DNA of 62,174 nt, counting the filler, from Diploschistes diacapsis (taxonomy: Eukaryota): NCBI GenBank assembly GCA_023645945.1. It is 8 parts of 8 records of this genome, joined end to end, with 100 filler letters (N's around TTAATTAATTAA, not from the genome) between each part and the next. Parts side by side here need not be neighbours in the genome. Positions count along the whole stretch, not along the records: positions 9,996 to 14,878 come from JALAIB010001639.1; 7 more parts are not named here. The stretch is one strand, 5' to 3'. A program made the position numbers and the translations under genes. Within the stretch, counting starts at the first letter, position 1; every line of letters begins with the position of its first letter. Below are positions 1 through 62,174 of this stretch, piece after piece. The notes beneath the pieces are model-generated. The model saw only the letters and a program-made list of their open reading frames with translations, had not been told where the DNA came from and did not search any database.

Positions 1-392
1 AGAATTAAAATTTTATCATTTTAAATTAATTATGATATTTGTTTTATATTCAAGACCTGATTTCTATAATTATTTTACTCGACATTTAATAATCGGCTGC
101 TTACGCCAAGAATGCCGAGCCAATTCTATTAACTTTTCCAACGTACTGTATCCGGTTCTTCAAGCATCTATTAAATCAATCAAACCAATCATGGGTTATG
201 GACTTTCCAGTTCATTCTTTCCACCAATACCAAGACCGCTAAGAAAGTTTTCATTTCTTCAGACGATCTCCATATTTCTTTTATTTTCCGCCTCCCCGCA
301 TCGTTTAGTGGAGCTTGTAACGTCCGGCAGATGATCACCTTCCTGTAACTTCAAAACTTCGTGGCACTGGATCAAATATTCAGCTTTGGATT

Positions 393-3115
393 ATGGCAAT
401 GGGGAAGGGGCCGGCTCGTGAGCTTGGTCTGTATTTGATTGTTTGTCTACTTCCCTGTCCGGGCTTTAACTGGTCGATACTGACTAGGATATTAGTCCGA
501 CGATGATATTATATACGAACAAGATATCCTGCGAGACCCTGGTAGTGTCAGATCCTGGCTTGCATACGCAGAATTCAAGCAAGAGCAGGGGAACCTTCTG
601 GGTCAAGCCTATGTAAGAGCATCACTAACTGGCTTGGCGTCAAGATTGCTGATCCAGCAAGGTCCTTGAACGAGCATGTTCGCATCTACCAAGATCTTAT
701 AAGCTTTGGAAGATCGTGAGCTCTGCCAAAGTTTAGATTGACCTGGCTTTAGCTAATCATTCAAATAGTATCTGGAACTGCGCACGAGGCACCTTCGAGC
801 TAAGAGCCCAGTCGCTCACGCTCATGAGTACGCCAAGGTGAATGCGTTGTTCGACCGAGCTCTAATACTTCTCAACAAGATGCCCCGAATATGGGAAATG
901 TACCTCGCATTCCTTATGCAACAGCCTCTCGTGACTCTGGCGCGGCGTACGTTCGATAGGGCCCTTCGGGCGCTGCCAATTACTCAGCACAACCGTATCT
1001 GGGCCAAGTTCCAGTCGTTTGCTGCCTCGGCCTCGGGGCCAACGGCGTTACGAATCTGGAGGCGGTACATACAAATCCATCCAGAAGATGCCGAACATCT
1101 GATCGAGCTTCTAGTAAATCTGGGCGAGTATGACGAGGCAGTTAAGATGTACATTGACGTTCTTAACAATCCTAGATTTCGCAGCAAGGCTGGGAAGAGT
1201 AGTTTCCAGCTGTGGACGGAAATGATTGACTTGATTGTTACACATGCCAATGACATCAAAATGGATGGCACACGCGGTGTCACAGTGGAGCAAATAATCA
1301 AAAGTGCAATAGAGCGGTTCTCAGACCAGCGTGGGAAACTGTGGTCTGGCTTGGCGGGCTACTGGATCACCAAGGGTAACTTCGAGCGCGCCCGAGACAT
1401 TCTGGAGGAGGGTTTGACCTCAGTCATGACCGTGCGGGATTTCACGCTTATCTTTGACTCGTATACGGAATTTGAGGAATCCGTTATTGGTACACTCATG
1501 GATGCTGCTAGCAACCGTACGAAGAAGGGCAAGAAAGATGCAGATGCCGACTTCGACCTGGACATAAGAATGATGCGTTTCGAGCAGCTCATGGACCGAA
1601 GACCATTTCTACTGAATGACGTGCTCCTACGGCAAAATCCGAATAATGTGGCGGAATGGGAAAAGCGTGTAGCTCTATGGGGGAATAACAAGAAGGAGAT
1701 CGTCCAAACGTACACAGATGCAATCACTGCTATCCAACCCAAAAAGGCCGCTGGTAGATTCCACGACCTGTGGACAAGCTATGCTAAATTCTACGAAGAA
1801 GGTGGTGATCTTCAATCCGCTAGAATCATCATGGAAAAGGCTGTTAAGGTGCCCTTTAGGTCCGTTGCGGAACTGGCGGAGATGTGGTGTGAATGGGCAG
1901 AGATGGAACTTCGAAACGAGAACTTCGACATGGCTGTGGAGACAATGGTTAAGGCCACAATGGCGCCGAAGAAGTCGACAGTTGATTATTTCGACGAGAC
2001 ATTGACTCCACAACAACGGGTACACAAGAGCTGGAAGCTTTGGAGCTTTTATGTGGATCTGGTCGAGAGTGTGGGCAGCCTCGAGGACACGCGGAGAGTA
2101 TACGAGAGGATTTTCGAACTCCGCATTGCAACTCCACAGACTGTGGTCAACTACGCCAATCTGCTGGAAGAAAATAAATATTTCGAAGAATCCTTCAAGG
2201 TCTACGAGCGAGGCCTAGACCTATTCAATTATCCAGTCGCGTTCGAACTCTGGAATCTGTACCTGACCAAGGCAGTGGATCGAAAGATCGGGATTGAGCG
2301 ACTACGAGACCTCTTCGAACAGGCTGTGGAGGGCTGCCCATCGAAGTTTGCAAGGGTTCTGTATCTGATGTACGGTAGCCTGGAGGAAGAAAGGGGTCTG
2401 GCTCGGCACGCCATGCGGATTTACGAGAGGGCAACTCGTGCAGTCTCCGACGAAGATCGGTTTGAGATGTTCAACTTCTACATTACGAAATCTGCGTCGA
2501 ACTTTGGGCTGACATCAACCAGGCCCATCTACGAGAGGGCTATTGGAGCATTACCGGATAGGGAGGCCAAGGAAATGTGTTTGAAGTTCGCTGAAATGGA
2601 GCGACGCTTGGGAGAGATTGATCGCGCTCGTGCTATTTACGGCCATGCTTCTCAGTTCTGCGACCCGAGAACTACCCCTGATTTCTGGTCTAAGTGGGAG
2701 GGATTTGAAGTCACGCATGGGAACGAGGATACATTCAAGGAGATGCTACGCATCAAACGAAGCGTCCAAGCTCAATACAAGTAAGTGTCGCGTTGACCCA
2801 AGTTTTATACGGTGTTAACGCGAGAATAGCACGGATGTCAGTTTCATCGCCTCGCAAGCGATTGCCAGAGCGCAACAGCGAGCAGGGATTGACGAGGTGG
2901 CGTCAGAGAAGGCCGATGCCATGGCCACTTTCGAAAGGGATATGCAAGCACCTGAAGGCTTCGTGGCGGCTAGCGCTGGCCCAGAGGGTGGATCTCGTAC
3001 TGGCGAAATGGGGTCGGCGCCTATTCGGAACCCCGATGCACTAGACGTAGATCTGGACGACGAAGAACTGCCTCTGCCAACACAACATTCATCGGTGTCA
3101 CGTGAAGAGCTATGA
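393..3115 (+). CDS. SYF1: Pre-mRNA splicing factor Syf1/XAB2 (HAT/TPR repeats, NTC complex); 5 exons, introns 441-495, 613-661, 716-768, 2781-2829
   Basis: Spliced translation gives MAMGKG..LYLI|SDDDIIYEQDILRDP..LPRSYKLWK..; ORF 838-2784 has LLRQNPNNVAEW, HKSWKLWSFYVDL, HGNEDTFKEMLRIKRSVQAQYN|TDVSF. All introns are GT..AG and keep frame. Confidence 0.95.
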
Positions 3116-3345
3116 AGAAACCGAAGAATCGGTGGCTTGTGCCTTCCAGTAGCGATTATCTTGGTCAAAACTAGACTGCACGCTGTCGGCACACCGACGC
3201 TACGGGAAGAATTCCACACAAAACAGCTCGACACTTTGATCTTTTAACAGGGAAGAATAAAGTTCGGGATACTGGCGATACTCTAATCAACATGTCCACC
3301 CGAAAACGGGACCTCGATGGAGATACACCCAAACTGCGAATGGCG

Positions 3346-3798
3346 TCATTTGATCCGGCCCTAGGGTTAGTGGTGAGATTCTACTCAAAGCTACAGGGGA
3401 GATCGACCAATTACCTTTTCCTTTAACTTGTCGTGGAAACTCCTGTCCCTCGACTTGGAGCTATCGATGTACGAGTCCCTGCTCCCGGGCGTCGATACAA
3501 GCTCCTCTTCCGTTTTTGAAATTGTGAGGATGGAACTTAGAAGCGTCTGGTAGGAACACAAACAGACCATTAGTGAAGTTACTTTACCCCCGGGCTGTGC
3601 CTTGGACCTGAGGTAATATTTACCCCACTCTTTACTCCCGCGTCTGTTCTTGGAATTCGTGGGACTGGATAGCAGCGAGCCAGCGGTGTCGCTCACGACT
3701 TCGTCGCCCTTCTGGGCCGCGAAGGGGTCCTCGTCTGGCTCTCGCTGGCCGGCAACAGGATCGACGCTGTCCTGTTCTGGTGTAGCTACTTTAGTCAT
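3346..3798 (-). pseudogene. Small conserved fungal hypothetical protein (..RRGSKEWDASKVP.S.FQKRK.S.YSTPGSRD..FHDKLKEKG..) with two apparent 1-bp deletions; introns 3623-3547 and 3414-3361
   Basis: ATG at 3798 and canonical splice sites. The motif I recall from homologues is recovered only by changing frame at about 3536 and about 3495. Confidence 0.5.
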
Positions 3799-4898
3799 GG
3801 CTTTCGGAAGGGAGGGTAGCTGAAGGCGCGTGTACGTGCTTCGGTAGACATTTTGGGTGTGTTTGTGCTCCTGAGTTCGGTCGACGTGAATGGGTGAATT
3901 GTGAAGTAGTATGGGGGTTTTCGCATTGCATCAATTCCCCGGAACTTGCAGCAGGGAAACGCATGTTCACAGGATTCCGGTTTTCGGCTATCCCACTACT
4001 GGTATTACACTACAAGGTCCTTCTCCAGGGCAGCGCAAGGGCGCAGGGTAGGACATTAGCATCATCGAAGCGTCCTATACTCCACGCAGCAGCGGAAACG
4101 ATGGTTCACTCATGTCAGAATACTTGCCGTCAGGGCCAGTGCAAGCCTAGACATGGGAAAGAACCTGGAACAGAGAGAGAGGAGGGGGAACGGCTCCGGC
4201 ACGTGCTGAGTGCGGCCCATGTTTGGTATGGTACGATGGGATATATTCACGTCCACTGCCAGGGACAAGAGCAACCTTACGAAACGTTTCGACATCGACC
4301 ATGTCGAGTTCGCTTTGAGTCGTCATGCCTGCTAAAAGCCTCTGTGCATTTGGCCCCATACTATCGACGGACCCTGATTCCATGCACAACATACTTTGTA
4401 GAATACCTCTGGAGGGCCACGACCGGTGATGAGGTGCAGGTAGGTTGTGCGGCTTGGGGGCTGCTGGGCCAATTGAAAGGCTTACTGTGCAATTCGGCGG
4501 TGCCAGTAGTGACTCGGTCGCTCTATGCGGTGCTGGTGGCGAAAAGGCGTTGAGGTTGCGAAACTTGCGATGCCCGTTGTACGGCTAATAAGTGTTCTGA
4601 TAGGATGAGGTAGAGTGGCTGGGACGAGTCATGGCTGCTTGTTGTTATACAAAAGTATCCGCTATAGATAGAGTACAATGAACTAGTCTTTATCCCATAG
4701 TGGCGGACGAGGTCCGGGGTTGATAAATAAGCCCTAACCTTCCTTCGGGGACATGTTAGTGTGAAACACGTTATGTTTAAATCGATCATTAATAGTATTA
4801 TTATATCGAGCTAAACAGTATCTAGATATATTTTATCAGCATTTTCAATTTATAACTTTATGTAGCATAATTGTAACACCCGCAGTGTGCGCACCGGG

Positions 4899-4998
4899 NN
4901 NNNNNNNNNNNNNNNNNNNNNNNNNNNNNNNNNNNNNNNNNNTTAATTAATTAANNNNNNNNNNNNNNNNNNNNNNNNNNNNNNNNNNNNNNNNNNNN
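4899..4998. other. Artificial contig linker (44 N + TTAATTAATTAA + 44 N; stops in six frames)
   Basis: Identical 100-bp spacer occurs 7 times in the window. Confidence 0.99.
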
Positions 4999-5103
4999 AT
5001 AGAAAAGGGGGAGGAGGTGAGAGAGAGGGAAGGGAAGGGGAGCTAGCTAGCTGTTGTCTTGCCTAGTCACTAGTCAGGGGTCAAAGCCTTTGGTGGGTAT
5101 TGG

Positions 5104-5126
5104 TATAGTATAGTATAGTATAGTAT
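5104..5126. repeat. (TATAG)n short tandem repeat
   Basis: tatagtatagtatagtatagtat read directly. Confidence 0.8.
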
Positions 5127-5673
5127 GGCTATATGAAAATTTAATCTGCGTTGATACTTGTATTTCCAGACAGGGGACCATTCACCGTTTTGCCCACTAA
5201 GCTGCCAGCCAGTGTTTGTTAAGGCCTGTGCGAGCAGCAGCAGCCCGTTCAATACACGGCTGTATGTACGCTGTATGTCTACGATAACAATACAATAAAC
5301 AATACGTGTAATCTTTCTATAGCTTGAAAACTCTCCGTACCTGAGATTGCAGAATCTCGAGTCATCATCACAACCCCTTGGCTACGTGCCTAGTACTCCG
5401 TAAGACGAGCCATCTTTTCTCCACTAGTGCTCTGCTTTCCTTCACTTTCTTCTCTTTCATGACTTCCTTTCCTTTCCGTGCAATTGCTTCCAGAGCTTGC
5501 GAGTCTGTGAGCTTCGTTGGGTGGGGACATCAACCGCTCAGAGCCCCTTGCTTCTCGTCATTTTTGGCAGCGTTCTGTCCCCGACACCTTTTCCCTTAGC
5601 TCAATCGAAGTTTGTATCAAACAGCCCAGAGCCCAGAGCTGCTGTCGATCCGAGTACTCACCCAGAGTTCACA

Positions 5674-8569
5674 ATGGTTCACTCGCTCAAGGAATACACG
5701 GCATCGCTACGACCAGGCACGCGAGACAGACCTTCCACTACCGAGCAGCCCATTGCAGAGCACTCGCTGGTCATCCCGAGCAGAACCTCGTCCCTGCACT
5801 CGAGGATCACTCAGCCCATTCCCTCGACCTTGAACGTCAAAACCACCCAGCGCACTCCCAAGACCCTCACATATGCCTATCTCGTCTGCGGTGTTGGCCG
5901 CGAGCCTTCACAATGGGCGAAGGCACCTCCACCGCCACAGGGCAAGATCAGCCACATGAAGGGAGCTGTCGGCACCTTTTACCTCCCCGAGATATTGGGG
6001 AGCAGTCCGAGGCTGGAGTCTGATAACGAGATTGCTCGGGTGCTTCACTCTGCCATGAGGGTAAGCCCATCGTCCCCCTTCGAGACCTTGCTCTTCTTGC
6101 TAATCGGACATCTGCAGTCTTGCTTCCCCCACGACGTTGAAGTCTGCACCGGCCGCACGCAGCCCTCTTGCGTCCATCACAGCTACGTCCTGCAGCAAGA
6201 CTCGTCACAAACGCTCTATGGCATCGCCCTCAAGGTCTGGTCCAAAGCGGACGACAAGCGTGCTGCAACCATCCGCGAGCTCCGCAAGAGAACCGAGCCG
6301 GACTTTTACGAGGGTTCCGAGGAGACGTACTGGATCCCATACTGCCTCAGCTTTCTGTCGAGGTATCCGCTCTATGATCTCTTGGGTGACTACCTGAGGG
6401 GCATGTGGATCCACTGGAACAAGGCGACGAATCTGTTCCATGCCGAAGAAGTATCACGCATCCTCAGCTTCCCCGCTCCTCGACTCAATGATCTTGTGAG
6501 GATCGACATGAAGGACTACGCTCTCTGCTACCAATTCCCCTCCTCTCCGACCGGCTTCCAGAACTTCTCCATGTGGCCCATCTTCACCTGCCTGTCGATC
6601 CCAAACATTGTTGGCGTGGTCGAGGCCGCGGCGTCGCCTACCCGTCGCATCATCTTCGTCAGCCACTACCCTGCCATGCTCACCAATGCCGCCGAGACCA
6701 TCCGCTTCTTCGTTCGTGTGTACGAGTGGAGCGGCTTGTACGTCCCGGTGGTGCACGCCCGTCACGTCACCGAGCTGGTGCAAGAGCCAGGCCCGTACAT
6801 CCTCGGAGTCACGGCAGAGTGCAAGACCCTGTTCACTGCGCCCAGCGATGCGCTCGTTGTGGACTTGGACAAGAACTTTGTGCTTACTTCCAGCCCGCCC
6901 GATACTCTCTCATCGACGCAGAGGAACAAGATGATCAATCGTCTGTCGCAGGCGCTGAATGCCGATGTCACGCCTTCTGGAGTACCGAATCATCTCCGAT
7001 CCGCTTACGCAGGAGGCAAACTGGTTCCGGCCGGTCAAGTCATTGTCATGCGCGGCGAGGTGGAGAATATCGAAGACCCGGACTGGTGGAGCCAGGACAA
7101 CGTCACGAGCGTCATGGACCATGTCTGCGAGAAGCTTGTAAGTCTTAGTAGCGCCAGATGCCAAATCCCCGGCCCCACCCTCCCTTGCTGACCCACACCA
7201 GGGACGCAACACAGGTGTCAAGGCGTTCTTTGGCGGCTCGGCCAAGAAGCCCCTGATGACCAAGGTCTCCATGAGACATCTCAACGAGATCGTCCGCGAG
7301 CGTAACCAGAACTCGCGCAACACTTACGAAGCGTGGCAGGACTACATCAACCTCAAAGCACGCATGGACTCTGAAATCTCCAAGCTGAGCAAGAGAAACA
7401 ACTTCCTCGTCGAAGAGGCCGATAGCTGGAAGAGCCAGCTGCTCAAGGTGCAGGCCATGTGGGAGCAGCTAAACAAGGAGGCGCAGGATCTGAAGGTCAA
7501 GATCGAGGCGGGCAAGCGCGAAAACCGCCGCCTCGGCTCGCTCGTGGAGCAAAACAAGACCGAAGTCCAGCGTCTCGCTTCCCGCCTGTCGAAGAGCGAG
7601 AAGCTACGGGAAGAGGCCATCGACGCTCTGATGCTGCAGCAGGAGCTTGCCGAGACCCTGGAGCGCGAGAGGGAGAAGAACCTGAAGGAGATTTCGGCGT
7701 TGAAGCAGGCCAACAAGAGCGTTCACCGTCAAAAAGAAGAGGCGCAGAGGGTCGTTGTTCACCTCCGCAGCCTCATCACCGGCCAGACTCGCCACATGGA
7801 GCACATTGTCGGCTCGCTGTACGCTCCGTCCGAGCTTGCGGAGCTCGCCGACCAGGACGAGGCACAGGACGACGGCGACGACCGGCGATCGGTGACCAGC
7901 GACAGGTCGCACAGTCGAGCCTCCCAGCGACTGTCTACGAGCAGGTCCATGGCAAGCCTGAAGAGGCTTTCCAGGCGGCCCTACGGCGCCGCAGCGAATA
8001 TCGAAGCAGACAAGGTCTCCCAGGACCCAGAGTCTCGCTCGCCCAACTCCCCCAGGAGCAAGAGGCTGAGCGAAAGCAGTCTGCTCGACATTGCCGACAG
8101 GCATCTGCGCGACAAGACCGATGCCATCTCTCACATCATCCGCAACATTTCCGAGCAGTGCTCTGCCGCCGTCGAAGCTCTCCAGCTCGCTCATGCATTT
8201 GACCAGGACATGGACCTCGACTCCGAGCACAACGGTACCGACGGCCATGCCGGCAACCAGAGCGAGGCAAACTCCGAGACCGGCTACGACGAAGGAAGCA
8301 GCGCCATTACTGCTCGGTCGAAGCCCTCGAGCATTCCACCGACCCCTGATCTGTACCGTTCCAGTACTTCCTTGAGCATGAACAGCTTGAGCACGCATGA
8401 CAGGAGCAGTCAGCAGTTCAACGTCGGCTTGCAGCCCAAGATCCTCGAAGGAGACGAGGAGAGCGAGTCGAATGCCAGTGCGGCCATGCAGGAGAACAGC
8501 AACAACGACAAGGGCAAGGCTCCTGAGCGTCCTGCGCTGGCTCCCGGAAGTGCTCCGATTGTCTCGTAA
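5674..8569 (+). CDS. Fungal DENN-domain protein (Rab GEF fold) with C-terminal coiled coil; introns 6061-6117 and 7138-7201
   Basis: ATG 5674; DENN-like YWIPYCLSFLSRYP, RRIIFVSHYPAML, YVPV..QEPGPYILGV, LVVDLD. Splicing 7138-7201 joins ORF 5497-7191 to the coiled-coil ORF 7256-8569 in frame. Confidence 0.85.
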
Positions 8570-9588
8570 ACCGCTCTGCGTGAGAGCAACGGAAAGCTGT
8601 ATTACATGAGCTGCACCTCGACCGAGGTTTAAGTAAGAACTGCACAATATGCTGGGGCTAGTGTGAAAGCAATCACACCATATTATACTACTTTTATCTG
8701 TGGATGCAATATGCTTGTTATTAATCGCTCAACACCCGGGCGGGTTTTTAAGGCCTCCATGATTGTGGAGGAGTTGCTCAAGGGATAGGAGGCAAATAGC
8801 CATAATGACCTTGTGTTGCATAATCTTGCTCCCTACTATTCCATATGGAGCTATCCCTAAAATTCTTCGAGAGGCTACTTGCAATCTGGACCATTTGGGT
8901 GGAGGGGGGGGGAGTGAGGTGAAGCATGTGAGATGTTCTAGCAGCTTGCTTTTTGCTTACACGACCTGTGTTTGAGCAATCGTCCAATCTCAATCACACT
9001 ACAGCGGTGCAGTCTTTGTGCCTGGCTGGTACAGATCCAATTGCGCGGATAGGTGCAGCACTTCCAAGCCTGCAGCTGAGCAGGTGTCTCACCCTTATCA
9101 TTTGCATCTTGTATGACACTCACCTTCTCTGATTGTTTCCCCGAGTCGAGTCGACAGGTTGCTGGTCTTTCTAAATACAGCCATAACTGGTCACTTGCTC
9201 TACCGTTTGGCACAAACATCCTGTACATGTATTTGGACTCCAAAGTTTACTTAACTTGAACACTGCATCGAGTAAAGTGGCCTTGGTTCCAGTATGGGAT
9301 AGTTGTATTTTCGCTTTTGTTTATTAAACATCCTGTTTCCCTTGTGGCACTTCGCATCGCCATCCCATTATCCCGTTTCACAATTCCCAGCCGCCCTTTC
9401 TGCTACCCCTATCGCAGCCTACCCTAGCTCAGAGCGGAGACACCTCCCCCTCCAATTCCCCACCTCTCACAAGTGCCGTCCCACCCTCGCCGCCGCCCTT
9501 CTCTCGTCACCGCCTCGCCCTAACCATCCTTTTTCTCCTCCCCATCCTGACCCTCAGCTCCTCCTGCCCCTGCTACAGCCTCACCACC

Positions 9589-9895
9589 TCAACCGGCTCC
9601 CCCACCTTTCAAAACTACTCCTTCCTCGACTTTTGCGTCCTCGCGCGCTCCCTCCCCAGCCCACCGGATGCAACCACAAGCACCAGAAACACATCCACCC
9701 TCGCCGACCTCCAAGCTCAGGGCGGAAGCAGCGGTCTCGCGGACGTCACGTCGCCCGTACCTCAACATTGCCGTGTCCACGGACGTCTTCGCGATACAGG
9801 TGCATGCGAAGCCCGCGGGCGCCGGGTTTTCTGGGTGGGATATGGCGGCCACGGCGGGAGCAATCTCATCTGTGCCTACAGCCCCTCCCCCCCCT
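9589..9895 (-). CDS. Possible 3' end of an unidentified gene truncated at the contig edge
   Basis: Open GC-rich frame from the contig end to a stop at 9589 (..AAISHPENPAPAGFACTCIAKTSVDTAMLRYGRRD..). No family recognised. Confidence 0.3.
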
Positions 9896-9995
9896 NNNNN
9901 NNNNNNNNNNNNNNNNNNNNNNNNNNNNNNNNNNNNNNNTTAATTAATTAANNNNNNNNNNNNNNNNNNNNNNNNNNNNNNNNNNNNNNNNNNNN
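9896..9995. other. Artificial contig linker
   Basis: N44-TTAATTAATTAA-N44. Confidence 0.99.
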
Positions 9996-10092
9996 TATAG
10001 ATACAATCCCTTTTGATTAAAATTCCCCCGTAATTCTGTTTTATATAACTTTTATTTCGATATAAGATTGGTTCTTAATTTAAAAACATATA

Positions 10093-10757
10093 ACGTATAT
10101 GTATAGCGAGCGGACACTCATAGCGAACGGATACCCCCTATCTAATTTTACGAACTTTCAACTTTCGCATCAATTTTCTACACGTACGATTATAGAATCA
10201 TCTTTAATTAAAAAGAGAATCCTAATAACACTTTAGAGTATTAAATAATGTATATGTATAGCGAGCGGACACTCATAGCGAACGGATACCTCCCATTCGA
10301 TTTTTTGAACTTTTAACATTCGTATTAATTTTCTACGCGTACGATTATAGAATTATTTTAATTATAAATAGAATTATAATAACACTTTAGACTATTAAAT
10401 AAAATTTACATTTTAACATAAAACGCGTATTTTAGATATATAAGATTTTTCGTACGACCTTTATTGTTCGACGCGATAATCGTATTTTAAAACACGATAT
10501 CTTAATTAATTTAATAAATTTAATTTTATTAAAAGAAGAAACGATTTTTGAACGTACGATTAATTTAATCGACTATAATTTTCCGCCGCGATAAAACGAT
10601 ATACGCGATATAACTAATTTAATGCGCGTAACTTGAAATACGCCGCCAATCGGACCACGATAGATATAAAACTTCGTACGAAAATAAAAAATACTTAAAA
10701 TATATTATTAAAAAATATTAATTAAAGATTTATGAATCGTACGAAATTAATTCGATC
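10093..10757 (+). mobile_element. RIP-degraded Fot1/Pot2 (pogo, Tc1/mariner superfamily) transposon 5' end, present as two copies (10093-10247; 10248 onward)
   Basis: TA|ACGT terminus at 10091-10096 and TA|ATGT at 10246-10251, followed by a near-identical ~150 bp. The degenerate translation RTTF..RR..R..LKEETI....NL....FPPR*.D..D..NL.....PPIGPR*..NFVR matches the psq-HTH/CENP-B N-terminus of Fot1-type transposases. Very AT-rich with many stops. Confidence 0.8.
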
Positions 10758-12044
10758 TGGAACATCCTGAACGTTTGTGGGTTCAAGGGTTGAACCCTTG
10801 TAGGGCTGGTAGGGCTGGCACCCAGTATTTATATGTGCCCTGCTCCCACCTAGATAGTTCCTTCTTCACCTTTTCGAATCTGAACCATTCAGCCTACAGA
10901 TTGCAGCTACACGTGATCCTTCCAGATTAGGCCTAGCCCCTGGTTGTGTAGTATTCCTGTAGGGGCGTTCTACATTCGAAAAGGTCCTTCAGGGCTACCT
11001 GCTCGGCTCAGGACCTGAAGTATTCAGCCTACCTACCTACCTACTACCTACCTACCTACCAAAAGAATCTAGATCTAATCTTATCTGATGCTGCCTACGC
11101 GAGCTGGCGCGTTTTTGAAGATGAAGGTCTACGACACCTAGGAGCGACGAAAAACCTCCTACGACAAGCATCCACCTAAGAGCGACGAAAAGCTCCTACG
11201 AACAAGCAAAAGATCGACGAATCAGAAACCTCGATCTAATCAGTATTCAGCTATGGCTATAGCTGAAGTGCTAGATTTAGTCTTATCTGTCGCGATGAGA
11301 CACTACCTAAGCGAATACCCTGGTAGTAGTAGATCTACGTACGACACACCCACCTGGAGCGACGAGAAGCTCCTATGAAGAACCTACGACAAGCAGATCG
11401 ACGAATTAGAAGTTACGATCTAATTAATTACGATAAAAGAGCTTGGGATCCCATATAAGTTTTTGAACCAGTCGAACCTTCATTTTATCGATAAATAAAC
11501 CTTTATTCGTCATCTTTCGAAAGCGGTTTCTGCTGTCACGTTTACTGCTGCTATTACTGCTTTTCGTCTTGGGAGTCGCCTGTTTTTAGTACTATTGGTT
11601 TAATAGTATTCATTTACGATGCCGAAACTTGAAAGGAGTAAGGTCGGGCACGTGTTTACGTGTAATACGGATTAAAGATAATAGAGGGAAAAGGGATTAA
11701 ATTAAACCGAAAAGAGCATGATATTAAGATATGAGAAGAATAGATATTCGATTAGGAAAGGGGTTTTATTTTGATTTTGTTTTGTTTTGTTGTTAAAGGA
11801 TAGTAATAGTTTAGAAAGGGGGATAGTGGAACATTTTAATCGTTTGTAGGTTTAAGGGTTGAACCCTGGTAGGGCTGATAGGGTTGATATCTAGTATTTA
11901 TATGTGCCCTGCTCCCACTTAGATAGTTCCTTCTTCACCTTTTCGAATCTGAACCATTCAGCTTACAGATTGCAGCTACACGTGATCCTTCCAGATCAGG
12001 CTCAGCCCCTGGTTGTGTAGTATTCCTGTAGGGGCGTTCTAGCA
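10758..12044 (+). mobile_element. Non-autonomous miniature LTR retrotransposon (TRIM/LARD-like): LTR1 10758-10974, LTR2 11827-~12044, self-complementary PBS 10974-10985, PPT 11813-11826
   Basis: Two ~217-bp direct repeats TG..CA differing mostly by transitions. Purine tract agaaagggggatag abuts LTR2. The ~850-bp interior has no ORF in the track. No target-site duplication is evident. Confidence 0.85.
11027..11060. repeat. (CTAC)n imperfect microsatellite inside the LTR element
   Basis: gcctacctacctacctactacctacctacctacc. Confidence 0.8.
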
Positions 12045-12796
12045 TTGTGGTTAGTCTTTTGGCTCAGTGGGATAGTTACTACCTATTAGGCACTAACCCC
12101 CGCTGTTACAAATAACTTATTATTTAATTATAATGATTATAAGGATCATTATTAAAATATATATTTAGAAATATTAAAATAAAAAGATTACATAGAAAAC
12201 ATAAAAATATAACGTAAAACAACGATTAATTTAGTTTAATTCAATTTGATTCAGTCAGTCAGTAATTTTAGATTTTTAAAAATCAATTAATCACCTTCAC
12301 CGCACCTTTCGGAGTTAATTTCTTATCTACGGTTTTTTATATGCCCTAATCACATTAATATATAAAATAGAGCCCTGCGCTTCGCTCAGGAATCATTAAG
12401 TAAATTATATCAACAAAGCTATAGGGATGCAATCCCAACAAATAGAAAAAAGGAGGGATGTGAGGGTGCAACCCCCCACTAACCTCCCCAATTTTTTAAA
12501 CATTATTTTGGCTTACTTTTTCACCTTCGCTTAGGAACTTGGAAGGCCACGTAGGCGGACATGTGATAATATAATAACCACCCCAATTTCGGAGCCACGA
12601 TGAATGGAACCTTGTGTATACCTCAAGAGTGTGTCTCTTCTTATTGATATCAACCAAGGTGTTTCAAAGTAACAGTTGATTCAACTATGAAAGCGGTCAT
12701 TTTGGGGTTAGGTGAGGCTCCTCGCAGGCGCCGCCACCAATTCTATGTTGCATTCCATGCGATCCTATTATTTCACCTGTCGAGAAAAACTATGCT

Positions 12797-14528
12797 ATGA
12801 TTTATTATTTTCGTTTCCTCCTTAGACATACTTCCTTGCCGAGAAGCTGTAGATTCGTTCATGATTGGTCGCGACACAGCATGCCTCAAATACAGCTGAC
12901 CGTGGAGGAGGAAAAGCTTAGCACGTTGCTCCTAGATGTTTCGGAGTATGCTGGCACCAAGGAGGACCTGACACAGCCGCAGCTTAGGTTCGCTGGTGGC
13001 TGGGTACGCGACAAATTACTGGGCAGCAACAGCCAAGATATCGATATAGCAGTTGACAACATGACAGGCCTGAAATTTGCGCAGCTGCTCAAAGAATTTG
13101 TTACGGAGTCTCCTAAGCGACATGACTATGATGGGAAGACCCTTTCACGGGTATCCGAGATTCCAGCACGTCCAGAACAGAGTAAACACCTTGAAACAGC
13201 TACATTGAAGGTTTTTGGACTTGATGTTGATATTGTGAATCTCCGGAAAGAGACCTATAGCGAGGAAAGTCGCAACCCTCAGATGGAGTTTGGGACGCCT
13301 GAAGAAGACGCTCTGCGGCGTGATGCAACCATTAATGCACTCTTCTACAACTTGCAGAGCCGAATTGTTGAGGACCTGACGGGCCATGGTGTTCAAGACA
13401 TGCAATCCGGAATAATACGGACGCCTCTTCCACCCTACCAGACGTTCAAAGACGATCCACTTCGCGTCCTAAGATGCATACGTTTTGCGAGCAAGCTCGG
13501 CTATACCATCGCTGTTGAGGCGGAATCGGCGATGGGAGACGCAGGTATACAGGAGGCATTACGGTCAAAAATCACGAGGGAGAGAATTGGAGTTGAGGTT
13601 GAGAAAATGCTCAGGGGTATATGTGCATCCGTCTTTGCTGTGGTAGTTTTTTAACCATATTACAGGTCCGCATCCTGAAGTGGCGTTAGGTTACATAGAT
13701 CGCCTTGGGCTTTATAACTCGATTTTTCTTGATCCCTCGCAAAAGAGATCCGTATTTCCCGAAACGGTAGCCTGGTCTAAGGCTTATTCAATCCTTCCAG
13801 CTGTAGTACAAGGGCAGGCATCTCCTGCTTTGAAAGGCTTGGCCTCTACGCTTCTAGCTGCGGAGAATGATATCTTTTTGGCCTGGTTGCTATGTGCTTT
13901 GGCACCTTGGACAACACTGATGACTCCGCGACAGTATACACCCAAAAAGGGACAACCTAAAACCTCGGCTGCGCTTGTTGCTCGGGAAGGCCTCAAGGTA
14001 GACAACAAGAACAAAGACGTTGTCGATAAAGCAGCATCGCGTCTGCCCAGGGTCATCTCCTTGAAGAATTCAGTTATCAAGGCCAGCGACGAGCTAGGCT
14101 CTGCGAAAAGAAAGAGGGAATGTGTTAGCCGAGAAGAGTTAGGTATGCAATTACGTGACTGGGGCGCCTCTTGGCGCAGTAGCGTTGTATTGGCTATGCT
14201 TGTTGAGCTGATGCTGGCAGATCAAACAGAGGGTAGGTCATATTCAATGGGTTCGTTGGGAAGGCTAACATTAGTAGGTTCGGGAAAGGTATTGAAGGAA
14301 TATCATGATTTTGTACTGCACATTCAATATGCGAATCTTTCAGATGCGCACCTAGTGAAGCCAGTTGTAGATGGCAAGCGTTTGATGGAGGAAGTCGGTA
14401 GGAAGCCGGGGCCTTGGCTTACGGGGGCGCTGAGGGCTCTACTCAGATGGCAATTCCGAAACCCAGACTTAGAGGATCCAGCGGAAGGGATTGAAGAGGT
14501 GACGTCAAGATATAAGAATAGCGGATAG
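12797..14528 (+). CDS. CCA1: tRNA nucleotidyltransferase (CCA-adding enzyme, class II); intron 13617-13665 and probable in-frame intron 14233-14277
   Basis: LRFAGGWVRDKLLG..DIDIA, SKHLETAT, DIVNLRKETY, EDALRRDATINALFYN, DDPLRVLRCIRFA, ERIGVEVEKM. Confidence 0.95.
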
Positions 14529-14584
14529 GCACCGATACATTTAGATTGTTATCAGATGTAAATAGCATCACAAATATGCTATTA

Positions 14585-14794
14585 ACGTGTTTCACCACTT
14601 AACGGATCACACCACAAAGCAGCTCACTACATTATAATGTAATTGCGCTAGATAGTTTTAAGCGAGCTTTTGAGCCCCACAACCACACATAAAATTATTT
14701 GTACGAAAGGTGAAAATGTTAAGAAATACATTTTACAAAGGTGCAGGGATTGTGAGCCGCTTTGTGGGGTGGGCCGTTAAGTGGTGAAACACGT
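14585..14794. mobile_element. 210-bp MITE (Fot1/pogo-like, ACGT ends) with ~43-bp TIRs and TA target duplication
   Basis: Left end ACGTGTTTCACCACTTAACGGatCACaCCACAAAGCaGCTCAC; the reverse complement of the right end is ACGTGTTTCACCACTTAACGGccCACcCCACAAAGCgGCTCAC. TA at 14583-84 and 14795-96. Confidence 0.9.
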
Positions 14795-14878
14795 TATTTA
14801 TTTAAATATAGATCAAAGTTATTAACAATTCACCGTGAGCTCGTTATGTTTTCGAATTGTTTTAGACCGGGATGATGT

Positions 14879-14978
14879 NNNNNNNNNNNNNNNNNNNNNN
14901 NNNNNNNNNNNNNNNNNNNNNNTTAATTAATTAANNNNNNNNNNNNNNNNNNNNNNNNNNNNNNNNNNNNNNNNNNNN
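14879..14978. other. Artificial contig linker
   Basis: N44-TTAATTAATTAA-N44. Confidence 0.99.
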
Positions 14979-17900
14979 CCCCTTCCCTCCCCTTCTTCCC
15001 CCCGCATCATCACCATCGGCGGCAGAGGCGGCAGCGGCTTGTCCACGTTCACGTCCGCATTCTCGTCCCCTGGGCCGCCGCCTCTACCGCTTCCTTCGCC
15101 TCCTCCCGAGGACCCGAGCAGCAGCCCCGGCGCGTCGGCGTAGACGCGCAAGGCACTCCCGCCCCCAAGCTCCGACAGGCGGCTGACCTGCCGCTGCGCG
15201 TACCGCGTCGGAGTCTTGGGGTCCGTCTTGTCGAACCTCCTTGCTTTTCTTGGCGTGAAGGAGGTCGTGGCGGGAGCTGCCTCTTGGCGCTTCTGTCGGG
15301 CCAGCGCGGCACGCAGGGCGCTGGCTCGGGTCTGCTTGATCTCGGGGACCTTGGCTGCTGGCCTTTTGCCTTTGTGCTTGACGTCGGGAGTCGAGGCCGG
15401 GCGAGCGTTGCGGCGTGATGGGAGCGGAGGGATTTTCATGGCGTCCGTTGAGCTCGGCGCCGGCGAGGAGGCGGGGTCGGGCGTCGACTTGGGCTGCTCT
15501 GCTTGGCCGTCTGGCTGCCGTTCGATGGAGCGCGCTGTCGCGGTTGCCCGAGCTGGCTCTGGAATTCCGAAGCGGGGACTCGGCTTTGTACGAGGCGAAG
15601 GTGTCGGGGTCCGCTCCAGAATCGAGGCTTGTTGTCCGCTGGGCAATACAGGCGAGAAGAGGTATGTTGGGGACCTTGGGCTCTCGATGCGGCCTCTTCC
15701 AACGATCCGTTCCAAATCTTGCACGGCTCGGAGAGAAGGCACGGGCGGAAGGTCGGAGGGGGTGTCGAAAGGCTCGTAAAATGGCTGTCTGGCAGTCGGA
15801 GCTGCTGCTCGAGAAGGCGTGCCGGACCGTTTGTGAGCTGGCTGACGAGAGGGTAGAGGCGCTCCTTGTGATGGTGTCGGTGATGGGACAGAGAAAGGGG
15901 AGACTGTTTCAAAACGACAAATACTTGACTGGCGTTGATGCACTTGAGGAGACACTTGAGTCGGGATGCGGAGGGGTTGAGGGGTGGAGAAGTTTTCTGG
16001 GCTAGCAATGCGTCTGGTAGGTACTGTGACTGTCGGCGAGGCGAACGGGGCGGATGCTAACGGGGTGGACGTGAACGGGGCGGTTGTCGGGGGCGTGTTC
16101 ACCGGCGGTTGCACTTCAGACGGGGACTCTGAAAATTGTGCGGGACCGAGCCATGTTGTTTCCTGATCATCCCGCGCTTGGAAAGACGGTCTGGAGCCTT
16201 CGTCGTCTTCGTAACGAGGATCGAAAGGGGTAGACGAGCTGACGAGAGTGCCTCTGTTAATGCGTCTATTCTCCGAAGTGGTACCTGCCAACGGCCTTCG
16301 CGTACTGAATCCGATCCTTGATGACCACGACGAATTTTCAGAGGGACGACGGGTGCTACGCAGCGTGAGCTGAGACGCCTTGGACGCGAGTCTCTTCGAA
16401 ATATTAGCGGCCTGGGATCGGAGGGAGAAGGCCTTCTTGTGCTTCGGAAGAGGAGGAGCAGAGATAGTGGTCGTAACGCCATAGGTTGAACTGCTCGAAA
16501 CGCCGACTGGTATGCCCTGGGGTATTCCCTGAGGTGTTTCTACAGCACCATGAGAGACTGGAACACGCAGACCACTGGGAATTGCGCCGGCAGCCGATAC
16601 AGCAGGAGAAGGGCGGCGCCGCGTCCTCTCGAGCGGCGGCAGGGCTTGCAGGTCATGAGGGGCTACGTTGGCACGCGACGCGTCATATGATATAGCAGGA
16701 GACTGGTGAGGCCGAGTCCTTTCCCGCGGCAGTAGCGTTTGCAGGTGGTCATCAGGTGAACGGCGCGGAATAGGCGGCGATGTCGTCGTCGTCGCTCTGG
16801 GAGTATCGGCGACGTGTGACTGGAACCGTGATCCAGCGAGCCATGCCCCCGCTCCTCTCTCGTCGGAGAGCTTCTGGGCGAGACCATGCTGCCTCTGCTC
16901 TCTGGGACGCTGCAGAACGGGGAGGCGAGTGTTCGTGCCGCTGCTGCTGGCGGTGGCGGTGGCGGTACCGGAGCCGGATATCGAGGCGAGGTTCGATCTG
17001 GCGCCAATGCGGCGGACAGACGGGCCCTACGTTACTGTTAGCTTCTGCTGTTGAAGGGGTGCTGCTCAACGGTGACAGAGCACGGGGCATGAGTGGGCGT
17101 TCCCGCTGGCTCAAGCTTTGTCCCGCGGTAGATGAAAGCAAGTGAAGTTGAGGCATTGCTCTACACTGGTGAAGACAAAGGAGCGGTCTCGGCATACCTG
17201 TGCATGTTGCGCTATATTTTGAGAAAGAGTACCTGTTGGTCGAAATGAGCGGTCTTGAGATACCTGTGCTTCTTGCACTTTGCTCTGAGGAGGGACGTCG
17301 ACAGGGCGATTCGAGCGGTCTTCGGGCAGCTGTGTGCGCTGTTCTGCACTCCGGGAAGGAACTTCGACTGGGCGAATTGAGCGGTCTTGAGATATCTGTG
17401 TTTCTTGCACTCCAACTTGAGAAGAAACATCGCCAGGGCGAAGAGGACGGTCCCGAGTTGCCTCTGCTCGCTGAACTATACTATGAAAGGTACCACCGGT
17501 GGGACGAACGGAATGGCCTTGGGAAAGCTGCGTATGCTGTGCTGCACTTCGAGAAGAAACACCTGCGGGACGGGCAGGACGGGCAGGACTGCGGATCGGA
17601 ATTGAGGGAGGGAAACGGGCAGGACTGCGCGCCGGAAGTGAGGGAGGAGACTATGTTGCTGTCAGCACTTGTTTTTTTGGGGGAACTAGAGGGGTAAAGA
17701 AGCAATTCCACTACTCCTCAAACGGTCTTGGAATACCTGATCATTCTGCACTGCACTTTCAGAAGGAACACCAGCTGGGCGAGCCGAGCGGGCGAGATTA
17801 CGGGCCGGAATCGAGGGAGAAGACTGTGTTGCTGTCAGCATTTGCTTGAGATGAGAGCGAGAGGGACAAAGAAGCGCTTCTATTGCGCTCAGGTGTTCCT

Positions 17901-18309
17901 TGTGCAGGAGGAAAGGAGAAGGAACAAGAAGGGGAACATTCGGAGGCAGAGGATGAGGAAAGAATTGGCCGTATATTTGCGCCAACTCAGGGGAAGGAAG
18001 TGCATCTACCGCCACGAAGGCGTGTCTTTGCATAGCTGAGGGATGGGAGAATTGCATGGGAGGAAGGGTCTCTTTGAACTACTGCCGAGTGCAAATACAG
18101 CAGCACAAGGCGTTTCCACATACCTGATCTGGTCTCGCGATTGCTCTAGACGACGCAGTCGCACGCATGTATCCGGGCAGCGGGCGGGCAGAGGGGTTGT
18201 CATTCGAGCTCACATCCGAGGGTCGACGCGGGCGATTAGGACCAGGTTCGGGGGAGGGAGTACGCGACGGTGGTGGCGGAGAAGCAGGACGAGCCCAGGG
18301 CCGGTTCAT
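14979..18309 (-). CDS. Long Pro/Ser/Arg-rich disordered hypothetical protein, 3'-truncated; predicted exons 18309-18124, 17823-17737, 17650-17198, 17026-contig end
   Basis: Three phase-0 CAG|GTAT..GCTRAC..YAG introns join four open frames into one frame of about 920 codons. Basic motifs PGYMRATASS and KQTRASALRA; internal QxSQDRSxRP repeats. Confidence 0.55.
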
Positions 18310-20912
18310 TGTGAGTAGGCGAAAAGAGACTGAGCGGTGGGATGGATGGGGTTTTTCTAATCAGAAATGAGAAGAGAAGGACTGGAATTTGTGCTTGGGA
18401 CGAGGCGGCAGAGACGGCGAGCGTCAGGATAACACGATGTCAGCGACACCAGAGATCCGAACAGGAGTGATATGCCGATATGACGGAGGATGCAGGCGAA
18501 GGCGAAGGCAAGAGACTACACCGCGAGAAGAACGCGAAGCAGCGCGAAGGGAGAATCGGGGCAAGACGAGGCGAGGAGCGTGACAGATTGGTATAGCATG
18601 TCTATTAACTGCCAGTTACTAACTCTATCTACCGTCCCATCTAATCATAGCATATGAGCCTACACACGCAGCGGGAGACAAAGCCAGGAGAGTCTGGAAG
18701 GACGAGATGTGATGAGGTGTGAGAGAGCGCACGCGAGAAAGGAACGGCTGGGTGTTAGAGGTGGTGGAGATGGACCTTGGTGTTAGAAACCGGAGATAGG
18801 AGGAAACCCGCTGAGACGGGCGTGATATAAAAGAAGGGCCTTCTGGGCGAGAGGAACTGTAGGGTGGAACGAAGAGTCGACGAGAGTGCACGCAGCAAGC
18901 AAGAACAAGAACCGACGCAGTAGTTGGAAAAAGGGGTTCAATGCTTCTTCTACGTCGGGCCGCCTGCGGACTGCACATATCTTTAAACGGAACTTGGCAC
19001 TTCAACGGGTTCTATGCTAAGCGCCTTTCTCTCGTCTATTGTTGTGTTCTACTTTCGTTCTCTCCATTTTCTGTGCTTTGCGTTCTTCACATTCTGTCCG
19101 CAAAAGGTTCTCTGTGCATCCTAATCTGCAAGCGGTGTTTTAAGCGAGCAGCAGCGCAGTGCTGCCACAAGCGCAGAAGCAGTGCTGCTGTTGGGGGACC
19201 CCTTGTGTGGTCTGGATCGGATCGAATGGAATCGAACTGCGAAGGGCTTCGGAAGGTAGGATAGGTTAGAGGCGACGGTGATGGGAAATGCCGCACCGGA
19301 CCCGACCAGACTGGAGAGGTTGAGAGTGGTGCACATGGCGGTGGCAGTGGCAGTGGTAGTAGCAGTGTTGGAAATCTGATCTGGGACAAGCCTTGGCCGA
19401 TCATAGTATGATACAGGGAGGCCCATGAGTCTTGGAGCAGGGAAGGAAGGAAGGAAGGGAATCGAGGAGCTGGAGAATCGGGAGCCGGGATCGGAAGGCT
19501 TTGTTTCCCGTTAAGATTTAGAGGATATTGTTGCAGATGGGTGACAAGGGGGAAGCCATAGCTATAGCTATAGCCAAGCAGGGAGGCAAGCAATATCAGA
19601 ACCGTAGCCAGAGACACAGCCGAGGGCTTCGCAGGAGATCTCAACAGAGCTTTGAACACACGAGGCGGCAGAAGCTACGCCTGGTACACACACCCACGGG
19701 CGCCATCTATCCCGTAGATCTCCTTCCTATATACCATTTCGCATTGCAGGACCAACGCAGTAGCAGCAGCGGCGCCAGGCCTCACCCCCTCCGATCTTCA
19801 CATAAGACCCGCGCACCCACACCCCATATCGCAAACCAGTCCGTGTGTGGTGTGCAGCATGATAAGACGGCCAGTCAGAAGTTGGAAAATAGCACACACG
19901 TAAACCCCTCTACCGCACAAAATCAATTACACCAAAGAGAACTTCCATACCAGTACGCCGGGGGGGCACGTTTGTCACAAAGCCATCATCCTCATCCTCA
20001 TCCTCATCCTCAAGTCTCGAGGGCCATGGACGACGAGAGCCACAGCTCCACAAGCCACTACCTACCATCATCAACACTAAACAATCACCGACCAGCGAAC
20101 CAGGAAACCGCACTCCGGCCCCCCCCGGGCCCCCCGCCTTTCCTTCAAGCAAGCAGGAAGTAGAGGCAGAGCGAGCTCGATCGTGCGGGAAACGAGAGAA
20201 GCTTATGGGCGTTTGGGTGCAGGGCGGGCAAGCTACGGAAATGATATGGGGGCCCCCGGTGCGGATACATGGAACGGAAGGTATGGAGCAGGGGTGTATG
20301 CGTGAAACGAAGCGAGATGTGTGTGATTGCGGGTGGAGATAGGACGGGAGTGGCTGCCCCCCGTTTGCGTCCGGCGGTGGCGGTGAGGTTGGAGGAGAGA
20401 GGGGAAGATATGAAGAGAAGAAGAGGAGAGAAAGGAAGAGAGTGAGAATGAGAGAAGGGGGGAAGGAAAACGGAAGGGAAAGAGAAAGAGAGTAGAGGGA
20501 GAATTTACCTCTCGTCTTCCCGGTCTTGTCTTCATAACCGACAGCCTTCAAGTTCTCTCTCCTCTGGTGGCATACATGTTCAACATCCAATCCGTCTATT
20601 CCCAACACAGCTGTAGTCCTAGTCTATAACAAGCCCGACAGCACAAATACACGCACGGAGCAGCACCTCGTTCCTCACGCTAAGCTTAAGCTCAAGGCCA
20701 AAAGCCAATTCGCCTGGTCCGAATCCCACCTCGTGCCACGCCTTATACTCCAAGACAAGCCGAGCCAAGCCAAGCGAATGCACCCAAGCGCCAAAGTCAT
20801 TCACCATGGTATATCGTCCCTGTCCAATCCAGTGACGTCCGTTTGAAAACGCCTCGCTAAAGATCGCATCGCACACAAGCTACACGGCCCCAACCGTCCA
20901 TGAACAGATGGC

Positions 20913-22965
20913 CTACGCCTGTTCTTCGTGAGTCAGCTCCTTGGTCTGCTCCGATACAACGTTCTCCTGGTCTCGCTCCTTGATGCCCTGGGCTTTGTCG
21001 GCGGCGGCGGCTTCGGTAGGAGCGTCGGGCTGAGCGTCCTCCATTGCCTGGTCTTCGTCGGGTAGGGCGGTAGTGGCGGAGCCAGGAGCGATGGCAGCGG
21101 CATCGGTTGCGGCCGGGGCGTTGGAACCTGGTGGTTGAGGCGGCGATTCGGGTGGGGTAACGGCCTGTGGGCCCTCGGTAGCGGTGGCATTCGTGGTGGC
21201 TGGAGCAGGTTCGTCGGCCATTTCCACGTCACCATCATCCGCGAGGGCTACTGCTGGCGAGGGTTGGCTCGATGGGGGCGTTGGAGAGCCGTGGCTGGAC
21301 TTTGCTTCGTGCGCGTCTCCGTTTGTGCCCGGAGCTGTCGAGGCGCCGATTGCGGCGTTGGCAATAATTTCTTCGTCGTCAGGGACGGCATTAGGATTCC
21401 GAAAGTCCATGATGTTCCGCCTCCTTGACGGCCTTACTCTCTTGACGCCGTTGCGGTCGTTGGCTTCTTCGTCTTCGCTTTCGCTGAGCTCGCCCTCCTT
21501 CTCGGTATGCAAGTCCCAGCGGTGGACAGTGTGTCTGGTATCTGGGTTCTCGTCTTCGTCTGCGTCGTCGAGCATGGCATCTGCTTCGTCGTCCATTCCC
21601 TGCGGGTCGGGCGGAATGTCCGTCATCGGCACTGATGGCTTGTGCATGGTACGGCGGATGTTATCAATGACCTGATTCTTGATCTTCTCCAGGTACTCTG
21701 CAGTATTGGCGTTGTCCATGTTGGAAGGACGGACGGCTAGCTCATAGTCGGGCCCGTAGTATTCGTAGTATTCGTTGTAGGGAAGACCGGGTCCCACGTT
21801 TTTGTTCACCAATAGACCAGTCTCGTAAGCCCAGGTCCTGGCAACGTTCCTCATCGTGTATCCACCGCCACCCAGGATCAGTGTTGGAAGGTCGAACGAC
21901 TTGACAAAGTCGACACAGTTGGCATGCCCATTCATGCTAAGGTTGAAGCAGCCCAGGCGGTCGCCGGAGAGACTGTCGCCTCCGCATTGCAATACAACGG
22001 CTTGTGGCTGGTAGTAGTCCATGCAGGCCTGGATAACCGGCTCGAAGATGCCCTTGTACGAGCTGTCATCGATGCCGTCGCGGAGAGGGAAGTTGACGGA
22101 GTAGTGCTTCCCCTGACCGACTCCAATGTCGCGAAGCTCACCAGTACCCGGAAAGAACTCGCCGTACTTGTGAAAGGATACAGTCATGACTCTGTCCGTG
22201 GTGTAGAATGCCTCTTCGACTCCGTCGCCATGATGGACATCAATATCGATGTACAGAACCCTCTCATTGTAGCGTAGAAGTTCGAGAATGCCTAGAACGA
22301 TATCTGTTCTCTTGGTCAGCACGGGCCACACTGGAGCATTCGGGAGTTATACCATTAACATAACAAAAACCGCTAGCTTCGCTCTTCTTTGCATGGTGCA
22401 GGCCACCGGCCCAATTGATGGCAATATTGCATTTTTGGCGATTCAATCTTGCAGCTCCCTCCATTGAACCCCCTCCGCTAATGCCGCAAAATTCGAAAAG
22501 ACCATCAAAGACAGGGCAGTCGTCTCCGACATTGAACCTGCCTTGCTCTTTCGTGTGCTGATCCATGTTGTCTGGCGTGACTTTCTTGAGGAAGTCAATG
22601 TACTCATCGGTATGGAATTGAGTCATCTCGAGGTTGGAAGCCGGTTTGGCGCGCTATGGACGTTAGCCCTCGAACGAGCAAAGGGACATCTCCAACGACC
22701 TGTGACAGGCGCTAGCGTACATATAGGGAGGGAAGCTCGTATACTAGCGGTCAAAGCATGCAGACAAACTCACGTAAATCTCTAAGTGCTTGTACAGCTC
22801 ATAATTCATGATCAAAGCATGCGCCAGCCGGATTCGGTGAGGTTTCATGGGATGTCCAGCGGGGTATGCATAGTTGCCGACGTCTGAATCGTAAAAGTAC
22901 GCGACGGTCTTTTTTGAAGCGTTGGGGTTTGCAAGCGGTGCATCGACTGGAGCGAAGCGCGCCAT
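20913..22965 (-). CDS. RPD3: Class I histone deacetylase Rpd3/RpdA; introns 22773-22654 and 22352-22304
   Basis: [82 protein letters not shown]; acidic fungal C-terminal extension. Confidence 0.97.
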
Positions 22966-24474
22966 TGGAGGCGGTTGAAGGCAATCTGCAAAACCGTTGC
23001 TGCGTTAAATGAAGACAGGTATAGTCCCAGAGGTACAGGACTGTGAGCAGGAAGGCTGGAGCAATTGTGGGAAATACAGTCTCTGAACAGATTTGCGAAG
23101 GCACGGTAAGGCGAGACGAAGTAGAGGAAGAAAGGGTGAATCTAAGGAATTGTGGGCGGAAGAATCAAGTTATGGAGAAGAGAAGAGACCGTCCATATTG
23201 AAAGGAAGAAGCTCGGCCAAGATGTGAAATAAGAAGCTCTAAGGCCCGTGGGTGTCTACGGCTAGCCGCCTTTGGCAATTTTTCAGCCTTCGATGAAGCC
23301 CGCGTACTCTCACTCCATGATCTACATATTCAACTTGGTAGTATCCACCTCTTCTGACTGTTCCATATCTACTTCTCTATCTAATTTATAGATGCAACCC
23401 TTCTCAGCTTCACATGGCTTCTCAGAGGCACAACACTGCCTCGTCGGTACACAGCCATCTGGATGCTCCTTGGAGTCATGTAGGAGCGTTGAATGGCTCC
23501 TTCCAGAGTCAATTACGAGAGGTAATGGGCTGAGAAGTGAGTGGATTTTAACGAGCATCATGGGCATGTGAGAACGCCGTTGATGTTAGCATTCAACATC
23601 ACGGAAGCAACTGAACGACGATCGTCCATACCCTTGCTTCACGGTCAACGGTCAGCTATATGAGGACACAGGAGACAAGCAAGAAATGGAGCAGTAGCAA
23701 CAGGAAGAGCCCATATCTTGTGGAAAGATATTAAAATATAATCCCCGTTTCACCCTCCCCAACAACTGGGTGTGAATCAACGTTAACTTTTGGTGTCCAT
23801 AGAACTTCCCCCTCTTAAAACGCAAAGCGACGGCTGTGCTAGCGTATACAGACACTCAATTGTGGCTTGAGCTCAAGAGAGAGAAAAAGGAGGTCAAAAC
23901 GAGACCTCCCCTTGAGGTTCGCAATAAATGCCAGTCTGTTTCAAGGTACAACTTTGATAGCCAATTAATGTATCTCCAGTATCTCCTGCTCCAATACTGT
24001 TCGTCGCTAGCAAGAAAGCCGGCAACACCTTTGTAGCATAACAGCAAGTTAGAGATGAGGATCGACAAGGCGGTTGTCAAGGCTCGGCGTTGTATCTTTC
24101 CGGCAAGTTCCTCCTCTACAGTATCAAAGCAAGGCTGGGGCTAATATTCTTCCATTATCTTTCTCTTCATTTTGGGGGGGTTACAATGTTCTCTGATTGG
24201 TTGTGCTCAGGCGCCGCACTTGCTTGCACAAGCTGGAAGTTGACTGCCTGATCGCAAGGCTTTCTTAGGCATGGCAGGCAGCACAATGAGCGAATATATA
24301 ATGATTTGATCAGCTCTTTTTAATTCAGCAAGGCCGTCGAGTCTCCGTCCCGTTGAGCTCAAAATTCATTTTTCCTGATGCAACATTTTCTTCTGCCCGA
24401 AGCTTCTCGTTCTGTTCATATTCCTTTTGAACGATTTCCAGTGCATTTCAAGCCGCAAGGCTTCGAGACTCGCT

Positions 24475-27400
24475 ATGTCGGATCCCAATATCTATACCGT
24501 TGGCTGGATTTGTGCCTTGAGTACGGAATATGTTGCGGCACAAACGTTTCTTGACGAGAAACACGAAGGGCCGGAACAAGTGTCGCCAAACGACAACAAC
24601 GATTACGCTCTGGGTAAGGTTGGGAAACACAACGTTGTCATCGCCGTACTCCCAGATGGAGAATATGGTACGGTTTCTGCTGCAGGAGTAGCAAGAGATA
24701 TGCTGCATAGCTTTCCAAATGTCAGAATAGGGCTCATGGTTGGCATCGGCGGCGGCGTGCCAAGCAAAAAGCATAATATTTGGCTCGGCGATATTGTAGT
24801 GAGCTCACCTACCAGAGGTCAAAGTGGTGTGATCCAGTACGACTTTGGGAGGACAGTTCAAAACCAGAGCTTTCAACAGACAAGGGTCCTTAACCAGCCA
24901 CCCCCAGTTTTGCGGGCGGCAGTTAATGGACTAAAAGCCCAACCCGAAATGAACGGACATCAATTTGAAAAAGCAATTGAAAGCGTTTTAGCGAGCAATA
25001 AAAGACTTTGGCAGAAGTACAAGCGACCGGATCTGAACGTTGAAAGATTGTATCGATCTGGTGTTGTACATCCGCCAGGCAGCGAAACAGACTGCAGTGA
25101 GTTTTGCGGCAATGATCCTTCGAGCTTGGAAACCCGATCGGGGTGGCCAGAAAGAATGGATAATCTAATGGTACATTATGGCTTAATTGCCTCAGCAAAT
25201 CAATTGATGATGGATGCTTCGATTCGGGATACTCTAGCAAAAGAAAAGGATGTTTTATGTTTCGAGATGGAAGCTGCCGGGCTGGTAAACCACTTTCCGT
25301 GCTTGGTGATCCGAGGGATATGCGATTATTCAGATTCTCATAAAAATCACGAATGGCAAGGTTATGCGGCGATGACGGCTGCTGCATATGCCCGAGAATT
25401 GCTGTATCGAATTTCCCCTACCAGCGTGGAGAATGAGAGAAGAATCAACGATGCTCTAAATTCTAGTAAGTTGGAGTAGACTATAATCCAAGTATCTATT
25501 TGACCGGCAATAGTCAGTCATAGTGTGGAGAGCATGCATACCACCATAACTGATTTGAGCAATATATATACTGAAGACAAAGTTGAACGCTGGCTCTCAG
25601 CCCCAGATTCCTCAAGCAATTTTAATAGAGCTAAGGCGCAGCGCCACGGTAATTCGGGTAATTGGTTTCTGCAATCCGAGTCTTTTACAATGTGGAAGAA
25701 ACAGCCAAACTCCTTTCTTTGGCTTCATGGCATTCCCGGATGCGGTAAAACAGTATTAAGCTCCACCGTCATTGAGGAACTAAACAAGAACGGGAACCCT
25801 ATGATATTCTACTTTTACTTCGATTTCAAAGATGCACGCAAACAGTCATTTGAGCATGCTGTCCGATCACTGATTCACCAATTCCGCGCCAGATCAAGTG
25901 GCAGTTGGAAACAATTGGATTCGCTCTTCTCTTACTGTGCAGAAGGGAAGCGACAGCCAACTATTGAATCATTACGCACGGTTCTTCTGGATATCATTCA
26001 GCAGACCAAAGAAGTCTGGATTGTGTTTGATGCTCTTGATGAGTGTGAGAAAGAAGTGTCCTCAAACCAAACGCTTCTATCATGGATCAAGAGCTTGATA
26101 CAAGCTAAGAAAGGCAATGTTCACGTGCTCGTTACCAGTCGCCCTGAGCATCACATTGATGCAAGAATACGTGAATTTGCGAATGACGAACACATAATAC
26201 GAATTCAGAGCGACCTTGTCAGTGATGATATTCGCGCTTATACTCGTGCGAGAGTAAAGGATGGCCTAGGCTTCATGAGATGGCGCTCGAGACCACAAGT
26301 GCAAGATGAGATCGAGAGCAAGCTTATAGCAAAAGCAGGCGGAATGTAAGAATTAAGCGGTTATAAAATCTAAATGCACAAAGATCTAATCTGGCATAGG
26401 TTCCAATGGATTGCATGCCAACTTGATGCACTAGAGAAATGCCTGGACCCAGTTCAGCTCCAAAATTCGTTGTCGTCCCTCCCACCTACGTTGGACGAAA
26501 CGTATGCCCGAATCCTGCGTCAAATTCCTCCCGAGTACGAACGGAACGCTGTTAGGATTCTTCAACTCTTAGCGTTCTCCGAGCGACCACTGCGGATTGA
26601 GGAAGTTGTCGACGCAATAGCAGTTGACCCTGAAGGCAATCCACGCTTCGATCCGAACAACAGAATGCCTGACAAAACTGAGGTCTCTTGCTATTGCTCA
26701 AGCTTGGTGGCTGTTGTTTGCAGGGAATACGATAATGGATTCGGGAAAGGTAATATGATGGAGCTTCATCTTGCGCATTTTTCAGTGAAGGAGTACTTGC
26801 TATCCGAGCGGATTGACAAACAATTCACGCCCTTTTTCGAAGATTTGATAGCAAAAGCGTCAATTGCAGAGCTGTGTATATCATATCTGCTTCAATTTAA
26901 CCCGTTCTACCCAGGAAACACCGTGGACCACGAGCACTTTTGGAACCCATTAGTTGGATTTCCGCTGGCCAACTATTCTGAGCGGTATTGGTTAAGTTAT
27001 GCCAGGTCGGCGGCAGACAGTGATTTACTGTACGAACTGATCTTGCAATTCATCCAATATAACGAGCAAAATGCTTCTGCGTTATATTATGCATCTCATT
27101 GGGGACTTACAAGTATAGTTAACAGATTACTAGAGAATGGTGCCTACGTCAATGCGCAGGGTGGTGATTACGGCAGCGCCTTACAAGCAGCTTCACATCA
27201 AGGCTCCGAACGTATAGTACAAATACTGCTCGAGCATAATGCCGACGTTAATGCGCAGACTGGTTATTTCGGCAGCGCTTTACAAGGAGCTTCATACAAT
27301 GGCTGCGATCGAATAGTACAAATACTGCTCGAGCATGGTGCCGGCGTCAATGCGCAAAGTGGTGATTACGGCAGCGCCTTACAAGCAGCTTCATTCATGG

Positions 27401-28203
27401 GCCGCGATCGAATAGTACAAATACTGCTCGAGCATGGCGCCGACGTCAATGCGCAGGGTGGTGATTATGACAGCGCCTTACAAGCAGCTTCATTCATGGG
27501 CCGCGATCGAATAGTACAAATACTGCTCGAGTATGGTGCCGACGTCAATGCGCAGGATGCCGCCGCCTTCCATACGCAGGATGGTAATTTCGGCAACGCC
27601 TTACAAGCAGCTTCATGCAGTGGCCACGATCGAATAGTACAAATACTGCTCGACCATGGTGCCGACGTCAATACGCAGGGTGGTGATTACGGCAACGCCT
27701 TACAAGGAGCTTCATGCAGTGGCCACGATCGAATAGTACAAATACTGCTCGAGCATGGTGCCGACGTCAATGCGCAGGGTGGTCATTACGGCAGCGCCTT
27801 ACAAGCAGCTTCAGATGGAGGCCACGATCGAATAATACAAATACTGCTCGAGCATGGTGCCGACGTCAATAGTAATCACGACGGCGCCTTACAAGCAGCT
27901 TCATACAGGGGCCACGATCGAATAGTACAAATACTGCTCGAGCATGGTGCCGACGTCAATGGTAGTCACGGCGGCGCCTTACAAGCAGCTTCATTCAGGG
28001 GCCACGATCGAATAATACAAATAACGCTCAAGCATGGCGCCAGGCCAAAGCACAAGGAGGACCACGGAAAGGTCTTTGAAAGAATCAGAACCCGATTTTC
28101 TGCAAGCACAAAAGGACCGAAAGGTGAAAGGGGGACGAAAAAGAGAAAGTGGAGCGAGTTAGGAAATGAAGCAAAAAAAAAAAGAGGGAGCATATCGATC
28201 TGA
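24475..28203 (+). CDS. Fungal NLR: N-terminal PNP_UDP (nucleoside phosphorylase) - NACHT - ankyrin repeats; introns 25466-25513 and 26346-26399
   Basis: YTVGWICAL..E, LMVGIGGG, CFEMEAAG, IRGICDYSDSHKN (PNP_UDP); Walker A GIPGCGKT, Walker B VFDALDE, LVTSRPE, AGGMFQW..CQL, LPPTLDETY; about 10 ankyrin repeats. Splicing keeps frame. Confidence 0.93.
27139..28042 (+). repeat. Nine near-identical tandem ankyrin-coding repeats (99 bp; one of 120 bp; last two of 93 bp)
   Basis: Recurring cgatcgaatagtacaaatactgctcgagcatggtgccgacgtcaat...gccttacaagcagcttca. Confidence 0.92.
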
Positions 28204-28327
28204 ACCTCTTTCACCCATCCAAACCCAGATAGATATCCTTCCATGCTGGCTCCTTTCTTTAATCACATTATCATCTCCACCCACACACCCTCTCCCTCCT
28301 CGCTCCTCCTCCAGCGCGCACTCCTAC

Positions 28328-28430
28328 TCTTCTTCTTCTTCTTCTTCTTCTTCTTCTTCTTCTTCTTCTTCTTCTTCTTCTTCTTCTTCTTCTTCTTCTT
28401 CTTCTTCTTCTTCTTCTTCTTCTTCTTCTT
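28328..28430. repeat. (TCT)n microsatellite, about 34 units
   Basis: Perfect run read directly, about 125 bp after the NLR stop codon. Confidence 0.95.
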
Positions 28431-30088
28431 CCTCCTCCACCTTTCCCCCTTCACCGCCCCCAAGAACTCCGCATCGTCTCACAAAAACCATTCCTGCCCT
28501 CGACGCCATCCGCCGCGGGAATCAAGCCCAGATCGCACTAAACAACCTTGATCTTGGGCCAGGCGGGAGGAAAGGCATCGTCACGCCCCGTCCAGCGCGC
28601 GTCGGACAGCGAGCTGACGTTATGCTGCAAGTGCGACACGCTCCAAGGCCGGTGGCACGAGGGGCATGCGCACGAGTCGAGGACGAGCAGCAGCAGCGCG
28701 TCGAGCCAGTTTCGCACGGCGGGTTTTTGGGGGGGGCGGGGAGGCGAGAGAGATGGATTAGGGGTTGGAAGAGGGGCAGGAAGAGAGGGAGTTGGCTGGT
28801 CGATGACAACCGCGCTGGGGAGAAGTAAGTGGTGGAATGAAAAGAGAGGGGGAGGGGAAAGCCGGCAAGGGAAGGGAGGAACGAACCCGGAGAGGGAAGG
28901 AGGAGGAGGAGGGGTGGGAAAGAAGCTGTGAGAGGAGGAAGCTTTGAGCGGTCTTGTTGGGTCTAGGACAACGGAAAAAGAAGAGAATGTCTTGAGTAGC
29001 AGCGGAAGTGAACTGGCAAAAAGCCCACAGTGATGATGGTGTGCAGTCCTAAGAATTTTCGATATACTTCATCCGTTCACCGAACGTGGTTAGGTTAGGA
29101 TCGGCGTACGAGTGATGTTCACATTCTGATAAGCTTTAATGTATCTAACTAGTTGTGGCGCATATCAAAAAAAAAAAAAAAAGGGCTCAACGTGTCCTAA
29201 CATATGGTGAAAGGTCCCCTTGTACCGCACCCTAATCAGCGCTAACCTTTATTCTAGAGAGAGGGTACTTTCGTAGTTATGGTATCTATAGCGCAGCTCG
29301 ATTGGGGCTGGACGTCATGGCAGCTGGCAACGTGCCGAGAAGGTACTCACCAATAGTTCCCTTCCGGGGGTGTTCTTACAGCTTCAGCTTGCTAGCATGG
29401 TGGGCGTTGTCCTAACCCATGCAGTACAGTGAAAGGGTCTACTGGTCAATCAGAGAGGTACGGAGAGCTCTAAGACAGCGCGAACCGTGATACCACCACC
29501 AAAGAAACATCACAGCGACAGTCAAAGGCCACAGACGTGCAGCATGATGGACAGGGAAAGGCTCATCTCAGAATTTGGATGGAATAACTCTGTTCGCCTG
29601 GGAAGGTCTTATCAACAGTAACCAGTGAAGCGCTCATAGCCAATTTCAATTGCCCATCTTCATTATTCCAGCCACCCCTGCTTGGCCCGCTGCTACCCAC
29701 TGTGAGAAGCATGGAAGGGGGTGGAATGGAATAACCATGGACGTCAAGAAGTAAACGCTCTCCCATTCACCATTCCATCCTCCACCGCTTTCCCTTCACA
29801 ACAAAGCAGAACGCCCTCGTCCTACCGCAGGCCGAGATGAGTGACAGGGACAGAAGCTCGAAAGATCATGACATCGTAAGTGTGTAAAAGTAGCAAGAGG
29901 GCACCGAAAAATAGCAATCATTGCAGTCAAGCGTGCAGATTCAGCACCGTGAGAGCCAACCAAACACCCGGTGATGCAGCCACCGGTACCTCTGGCCACT
30001 ACAAGAACTCACGTTCCCATCCATCACTTCTGCCCTGGGTATCTAAAAAAGAATGCTATGCAGCACGAACGAAAAGCCTTGTCGGAGA

Positions 30089-33000
30089 TCAACCACTGTG
30101 AGATCTCAAAAGCGGCATGGTCTGGATACGTTAGTGACATATGGACACAAAGCAGGCTCGAAGGCATACCTTTTCGAGCGGGTCCTGTTGATCCGCTGTG
30201 ACCAATGCTGGACTTTGTGATCCATCCGTTGTTTGTCCGCTAGCGGTCGCTGCACGGTTTTCGAGTTGCGGCCTAAGATGCTTGCTGGCTTTGGGTGATT
30301 TCTGAGGCTTCGCCGAAGCAGGTGTCGCTCTCGCAGCTTCGTCCTTGGCTGACGTTATGGAATCGCTATTCCGTTCCAGAAGCTTGCCCCCAAGGGTGGC
30401 ACACTTGAGAATAGTTTGCATCATTTGATTGGAATTCAGAGGTTTTGATAGATACTCATCCATCTGCGCCTGGATGCATTTTTCGCGATCGCCAAGCATA
30501 GCATGAGCCGTGAGTGCGATGATGGGAATCCTGACCTGCCCGTTCTCACGCTCCCATTCCCTAATCTTGGCGGTGGCTTCGAATCCACCCATGATCGGCA
30601 TTTGCACATCCATTAGTACAACGTCGAATCGCTTCTTCTTGACTGCTTCTACCGCTTCCAACCCGTTGTTTGCAACCGTCACGCCGTGGTTGTACCTCTC
30701 CAATATCCTAACAGCTAATCGCTGGTTGACTTCGTTATCTTCGGCAAGGAGGATATCGAACGACTTCGAATGATCCGTGATCAAAGGCGTGGCTTGCCTC
30801 TCGAGTGCTGGAAACATGCCGTTGCCGAGATCCATGAGCTGACAAGGTGTCGTCATATACGAAGCAATACCAAGGTCGAGCGCAGACTTCATGCTGACGG
30901 AGACCACTGGAGCAAGCAAGACAATAGGCACGTACTTGAGCTCCGAGATCTCCCTCAGCTGGACTGCAGTATCTGTCCCGTCGACGAGAATGACATCGAA
31001 ATTTGCCCCGGACGGGCCGCGGAACTGGGCGAGGGCGCTGGCTGAGATAGGCCGCTTCACATTCAATAGAATAGGCATCAAATCGAGCTCCTTGAGCATG
31101 TGTTTAATTTCAGCGGCGTAATTTGTCCGCCCCTTCTCGATGAACAGGACTCGACGCTTCTTAAAGGGTGCGAGCTCATCTTTGACCGCCTGGTTGTCTG
31201 GTGGTGCAATTTTTACAAGGCATGTGAAATAGAACGTGCTTCCGTGTCCAAACTCTGATTCCACCCAGACATCGCCACCCATTAGGTTGACCAGCCTCTT
31301 GGAGATGGACAGACCAAGCCCAGTGCCACCGTATTCTCGCGTCGTCGATCCGTCGGCTTGCTGAAAAGTGTCAAATATCAGGTTAAGTTTATTGGCTTTG
31401 ATTCCGATGCCAGTATCTGCGACGGAAAATTCAATTGCGCACTCATCCAACCCAGGTTGTGTCCTCGAGCTGGGTTTGATCGTTAGTTTGACCTCGCCAT
31501 GCTCCGTGAATTTAATGGCGTTCCCAACGAGGTTGAGGATGACTTGCCGAAGCCTGTGTGGGTCACCGGTCACGTAGTCTGGGAGGGAATTGTCCACCTG
31601 GTACGTGAGATTGAGGTGTCTATCAGTCGCTCGGACTGCCAAAGTCTTTAGAGCGTTAAAGACGGCCCCTCTTACGCTGAAGGGAATCGCTTCAATGACC
31701 ATACGATTTGCTTCAATCTTGGATATGTCGAGGATGTCATCGATGATAAGCAAGAGGTTGTTGGCGAGGTTCTGTACAATGTTGAGCATTTCTCGTTGGT
31801 ACTGTGTCAACTCGGAGTCGAGCGTCAGCTGTGTCATGCCGATGATACCGTTCATAGGCGTTCGGATCTCGTGGCTCATGTTGGCCAGGAACTCGGACTT
31901 TGTCTTGTTGGCAAATTCTGCTGCTTCTCGCGCAGCGGTGTTCTTTCTCATGGTGTCTCCGAGATCCATGACCATCTTGTTGATCTTGCGCTTGAGCTCG
32001 TCCATCTCGCCAGATGCATTGACGGTGATGATCTTGTCAAACTTGCCCTTAGCAGCTGCATCCGTAATTTCGCCAAAGGCTCGGACTTGGGCCGTAAGGT
32101 TCTCTGCCATGGTGTTCACATCCTCCGTAATCTCCTTCCACCTTCCCTTCACGTTGTTGACGTTGGCTTGACCGCCCATCTTGCCATCAACCCCGACGTC
32201 CCTGGCGACTTTCTTCAACTCCCGAGCAAAGGTGTCCAACGTAGTTACCATGTCGTTTATCGTGATCTTCAGCTTCAACACCTCGCCCTGCGCATGAACT
32301 TCAATTTTCCTGCTCAAGTCGCCTCTTGCGATTGCTTGCGTGACATCGGAGATACCTCGGACCTGCGACGTGAGATTCTGGGCCATGATGTTGACATTGT
32401 CCGTGAGTTCGGCCCATTTGCCTTGGACGTTCTCCACCTTTGCCTGACCACCGAGAACGCCATCGGTGCCCACTTCTCGGGCAACTTTGCTGACCTGGAA
32501 CGCGAAGGAATTCAAGCGATCCACCATATCGTTAATAGTATTCTTCAAGTCCAGTATTTCACCGCTGACCTCGGCCTTGATTTTTCTGCTCAAGTCTCCC
32601 TTTGCAACGGCGGTGGTGACAGAGGCTATCTCTCGAACCTGTGTGGTGAGGTTCGAAGCCATGAGGTTGACGTTCTGTGTGAGGTCTGCCCAGGTCCCTT
32701 GCACATTCGGAATGACAGCTTGCCCACCGAGCTCGCCGTCCGTACCGACTGCCTTGGCAATCTTGGTAACCTCTCGTGCGAACTGCCTGAGCTGGTCCAC
32801 CATAGAATTAATAGTCAATTTGAGCTGCAGAATCTCCCCTTGGCAAGGCGCTTCAACCTTCCTGGTGAGGTCTCCTTTGGCGACGGCGGTAGTCACGGTA
32901 GCAATGTCTCGGACCTGGTTGGTCAGGTTGCTGGCCATGGCGTTTACATTTACCGTCAGGTCGTTCCACATGCCCTTCACGCCCTCTACTTCGGCCTGGC

Positions 33001-34039
33001 CGCCTAGCTCACCTTCTGTGCCAACTTCGCGAGCGACTCTTGTGACTTGCGTAGCAAACATTCTCAGCTGGTCCACCATCTTGTTGATCGTAAGTTGCAA
33101 CTGCAAGATCTCGCCTTTGGCAGGCCGTTGAATCTTCTTTCCTAGATCACCTTCCGCAACCGCTGTGGTGACCTCGGCAATCTCTCTGACCTGCAGAGTG
33201 AGATTTGTAGCCATATGGTTGACGTTCTCCGTAAGCTCTTTCCAGATTCCCGAGACACCCTCGATCTGGGCCTGTCCTCCAAGTTTGCCCTCGGTGCCGA
33301 CTTCTTTCGCTACTCTTGAAACTTCACTACCGAACAGCTGCAACTGATCCATCATCGTATTGATGGTGCGCTTGAAATTTGCAATCTCTGGGTCCATCTC
33401 CACCTTGTGGATCAGGACTTTATGGCTCAGGTCGCCCTTTGCAACGTTGGTGATTATGCTGCCTATCTCCCTGAGAGCTTTTTGAAACGCCAGATTAGCT
33501 TGCTGGTTCTTTGCCAATTCCCGCTTCATCTGGCTAATGTCCTCGTGCTCCACCTTGGTAAATTTCTTCTTCGCTTCGACCTGTTGCGCATTAAGACGTT
33601 TGTCCATGTCTGCGATTATCTCTTTGTGCGTCTGTATCTCCTCCGCCTGTTTCTGAACATACTCGCGAACATGGCCAAGGCCTTCTTCGGTTACAGGATG
33701 TTCTTCACCATAGTCCATTAGGGCTGCAGCAACATGTGACGGGACCTGAGACGAGCTTTTATGCCGCGACGTCGGTGTACCATTTCGCCCGTCACTGGTA
33801 TCAAAGAGCGCAGCTCCAGGCTCATTTGGCGTTGCGGGAAGGTTGTGGGAGGTGATGGTCACAGTCTTACTGAGGTGGTTGCATCGACCTTGCAAAGCAG
33901 CCAGTTCCTGCTCGAACAGGAGCTTGGCGTCGGTATCTGGGCCCGGGAGCGGCAATTTAACGATATCGCCGGCAGAGCTACTCTTTGCAATGTTGCGAAT
34001 GATGGCTGTCGCAGCGGCGAGCGTCTCGTCCTGTTGCAT
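30089..34039 (-). CDS. NIK1: Group III hybrid histidine kinase (poly-HAMP, HisKA, HATPase, receivers), Nik1/Os-1/NikA; single intron 30169-30122
   Basis: Tandem ~92-aa HAMP repeats ([14 protein letters not shown]), H-box [16 protein letters not shown]-box [23 protein letters not shown], receiver VLMDVQMP. Last exon is [10 protein letters not shown]. Confidence 0.97.
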
Positions 34040-34900
34040 TATGTTGGCGGTCGAAGTAGGGTGTCAAACGCTCATTGGTGGTATTTATTAGCTCGATAGC
34101 TTTCCTATAAGCCCCTATGTCATTCTTGAGCACCTATTGTGCAATTCGTTCCACTCTAGGTCAGGTTGTACAAACGCTTATCGGGGATCTTTGTCGATGA
34201 CGCCGAGTTGTTCCGGTAACGAAGAAGGAGCAAAGGAAGCTGCCTATAGAGCTGTTGGTTGAGTTCAAGAGGACAGCTTTGGCTTTGAACGGTCGATGGC
34301 GGGACGAGACCAATTGACAGGAGAATCGAAAACGAGAGGTTTTTGGAGGAAGAGGTTCAACGTGTAACGTTCAACGGGCGCACAGGTAGAGATCGAACAT
34401 GCCAAGCTTTTCTTGGAAAAAGGAAAAAGGAGGCGGGATACCGAAACTTAATATTATTCTATTCTTCAATTTTGCAAACCACCGTCATGTCCACCACACC
34501 TTAATCGCCTATGTACAACAGCTCGAAATATATTCGCTAGCTTTTCTTCTGCAGTTCAAGCATGTATCATGTACGATAGGCATGCGAAACAACTGCTTTA
34601 TGAAACAGGATTTGATTTGAAGCAAAACTGTACGGAGTTATGTTCTCCCGATGGCATCTGCAATTGGTTCATGCGTTTAACGGTCTGTGATGATGTATGC
34701 CTTCTCCATGGAACCGATGCAGTCTGTATACGCTACTGTTAACGTGGAAAGCTTAATTGAACTATGGAACCGAAGCGCTCTGGTTTCCCGGTATAAAGCG
34801 TTGCAGATCCCCAACTATCGTCGACCAAGCTCACAGGGCATATAACTCCTCACTTCAATGTACCAAGCTGTTCATGCTTGCATATACTCTAGCTACGTGA

Positions 34901-36126
34901 CTAAGCAGGCTCTTGAGCCCGCTTCTTTCTCTCTGTCGCGCTACCAATGGCCTGTCTTACCAGTGGGTCAGCTCGAACAGTGTTTAGCACAAGCCACTCG
35001 CGCATGCCATCTTTCAGTTCCTTGGGTGCCTCATCTTTGCCAACGTGAGGCGCCAGCTCCATGCCCAGCAAACGAGTAGCCTCAGCCTCGTTCGCCATTG
35101 CCAGCTGTTCCAAGCGTGAAAGTCGTACCGGATCCACGACGTTGCTGCCTTGTCCACCAACGCTTTGAAATTGTGGGCCGAGCCGGGAAAGCGCGACCGA
35201 TATCGTGAAGGCGATCTTGCGGGCTAATGCGAGCATCTGAAAAGGAAGGAGTGGCGGCTGAGATGGTATGATCGTGATAAGTGGGTTAACGATCTTGACC
35301 AGGAATGAGGGAGGCTGTGGTCGCGTAACTGTGTACACCTCAAGGAGAATCAGGCTTGCAATTGACACATAGCGCCACTGATACCCGTCAGTCTTGCCTA
35401 AACAACCTTTACCACGCTAACTAGGCAAACTTACAAATCGACCCCAATTTAAATACCCCATCACACCCAGCAGGAGTGTGGCAAGCACCGTTAACATGTA
35501 TGAGGGTGCATAGACTCTGAAGCCGACCAAGAGATAATCGCGTATTGAAGCACAATGCTCCCACCTCAACATGTCCGGACCGAACCGATCGTAGGCAAAC
35601 CGGTGCAATGGATTCAGGAGCGTGTCCTGTGCTAACTTTAGGTGCACAAAATGAGAGTCGGATATCCCGTCGCCTAATGTGGCGGACACCTTATCTGGAT
35701 GATGGAGTGCTGCTCTGTACAAACGTGAGCTCCAGCCGAAAGGAGTCCAGGCCTTGTTGGAAAGATTACTTACAGTCTCCGGAACCGGGACTTAATGCCT
35801 CGATCGGTCACATCATGGCTTACACTAAGCACACGGTAGAAGTCGCCTTCTCTTACAATAGTAGCGTACGCATCGTAGACAGTGAGGAACAAATATGCCA
35901 CCACTAAGATGGCATGTATGCGCTGATTGTGCTTCACCCATCTCGGAGTTCCCGGCTGCGGCCGTGGCCCACCGGCACGGATCCTTAGGCCATAGTAAGT
36001 GGATTGAACGAATCGGGTAGCAGTCTGAATTTTTGATCAGCTTGCGAAAGCCTGGGAAAGGTGGAGGATGAGGCATACACCAGGTAGGAATGACCATCCA
36101 ACGAAGGACAGAAAGGCTCGATCCAT
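34901..36126 (-). CDS. Membrane-associated DnaJ-domain protein (fungal), 4 exons
   Basis: MDRAFLSFVGWSFLPG|TATRFVQSTYY..GDFYRVLSV..IKSRFRRL|AALHHPDK..LKLAQDTL..RFAYDRFG; hydrophobic segments; three GT..AG introns. Confidence 0.8.
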
Positions 36127-36435
36127 TACAATTCTATATAATAAATCGTGTAGGGGCGTAAACAATCATTTAGTATATTTCTAGATGAATAAAGCATGAA
36201 TGGCCGCGCTGCGAATTGCGCCCTGATCACGTGGGCAATATAAAATTGGTCGGGCTTTTATTGCACTTGAATTGTCAAGTTGGAATTTCAACTTTGCGTA
36301 GATGAGATACTGCACTGCAAACGCATCTTTTTTCATGGACATCTAGCACTGTCCTAAGCAATGTCCACAACTACTGGCATTTTATTAGATACTACATCCA
36401 GGCGTCAAATGCACGGTCAAGCATCGAAATAGATA

Positions 36436-37248
36436 ATGGAGGGCGACAAGAGAAAGAAGAAAAGGAAAAGAAAGCATGCCGACATCGACAAGCCTGAAAG
36501 TTCACCATTACACATTCAACGTGCTTCCCTCTACCTCTCCATACCGCCGGTTGCTCTACGCTATGCCTCCCGTGGCCTGTGCGCCGAAGTGCTCTCATCC
36601 CTGCTGCTAAAATACTATTCTCCAATGCAAGGCGTAGTAACTGCCTACGACAACGTTCAGCTCTCGGCAAATCCGAGCCAGACGACTGAAGAAGGTCCAT
36701 CTCTCGCTATATCCTTCAACGAGTACGCCGAACCATTTATCTGGATAACGGCAGATTTTCTATTGTTTCGGCCCCGGAGAGGAGATCGGATTCCAGGATG
36801 GGTTAATTTGCAGAACGAAAGTCACCTTGGCCTCGTTTGCTGGAATCTCTTCAACGTAAGCCTTGCGCGGGCGCATCTGCCAAAGAAGTGGAATTGGATC
36901 GAGCCCACAGCAAGCCAGTCAAAGTCGAAAGCTAGGCTGAAGGGAGGCGCGGCTTCTACTGGCTCACATGATCATGGTGGTGTCAATGGTACGGAGATGG
37001 TGTACGGGCCCTCGGACTACCAAGGACATTACGAGGACGAGAATGGGACGCCCATCCCGGAGCGAATATCTTTTCTTGTTAACGACGTTGAGGCTTCTTC
37101 TAGCACAGACCGAGAGAAGAGCTACCTTGCGATTGAGGGAACAATGGTCCAGGACACTGGAGAGGTACGAGAGGATGGAGATACTAACACAACATTAGAC
37201 GCTCAAGTGTCAAGGAAGCGAAGCAAAAAGGGGAAGTCGTCAGGATAA
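36436..37248 (+). CDS. RPA43: RNA polymerase I subunit A43
   Basis: SLYLSIPP..LLLKYY..GVVTAYDN, FIWITADFLLFRP..G..GWVNLQNESHLGLVCWNLFNVS, IEGTM (SHS2/OB fold of A43). Confidence 0.85.
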   Translation: MEGDKRKKKRKRKHADIDKPESSPLHIQRASLYLSIPPVALRYASRGLCAEVLSSLLLKYYSPMQGVVTAYDNVQLSANPSQTTEEGPSLAISFNEYAEPFIWITADFLLFRPRRGDRIPGWVNLQNESHLGLVCWNLFNVSLARAHLPKKWNWIEPTASQSKSKARLKGGAASTGSHDHGGVNGTEMVYGPSDYQGHYEDENGTPIPERISFLVNDVEASSSTDREKSYLAIEGTMVQDTGEVREDGDTNTTLDAQVSRKRSKKGKSSG

Positions 37249-37691
37249 AGCAAGGGGCAGGCCTAGGTGGTAGCAGGTATCTTATGGTGCATGATAGAGG
37301 AGAATACTCGTCGCCACGCAGAGTGCAGTTTGGAGCTTCACCAATAGTGTTGATTATAATGATTGCTATTTCTGGAACGCGCATTCTATCCACGCGCTTG
37401 CTCAGGGCGGAAAGGCGATGTTTGAACTGATGAAAGCGCAGACCAACCCCACAGAAAACACCCCCACGGCATGCCCATCCGTCCCCCACACTTACTTACC
37501 GAACTGTAATGCGTGCCTGAGCTCTAGACAAGCTTTTTTCCTTCTAAATATATCCCTACCGCAGAGGGTAGGCATAAGGTTAATACGGGCCTGCCTAGAT
37601 TCCATTAGGCTTCATGTTATTTTTCTCGAAGTTTTTGATTTCTCGGTGCTTCCAATATCATCAACACGTCCTCGGCTACTAGTAATGCATA

Positions 37692-40600
37692 ATGAGGCTT
37701 CGTTTAGCCGTCCATCGTAACGGGCTGCCTCCTGCTCACATCCTCTGGAACACCGATGGGCTCCGGCCAAATCACCATACAAGCAGTTCCCATACGACTG
37801 TAGCTCAGTTCTTGGATCAGGTCAATGAGGTCGTACCGCTGGAGAGTGAAGAGTGGGGATTAGATGACTATGTGGTAGAGGTGGACGGTTTCGAGTGCGT
37901 ACATTTTAGTGTTCTTAACGAGATACTTAAAAATGAGGATCATGTCACGTAAGTTAACCTGGTATACTCCCCTAATTAAAGCAGTCTCTGACTGACCGAT
38001 CATAGTATTCGCCCGCTGCAGCATAGCGATCGACGCATACTGCGTGTTTCTGGACGTCATCAGATCTCGGCGGATGGCAAACACCTGATCGACGGTGTGG
38101 CTTTTGGACGGCCCTTTCTCAGACGCACGGATAGGCCACCAGTCAGAATACCTTCGGTGAAGCGGCAAAGACTCGAGTATGACCAAGTAGATTCAATTGG
38201 AGTACAAGTCGATGGCACAAATCAACTAGTCCTTCGAGAGAACAGCCACGACGAATCAGATAACGAGATCCATGATACAGAGCTAAAAGAGCTTGAAGAC
38301 GCAGATGGTGGCAGTATGGTAAGTTACCCAGAGCATCCAGACCGCTCTCAAGGTTCTTTGCGCCTGGAGAATGGACGAAGGCATTCTCATCGCCTCGCGG
38401 TTCCTCGAAAGCGTCGTAGGACCGGTCTAGGAATTGAAGTGACCAGCAGACCTTCAATTCCGCAGATCAGATATGGTTCTGGTTACCATGCACGCCGTGA
38501 TACTTCGGGACGCGGTTCAAAGTCTCCGAGTAGGATAAGCTCTAGGTCTAGCACCAAGAGCGTAAGGTTTGATGGAGATGCGCTTGAAACACCGGCAACT
38601 GTTCTAGCGGGAGAGGAAAGCGAGGATGAAGATGAGGATTTCAACCCCGAGGCTGCGGACTCCGATTCTTCGGAATCGAATAAAGAAAATGTTGACCCGG
38701 CGTCAGAGGATCCCCAGGAAGTAAGAATTCACTCTATTTTCATGTCGGCGGTACGCTAGAAACTAATGGACACTAGAAATGGGACAGTACGTCTTCTTCG
38801 GCACAGTCTAGTTCGGACAGCTCGGAGTCGGCATCGGAATCGGATTCAGAGACATCCTCTTCCGGTTCTGATTCGTCCTCTTGTCCTTCTTCCACGACGG
38901 CTTCACAGTCAAGCTCTGCCTCTACAAGCGTGTCTAAATCGATGAAGGAGTTTCCACAAAGCCAAGCGCCTGTATCCGCACCAGAATTGGTTACTAACGT
39001 TCAGATAAGCACCACTTTTCCAAGGGACAAGGATGTTGCAACACACCCTGAAGTAGCACCAAACCAGGGCAAGCGTCGAACTCAAAAGAGAAACCAAAGG
39101 AGACGGGAATCACAAAGGCGCAAAAAGCTTGAAGCTGCCGGTATTACTCTCGATCCTACTGGAGTAAATCGAGACACCCGATCGGAAAATGGAGGCATGC
39201 TTGCTAACCAAGAGGAAAGCGAGGCTGATTCCCTCGAGACGAAGAAGCTATCTCTTCTTCAAGCCATCGTACCAGACCAGGACCAACATGAAGCGTCTAC
39301 GGATGCCTTGCCATCTCAAGCTGCAGATATGAGTAAAGAACCTCATGCTGAAGACATTTCATGTCATAAACGGCCGGCTCAGTTGGCTCAACTAAAGGGC
39401 CCCAAAAATTTACAGAATCAGGTAGAGCGCGGGATACCAGCCACGCAAAGCCAGATCGTCAACGAACAGAGTCCAGAAATCACTGGACAGACACGGCGCT
39501 CCAGGCTTGATACAGCCAGTACCAAAAGGCTAATATTTGGATCTTTGGGTTTACGGACGCCTAAATCCACACAAGAAGAAGATGCTCTTAAAACTAAGCT
39601 CGACGCAAACATCAGAGCACCCACATGGTTGCCACAACAAAATGGCCTTGTTGAATCCAGAACCCAATTTGAAGGAGATGAATCTTGGAGGGACAAGATA
39701 GTCCTCAAGGCCGTAGAGTGTTGTTACGACGGGGTTGAACTAAGCACGCCTCCATTTCCATTTGTCCAGCGTTGGGATCCACAGCAACAAGGAAGGTATG
39801 GCAATTTTCACAGTAAGGAAAGTGGGGGACAGAGTAAGCGTCGAAAGAGGAATAATAGTCAATACTATCAGGAATACAAAGGTTTTGACGATTACGACTA
39901 CGATCAAGAAAATAACTGGGAATATGAGTCCACTAACCGTGTAGATGGGGGCCCTGAGCGAAGTATTGATATTAATGGAACAACACTCTTCGAGAAGGGA
40001 CAAGATGCCTCAGTAATGGACCCCTTACTCTCACCAAGCGAGGGTGACAGCACACAGGCAGCTATTAACCAGCAGATTCTCCAGGATACAAGTAGCTTTC
40101 CAACGGCCTCCAAAGCCTCCAAAGGGCTAGATCTACTAGAGCTGCCCTCTGACCTATCAAGATGCGAAACACTCACGGCATCATCCGCCAAGCCCGGGGC
40201 TATCATCGCCTTCAAGCAGATGGAGATGTCAGAGGAAACGAACTGGTGTCCTGTAATCTCTCCTTATAGAACAGCAAAGGTTGATGAAGCATTCGAGGAT
40301 GGGACGGTTGGACTTCTCCTAGCTTCACGTGATGTGCCTTCAAGAGTGAAGAAGTATGATCCAGAGACGGGTGAAAGGGTTTACAACAAGTTCGATATGC
40401 CTAGCGACGAGGAGGACGAGGAAGGAGATGAGAGCCGCCTCGAGTTGTCGCTTCTCGACATGATTGAGCCGAAACTTGTTCAACCTGCTGGAACACTCGA
40501 AAATCGGGAGACCGATTACGGAGCATTGCAGTCAGGCTGTGGGGCAGAAGACGAGGAAACTGCCAAAGAGGTCCAAGAAGCTGAAGACGCCGAAGAGGCT

Positions 40601-41794
40601 GAAGAGGAGCACAACATCATCTCGGGAGTACTTGCGGCAAACGATACTCAAGCAGAGGAGGATCCGATGCCTCCCAGTGCTCAGCTTGGAATAGAGATGT
40701 CAGAAAGTGCCCGCCGTGAATACTCATTACTGATGAAGGATGCAGGATTTCATTCTGAAATCGCCCCGGACGTTAGCGAAGGGCTTGGCGGTGGAGCTGA
40801 AGCAGTTTCAAAGAAAGTAGACCGAGCAGAACCTGCAGGTTTAGATTCTGAACTAGGTACCGATGGCGTTCACGATAATGGAGCAATGGTACCAACGCTA
40901 GGCACAGAAAGCGATATATATATGCCATTTAGTGATCCACCAATCGATTCATCTGATGTTCATCAGCCACTCTCGCAGCAGATTGAAGGAGCATGGGAGG
41001 TTCCGGAATCCGAAGCCGATAGGGAAGCCTCGCTGCCTTCCTCGCCGCCCACTCGGTACAGACCTACCACAGACGGTGAGCACGTGGGGAAAGCTGCGGA
41101 TAACAAATCCTCACCACCGATTCCCTACACACCCGCCTCAAATGGTGAATCCTTAGGAATGGCTGCTGGAAACGTCCCCGAGCATGCAGGCGCGAGCAAT
41201 GATCCCGATACTTTCTCCATCAGTGACGAACATGTCGATGTTAAGTTTTCTCCAAGCGCAAGTCCAGTCGTACTCAAGAGCCCGAGAAAGCGGAGCGATC
41301 CCAGGAGAAAAGCTCGCAGCCCTTCCTTTGACGACAGCAGTAGCCTCCCTTCCATCAGTTTTGTCCTTTCTCAACCTGTGCCTCGTTCGCAGAAGATCAC
41401 GGATGAAGCCTGGGACGCGGATTATCTTCCGCCATCTATTGCCTCTATCAAGACCGAAAAGGGCAACAGGAAGGCCAGAAAGTCTAGTGCGAGGCCCAAC
41501 CGCTCGCTTTCGCCTCAAATCAAGATTTCAAGCTCCCGAGCTACACCGGACCGCACCTTTTCCTCTACAGCTCCTACAAAAGCCGAGCAGAAGAAGCAGT
41601 CGCAGCATGTGGACTTGACGCTTTCCAGTAACGTGGATGAGGATTCGGGCGGAAGAGATGTGGAAGATGAGAGCTTTGGGAGCGGAAGCGGAACATTACC
41701 AAAAGGGCCGGGTTGGGTCAGCAAGAAGAGTTTCCGGGGCAGGTTTGCGAGGAGGGGTAGGAGCGGGGGCGATAGGTTGAGGAGCGTTGTATAG
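37692..41794 (+). CDS. Large mostly disordered nuclear protein, probable coilin/Mug174-like; introns 37949-38005 and 38721-38776
   Basis: Compact N-terminal domain MRLRLAVHR..LLDQVN..PLE..WGLDDYVVEV.GFEC.HF..L...DHVTIRPL, Ser/acidic tract, basic RRTQKRNQRRR, and C-terminal block DLS....L..AKPGAIIAFK.MEMS..NWCPVISPYRTAKV. Splicing joins three ORFs in frame. Confidence 0.65.
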
Positions 41795-41908
41795 AGAATC
41801 TTGACGTGTTGCGGATTTCGAGCTGTAAAGCAGGCGGTGTGCTGTACCTCTGTAGCCCATCAAAGTATTGTGGCGGTCGAAGGTCCAAAGACATGTGCTT
41901 GATCGCTC

Positions 41909-42263
41909 TCACTGTTTTTTGCCCGACACCTTCACCCGCGGCATGACTTTCCGCGCCGACCCCTCCACCGCTCTGTGCGCCCTAGGCCCAACATCCCCAT
42001 GCACAACTTCCTGCTCCCGCTCGAACTCGTCCTTGTCCTGCCACATCCCCTTGCCCGCATCTTCCTCCTCCCGATTCCCACTCCCATTCCCATGAACAAC
42101 CACACCCTCCATACCCTCGATCCCCATCCCCGTCCCCGTCCCGCTAACTCCATTCTTAACCTTCCGACCGACCACGCCAGCGCGCCCAACGCCCTCCGCA
42201 CCATCCCTATCCGCACCCGCATCCTTCTGGCCCTCCTTGCCTTGCCCCAGCCAACCCCCATCC
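41909..42263 (-). CDS. 3' end of a hypothetical gene, truncated at the contig edge
   Basis: Open frame from the contig end: DGGWLGQG..KGMWQDKDEFEREQEVVHGDVGPR..KKQ*. Confidence 0.45.
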
Positions 42264-42363
42264 NNNNNNNNNNNNNNNNNNNNNNNNNNNNNNNNNNNNN
42301 NNNNNNNTTAATTAATTAANNNNNNNNNNNNNNNNNNNNNNNNNNNNNNNNNNNNNNNNNNNN
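42264..42363. other. Artificial contig linker
   Basis: N44-TTAATTAATTAA-N44. Confidence 0.99.
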
Positions 42364-43557
42364 CTCCTGCTCCTGCGCCGCCCACACCGATACCCTCCGC
42401 AAACCCCCCAATCACGTTCCCGTCCTCATCCAACACCTCCTGCTGCACGCTGCTATTCCTCTTCCCCCTCCCCTTCCTCTCGGGCTGCTGATGTCCACCG
42501 TCCCCCTTGAGCCCGCCTCCTCTCGTCTTCCCTTCTCCGGGCCGCAGTAGGCTATCGTTGTTGTTCTCCGGCGACCCGTGCCGGTTCCCTGCGCCATCTT
42601 TGTCTTTGTCTGCAGCAGCGTCCTGCATGAAGACGTGCGGCTGGTGCTTGCGCAGCCAGTTGTACACGCTGACCGGATTGCGCATGCTGGCCTCCGACAC
42701 TGCCGCCGGCGGGCCGCGTATCGGATGCGAGTCCATGCCTGCGCCCACAACCATGCTGTTTGGGAGCGGCAGGCCGTCCACGGCGGCGTCCAGTGCGGCG
42801 AGGTATTCGTCCTCGTGCTGCGCGTCGAGGAGGGTGAGGGGTGCCGGATCGCGCAGCTCGGCGAGGAGGTCGTTTGCGGTGGCCTTTGTCGGGTGTGGGG
42901 GCTGTGATAATGGAGCGTGGAGGCCGGCGAGCGGGAGCGTGGTGTGCGAGGTGCTGGCTGAGAGGTGCGCGAGGGAGTGTGGGCCGCCGAGGTTGCGCTG
43001 GACGTCGTCGAGGATGGCGTCGTAGTCGTTTTGGGTGATTTGGCCGCTGGATAGCTCGGATCGGGCTTCGAGGAGCATGGAGCGCGCGACTTGGTGTGTG
43101 TATTTGGGTTTTTCTGGAGCCGCAGAGGGGGAAGGGGAGAGAGAGGGGAGGGAGGAGATAGACGGGGTTGGGTCGGAGAGGGAGTAGGTGAGATAGTTAG
43201 GGAGGGTCGAGGAAGCGTTCAGTGTGAGTAGGAGATCGAGGAGTTGGCTGGGGAGATGAAGATCAGTGGTTGTGCTGCGTAGGGGTTTGGAGTAATGGTA
43301 CTCATTTTGTTCCTTGAGACGCTTCGCAACTTTCTGGAGGCGCTGCTCGTCTTCGTGCATGCGGATGCTGTCTTCCATGACGTTCACGAACCTGCGCCGT
43401 TCCTTGTTGTACTTTTTTCTTCGAAACATTAGCGTCCCAGCGATTCTTGCACTGGTGGAAGTCACCTGAAAGACTTGTAGCGAGGCCTTAGTGACATCTG
43501 ACTATCGGCCATGGCAGCGTTCGCAAGGCCATCTATATTGACGGCAGCGAATGCCAT
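42364..43557 (-). CDS. IEC3: INO80 complex subunit Iec3-like, 3'-truncated; two short introns near the 5' end
   Basis: RPRYKSFR|KKYNKERRRF..ME.S..KRLKEQND QLLDLLL, and RNPVSVYNWLRKHQPHVFMQD, matching fungal Iec3 as I recall it. Confidence 0.75.
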
Positions 43558-44186
43558 GATGGTAGTGGTGTCGTGCTATAAGTTGGCGAAATGGAACATC
43601 ATTAGTATGTATTAAGCTGGCCACATCACAAGGCATGAAGCTATATCAAAGCACGGGCCAATACCTAAATATTCCGACTGTCCCAAAACACAAATAGGCT
43701 AGCATTATCGCTAGTATGCTGAAAGCTCTATATCTAAGGTGCCCCCTCCGCTCCATTCTGCTAGTAGATTAATCCAGTAAGTTATTGGCTGTAGATTGTC
43801 GCCCAACTACTCTACTAATCTGGTGTCGTTGCACTTTGATTGCAAATAGTAAAGATATCATTCACTTACATCCTTCAGGCCATGCGGAATCGTACTTCAT
43901 CCAGTTGCAGAGAGTCAGACAGCCGAGGTCACGGGCCGACCATCGGCTTCGGCTGACCGAGACGGGCCGATGATCCTGGATGAAGCTGAACAGTAGTACT
44001 ATTTGTTCATGGGATCAAGACCAGAAAGAAAGCAGCTGATGCTAGACATCTGATAAAGATGCTAGACACAGGAACCTGCAGAACGAGATCAAGTATGCGG
44101 CTCTCGTAGTGTCCCCAACTGTGCTTGGTATTGCACAGATATTCCTTCAATCGCGCACGCCGGCTGTCAGTATCAAGCTACAAGAG

Positions 44187-47100
44187 ATGGAGCAATTAGA
44201 GATTCACAGCAAGGTCAGGCATTCTACTCCCCGAAAGCGCTCCTACCTAATCTTCTGCAAAGTCTTACCTTGTCCGCTGGGTCGATGTCAAGTCCGAGCA
44301 CACAATCTCTTGGAGCATTCAGACTCATAAGAAAAGTATCAACTTTGGCCTCTTCAAGCACCCAGGTTCCGGCATAGCTCCTACTCCGAAGCAGCCCCAA
44401 GCGAGTTTCGAAGTACCTCGAACACCTACGTTCAAGTCGACCGATGTCGCAGACTCGGCCACCTCGTTGGCGGGACGTTCGGCAGCAGTAGAAAAGCTAG
44501 AGGGTATCGGGTTGAAGCTGGTCTCATGGGCTGGGAGCTGCGATGCCAACCAAGTCGCAACGGGTACATATGATGTTCAAAGAGGTGAAGGCGGCATGTA
44601 CGCCTGTGTATTCGACAACACGTTCTCCAAGAGCTTTTCGAAAACCGTTACGTTTGCTCTGCGAACGTACACTACGTCCGCTCCGCCGTCCAATCACCAC
44701 CTACAGAACAGTGCTGCTGGGAGCTCGCAGAGCTTGCGAGTCAGGTCGACAAAATCAAGACCAAAAGTGCCAATGGATCGCAGGTCCTCGGACTCCGTTC
44801 CTTCTGTACTTCCATCAACTGGTGCCAAGTTAGTGCCTGAGCTGGAGTCAATTCAGTCGAGTTCCTACACTCTGGACGGTGGCAACTACTTCACAGGGGT
44901 GCTCCAGAAGAGAAGGAGGAAAAGAGGCCAAGGCCAGGCCCGAAGGTTCTTTATCCTGGACTTTACGACATCGACTCTGGCCTATTATCACGATCGCAAC
45001 TCACTAACCATCCGCGGCACCGTCCCTCTATCTCTCGCAGTCATTGCTACGAATCCTTCGACACGCGAATTTTCAATTGACTCTGGTGCCGAAGTGTGGC
45101 ATCTTAAGGCGTTGAACAAGAAGGACTTTGAGGCGTGGCAGAATGCTCTCGAGTTTGCCTCCAAGCCATACGTCCACCCTTCTTCTGCGGCTAGCCCTAG
45201 GCCGGACAGGCGCATATCGAGAATGCAGTCAATGCTGCGATCGAATCCTGAAGAGGAAAGGGAATGGACGAAGGTGGAGGGGCTCGTGGTGAAGATCAGT
45301 GCCTCACGAGACCTGGCCATGGCTCTAGCGAAGGATACTGATCCAAAGTACCTTCCATCTCCACTTCTTCACCGGGAAAATCTCCCAAATAGTAGCGGAG
45401 ACCTGAGTCACTATCCATCGAGCACTGACCTCAGCCCTGCAGAGCTTGGGGAGGATTACTTCCAACAGCAGCAGGAACGAAGATCCTTTTGGAAACGCAA
45501 AACCAGTGGCACCAATGGTCTAAACGGTAAAAGAAGTGTGTCCTCTCACGGTGTGTCGCCGGGTCTCCCTCCCTTCTCCAACGGTCTTGGCTCCGCTGAG
45601 CGAAGTGGATCACTTCCAAGGTCACGATTACTTTCGGACGAATCCCTACATGAGCGCTGTATGCAACTTCTGCATAACCTAGACTCCGTAGTCAACGAAT
45701 TTTCGAGCCTAATTGCTGAGAACAAGGAGCGACGGACTACCTTCCAGAGCATCGCTGCTTCTCAAAACATAGTGGCCTCTCGCATGAGTCTGGACTCTAT
45801 CAATACGCAGGAATTCTTTGACGCTGAAGCAGGCGATTCTCAGCTACTGACAATGAACCGAGAGTCGGACGAAGAGGCCGGTGCAACTGAAGTGGAGATA
45901 CATCCCAACGATCACGACGAATCTTCAGCCAGCGAACTGGAAGACTCTGCCGATGTCGGCCGCTCCTCGATCCTCATTACCGATAAAACAGGAGATTTCG
46001 CCTTCCCTCCCAAACCCAGAAATCTTAACCTTCGCTCTTACGCTACCACCACACGCCGCACCACCATCCCTCCAGCCACAGTCCAACCGCCTAGTTTGAT
46101 TGGCATCCTCCGTAAGAACGTCGGCAAAGATCTTTCCACCATCTCCATGCCTGTTTCATCCAACGAGCCCATCTCTCTTCTGCAAAAGTCTGCCGAACAA
46201 CTCGAATACTCTGAACTTCTTGATATCGCTGCCTCATTTACCAGCACCAGCAACTCTACCCCCACCTCATCTCTCCCCAAGGACGCGTCCACCACGCGCC
46301 TCCTTTACCTAGCTGCCTTTGCCCTCTCCATGCTCTCCGAGTTTCGCGTCAAGGAACGTAGCATCCGCAAACCCTTCAACCCCCTCCTCGGCGAAACCTA
46401 CGAGCTGATCCGTGAGGATAAAGGCTTCCGCTTCTTCGCCGAGAAGGTCTCCCACCGGCCCGTGCGGCTAGCCTGCCAAGCGGACTCGGAGCGCGGCTGG
46501 TCCCTGACCCAAGCTCCTGCCCCCAGCCAGAAGTTCTGGGGCAAATCCGCCGAGCTCATAACCGAGGGCAAAGTGCGTGTGCGTCTGCACGACGTCGTTC
46601 TCGACGAAGGGGAAGGCGAGTGCTACTCTTGGCAGCCGCCCACGTGCTTCCTGCGCAATCTGATCGCCGGCGAAAAGTACGTCGAACCCGTCGGCTCCAT
46701 GACCGTCACATGCGACACCACGGGCTCCTACGCCGTGGCCACCTTCAAAGCGAAAGGCATGTTCGGCGGCCGCTCCGACGAGGTCACCGTCTCCACCTTC
46801 GCCGCCGACGGTGGCGAACTGGGCCCCGGGCTGCTGGGCAAGTGGACGGAATCGCTCTTCCTCACCGGCGCCGGTGCCGTCGTGGAGGGCAGACAGCCCA
46901 TCTGGACGGCAGGCGCGTTGGTGCCGGATGCGACAAGGTGCTACGGCTTCACGGCCTTTGCGGCCTCGCTGAACGAGCTGAGCGAGAGGGATAGACCGTG
47001 GTTGCCGGGCACGGATACGAGGCTCAGACCGGACCAGAGGGCGGCGGAGGAGGGGGACTATGAGGCGGCGGAGAGGCTGAAGGGGAGGCTGGAGGAGAGG

Positions 47101-47243
47101 CAGAGGGAGAGGAGGAGGAGGTTGGAGGAGGAAGGGAGGGAGTGGGAGGTCAGGTGGTTCGCGAGGGTGGGCGACGGAGGTGGGGACGGAGATAGGGTTG
47201 AGGCCGAGGGAGAAGCGGTTTGGAGGTTGAAGGGCGGGAGGGA
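44187..47243 (+). CDS. OSH3: Oxysterol-binding protein-related protein, GOLD-PH-ORD (Osh3 type); intron 44214-44262; 3'-truncated
   Basis: MEQLEIHSK|SYLVRWV (GOLD), G.LQKRRRKRGQG.ARRFF.L (PH), GKDLSTISMPVSSNEP, RKPFNPLLGETYE, EKVSHRP ORD fingerprint, TDTRLRPDQRA.E. Confidence 0.93.
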
Positions 47244-47343
47244 NNNNNNNNNNNNNNNNNNNNNNNNNNNNNNNNNNNNNNNNNNNNTTAATTAATTAAN
47301 NNNNNNNNNNNNNNNNNNNNNNNNNNNNNNNNNNNNNNNNNNN
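47244..47343. other. Artificial contig linker
   Basis: N44-TTAATTAATTAA-N44. Confidence 0.99.
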
Positions 47344-50300
47344 ATCTTCCTCAACGGCACCCTCGCCCGCAGCCTCGCCCGCACCCCCCTCGCCCATCCT
47401 GGCCCTCCTCTGACTCAACCTCTGACTCTGGCTCCGGCTCTGGCTCTCGGTCTGCGTATCTCGAAACACCCGATTGCCACCTACGTCCACGTCCCACCCG
47501 GCCTCCGCTGCACGGCGGCTCAGATGCTCCTCGACGCGCGACGTGCCGATGACCTCGGAGTTCTCGTGCGTGTACTCGACGCCGGCGCCGGCCAGGATGG
47601 CCTGCACGGGGTCCGACCGCGTCGCGAGCTTGCGCCGCCTGCCTGCTTTTCTCCCACCGGCGCTGTTCGTCGTTGTTGCTGCTTGGCTGAAGTCCGAGTG
47701 CTGCGAGTCGGCTTCGCCGCTCTCGATCAGCGCCGCGAGCTGCGACATAGCGCTGTCCTCTCGTTCCTCGGCGGCGGCGGCGGTGGCTGCAACAAGCGGA
47801 TCCTCGTTACCGGTACTGTTCTCCGCGCTGCCGCCCGCCCCCACCCCCGTCGCGTCCAGCTCGACGTCCAGCACGCGCACGCCGGCCCGCGACTCCGCGA
47901 CGTTCGTCTTGTTGACGATGTCGCGCAGCACGAGCTGCTCGCCCGCGTAGCCGAACAGATTCGCCAGCCCGAAGATTTCGCCCTTCTGGTGGCTGGAGGC
48001 CTGCACGCCCTTGAAGTAACGCCGCTCGCTGCTGGCCGTGTAGCCGATGTTGGCCTGCTGCTGCTTGTAGATCTGACGCGCGTACACGATCTCCTCGATT
48101 GTGCCGGAGGACACGAGGCGGAAGACTTCGACGTCGCGCGACTGCCCAATGCGGTAGGCGCGGTCTTGGGCTTGCAGGTCGTAGGACGGGTTCCAGTTTG
48201 GGTCGGTTATTACGACTTTGTTGGCGGAGGTTATGTTGAGGCCTGGGCGAGGTTAGTTGCTTCCTGGCTTCCTTTTATGTTGGGGGATCGTGGAGATTAT
48301 GGGTATGGGTGTGAGGCTTGTGTGGACTTACCGACGCCGCCGGCTTTGGTGGAAAGGAGGAAGACGAATTGCGTGGGGTCGGTGTTGAAATTGTTGACTT
48401 CCTTGGCGCGGTCTTCGTAGGGCATGCTGCCATCTAGGAAGGAGACGTTGTAATCCGTGTTGTGGAAGAGGACGCGAAGCATCTCCAGGAGGCGAACCGA
48501 GTGCGAAAAGACCAATACTTTATCGCCATTATCGTGCCAAAACTTGAGGAGCTTTCTTAGGACTTTCCACTTGCCGCAGAATTCCATGTTAGCGAAGTTC
48601 TCTAGTGCGCCCCTGGATCGATAGAGCTCCCGCCATTTGTCAGGAAGTACGGTTTGAAGCATCTCAAGGTCCTTTTGCTGCTTCTCCTGTGGATCCTTTC
48701 CGCGTGGTATGAGTATAGCAAGATGGTTGGCGAGTTTCTGCAAAGTTTGTATAGCAGGGAAAACGTTCCTCTGCCACTTATCACCATTGGGTAGAAACAT
48801 TTTGCAGCACCACCCCGACTTCTTGCCGGAACCGCACCCGCAGTCGTCACTAGAGGTTTTGATGTAATCGATCATGTCACTCTCCAGAAAAGTTTCATAG
48901 GCTAGAGCTTGTGTCTTCGTCAGCGGACAAAACACCACTCTGTCTGTCTTTTTGGGCAACTGAGAGGCGATCAACGTCTTCATCCTGCGTAGAAAGAACT
49001 GCGGCAAAAGGTTCTCCACAAGAGCTCTCGCTGTCGTTCGAGCTTTTCCCAGTTGATATTGTGTTGCTTCGTGCGACTGGCCGACTTTCAAGGGCTCACT
49101 AATCGTTTGGTGCCATACGGAAATGGGGCCAACCTTTCCAGGGTTTGTCCAATTTAACAATGTCTGAATGAAGTTTCAGCAATATTTTCCACGGCAGTGC
49201 TTGAGCTTCCGCCCTACCCATAGCTCGTCGTAGGAGTTTTGTATGGCAGTACCAGTGAGCCCAATCCTACACAGAGCATTGATCTCGTTCATAGCTCTCG
49301 TTGTTTCCGAAAAGCGTCCTTTAATAATATGACATTCGTCTGCAATTACAGCATCCCACTCGACCATGTTAATGGCATCCTTATTAGCTCGGTACGTAGT
49401 GTAGGTGGTGATCAAGATCTCCGAATTGCCAGAAGCGGCAGTTTCAAGAGCTTCTGTCTTGTGCGTCCCATGAAAAGAGTCGACGTGCCACCAACCCCAG
49501 CGCTCAAATTCGGACCTCCAGTTCTCTATTAGTGTGCCAGGGCATACGATCAAAACTCGAGGGTACTCCTTCTGAGACCTACGCATCTTTCGCATGCGTC
49601 TACTGTCTCTTTCATCTCCAGTCTTGCCAAACGCTGCTGTCAGAAATGCAATGACCTGAATTGTCTTACCGAGACCTTTTTCTCTTTAGCATGCTTCGAG
49701 TGGTTCCGGAAGGTTCCTAGCCCAACACAACTTACCCATGTCATCGCCAAGTATCCCGCCTTGCTGGTAGACGAAGAGTTTATGCAGAAATGCCGCCCCC
49801 TGCACTTGATAGTCACGTAGCCATTGTGCAATGGGTGCCGGTATTAAACCTAGTGAGGCGTAGAGCTCCTTGTCCTTGTACTCAGCATTGGGCTTAATAT
49901 TTATGAAATTAGGTCGCTCCTGTAGGTCCTCAAGCCGCTCGTCATCTGAAAAGTCGATGTTGTCGTAGTCTGGTGGTAGTTTGAGACCTCCTTCCCTTAG
50001 GATTTTTGTACGCTTGTCGAAAGTGGTCCTCCGAGCTTCAATATACTCAGGGACTTCAACGTCATTTTCCTCTGGAGATTGTTCATCTTCGGTGACCTTC
50101 TGAGGCTCGACAACGATGCCATCATCAGTGCGCTTGAGGCGTTTCTGCTTAGAGCCCTCGGCCTTTGCCTCTTTGGGTTTGCGCCCAGGGCGCTTCCTCT
50201 TCAACGACTTTGATTTCTTTATAGCCGGTTGAAATTCAAACTCATCTTCGGTCCACTCTACCTTGATAACATGTTCTTGACTATGGTCTATTCCGGCTTC

Positions 50301-50477
50301 TATGCGTAGCTCGTTTCCGTGTAGAGCGGCTTTCTTCTTTGGCTGATGCTTGTGAGCTTGCCTCTTGTCAACAGGGTTTGACCCATCAGTCCGGCTTGGT
50401 TTATCTGCCAAGTATTTCTTCGTAACTTTGACTATCTCTAGGTCGTCAGAATCTGCCGTGGTCGACCCATCGTCCAT
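47344..50477 (-). CDS. SNF2-family helicase ERCC6L2/Rad26-like with VIGSSK domain; multi-exon, 3'-truncated
   Basis: LRDYQ..G..FL, GGILGDDMG|LGKT, IADECH, GLTGTAIQN, FFLRRMK, DKVLVFSHS, LLSTKAGGVG, GTIEEIVYARQIYKQQ, YTHENSEVIGTSRVE. Confidence 0.88.
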
Positions 50478-50620
50478 CTTACGCAGCTCGAGAAGCTGTA
50501 GTCCTGATAGCTAATAAGAAAGTCTGGGAAAAAGCAGAGATTAGTCATCCAAATCACTATTGGCGGAGCTCTCCAGAAAAGCTTCAGCTCTAATCTCGCC
50601 AACGTCCAATCGCTCGCGAT

Positions 50621-52221
50621 ATGACCAGCGTTGACGAGCTTTTTAAGGTAGTTTAAAAACCGTTCTTCAGTCCTTGTTCTAAGCTTATAGGATACAGCGG
50701 CCGGCCATTCCGAGCCAAAAGCGGAAGTTCGAAGCACCGAAAGACCCGAACGAGCTCTACAAGTCCGTCAAGCTCAGTCAAAATGGCGACATTAGAACCA
50801 GCCTGCCAGCGACTACCGCCGACGAAGAAGAAGATGACGATACAGCTGCAGGCCCGGAGCTGCCGCCTGACCTCGAGGACCCCGGTTCCGACGAAGAAGG
50901 GCGCTTCTTCGGCGGCGGCGTTGACAAAGATACGCGGCAAATGATGGACTTCGTCGACTTGCGTGACCAAGACGAGGGGGTGCAAAAAGCCGAGAAAATT
51001 GACGCTGGCTGGCTGCGGAAGACAGCGCTGAGCTTCGAGAAGAAAATCTCCAAGAACGCCGAGCTACGCGCCAAGTTCGAGGGCCAGCCCCAGAAATTCA
51101 TGGCTTCGGAGGCGGATCTGGACGAGAGCGTCAAGGCGCTGAGCATACTTTCCGAGCACCCAGAACTATACCCCGAATTTGCGCGGCTGGGGTGCCTGGC
51201 ATCCCTTGTATCTCTCTTGTCCCACGAGAACACCGACATAGCGATCGACGCCATGCAGATCATCGACGAACTAACCGACGAAGACGTCTCGGCCACCCAA
51301 GACCAATGGGAGACCCTCGTCTCCGCTCTCCTAGACGCAGACCTCCTCTCCATCCTCCACTCCAACCTCTCCCGCCTCAACGAAGGCCTCGAAAGCGACC
51401 GCACGGGCGTCTACCACACTCTCGGCATCCTCGAATCCCTCGCCTCGCATCCCTCGCACGCCGGCACCATCTCCACCCACCCATCCCTCCTCCCCTGGCT
51501 CCTCGCCCGCTCACTAGCCCCCGAAAAAACAACCAGCCAAAACAAGCAATACGCCGCCGAGATCCTCGCCATCCTCCTCCAATCCTCACCCGCAGCTTCC
51601 ATTCCCCGCTTCCTCTCCCTGTCCGGCCCAGACGCCTACCTCCAAGCCCTAGCCCCGTACCGCAAACGCGACCCCCCACGGGGGACGGAGGAGGAGGAAT
51701 TCGTCGAGAACCTCTTCGCGGGGCTGACCCTGTGCCTCTCGACCAGCGGCGGCAAAGCCGCCTTCCTGGAAGCCGAGGGCGTCGAGCTCTGCCTCATCAT
51801 GGTGCGCGCCGGCAAACTCGCGCGGCCCCGCGCGCTGCGGCTTCTGGACCACTGCCTGGGCGGCTCCGGCTCCGGCTCCGGCACGGGCAGTTCGGCCGCG
51901 GAAGGAGCCGCGACGGCAGCCTGCACGCGCCTCGTCGACGCCGCGGGCCTGAAGCCGCTCTTCGCCGCCTTCATGCACCGCGCGACGGACCGCGGCGCCA
52001 CAGAGCACATTCTCGGCATCCTGGCCAGCATGTTCCGGCGGCTGCCGCCGGAGTCGGCGCCGCGCATCCGGCTGCTGGGCAAGTTCGTGGAGAAGGGCTA
52101 CGAGAAGATCGCGCGGCTGGTGGCGGTGCGGCAGGAGGTTGCTGCGCGGGTGCGGCGGGCGGAGGGGGAGATTGAGGCCGAGCGGAAGGAATGGGAGAGG
52201 GAGAGGGAGAAGGGGAAGGAG
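50621..52221 (+). CDS. CTNNBL1: Beta-catenin-like protein 1 (Prp19/CDC5L complex); intron 50648-50697; 3'-truncated
   Basis: MTSVDELFK|RPAIPSQKRKFE..; NAELRAKFE..PQKFMASEADLD, LLSHENTDIA, NKQYAAEILAILLQ, YRKRDP..EEEEFVENLF, FLEAEGVEL, KFVEKGYEKI. Confidence 0.9.
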
Positions 52222-52321
52222 NNNNNNNNNNNNNNNNNNNNNNNNNNNNNNNNNNNNNNNNNNNNTTAATTAATTAANNNNNNNNNNNNNNNNNNNNNNN
52301 NNNNNNNNNNNNNNNNNNNNN
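52222..52321. other. Artificial contig linker
   Basis: N44-TTAATTAATTAA-N44. Confidence 0.99.
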
Positions 52322-52701
52322 GGGAAGGGCGGGGGAGGACGAGATTAGGGTGCACTTAACACTTTTTTCAATGAAAAAAGAGTACTTGAAGCCTAAATTT
52401 GTGGGTCTCGTTATCCAACTTGGCACTGCGTACCCGGCTTTTGCACGTCCGGAATATTTTGAAGCTCTTGGTAACCATTAAAGCTCTCCCTGGTGACATT
52501 TCCGCACCCCTGCCTAGCACATTCCGCAGAAAGGCTAGTTATATCAAGCTACATGCTCAGACATAACAACGGAGCCGGCTCCACGAAGCGTTTCGTGGCT
52601 CATGACCCAAAACAAAACCCTACAGTGCTCTGCTACAATCTCCCCGTACCTTTAAACATTCAAAACGCCGATCCAAAAGCTCCCTCAAAGCTCGCACTTT
52701 G

Positions 52702-55032
52702 TCACCGCTCATCGTCTTCTTTCTCATCGAGCACGGGCGCCGACGGAGCGGGTACACCATGGTTAGGAGCTGATGCGTGTGATAGCACTGCTGCAAAAGC
52801 ATCAGCACCCTGCCCCTCATCCGCACCGCCGCCGCCGTCATCGGGTGAGCTCACAAGCGCCAACAGGCGCCGGCGCTCGAGCTCCTGCTTATCTTCTCCC
52901 ATGCGTGCAGGTGCCTGTGCAGGGTCATCGACGGCGGAGGAAGTGATTCCTTTTCCTTGGGTTTCGCCTGCGCTATTTCGGGCATAAGCTGGCGCGGAGT
53001 CTCCATCCGCATCGTTGTTTTCCTCGCTGTTGCTGCTGTGTTGTAGAACATTCACGCGAGAGAGCATGGTGTTCATGCAATCACAATGCAGAGAGTTCAT
53101 CTGTAAGCTCTCCAGCATTGGCGCTGAAGGTTGGGGTTGTGACGACGTCAGACGGGAGGAGTCGTCTGGGGGCGCGCTGGGGAGGAGGCGTTGCTCGGCG
53201 AGCCTGATACGACCTTTTTCATCCGTGGGCTCTTCGATGTCGGGAGGGAGGATGAGGGGCGGGTGATGAGGAGGAGGTTGAGCGAGAGGTGGACTCCCAG
53301 CGAGCCCACTGCCGTGCGATGCGTCTGCGGGCGCGCTTGAGGCATCCTCGTTCTCTGCCGCATCTTCGCCGGTCTCGGTGGTTGACCGCCGGAAGTTCTC
53401 CTCGCCCGGCTGAGGTCGTCGAGCGTTGATGCGGCTGCTGTCCTTCGAACCAATCGTCACCTCAAAGGTGCAATCCGTTATGCTCTTTTCGCGCCGTATC
53501 TCGGTAGTGTCCATTAGGTGATACGTCTCAAGACTATACTGCGCTCCGTATCCTGCGAAGCTTGGTTTCGAGCCGAATGAGAAGCCAGGCGATTGGCTCG
53601 TCATTTTCATGCGAGGAAACAAGCGATCCTGATTGGCCAGTTTACCCGTCAAGTCCATTACCACTTCGACATGGTACGTGAAGTTGATCACGTCCCCAGG
53701 TATGCCCGATATGGTAGGAAATACATCTTCTGGGACACGGACAGCCGTCTTCACTTCGGCTTCCAAGGTTAGTGGGTTAACGATTAGCGGCGCAAACGCC
53801 TGAGCCAAATCCATGCGGAACAGATGATTGGAAGACGCTGCTAACGACAATCCACCCAGCCCAGTCCGGGATCGAGGAATGACGTCGTCTTGACGCGACT
53901 TCCTAGCAATGAACGACGAGCCTGCTGGAAAGATTGGGTGAGGATCGATGCGCGCCTTTCGGTAGAGGGTGAGAATCACCCCATGCATACTTTTGACGGG
54001 CCGGATATGCCGAATCGATATGCGAACGGGAACGAGGTCTCCCGCCAGGAAACCACCGTGTAGTAGCTCAATCGAAGCGGTGATCACGTTATTGCCGATT
54101 TTCGGACTAGTGATGCCACTCTCGCCCGGGCCTACGGGCCTCGAAGTCTGAGCAACCTGAAAGCTCAAGCTACTGCTGGGTCCACTAGCGATGCTTGCTT
54201 CGCTCGCAGGACTTGCGGGTGTTTCGTCGATGCTAACGTTTGCGTCAGAGCTCGAGTCCGAAGTCCGGCGACTGGTTACGACAGAATTCGTAGTAACCTC
54301 GTGTCCCTCGGCCACGCCTCGAACTGGGCGCTTCGGCCTTGGCCTCTTTGTCAAAGGCGTGAGCGTTATGACCCGAGGCTTTGGGACGTTTTGAAACGCA
54401 ATGTCGATCGATTCAATAAAAGTCAGCTTCCTCTCACAACTCAATGTAGGCGCTATGGTTGTGGGTCGGGTCAATGTTGCGACAAGCACATATGAGATGG
54501 TTCCGCGCTCGAACTGAGAAAAGTATCAGCTCTAAGATGTCTCGTCCCCGAGGGGGCCGGCACTCACGTCAAGACTACTAGGCAGGCGCGAAGAGGGAAA
54601 CTGAGACTCGAATGCAAACGAATATTGGCCAGGGTTCAACCGCCCATCGCCGCAGACCACCATTTCGTCTTCGAAAAACGAGACCAGACCATTGCCATGA
54701 TACTGTGCTCCTGTCCTGGACCTGCCCGGACTGGGCGTTTTAACTTCGGAAGGTACACCATCCCCAGGCACGGTTGGGTTCTTGTAGACTTTTACAAAGC
54801 CGTGGAGGCTCAATGTTATGTGCGTAATCCTAGCAGGCTTTTGGACGAGTAGATGAACGCTACCTTTGACAGCTTCTCCGACACTGTACTGTCTCGTGGG
54901 CTCGTCGAGGTGTATAAAGAAGTCGTCAACATTGAAGAGGGGCTTCGAAGTGATGGAAGACGCAATACGTATCAGGATGGCGCGTGAACGCGAGCCAGTA
55001 GTCGTCGAAACAGCATGTGAGGAAGTATTCAT
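52702..55032 (-). CDS. palF: pH-response arrestin PalF/Rim8; intron 54567-54514
   Basis: FFIHLDEP..Y..G..VKGSV, LPSSLD|FERGTISY.L.ATLTRPTT, KSMHGVILTLYR..RID, DYIPRSRTGLGGLSL-like block, EDKQELERRRL, multiple SAP/SxP motifs. Confidence 0.9.
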
Positions 55033-55489
55033 GAGTCGTTACGCGTAATCATTTAGTAGGTATCGGTGACGGTATTGTGTATGTAGCGATAGGAAGAAGG
55101 TCATGACATATAGGTTGCTTTAGCAGGGCAGTGCGCCTTGCACTCGGCGGCAGTGCTGCAGTTGCCGTGCTTTCAACACGGAGTTGTGAGAGACCTGTCG
55201 AGGCCCCCCGATTAGCATGATTCCCGGAGCACCGACAAGCGAGTGCAGTCCGTATACGCACGGGCAGTCGCTGGCGGAGCGGAGGGAAAGGTGGGGCGAA
55301 AGCTAGGTCTAGACATGGCCCCGAGGTTTCTCTGGCAAGGAATGAACCTATCGAGTGCTGCTGCAATAGATGAGGTTGCAGCAAGAGACAAAGCAGCAAA
55401 TGACGATGCTGTAGAGTTCACCCCGCAGAAACAACAGAAGGGTAAGGTGCAATACAGGCCACGTACCTGAGGCTCAGGCTCTGTGCGTT

Positions 55490-55520
55490 GCCAAGTCCAG
55501 GAGCCAAGTTTCAAGCCAAG
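55490..55520. promoter_or_regulatory. Three tandem PacC/Rim101 consensus sites (GCCAAG) upstream of palF
   Basis: GCCAAG at 55490-95, 55503-08, 55515-20; further GCCARG on the opposite strand at 55715-20 and 55932-37. Confidence 0.65.
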
Positions 55521-56437
55521 AAGGATGATAAGATCCGACGGCAGATCAACCTCCTAGCAAATAAGAATCCCGTCTTTCTTTTTATTCTGTGTATGTATGT
55601 CGTACAAAGGGCGGTCCCGTTTGTCACTTGTTCTCAGTAGGATGTTTTGATGATCATTACCCTTATCGTTTGTGGATTCACCAGATAATGCTCGAGTCAA
55701 CAGTTGAGACTTTGCTTGGCAACAGTTGCCCACGGAGTGGTTTGGGATGCCGGCCGACTCCACCCGAGAAAGCAGAAACGCCTGTTGAACAGTGCTGACG
55801 GCTGAAGAAAAAGGGAGACCTAATGATATAGAGACTTGAACGTTGTAATAGATGGTGGGAATAACCAGTTGGCTGGCCTGATCGCCCCCTCTACTTGTGC
55901 GCTTTGAGTGTTTCCATCTCTCCAGCTCACACCTGGCTGCCAGCTGCTTTTTTTAGCAGAATCATCCCGCAGGTCCGCCATCAGAGAAATTACATTCCTA
56001 CCCTCCCTTCGGGACATGCTAGTGTGAAACATTTGTGTGTGGATGGATTTTCAATAATGTGATTATGGTGAGCTGAACAGTGTTTAGGTATAATTTATAG
56101 TGATCTTCATCTCTGCTATAAGAACATTTTTATACATCTTAAATCTTGAAATCCTTATTCTTGAAACGATTTAAACGGTTTAAATCCCGTTATTTAAATA
56201 CTTTATATTCGTTTTAGTCGTCCCATTTTTATAGTCCCAGCCGATAATTATGCGCCATAGTTCCATGGTATGGCTCGGCATCCTATTGTGTACAGCTGCT
56301 CGAAAGCGCTCGTTTGAAGTGTCATTTGGGTGCGGTACTGGGTACAGTACCAATGTTGGTGTTTTACAATGAGAGTTACAGTAATGCGGCCTGGAGCTGC
56401 CATGATTCATGATTAAAATAAAAGACATTATAAATTT

Positions 56438-56505
56438 GAATCAATAGTCGAATGATGAAGACAATTGCTGGCAGAAGGTCGTGGGTTCGATTTTCACTGC
56501 TGCCA
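56438..56505 (+). other. Degenerate tRNA-derived sequence (pseudo-tRNA or SINE head)
   Basis: A-box-like TAGTCGAATGATGAAGAC (56445) and T-arm GGTCGTGGGTTCGATTTTCAC followed by TGCTGCCA. No intact anticodon arm or acceptor stem. Confidence 0.4.
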
Positions 56506-57198
56506 CCCATTCTGGGCTTGGCAACCTGGCCGAATCTTAAGACAGTTAATCCCTTTTTGACATCAGATCTTTAATGAATAAGATTTTCAGATGAAAAAAG
56601 CTTCAGTCGTGTTGAGCAGGCAGGCAGAAGGCATGGCTGTGAGCTTGACTGAACTCCAGGTTTAGGTTCAGTTCGGCTGAACCTGCTGGAGTTCTGACTA
56701 GACCGAATCGGGAGTCGTATAGGCAGTAGGGCTTAGCGGATCCCGTAGGGATAAAAGTCTGCAAAGTAGGATAGCTTGCTTCCTAGACAAGACCTCTAGA
56801 CTTTCAATACATCCATTGCGTTGTCAAACAAGTCGCACAGTTTAGGTCGTAAGTAGAAAGAATATTTATATAAAAAAAATCATGTGGTGTGGCTTGGCTG
56901 GTGTGGCTTATGTTTGAAGTACCATTCGGGAATAATGGGGAAGCAAAATCCCAGGTCTTTTTCCCGCCATGTATGCCTCGCTTGTCTGCACACTCCCCTT
57001 TTTCGCCAAAGCCTTCTCCATGCGCAAAGCTTATGTATCTTACCCTCACCAGTATAGAGTCCATCCTACCTCCCCTCGTGTCCCATCGCCACTTTATCAA
57101 ACTCACCACTCTTTCAACCCCTCTCCCTCAACGTACTCACCACCATAACACTCCCTCCTCAAACCCTCCACTCCCTCCCTATCCACCCCCATCTCGTC

Positions 57199-57298
57199 NN
57201 NNNNNNNNNNNNNNNNNNNNNNNNNNNNNNNNNNNNNNNNNNTTAATTAATTAANNNNNNNNNNNNNNNNNNNNNNNNNNNNNNNNNNNNNNNNNNNN
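57199..57298. other. Artificial contig linker
   Basis: N44-TTAATTAATTAA-N44. Confidence 0.99.
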
Positions 57299-57632
57299 CA
57301 TCTATTCCTACGGCTTTTAGTAAGATACGCAGTTTGGGAACACAGGGCTGATGAGCTGGAGTGCTCCTGATCCCCTTTGCCTATCATAATATGAAGCGAA
57401 CGATGACTCCACTTGCTTTCGATTGTTCAGACTTTTGAGCCTAAGAATAATGCTCATAAAATCGCTCTTTACTCAGTTGACGGATCTAGGGACAAATTTC
57501 TGGGCCTGCCTCTATTGATCATACAGTATGTTGTAAAGCAGTATCGACAAATAAGGAACTGGCTTCAACCGGATACAGCTCAAGACTCAAGCGGTAGGAG
57601 CAAGCCCACTTAAGCAATGACTCGTCTCCATT

Positions 57633-58654
57633 TCAGGCTTTCGCCACCATCTCGAGCACCTGGTTGATATTACCCTCCAGCTCTGCGCCTGCTGCTCTGT
57701 CCAGCGCAACCAAAAAGGCCCTCCTCTTCCGCACCTCAATATCCTTCTCTTCCGCCACGCCCTTCTCTACGCTCTCCCAACACTCTTCGACCAACTTACT
57801 CATCTCCTCCGGGTCCCGTGGCAAGCCCAGCCCGCCCAGCGCCTTTTCCGTTCTTTTGTCAACATACGGATAGCACTCCGGCCATAGCCACTGGACACGC
57901 CGAAAGAAGATACTCATCCCCGTCTTACCAATACCCTTCATATTGTTCGTCATCAGATCGCTTTCCTCATCCATGTCCTGCTGCGCGGCCTCTCGCACAC
58001 CCTCAAGGCCCGCGTCCTCGGCATTGCCGTTTGAGAACTCCTCGGTCACTGTATCGGCAATAACCCTAGCTGCGTGGCCGTCTTGTCTTTGTGCTGCGTC
58101 CGCGCGTCCTGCAGGGCCTGCAGCCGCTTGTCGAAGCCGGCTCCTTGCAGGGCCTTGGGGGCAGTAAGATTGTAGGGGTCATTGAAGATAGTGCGTATCG
58201 AGCGCACGCCGAGCGCATGCGAGATGGGGCGAGAAAGTATTGCCGCGCTGACGAGTTCCTCGAAGGGCGTAAACTCGCTCGTGGAGTAGGTCTTAAGCTT
58301 GGAGCGATCTTTGCTTTTGAGTTCCTTGATCTCGTCATATGGCCGGCACAGGTCAATGGCCTCGGGAGAGAGGAGGAACTTAAGGATTTGGGCTGGCTCA
58401 GGCTTTGTAGCACCGCGAGCGGGACCGTCTTTGCGATTTGGTAGTGTCTTCTTGGGACTCGGCTGGTTGCTTCCGCTTCTTGGAGGCCGAGGACGGCGTG
58501 CTGTTGCTTTTAGGCTCTTTGCTCGTTAGGCTGCTTCAGCTCCGTTCTTTTCTAGCTTTGACGTCGATTCCTCATCCGGTGACTGATCCTTCGAGTTCTT
58601 CCGCTCTTGAGGCGCGTCCTTCTGGATCTTTGGATGCGCTTTTCTGGGCGGCAT
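57633..58654 (-). pseudogene. Conserved fungal hypothetical protein (HhH-like, PFEEL..A.ILSRPISH.LG.R..ARTQHK.KTA..KGIGKTG..IF.RRVQ) disrupted by a premature TAA and frameshifts
   Basis: ATG at 58654, in-frame TAA at 58528-26, and frame changes near 58421-23 and 58064-66 are needed to join the conserved blocks. Confidence 0.55.
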
Positions 58655-59805
58655 TGTCGGGCTCAGTATCTCCGAACACCACGTATAGTACAGTACGAGC
58701 CTCCAAAATCTTCATCATTTTTACCTACCGTCACTTTGGACATCCTCTCGTGCTAGTTTCACCCGAGCTTGTGCGAGATGGAGCAAATGACATCATTGCT
58801 CTAAAGCTGTTGAATATTGGTTCGAGTTTTGGGAACTTTTTGCCGGCTCTTTACCCAGAGCACGGAGAAGCATAAGCACTGTTTACCTCTCTTCAAAACC
58901 CCAAGCCAACAACAGAATTAAGAATCGAGAACGAGCACCTTCACGATGGGTATACCAGATGACCCTCCATGGTATGCTTCCCGAGGCTCTCGCAAAGCTC
59001 TTGCATAAGCACTGGCCAACACTGTGCTTCTATGAAGTTGCATGCTGGTGACGAAGGATGGAGTCAGAAGCTTTGACCTACTTTGGAGGTATCTTGCACA
59101 GGTGCTTATTCATGGAGACAGTTTCTCGATAGGCTCTAGGTCTTTTGCGCAAGGGAAAAGCAAAGTCTGTCTTCCTTGATCTTGCCAGAACTTGCTTGCT
59201 TGGGTTCGGCCGTTGTAAAGAATATTGGAGCGTACTTTACGTGTCCTGCTGTTCGTGGCTATCAACCATGAAATTCTCTATCATCTCTTCCTAACGCCAG
59301 TACTAGCATCCTCCAGACGGAAGTTGAACTCTTACTGCTTCTGCAGTAGAGTTTTCTGCTGTATCTTGTGCTATGCTGTTTGTATCGAAGCGCTTGACCT
59401 CTCTCCCCGCACGTTCTATTCCGCTCTCTTCACTCTAGGTCGCGATTGGTCTGCCAGACCTCAGCCATCTTGTCCTGCTTATGTCTACTAAAGTATTTGG
59501 GTTGTTTTCCTTGCCTAGATTGCTTTTCCCTTTTCGTTGTGGTAACTTTTCCTCGTGATCTGCCTCTTTAACCTTCTTGATTCGGGGCAGATCGTCGGCC
59601 TCAATACATAGCGCTCATTGCACCCAGGATCGCTTATCTGCAGCTAGTTGATCAATTCATATTACGATAATGGAGTGCGTCATCTCTAACGATTGATAGG
59701 TGCCAACTTGTCGTGACAAGCCCCATTTAAGATGCCTCGTTCGAAGTGTTTCTTTAGCTCCAGAGCTTTGCGAAAGCTTGAAGAGACCCTTACGCCACCT
59801 GCAAG

Positions 59806-62165
59806 ATGCGATTCTCTCTCCTGACCGTGTGCGGCGTTTTCGCCGCGACTACAGCTGCTGCTCCAGCTCCATCTGGCCATGTCGTCCATGAGCAGCGAGG
59901 CTCGACACCAAGAGCTTGGGTGAAGCGCTCCCGGCTCGCGCCTGATGCAAAGCTCCCTATGCGTATTGGTTTGACCCAGAGCAACCTTGACAAAGGTCAT
60001 GACATGCTTTTGGACGTGTGAGTCTCGATGCTCTCCTTCTTTTCTTGACTTGCTTTAGCCTTTACTCCCAGTGTGCTCTTTTTTAGGGGCTTTTGTACTA
60101 AAGAACTTATGCCTTGAGCGCCCTGCAAGCTTTCCAAACATGACTGAGCCTATTCAATCGTGTTGCGTCAGGCTAGCAGAAGCACTCGAATGTTGTCAAA
60201 GACTATTAGCTTTGCGTTGTTGTCGTTGTTCGCTTTACCTTCAACACCTGACATGCCTTGTGCTACAGGTCGAGCCACGATTCACCAAATTATGGCAAGC
60301 ACTACACTGTGGATGAGGTTATTGATATCTTCGCCCCGTCAAGGAACACTGTAGACACTGTCAAAGGCTGGCTGGAAAATGCTGGCATTTCAGGCAAGCG
60401 TGTCTCGCAGTCTGCAAACAAGCAGTGGCTGCAGTTCGATGCGTATGTGAAAGAAGTTGAGTCGCTCTTCCACACCAAGTACCACGCATACGAGCATGAA
60501 GCTACTGGCAAGATCAACTTCGCTTGCGATCAGTAAGGGAATCTTAAAAAAAAGAATGCGGCCCAGCTAACGTGATCCAGGTACCACGTTCCAGCAAAAA
60601 TTCAGGAGCACATCGACTACATCACTCCTGGTATTAAACTCTTCGCTGCGCCCGGCAAGACGGAGCGAAAAAAACGACTAGAGAAGCGAACCTTCGGCGT
60701 CACCAGTCCAAGCAAACCTGTCACGCCGCGTCCGCCGATTAGCAAGCCCTTGCCCATGAGCGAAGCCAGCCTGCAATCCGCGGCCGCCAACGGAACGCTA
60801 GCTATATGCGATGTTGCCATTACCCCTGATTGCGTCAAGGCACTGTATAACATCACGCAGCCCACTAAGGCTGCCCCAGGCAACCGGCTCGGCATCTTTG
60901 AGTCGATTGGGGACACATATGCGCAGGAAGATCTTGACCTATTCTTTCTGACGCTTTCACCGTAAGGTGCCCAGAACTGGTCAAGTAGTTCGTGCTCACA
61001 TCTGCATAGCAACATCCCCCAAGGCACCCACCCAAAGCTCGACAGCGTCGACGGGGCTACTGCTCCTAACCCCGTGACCGAAGCTGGCGCGGAGTCCGAT
61101 CTCGATTTCCAGCTCGCCTACCCCATCATCTACCCACAAGGCACCATCCTCTTCCAGACCGATGACGACGTCTATCAGGCCGAGGAAGCCAATGGCACCA
61201 TTCAGTTTGCAGGATTCTTCAACACCTTCCTCGACGCCATCGACGGCTCCTACTGTAACTATTCCGCTTTCGGCGAAACCGGTGATAGCCCAACGCTCGA
61301 CCCACAGTACCCGGACCTGCAGCCGGGCGGCTTCAAGGGCAAGCTCGAATGCGGCAAGTACAAGCCCACGCACGTAATTTCCATATCCTACGGCGGCCAG
61401 GAGTCCGACCTACCAGCATACTACCAGCGCAGGCAATGCAACGAATTCATGAAGCTCGGCATGCAGGGCGTCTCCATTGTCGTGGCCTCCGGGGACTCGG
61501 GCGTCGCAGGTCCTCCCGGCGACGGCAATCCCGACGGCTGCCTTGGGCCCGACGGAGCCATTTTCTCTCCGGATTTTCCGGCCACGTGTCCGTACCTGAC
61601 CACCGCCGGCGCCACCTTCCTGCCCCCCGGCGGCGACGCCACAAAGGACCAGGAAGTAGCCGTGACGCGCTTCCCCTCCGGCGGCGGCTTCTCCAACATC
61701 TACCCGATCCCCTCCTACCAGGCCCGCGCGGTCGCCACGTACTTCGAGACCGCCGACCCGCCGTACCCCTACTACTCGTCCGTCCACAACAACTCCTTCG
61801 GCGCCAACGGCGGCATCTACAACCGCCTCGGTCGCGGCTACCCGGACGTGTCGGCCATCGGCGACAACGTGGTCATCTTCAACGCCGGGTCGCCCGCGCT
61901 GATCGGCGGCACCAGCGCCGCCACCCCGACCTTCGCCTCCGTCCTGAACCGCATCAACGAGGAGCGCATCGCGGCCGGCAGGAGCACGCTCGGCTTCGTG
62001 AACCCCGTGCTGTACGCCAACCCGGCCGCCTTCCACGACATCACCGTCGGCAACAACTCGGGCTGCGGCACCAGCGGCTTCTTCGCCGCCAAGGGCTGGG
62101 ATCCGCTGACGGGGCTCGGCACGCCGGACTATCCCAAGTTGCTCGAGGTTTTCATGGGTATTTAG
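59806..62165 (+). CDS. Secreted sedolisin (peptidase S53; aorsin/SedA-like) with signal peptide and pro-kumamolisin domain; introns 60018-60268, 60533-60580, 60962-61009
   Basis: Signal peptide MRFSLLTVCGVFAATTAA; SPNYGKH, IDYITPG, Kex2-like LEKR; catalytic GAESDLD, SGDSG, RGYPDVSA, GGTSA; Ca-site FHDIT.GNN..GWDPLTGLGTP. Confidence 0.95.
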
Positions 62166-62174
62166 GGACTGGGG

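Follow-up and report, generated by a model that had tools for sequence, protein, structure and literature searches.

A miniature LTR retrotransposon family of Diploschistes diacapsis with a predicted self-priming site and a probable chromovirus helper

The window analysed here, a stretch of 62,174 nucleotides, consists of contigs of Diploschistes diacapsis joined by N spacers. One of them (G000:C712, from an assembly, G000, that is fragmented into 4361 contigs) carries a miniature element between two LTRs, with the following parts:

10758..10972, plus strand: 5′ LTR, 215 nt, TGGAAC...GTTCTA
10758..10867, plus strand: putative U3, holding most of the family's indels and transversions
10826..10834, plus strand: TATA-like box, TATTTATAT, 42 nt before the primer start
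10868..10879, plus strand: predicted self-primer, the presumed first 12 nt of the transcript and start of R
10880..10972, plus strand: R-U5, with predicted nested stems closed by the primer:PBS helix
10973..11826, plus strand: non-coding interior of 854 nt (complete copies: 815-868), containing microsatellites and short internal repeats
10974..10985, plus strand: PBS, complementary to the element's own LTR, one base (10973) past the LTR end, without TGG
11813..11826, plus strand: polypurine tract (PPT) and TAG spacer, abutting the 3′ LTR, the spacer being as in the helper family
11827..12041, plus strand: 3′ LTR, 215 nt, ending GTTCTA

The initial annotation had placed the right-hand bound of the element at 12044, which has to be corrected to 12041, the last 3 nt belonging to a neighbouring, unrelated LTR fragment; the LTRs end in GTTCTA (TG...TA), not in CA, the CA at 10973-10974 being part of the junction between LTR and PBS. 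The remaining architecture had been read correctly: a purine tract followed by TAG adjoins the 3′ LTR, no TGG of a tRNA-type PBS follows the 5′ LTR, and a TATA-like motif begins at 10826, its distance to the primer start measuring 42 nt where about 35-40 had been estimated. The interior is indeed non-coding, with a longest stop-free run of 78 codons in the window copy and of at most 108 in the 21 copies extracted; gap blocks whose length is a multiple of 3 number 12 out of 62, a tblastn comparison with 123 RT, chromodomain, gag or metagenome loci gave no match and blastn one short AT-rich match, and Rfam gave 0 matches. The two LTRs of the window copy differ by 16 transitions and 2 transversions over 215 nt. 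This copy has no TSD (CGATC on one side, GCATT on the other), and on the right it is flanked by the final 69 nt of an unrelated high-copy LTR, the remainder of which does not form its left flank; in view of these odd flanks, the copy probably arose as a recombinant from two insertions or through a misjoin.

The fragment on the right (12042-12110) represents a third LTR family (192 candidates, 40 scored), which the miniature abuts inside that family's predicted primer segment. The same family includes a two-LTR non-coding element of 589 bp (L298:155-743, G000:C1029), with an LTR of 164 bp, an interior of 261 bp, a PPT, 10 nt of PBS complementary to its own LTR and no TSD, and this is a candidate for a second self-priming miniature in the assembly. 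Beyond the fragment lies a gene for a CCA tRNA nucleotidyltransferase (PF01743; 12716-13654, plus strand, and onward), which starts about 0.7 kb from the 3′ LTR and whose product has its best named homologue in Thelotrema lepadinum (74%), followed by other Lecanoromycetes. The sequencing run that best contains the sequence is a lichen metagenome, and a lichen-forming Lecanoromycete is the most likely host. To the left of the miniature, 10090-10402 is an AT-rich tandem duplication of about 155 bp, probably another RIP-decayed repeat.

The element is not a single-copy relic, and further copies with the same interior and 5-bp TSDs, which the initial annotation had proposed to look for, are present in the assembly. 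Of 231 candidates from the LTR search, 40 were scored, and the search with the interior (837 nt) gave 38 candidates, all of them scored, and 40 matches, 18 of which span about 800 or more of the 837 nt at an identity of 72-100%. Nine of the 21 extracted copies include both LTRs and both flanks and are 1245-1297 bp long; the TSD is an exact 5-bp one in five of them, has one mismatch in one and is lacking in three, the window copy included. Many solo LTRs of the family are also found. The junctions between LTR and PBS (25) lead into the miniature interior in 23 cases and into an inverted U3 in two, all 20 junctions between PPT and LTR lie on contigs with interior matches, and no coding DNA was found beyond any of these 25 and 20 junctions. 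Contigs of three sequencing runs from three studies cover both the miniature LTR and that of the helper described below, and one of these runs (X1) may be the source of the assembly. All the miniature copies seen are RIP-type relics: transitions amount to 0.128 and transversions to 0.024 in pairwise comparisons of 15 interiors, and C-to-T change is highest in the CpA context (0.38) and lowest in CpG (0.08).

Two complete copies (L039, G000:C1243; L035, G000:C1747), with near-exact or exact TSDs, have LTR pairs that differ by 22 and 8 U3 transversions, a mismatch that could be due to intermolecular plus-strand transfer or to gene conversion. Several miniature copies (L046:~1246-1658, L036, L007, L056 and L062) contain or adjoin, in addition, a non-coding element whose inverted ends are TAGGCTGGCCGT-like and whose internal repeats are ACACGG; it looks like a MITE family.

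With respect to the usual properties of LTR retroelements, the miniature has the two LTRs, the position of the PBS, the PPT and the 4-6 bp TSD, and lacks the TG...CA termini. Among 56 distinct complete LTRs from the fetched loci, 53 end in GTTCTA, three in GTTTTA and none in CA. An exact 5-bp TSD directly follows the TA in 10 of 17 solo-type LTRs (those with neither PBS nor PPT alongside), or in 13 if one mismatch is allowed; a TSD two bases further on occurs in none of the 17, and a CA end at 12044, which would require that offset, was rejected. On sequence comparison, TA is the real end of the family, because the T of the terminal dinucleotide is present in 56 of the 56 LTRs, whereas at 13 internal CA sites the C survives in 30-56 of them. 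The origin that we prefer for it, as a possible one, is one C-to-T change that had become fixed in the founder before the family amplified.

The central feature of the element is the relation between PBS and LTR. The PBS (ATTCGAAAAGGT) is the exact reverse complement of 10868-10879, as had been claimed, and it consists of 12 nt that start 1 nt after the LTR end, which falls within the definition of a self-primer as at least 10 nt complementary to the LTR and starting 0-5 nt past the 5′ LTR (PMC6317226). When dinucleotide shuffles of the LTR were compared with the first 20 nt past it, a complement of at least 12 nt appeared in 0 of 20,000, and 11 nt were reached by nine. The complementarity holds across copies, with a perfect 12-bp helix in 12 of 20 miniatures and departures that, with one exception, are transitions. 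As regards covariation between 10868-10879 and 10974-10985, which the initial annotation had proposed as a check, none is found within the miniature family, where the departures are of RIP type, but one compensatory swap separates it from the helper family: helix position 2 is C:G in 18 of the 20 miniatures, and in 39 helper copies it is G:C in 22, mostly RIP-type derivatives in the rest, and C:G in none (the 20 and 39 being those of the 25 miniature and 107 helper junctions with enough upstream sequence). This swap counts as a single evolutionary event rather than several. In both families the helix comprises exactly 12 bp, with neighbouring bases unpaired in nearly all copies, and its predicted median pair probability is 0.74 and 0.94 in the two.

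The region R-U5-PBS is predicted to fold with the same nested topology in miniature and helper, the central helix and the stems 5′ of the PBS appearing in both, with modest z-scores of -1.90 (9 of 200 shuffles as good) and -2.54 (4 of 200); out of nine pairs changed between the two folds, four are compensatory, two are one-sided and kept, and three are lost. The Tf1 ‘pretzel’ has a third duplex, formed by the LTR with sequence 3′ of the PBS, which is absent from these minimum-energy folds, the program used being one that cannot draw pseudoknots. An 18-nt near-copy of the R segment 10880-10897 is also found at 11015-11032, 30 nt downstream of the PBS, and could pair with U5 as an alternative fold.

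The primer begins 42 nt from the TATA box in 43 of 56 miniature LTRs, where the range is 38-45, and, out of 56 helper LTRs examined, in 31 of the 33 that could be scored; a pyrimidine followed by A occupies -1 and +1 of the predicted start in 55 of 56 miniature LTRs. Positions 1-110 of the LTR contain 23 transversion and 15 indel columns out of 120, and positions 111-215 contain 4 and 5 out of 113, with no transversion or indel column common to at least two of the 56 LTRs in the primer segment itself; variability thus falls at the primer start, which would place the U3/R boundary there. The subtypes of U3 and of R-U5 occur in all four combinations (39, 11, 4 and 2). The primer segment would then be the 5′ end of the transcript, with the start at or near A10868.

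As for the source of the enzymes, an RT search of the assembly gave 56 matches, of which 30, translated, comprise several Ty3/gypsy families and two LINE-like ones, nearly all broken by stops. The initial annotation had suggested an autonomous chromovirus sharing the LTR, and this was found in part: the family of G000:C466 shares the TATA-R-U5 core of the LTR (score 186, against a control maximum of 38), but the U3 upstream of the TATA region and the end of U5 differ. The other gypsy RT families have no LTR in common with the miniature at the loci examined. The C466 element (L153, 6268 bp) has, between direct repeats, a gag-like sequence followed by RT, RNase H, the zinc finger and core of integrase, SH3 and chromodomain, which is the gypsy order; stops and frameshifts interrupt the element, and no intact helper was seen. 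Its family, with 107 LTR-PBS junctions, has LTRs of the form TGAGAC...GTTTCA (CA in 28 of 37, and TA by RIP-type change in 9 of 37), exact TSDs in four of six solo LTRs, and a PPT followed by TAG, as in the miniature. The helper primer is AGCTTTTCGAAT and its PBS ATTCGAAAAGCT, the latter having 11 of 12 bases in common with that of the miniature. As candidate partners, the two share the TATA-R-U5 core, the PPT spacer, 11 of 12 PBS bases and, as will be seen, one TSD-flanked chimera, but not the upstream U3 or the U5 end. The possibility that the miniature interior is a remnant of the helper UTR or gag was rejected, since three interior parts aligned at scores of 42-45, against 45-54 for reversed-query controls.

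The chimera, L102 (G000:C2023, minus strand), begins on the left with CGGGC and a complete helper LTR, followed by one base, the helper PBS and an inversion of its own U3 (114 further nt), and then come, after a switch at a 2-nt overlap, the last ~120 nt of the miniature interior with the PPT, a whole miniature LTR ending GTTCTA, and again CGGGC. Over 126 nt, the inverted arm departs from the U3 of that same helper LTR by 6 transitions and 1 transversion. The target sequence is repetitive too, and its empty site is found at L198, with the flanks joined, one copy of the 5-mer and 27 of 30 bases matching beyond, as well as in loose contig ends (4 contigs in X1 and 7 in X3); for the inner junction there is no bridging piece among the contig matches listed. 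L102 is the only fold-back among the 107 helper junctions. Given the exact TSD and the empty site, it most likely represents a single cDNA, with the left end of a helper and the right end of a miniature, inserted by integrase. Two of the 25 miniature junctions, L056 and L062, also show the PBS continuing into a complete inverted U3: L056 is cut by the contig end, while L062 (G000:C1724) has no TSD and has two U3 arms of different subtypes, which would fit a cDNA whose PBS tail annealed to a resident LTR. At the loose ends at L102:278-281, contigs of run X2 join a miniature-like R to a helper-like U5 end, some with differing PBS starts (agreement 0.72), and may belong to an intermediate family in the organism of that run (organism A).

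Taken together, it is highly probable that this is a non-autonomous LTR retrotransposon family of a lichen-forming ascomycete, with minus-strand priming in the style of Tf1, copied and integrated in trans by the C466 family. The tRNA-independent self-priming and the mobilisation in trans by a chromovirus that the initial annotation had suggested would thus find support in the conserved helix, in a helper with the compensatory change and in the chimera; likewise, chimera and swap would support co-packaging and a real primer helix, the link to the helper through the chimera coming from one locus. [quoted passage not shown]

Alternative explanations concern, in the first place, the identity of the helper and of the primer. 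The true helper could have been a coding element, extinct or missing from the assembly, that carried the miniature's own LTR and left its UTR remnants as the interior, with C466 as a sister family occasionally co-packaged; self-priming would still be real. The differences between miniature and C466 in the upstream U3, the U5 end and one PBS base agree with such an origin, and with 4361 contigs and RIP eroding old copies, a lost element is conceivable. However, the miniature junctions described above lead to the miniature interior or to inverted U3 and none to coding DNA, and L102 unites a helper left end and a miniature right end within one TSD, so that we regard this origin as unlikely. It is very improbable that the complementarity is inherited and unused and that a tRNA fragment or another RNA primes instead. 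The PBS contains TTCGAAT, which we take to resemble the T-loop motif of tRNA and which would account for 7 of the 12 bases; nevertheless, there is no TGG, the helix is a perfect one of 12 bp with a compensatory swap between families, and three related coding elements from other metagenomes (58 loci, of which 30 of at least 4.5 kb were examined, four having LTR pairs and three being scored) have different PBSs that match their own LTRs at 11, 11 and 10 of 12 positions, counts that have no chance control and that in two cases come from AT-rich elements.

Other explanations take the unusual structures to be products of later events. The inverted LTR-PBS-U3 structures and the chimera might have formed after integration, through annealing of the Rad52 type or ectopic recombination using the 12 nt of homology, or be chimeras of assembly or library, and would then reveal little about reverse transcription. 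L062, with no TSD and two U3 subtypes, would suit the integrase-independent insertion at PBS-like sites shown for Tf1 (PMC11042837), L056 starts at a contig end, and the assembly is a short-read metagenome. Against this stand the exact TSD and matching empty site of L102 and its inverted arm, which is its own U3 apart from the seven changes mentioned; homology-driven replacement would not give termini that are family-specific to the last base, and the insertion of a PBS tail itself needs a cDNA that has retained the primer copy. On balance, such a later origin is quite unlikely. The TA end, in turn, could be read as RIP damage to a normal CA end, copy by copy after insertion: GTTCCA would match TGGAAC as a perfect inverted repeat, mutation is most frequent in the CpA context, and some helper LTRs have acquired a TA in this way. 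But a terminal T in every one of the LTRs, when the internal CA sites so often keep their C, largely refutes this reading, which is scarcely credible.

If we return to self-priming with mobilisation by the C466 family, a further step may be proposed tentatively, and with considerable doubt. [quoted passage not shown] In a mixed particle, the swapped base beside the 3′ end of the tail would block normal plus-strand transfer, and the helper strand would fold back and then switch to the miniature template. If so, the position-2 swap would be a partial barrier between parasite and helper, and the TA end would be accepted by the helper integrase. In any case, self-priming miniature parasites seem to be an expected product of self-priming chromoviruses, and with a named pair of parasite and helper, self-priming in trans, co-packaging and the tolerance of integrase for a TA end become testable. 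In practical terms, annotation tools that demand TG...CA ends and a tRNA PBS will miss such elements or mis-bound them, as happened with this one.

Tf1-type self-priming and non-autonomous LTR elements are each already known, and the literature searched, which lay mostly outside subscription journals, gave no description of a self-priming non-autonomous fungal LTR element; what is new here is the identified helper, the helix covariation, the chimeric integrant and the TA end. In Tf1, it is the first 11 bases that pair with the PBS, with cleavage by RNase H between base 11 and base 12 (PMC7175516); a single-stranded copy of the PBS persists on about half of its cDNA, which can enter PBS-like sites in an integrase-independent manner (PMC11042837). 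Self-priming has been demonstrated for Tf1 and elsewhere inferred from complementarity, according to the sources consulted, and the present family, from a filamentous fungus, adds genomic evidence of other kinds: sister families differ by a compensated primer:PBS swap, the U3/R boundary coincides with the start of the primer, and rearrangements start exactly at the helix. As in the Tf1/sushi group, the miniature has a PBS complementary to a segment of its own LTR that follows a TATA box, lacks a tRNA PBS, and has a predicted folded R-U5 and a PPT, while the chromodomain integrase of that group is found in the helper C466 only; the miniature encodes nothing and so lacks the Ty3/gypsy pol of the group. 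Its helix has 12 bp where that of Tf1 has 11, the third ‘pretzel’ duplex does not appear in the predicted folds, and its U5 ends in TA, unlike that of fission-yeast elements, which is always CA in the accounts consulted. The end of its U3 diversity at the U3-R junction recalls Tosmo2, where a break near that junction is attributed to minus-strand transfer (bioRxiv 2022.12.06.519325).

The proposed label of TRIM/LARD fits loosely. Like TRIMs, the miniature has terminal repeats within 100-250 bp (215 nt), a non-coding interior, a PPT, a 5-bp TSD, many copies and solo LTRs; but TRIMs are defined by a length below 1000 bp and a tRNA-complementary PBS (PMC6934838), and the miniature measures 1.25-1.30 kb, ends in TG...TA and, judged by the missing TGG, has a PBS that is not tRNA-complementary. 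In sugar beet, the account available for 115 families describes all six PBS motifs as tRNA-derived (PMC13570524). Further comparisons can be found in PMC4600332, PMC2864245 and PMC5341516.

As a pair, miniature and C466 resemble Beelzebufo/Kyoko, Cereba/Quinta and Onsen in sharing an LTR regulatory core and a PPT spacer and in having a recombinant integrant. Identical PBS and PPT are a criterion for helper/parasite pairs such as Beelzebufo/Kyoko (PMC12542154), whereas here the PBS differs by one compensated base, and unlike in those pairs the miniature interior cannot be recognised as a product of deletion from the helper. For Onsen, co-packaged RNAs are described as recombining (PMC5668417), and L102 departs from recombinants of that type in that its inverted U3 begins exactly at the primer:PBS homology. 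Finally, an LTR end other than CA with normal TSDs has precedents in AcCOPIA1 of onion, with TG...TA ends, and in Rosaceae families with TGTT and AACA (PMC5659011); those families carry or had their own integrases, whereas the TA end of the miniature appears to be used by the integrase of a family that ends in CA.
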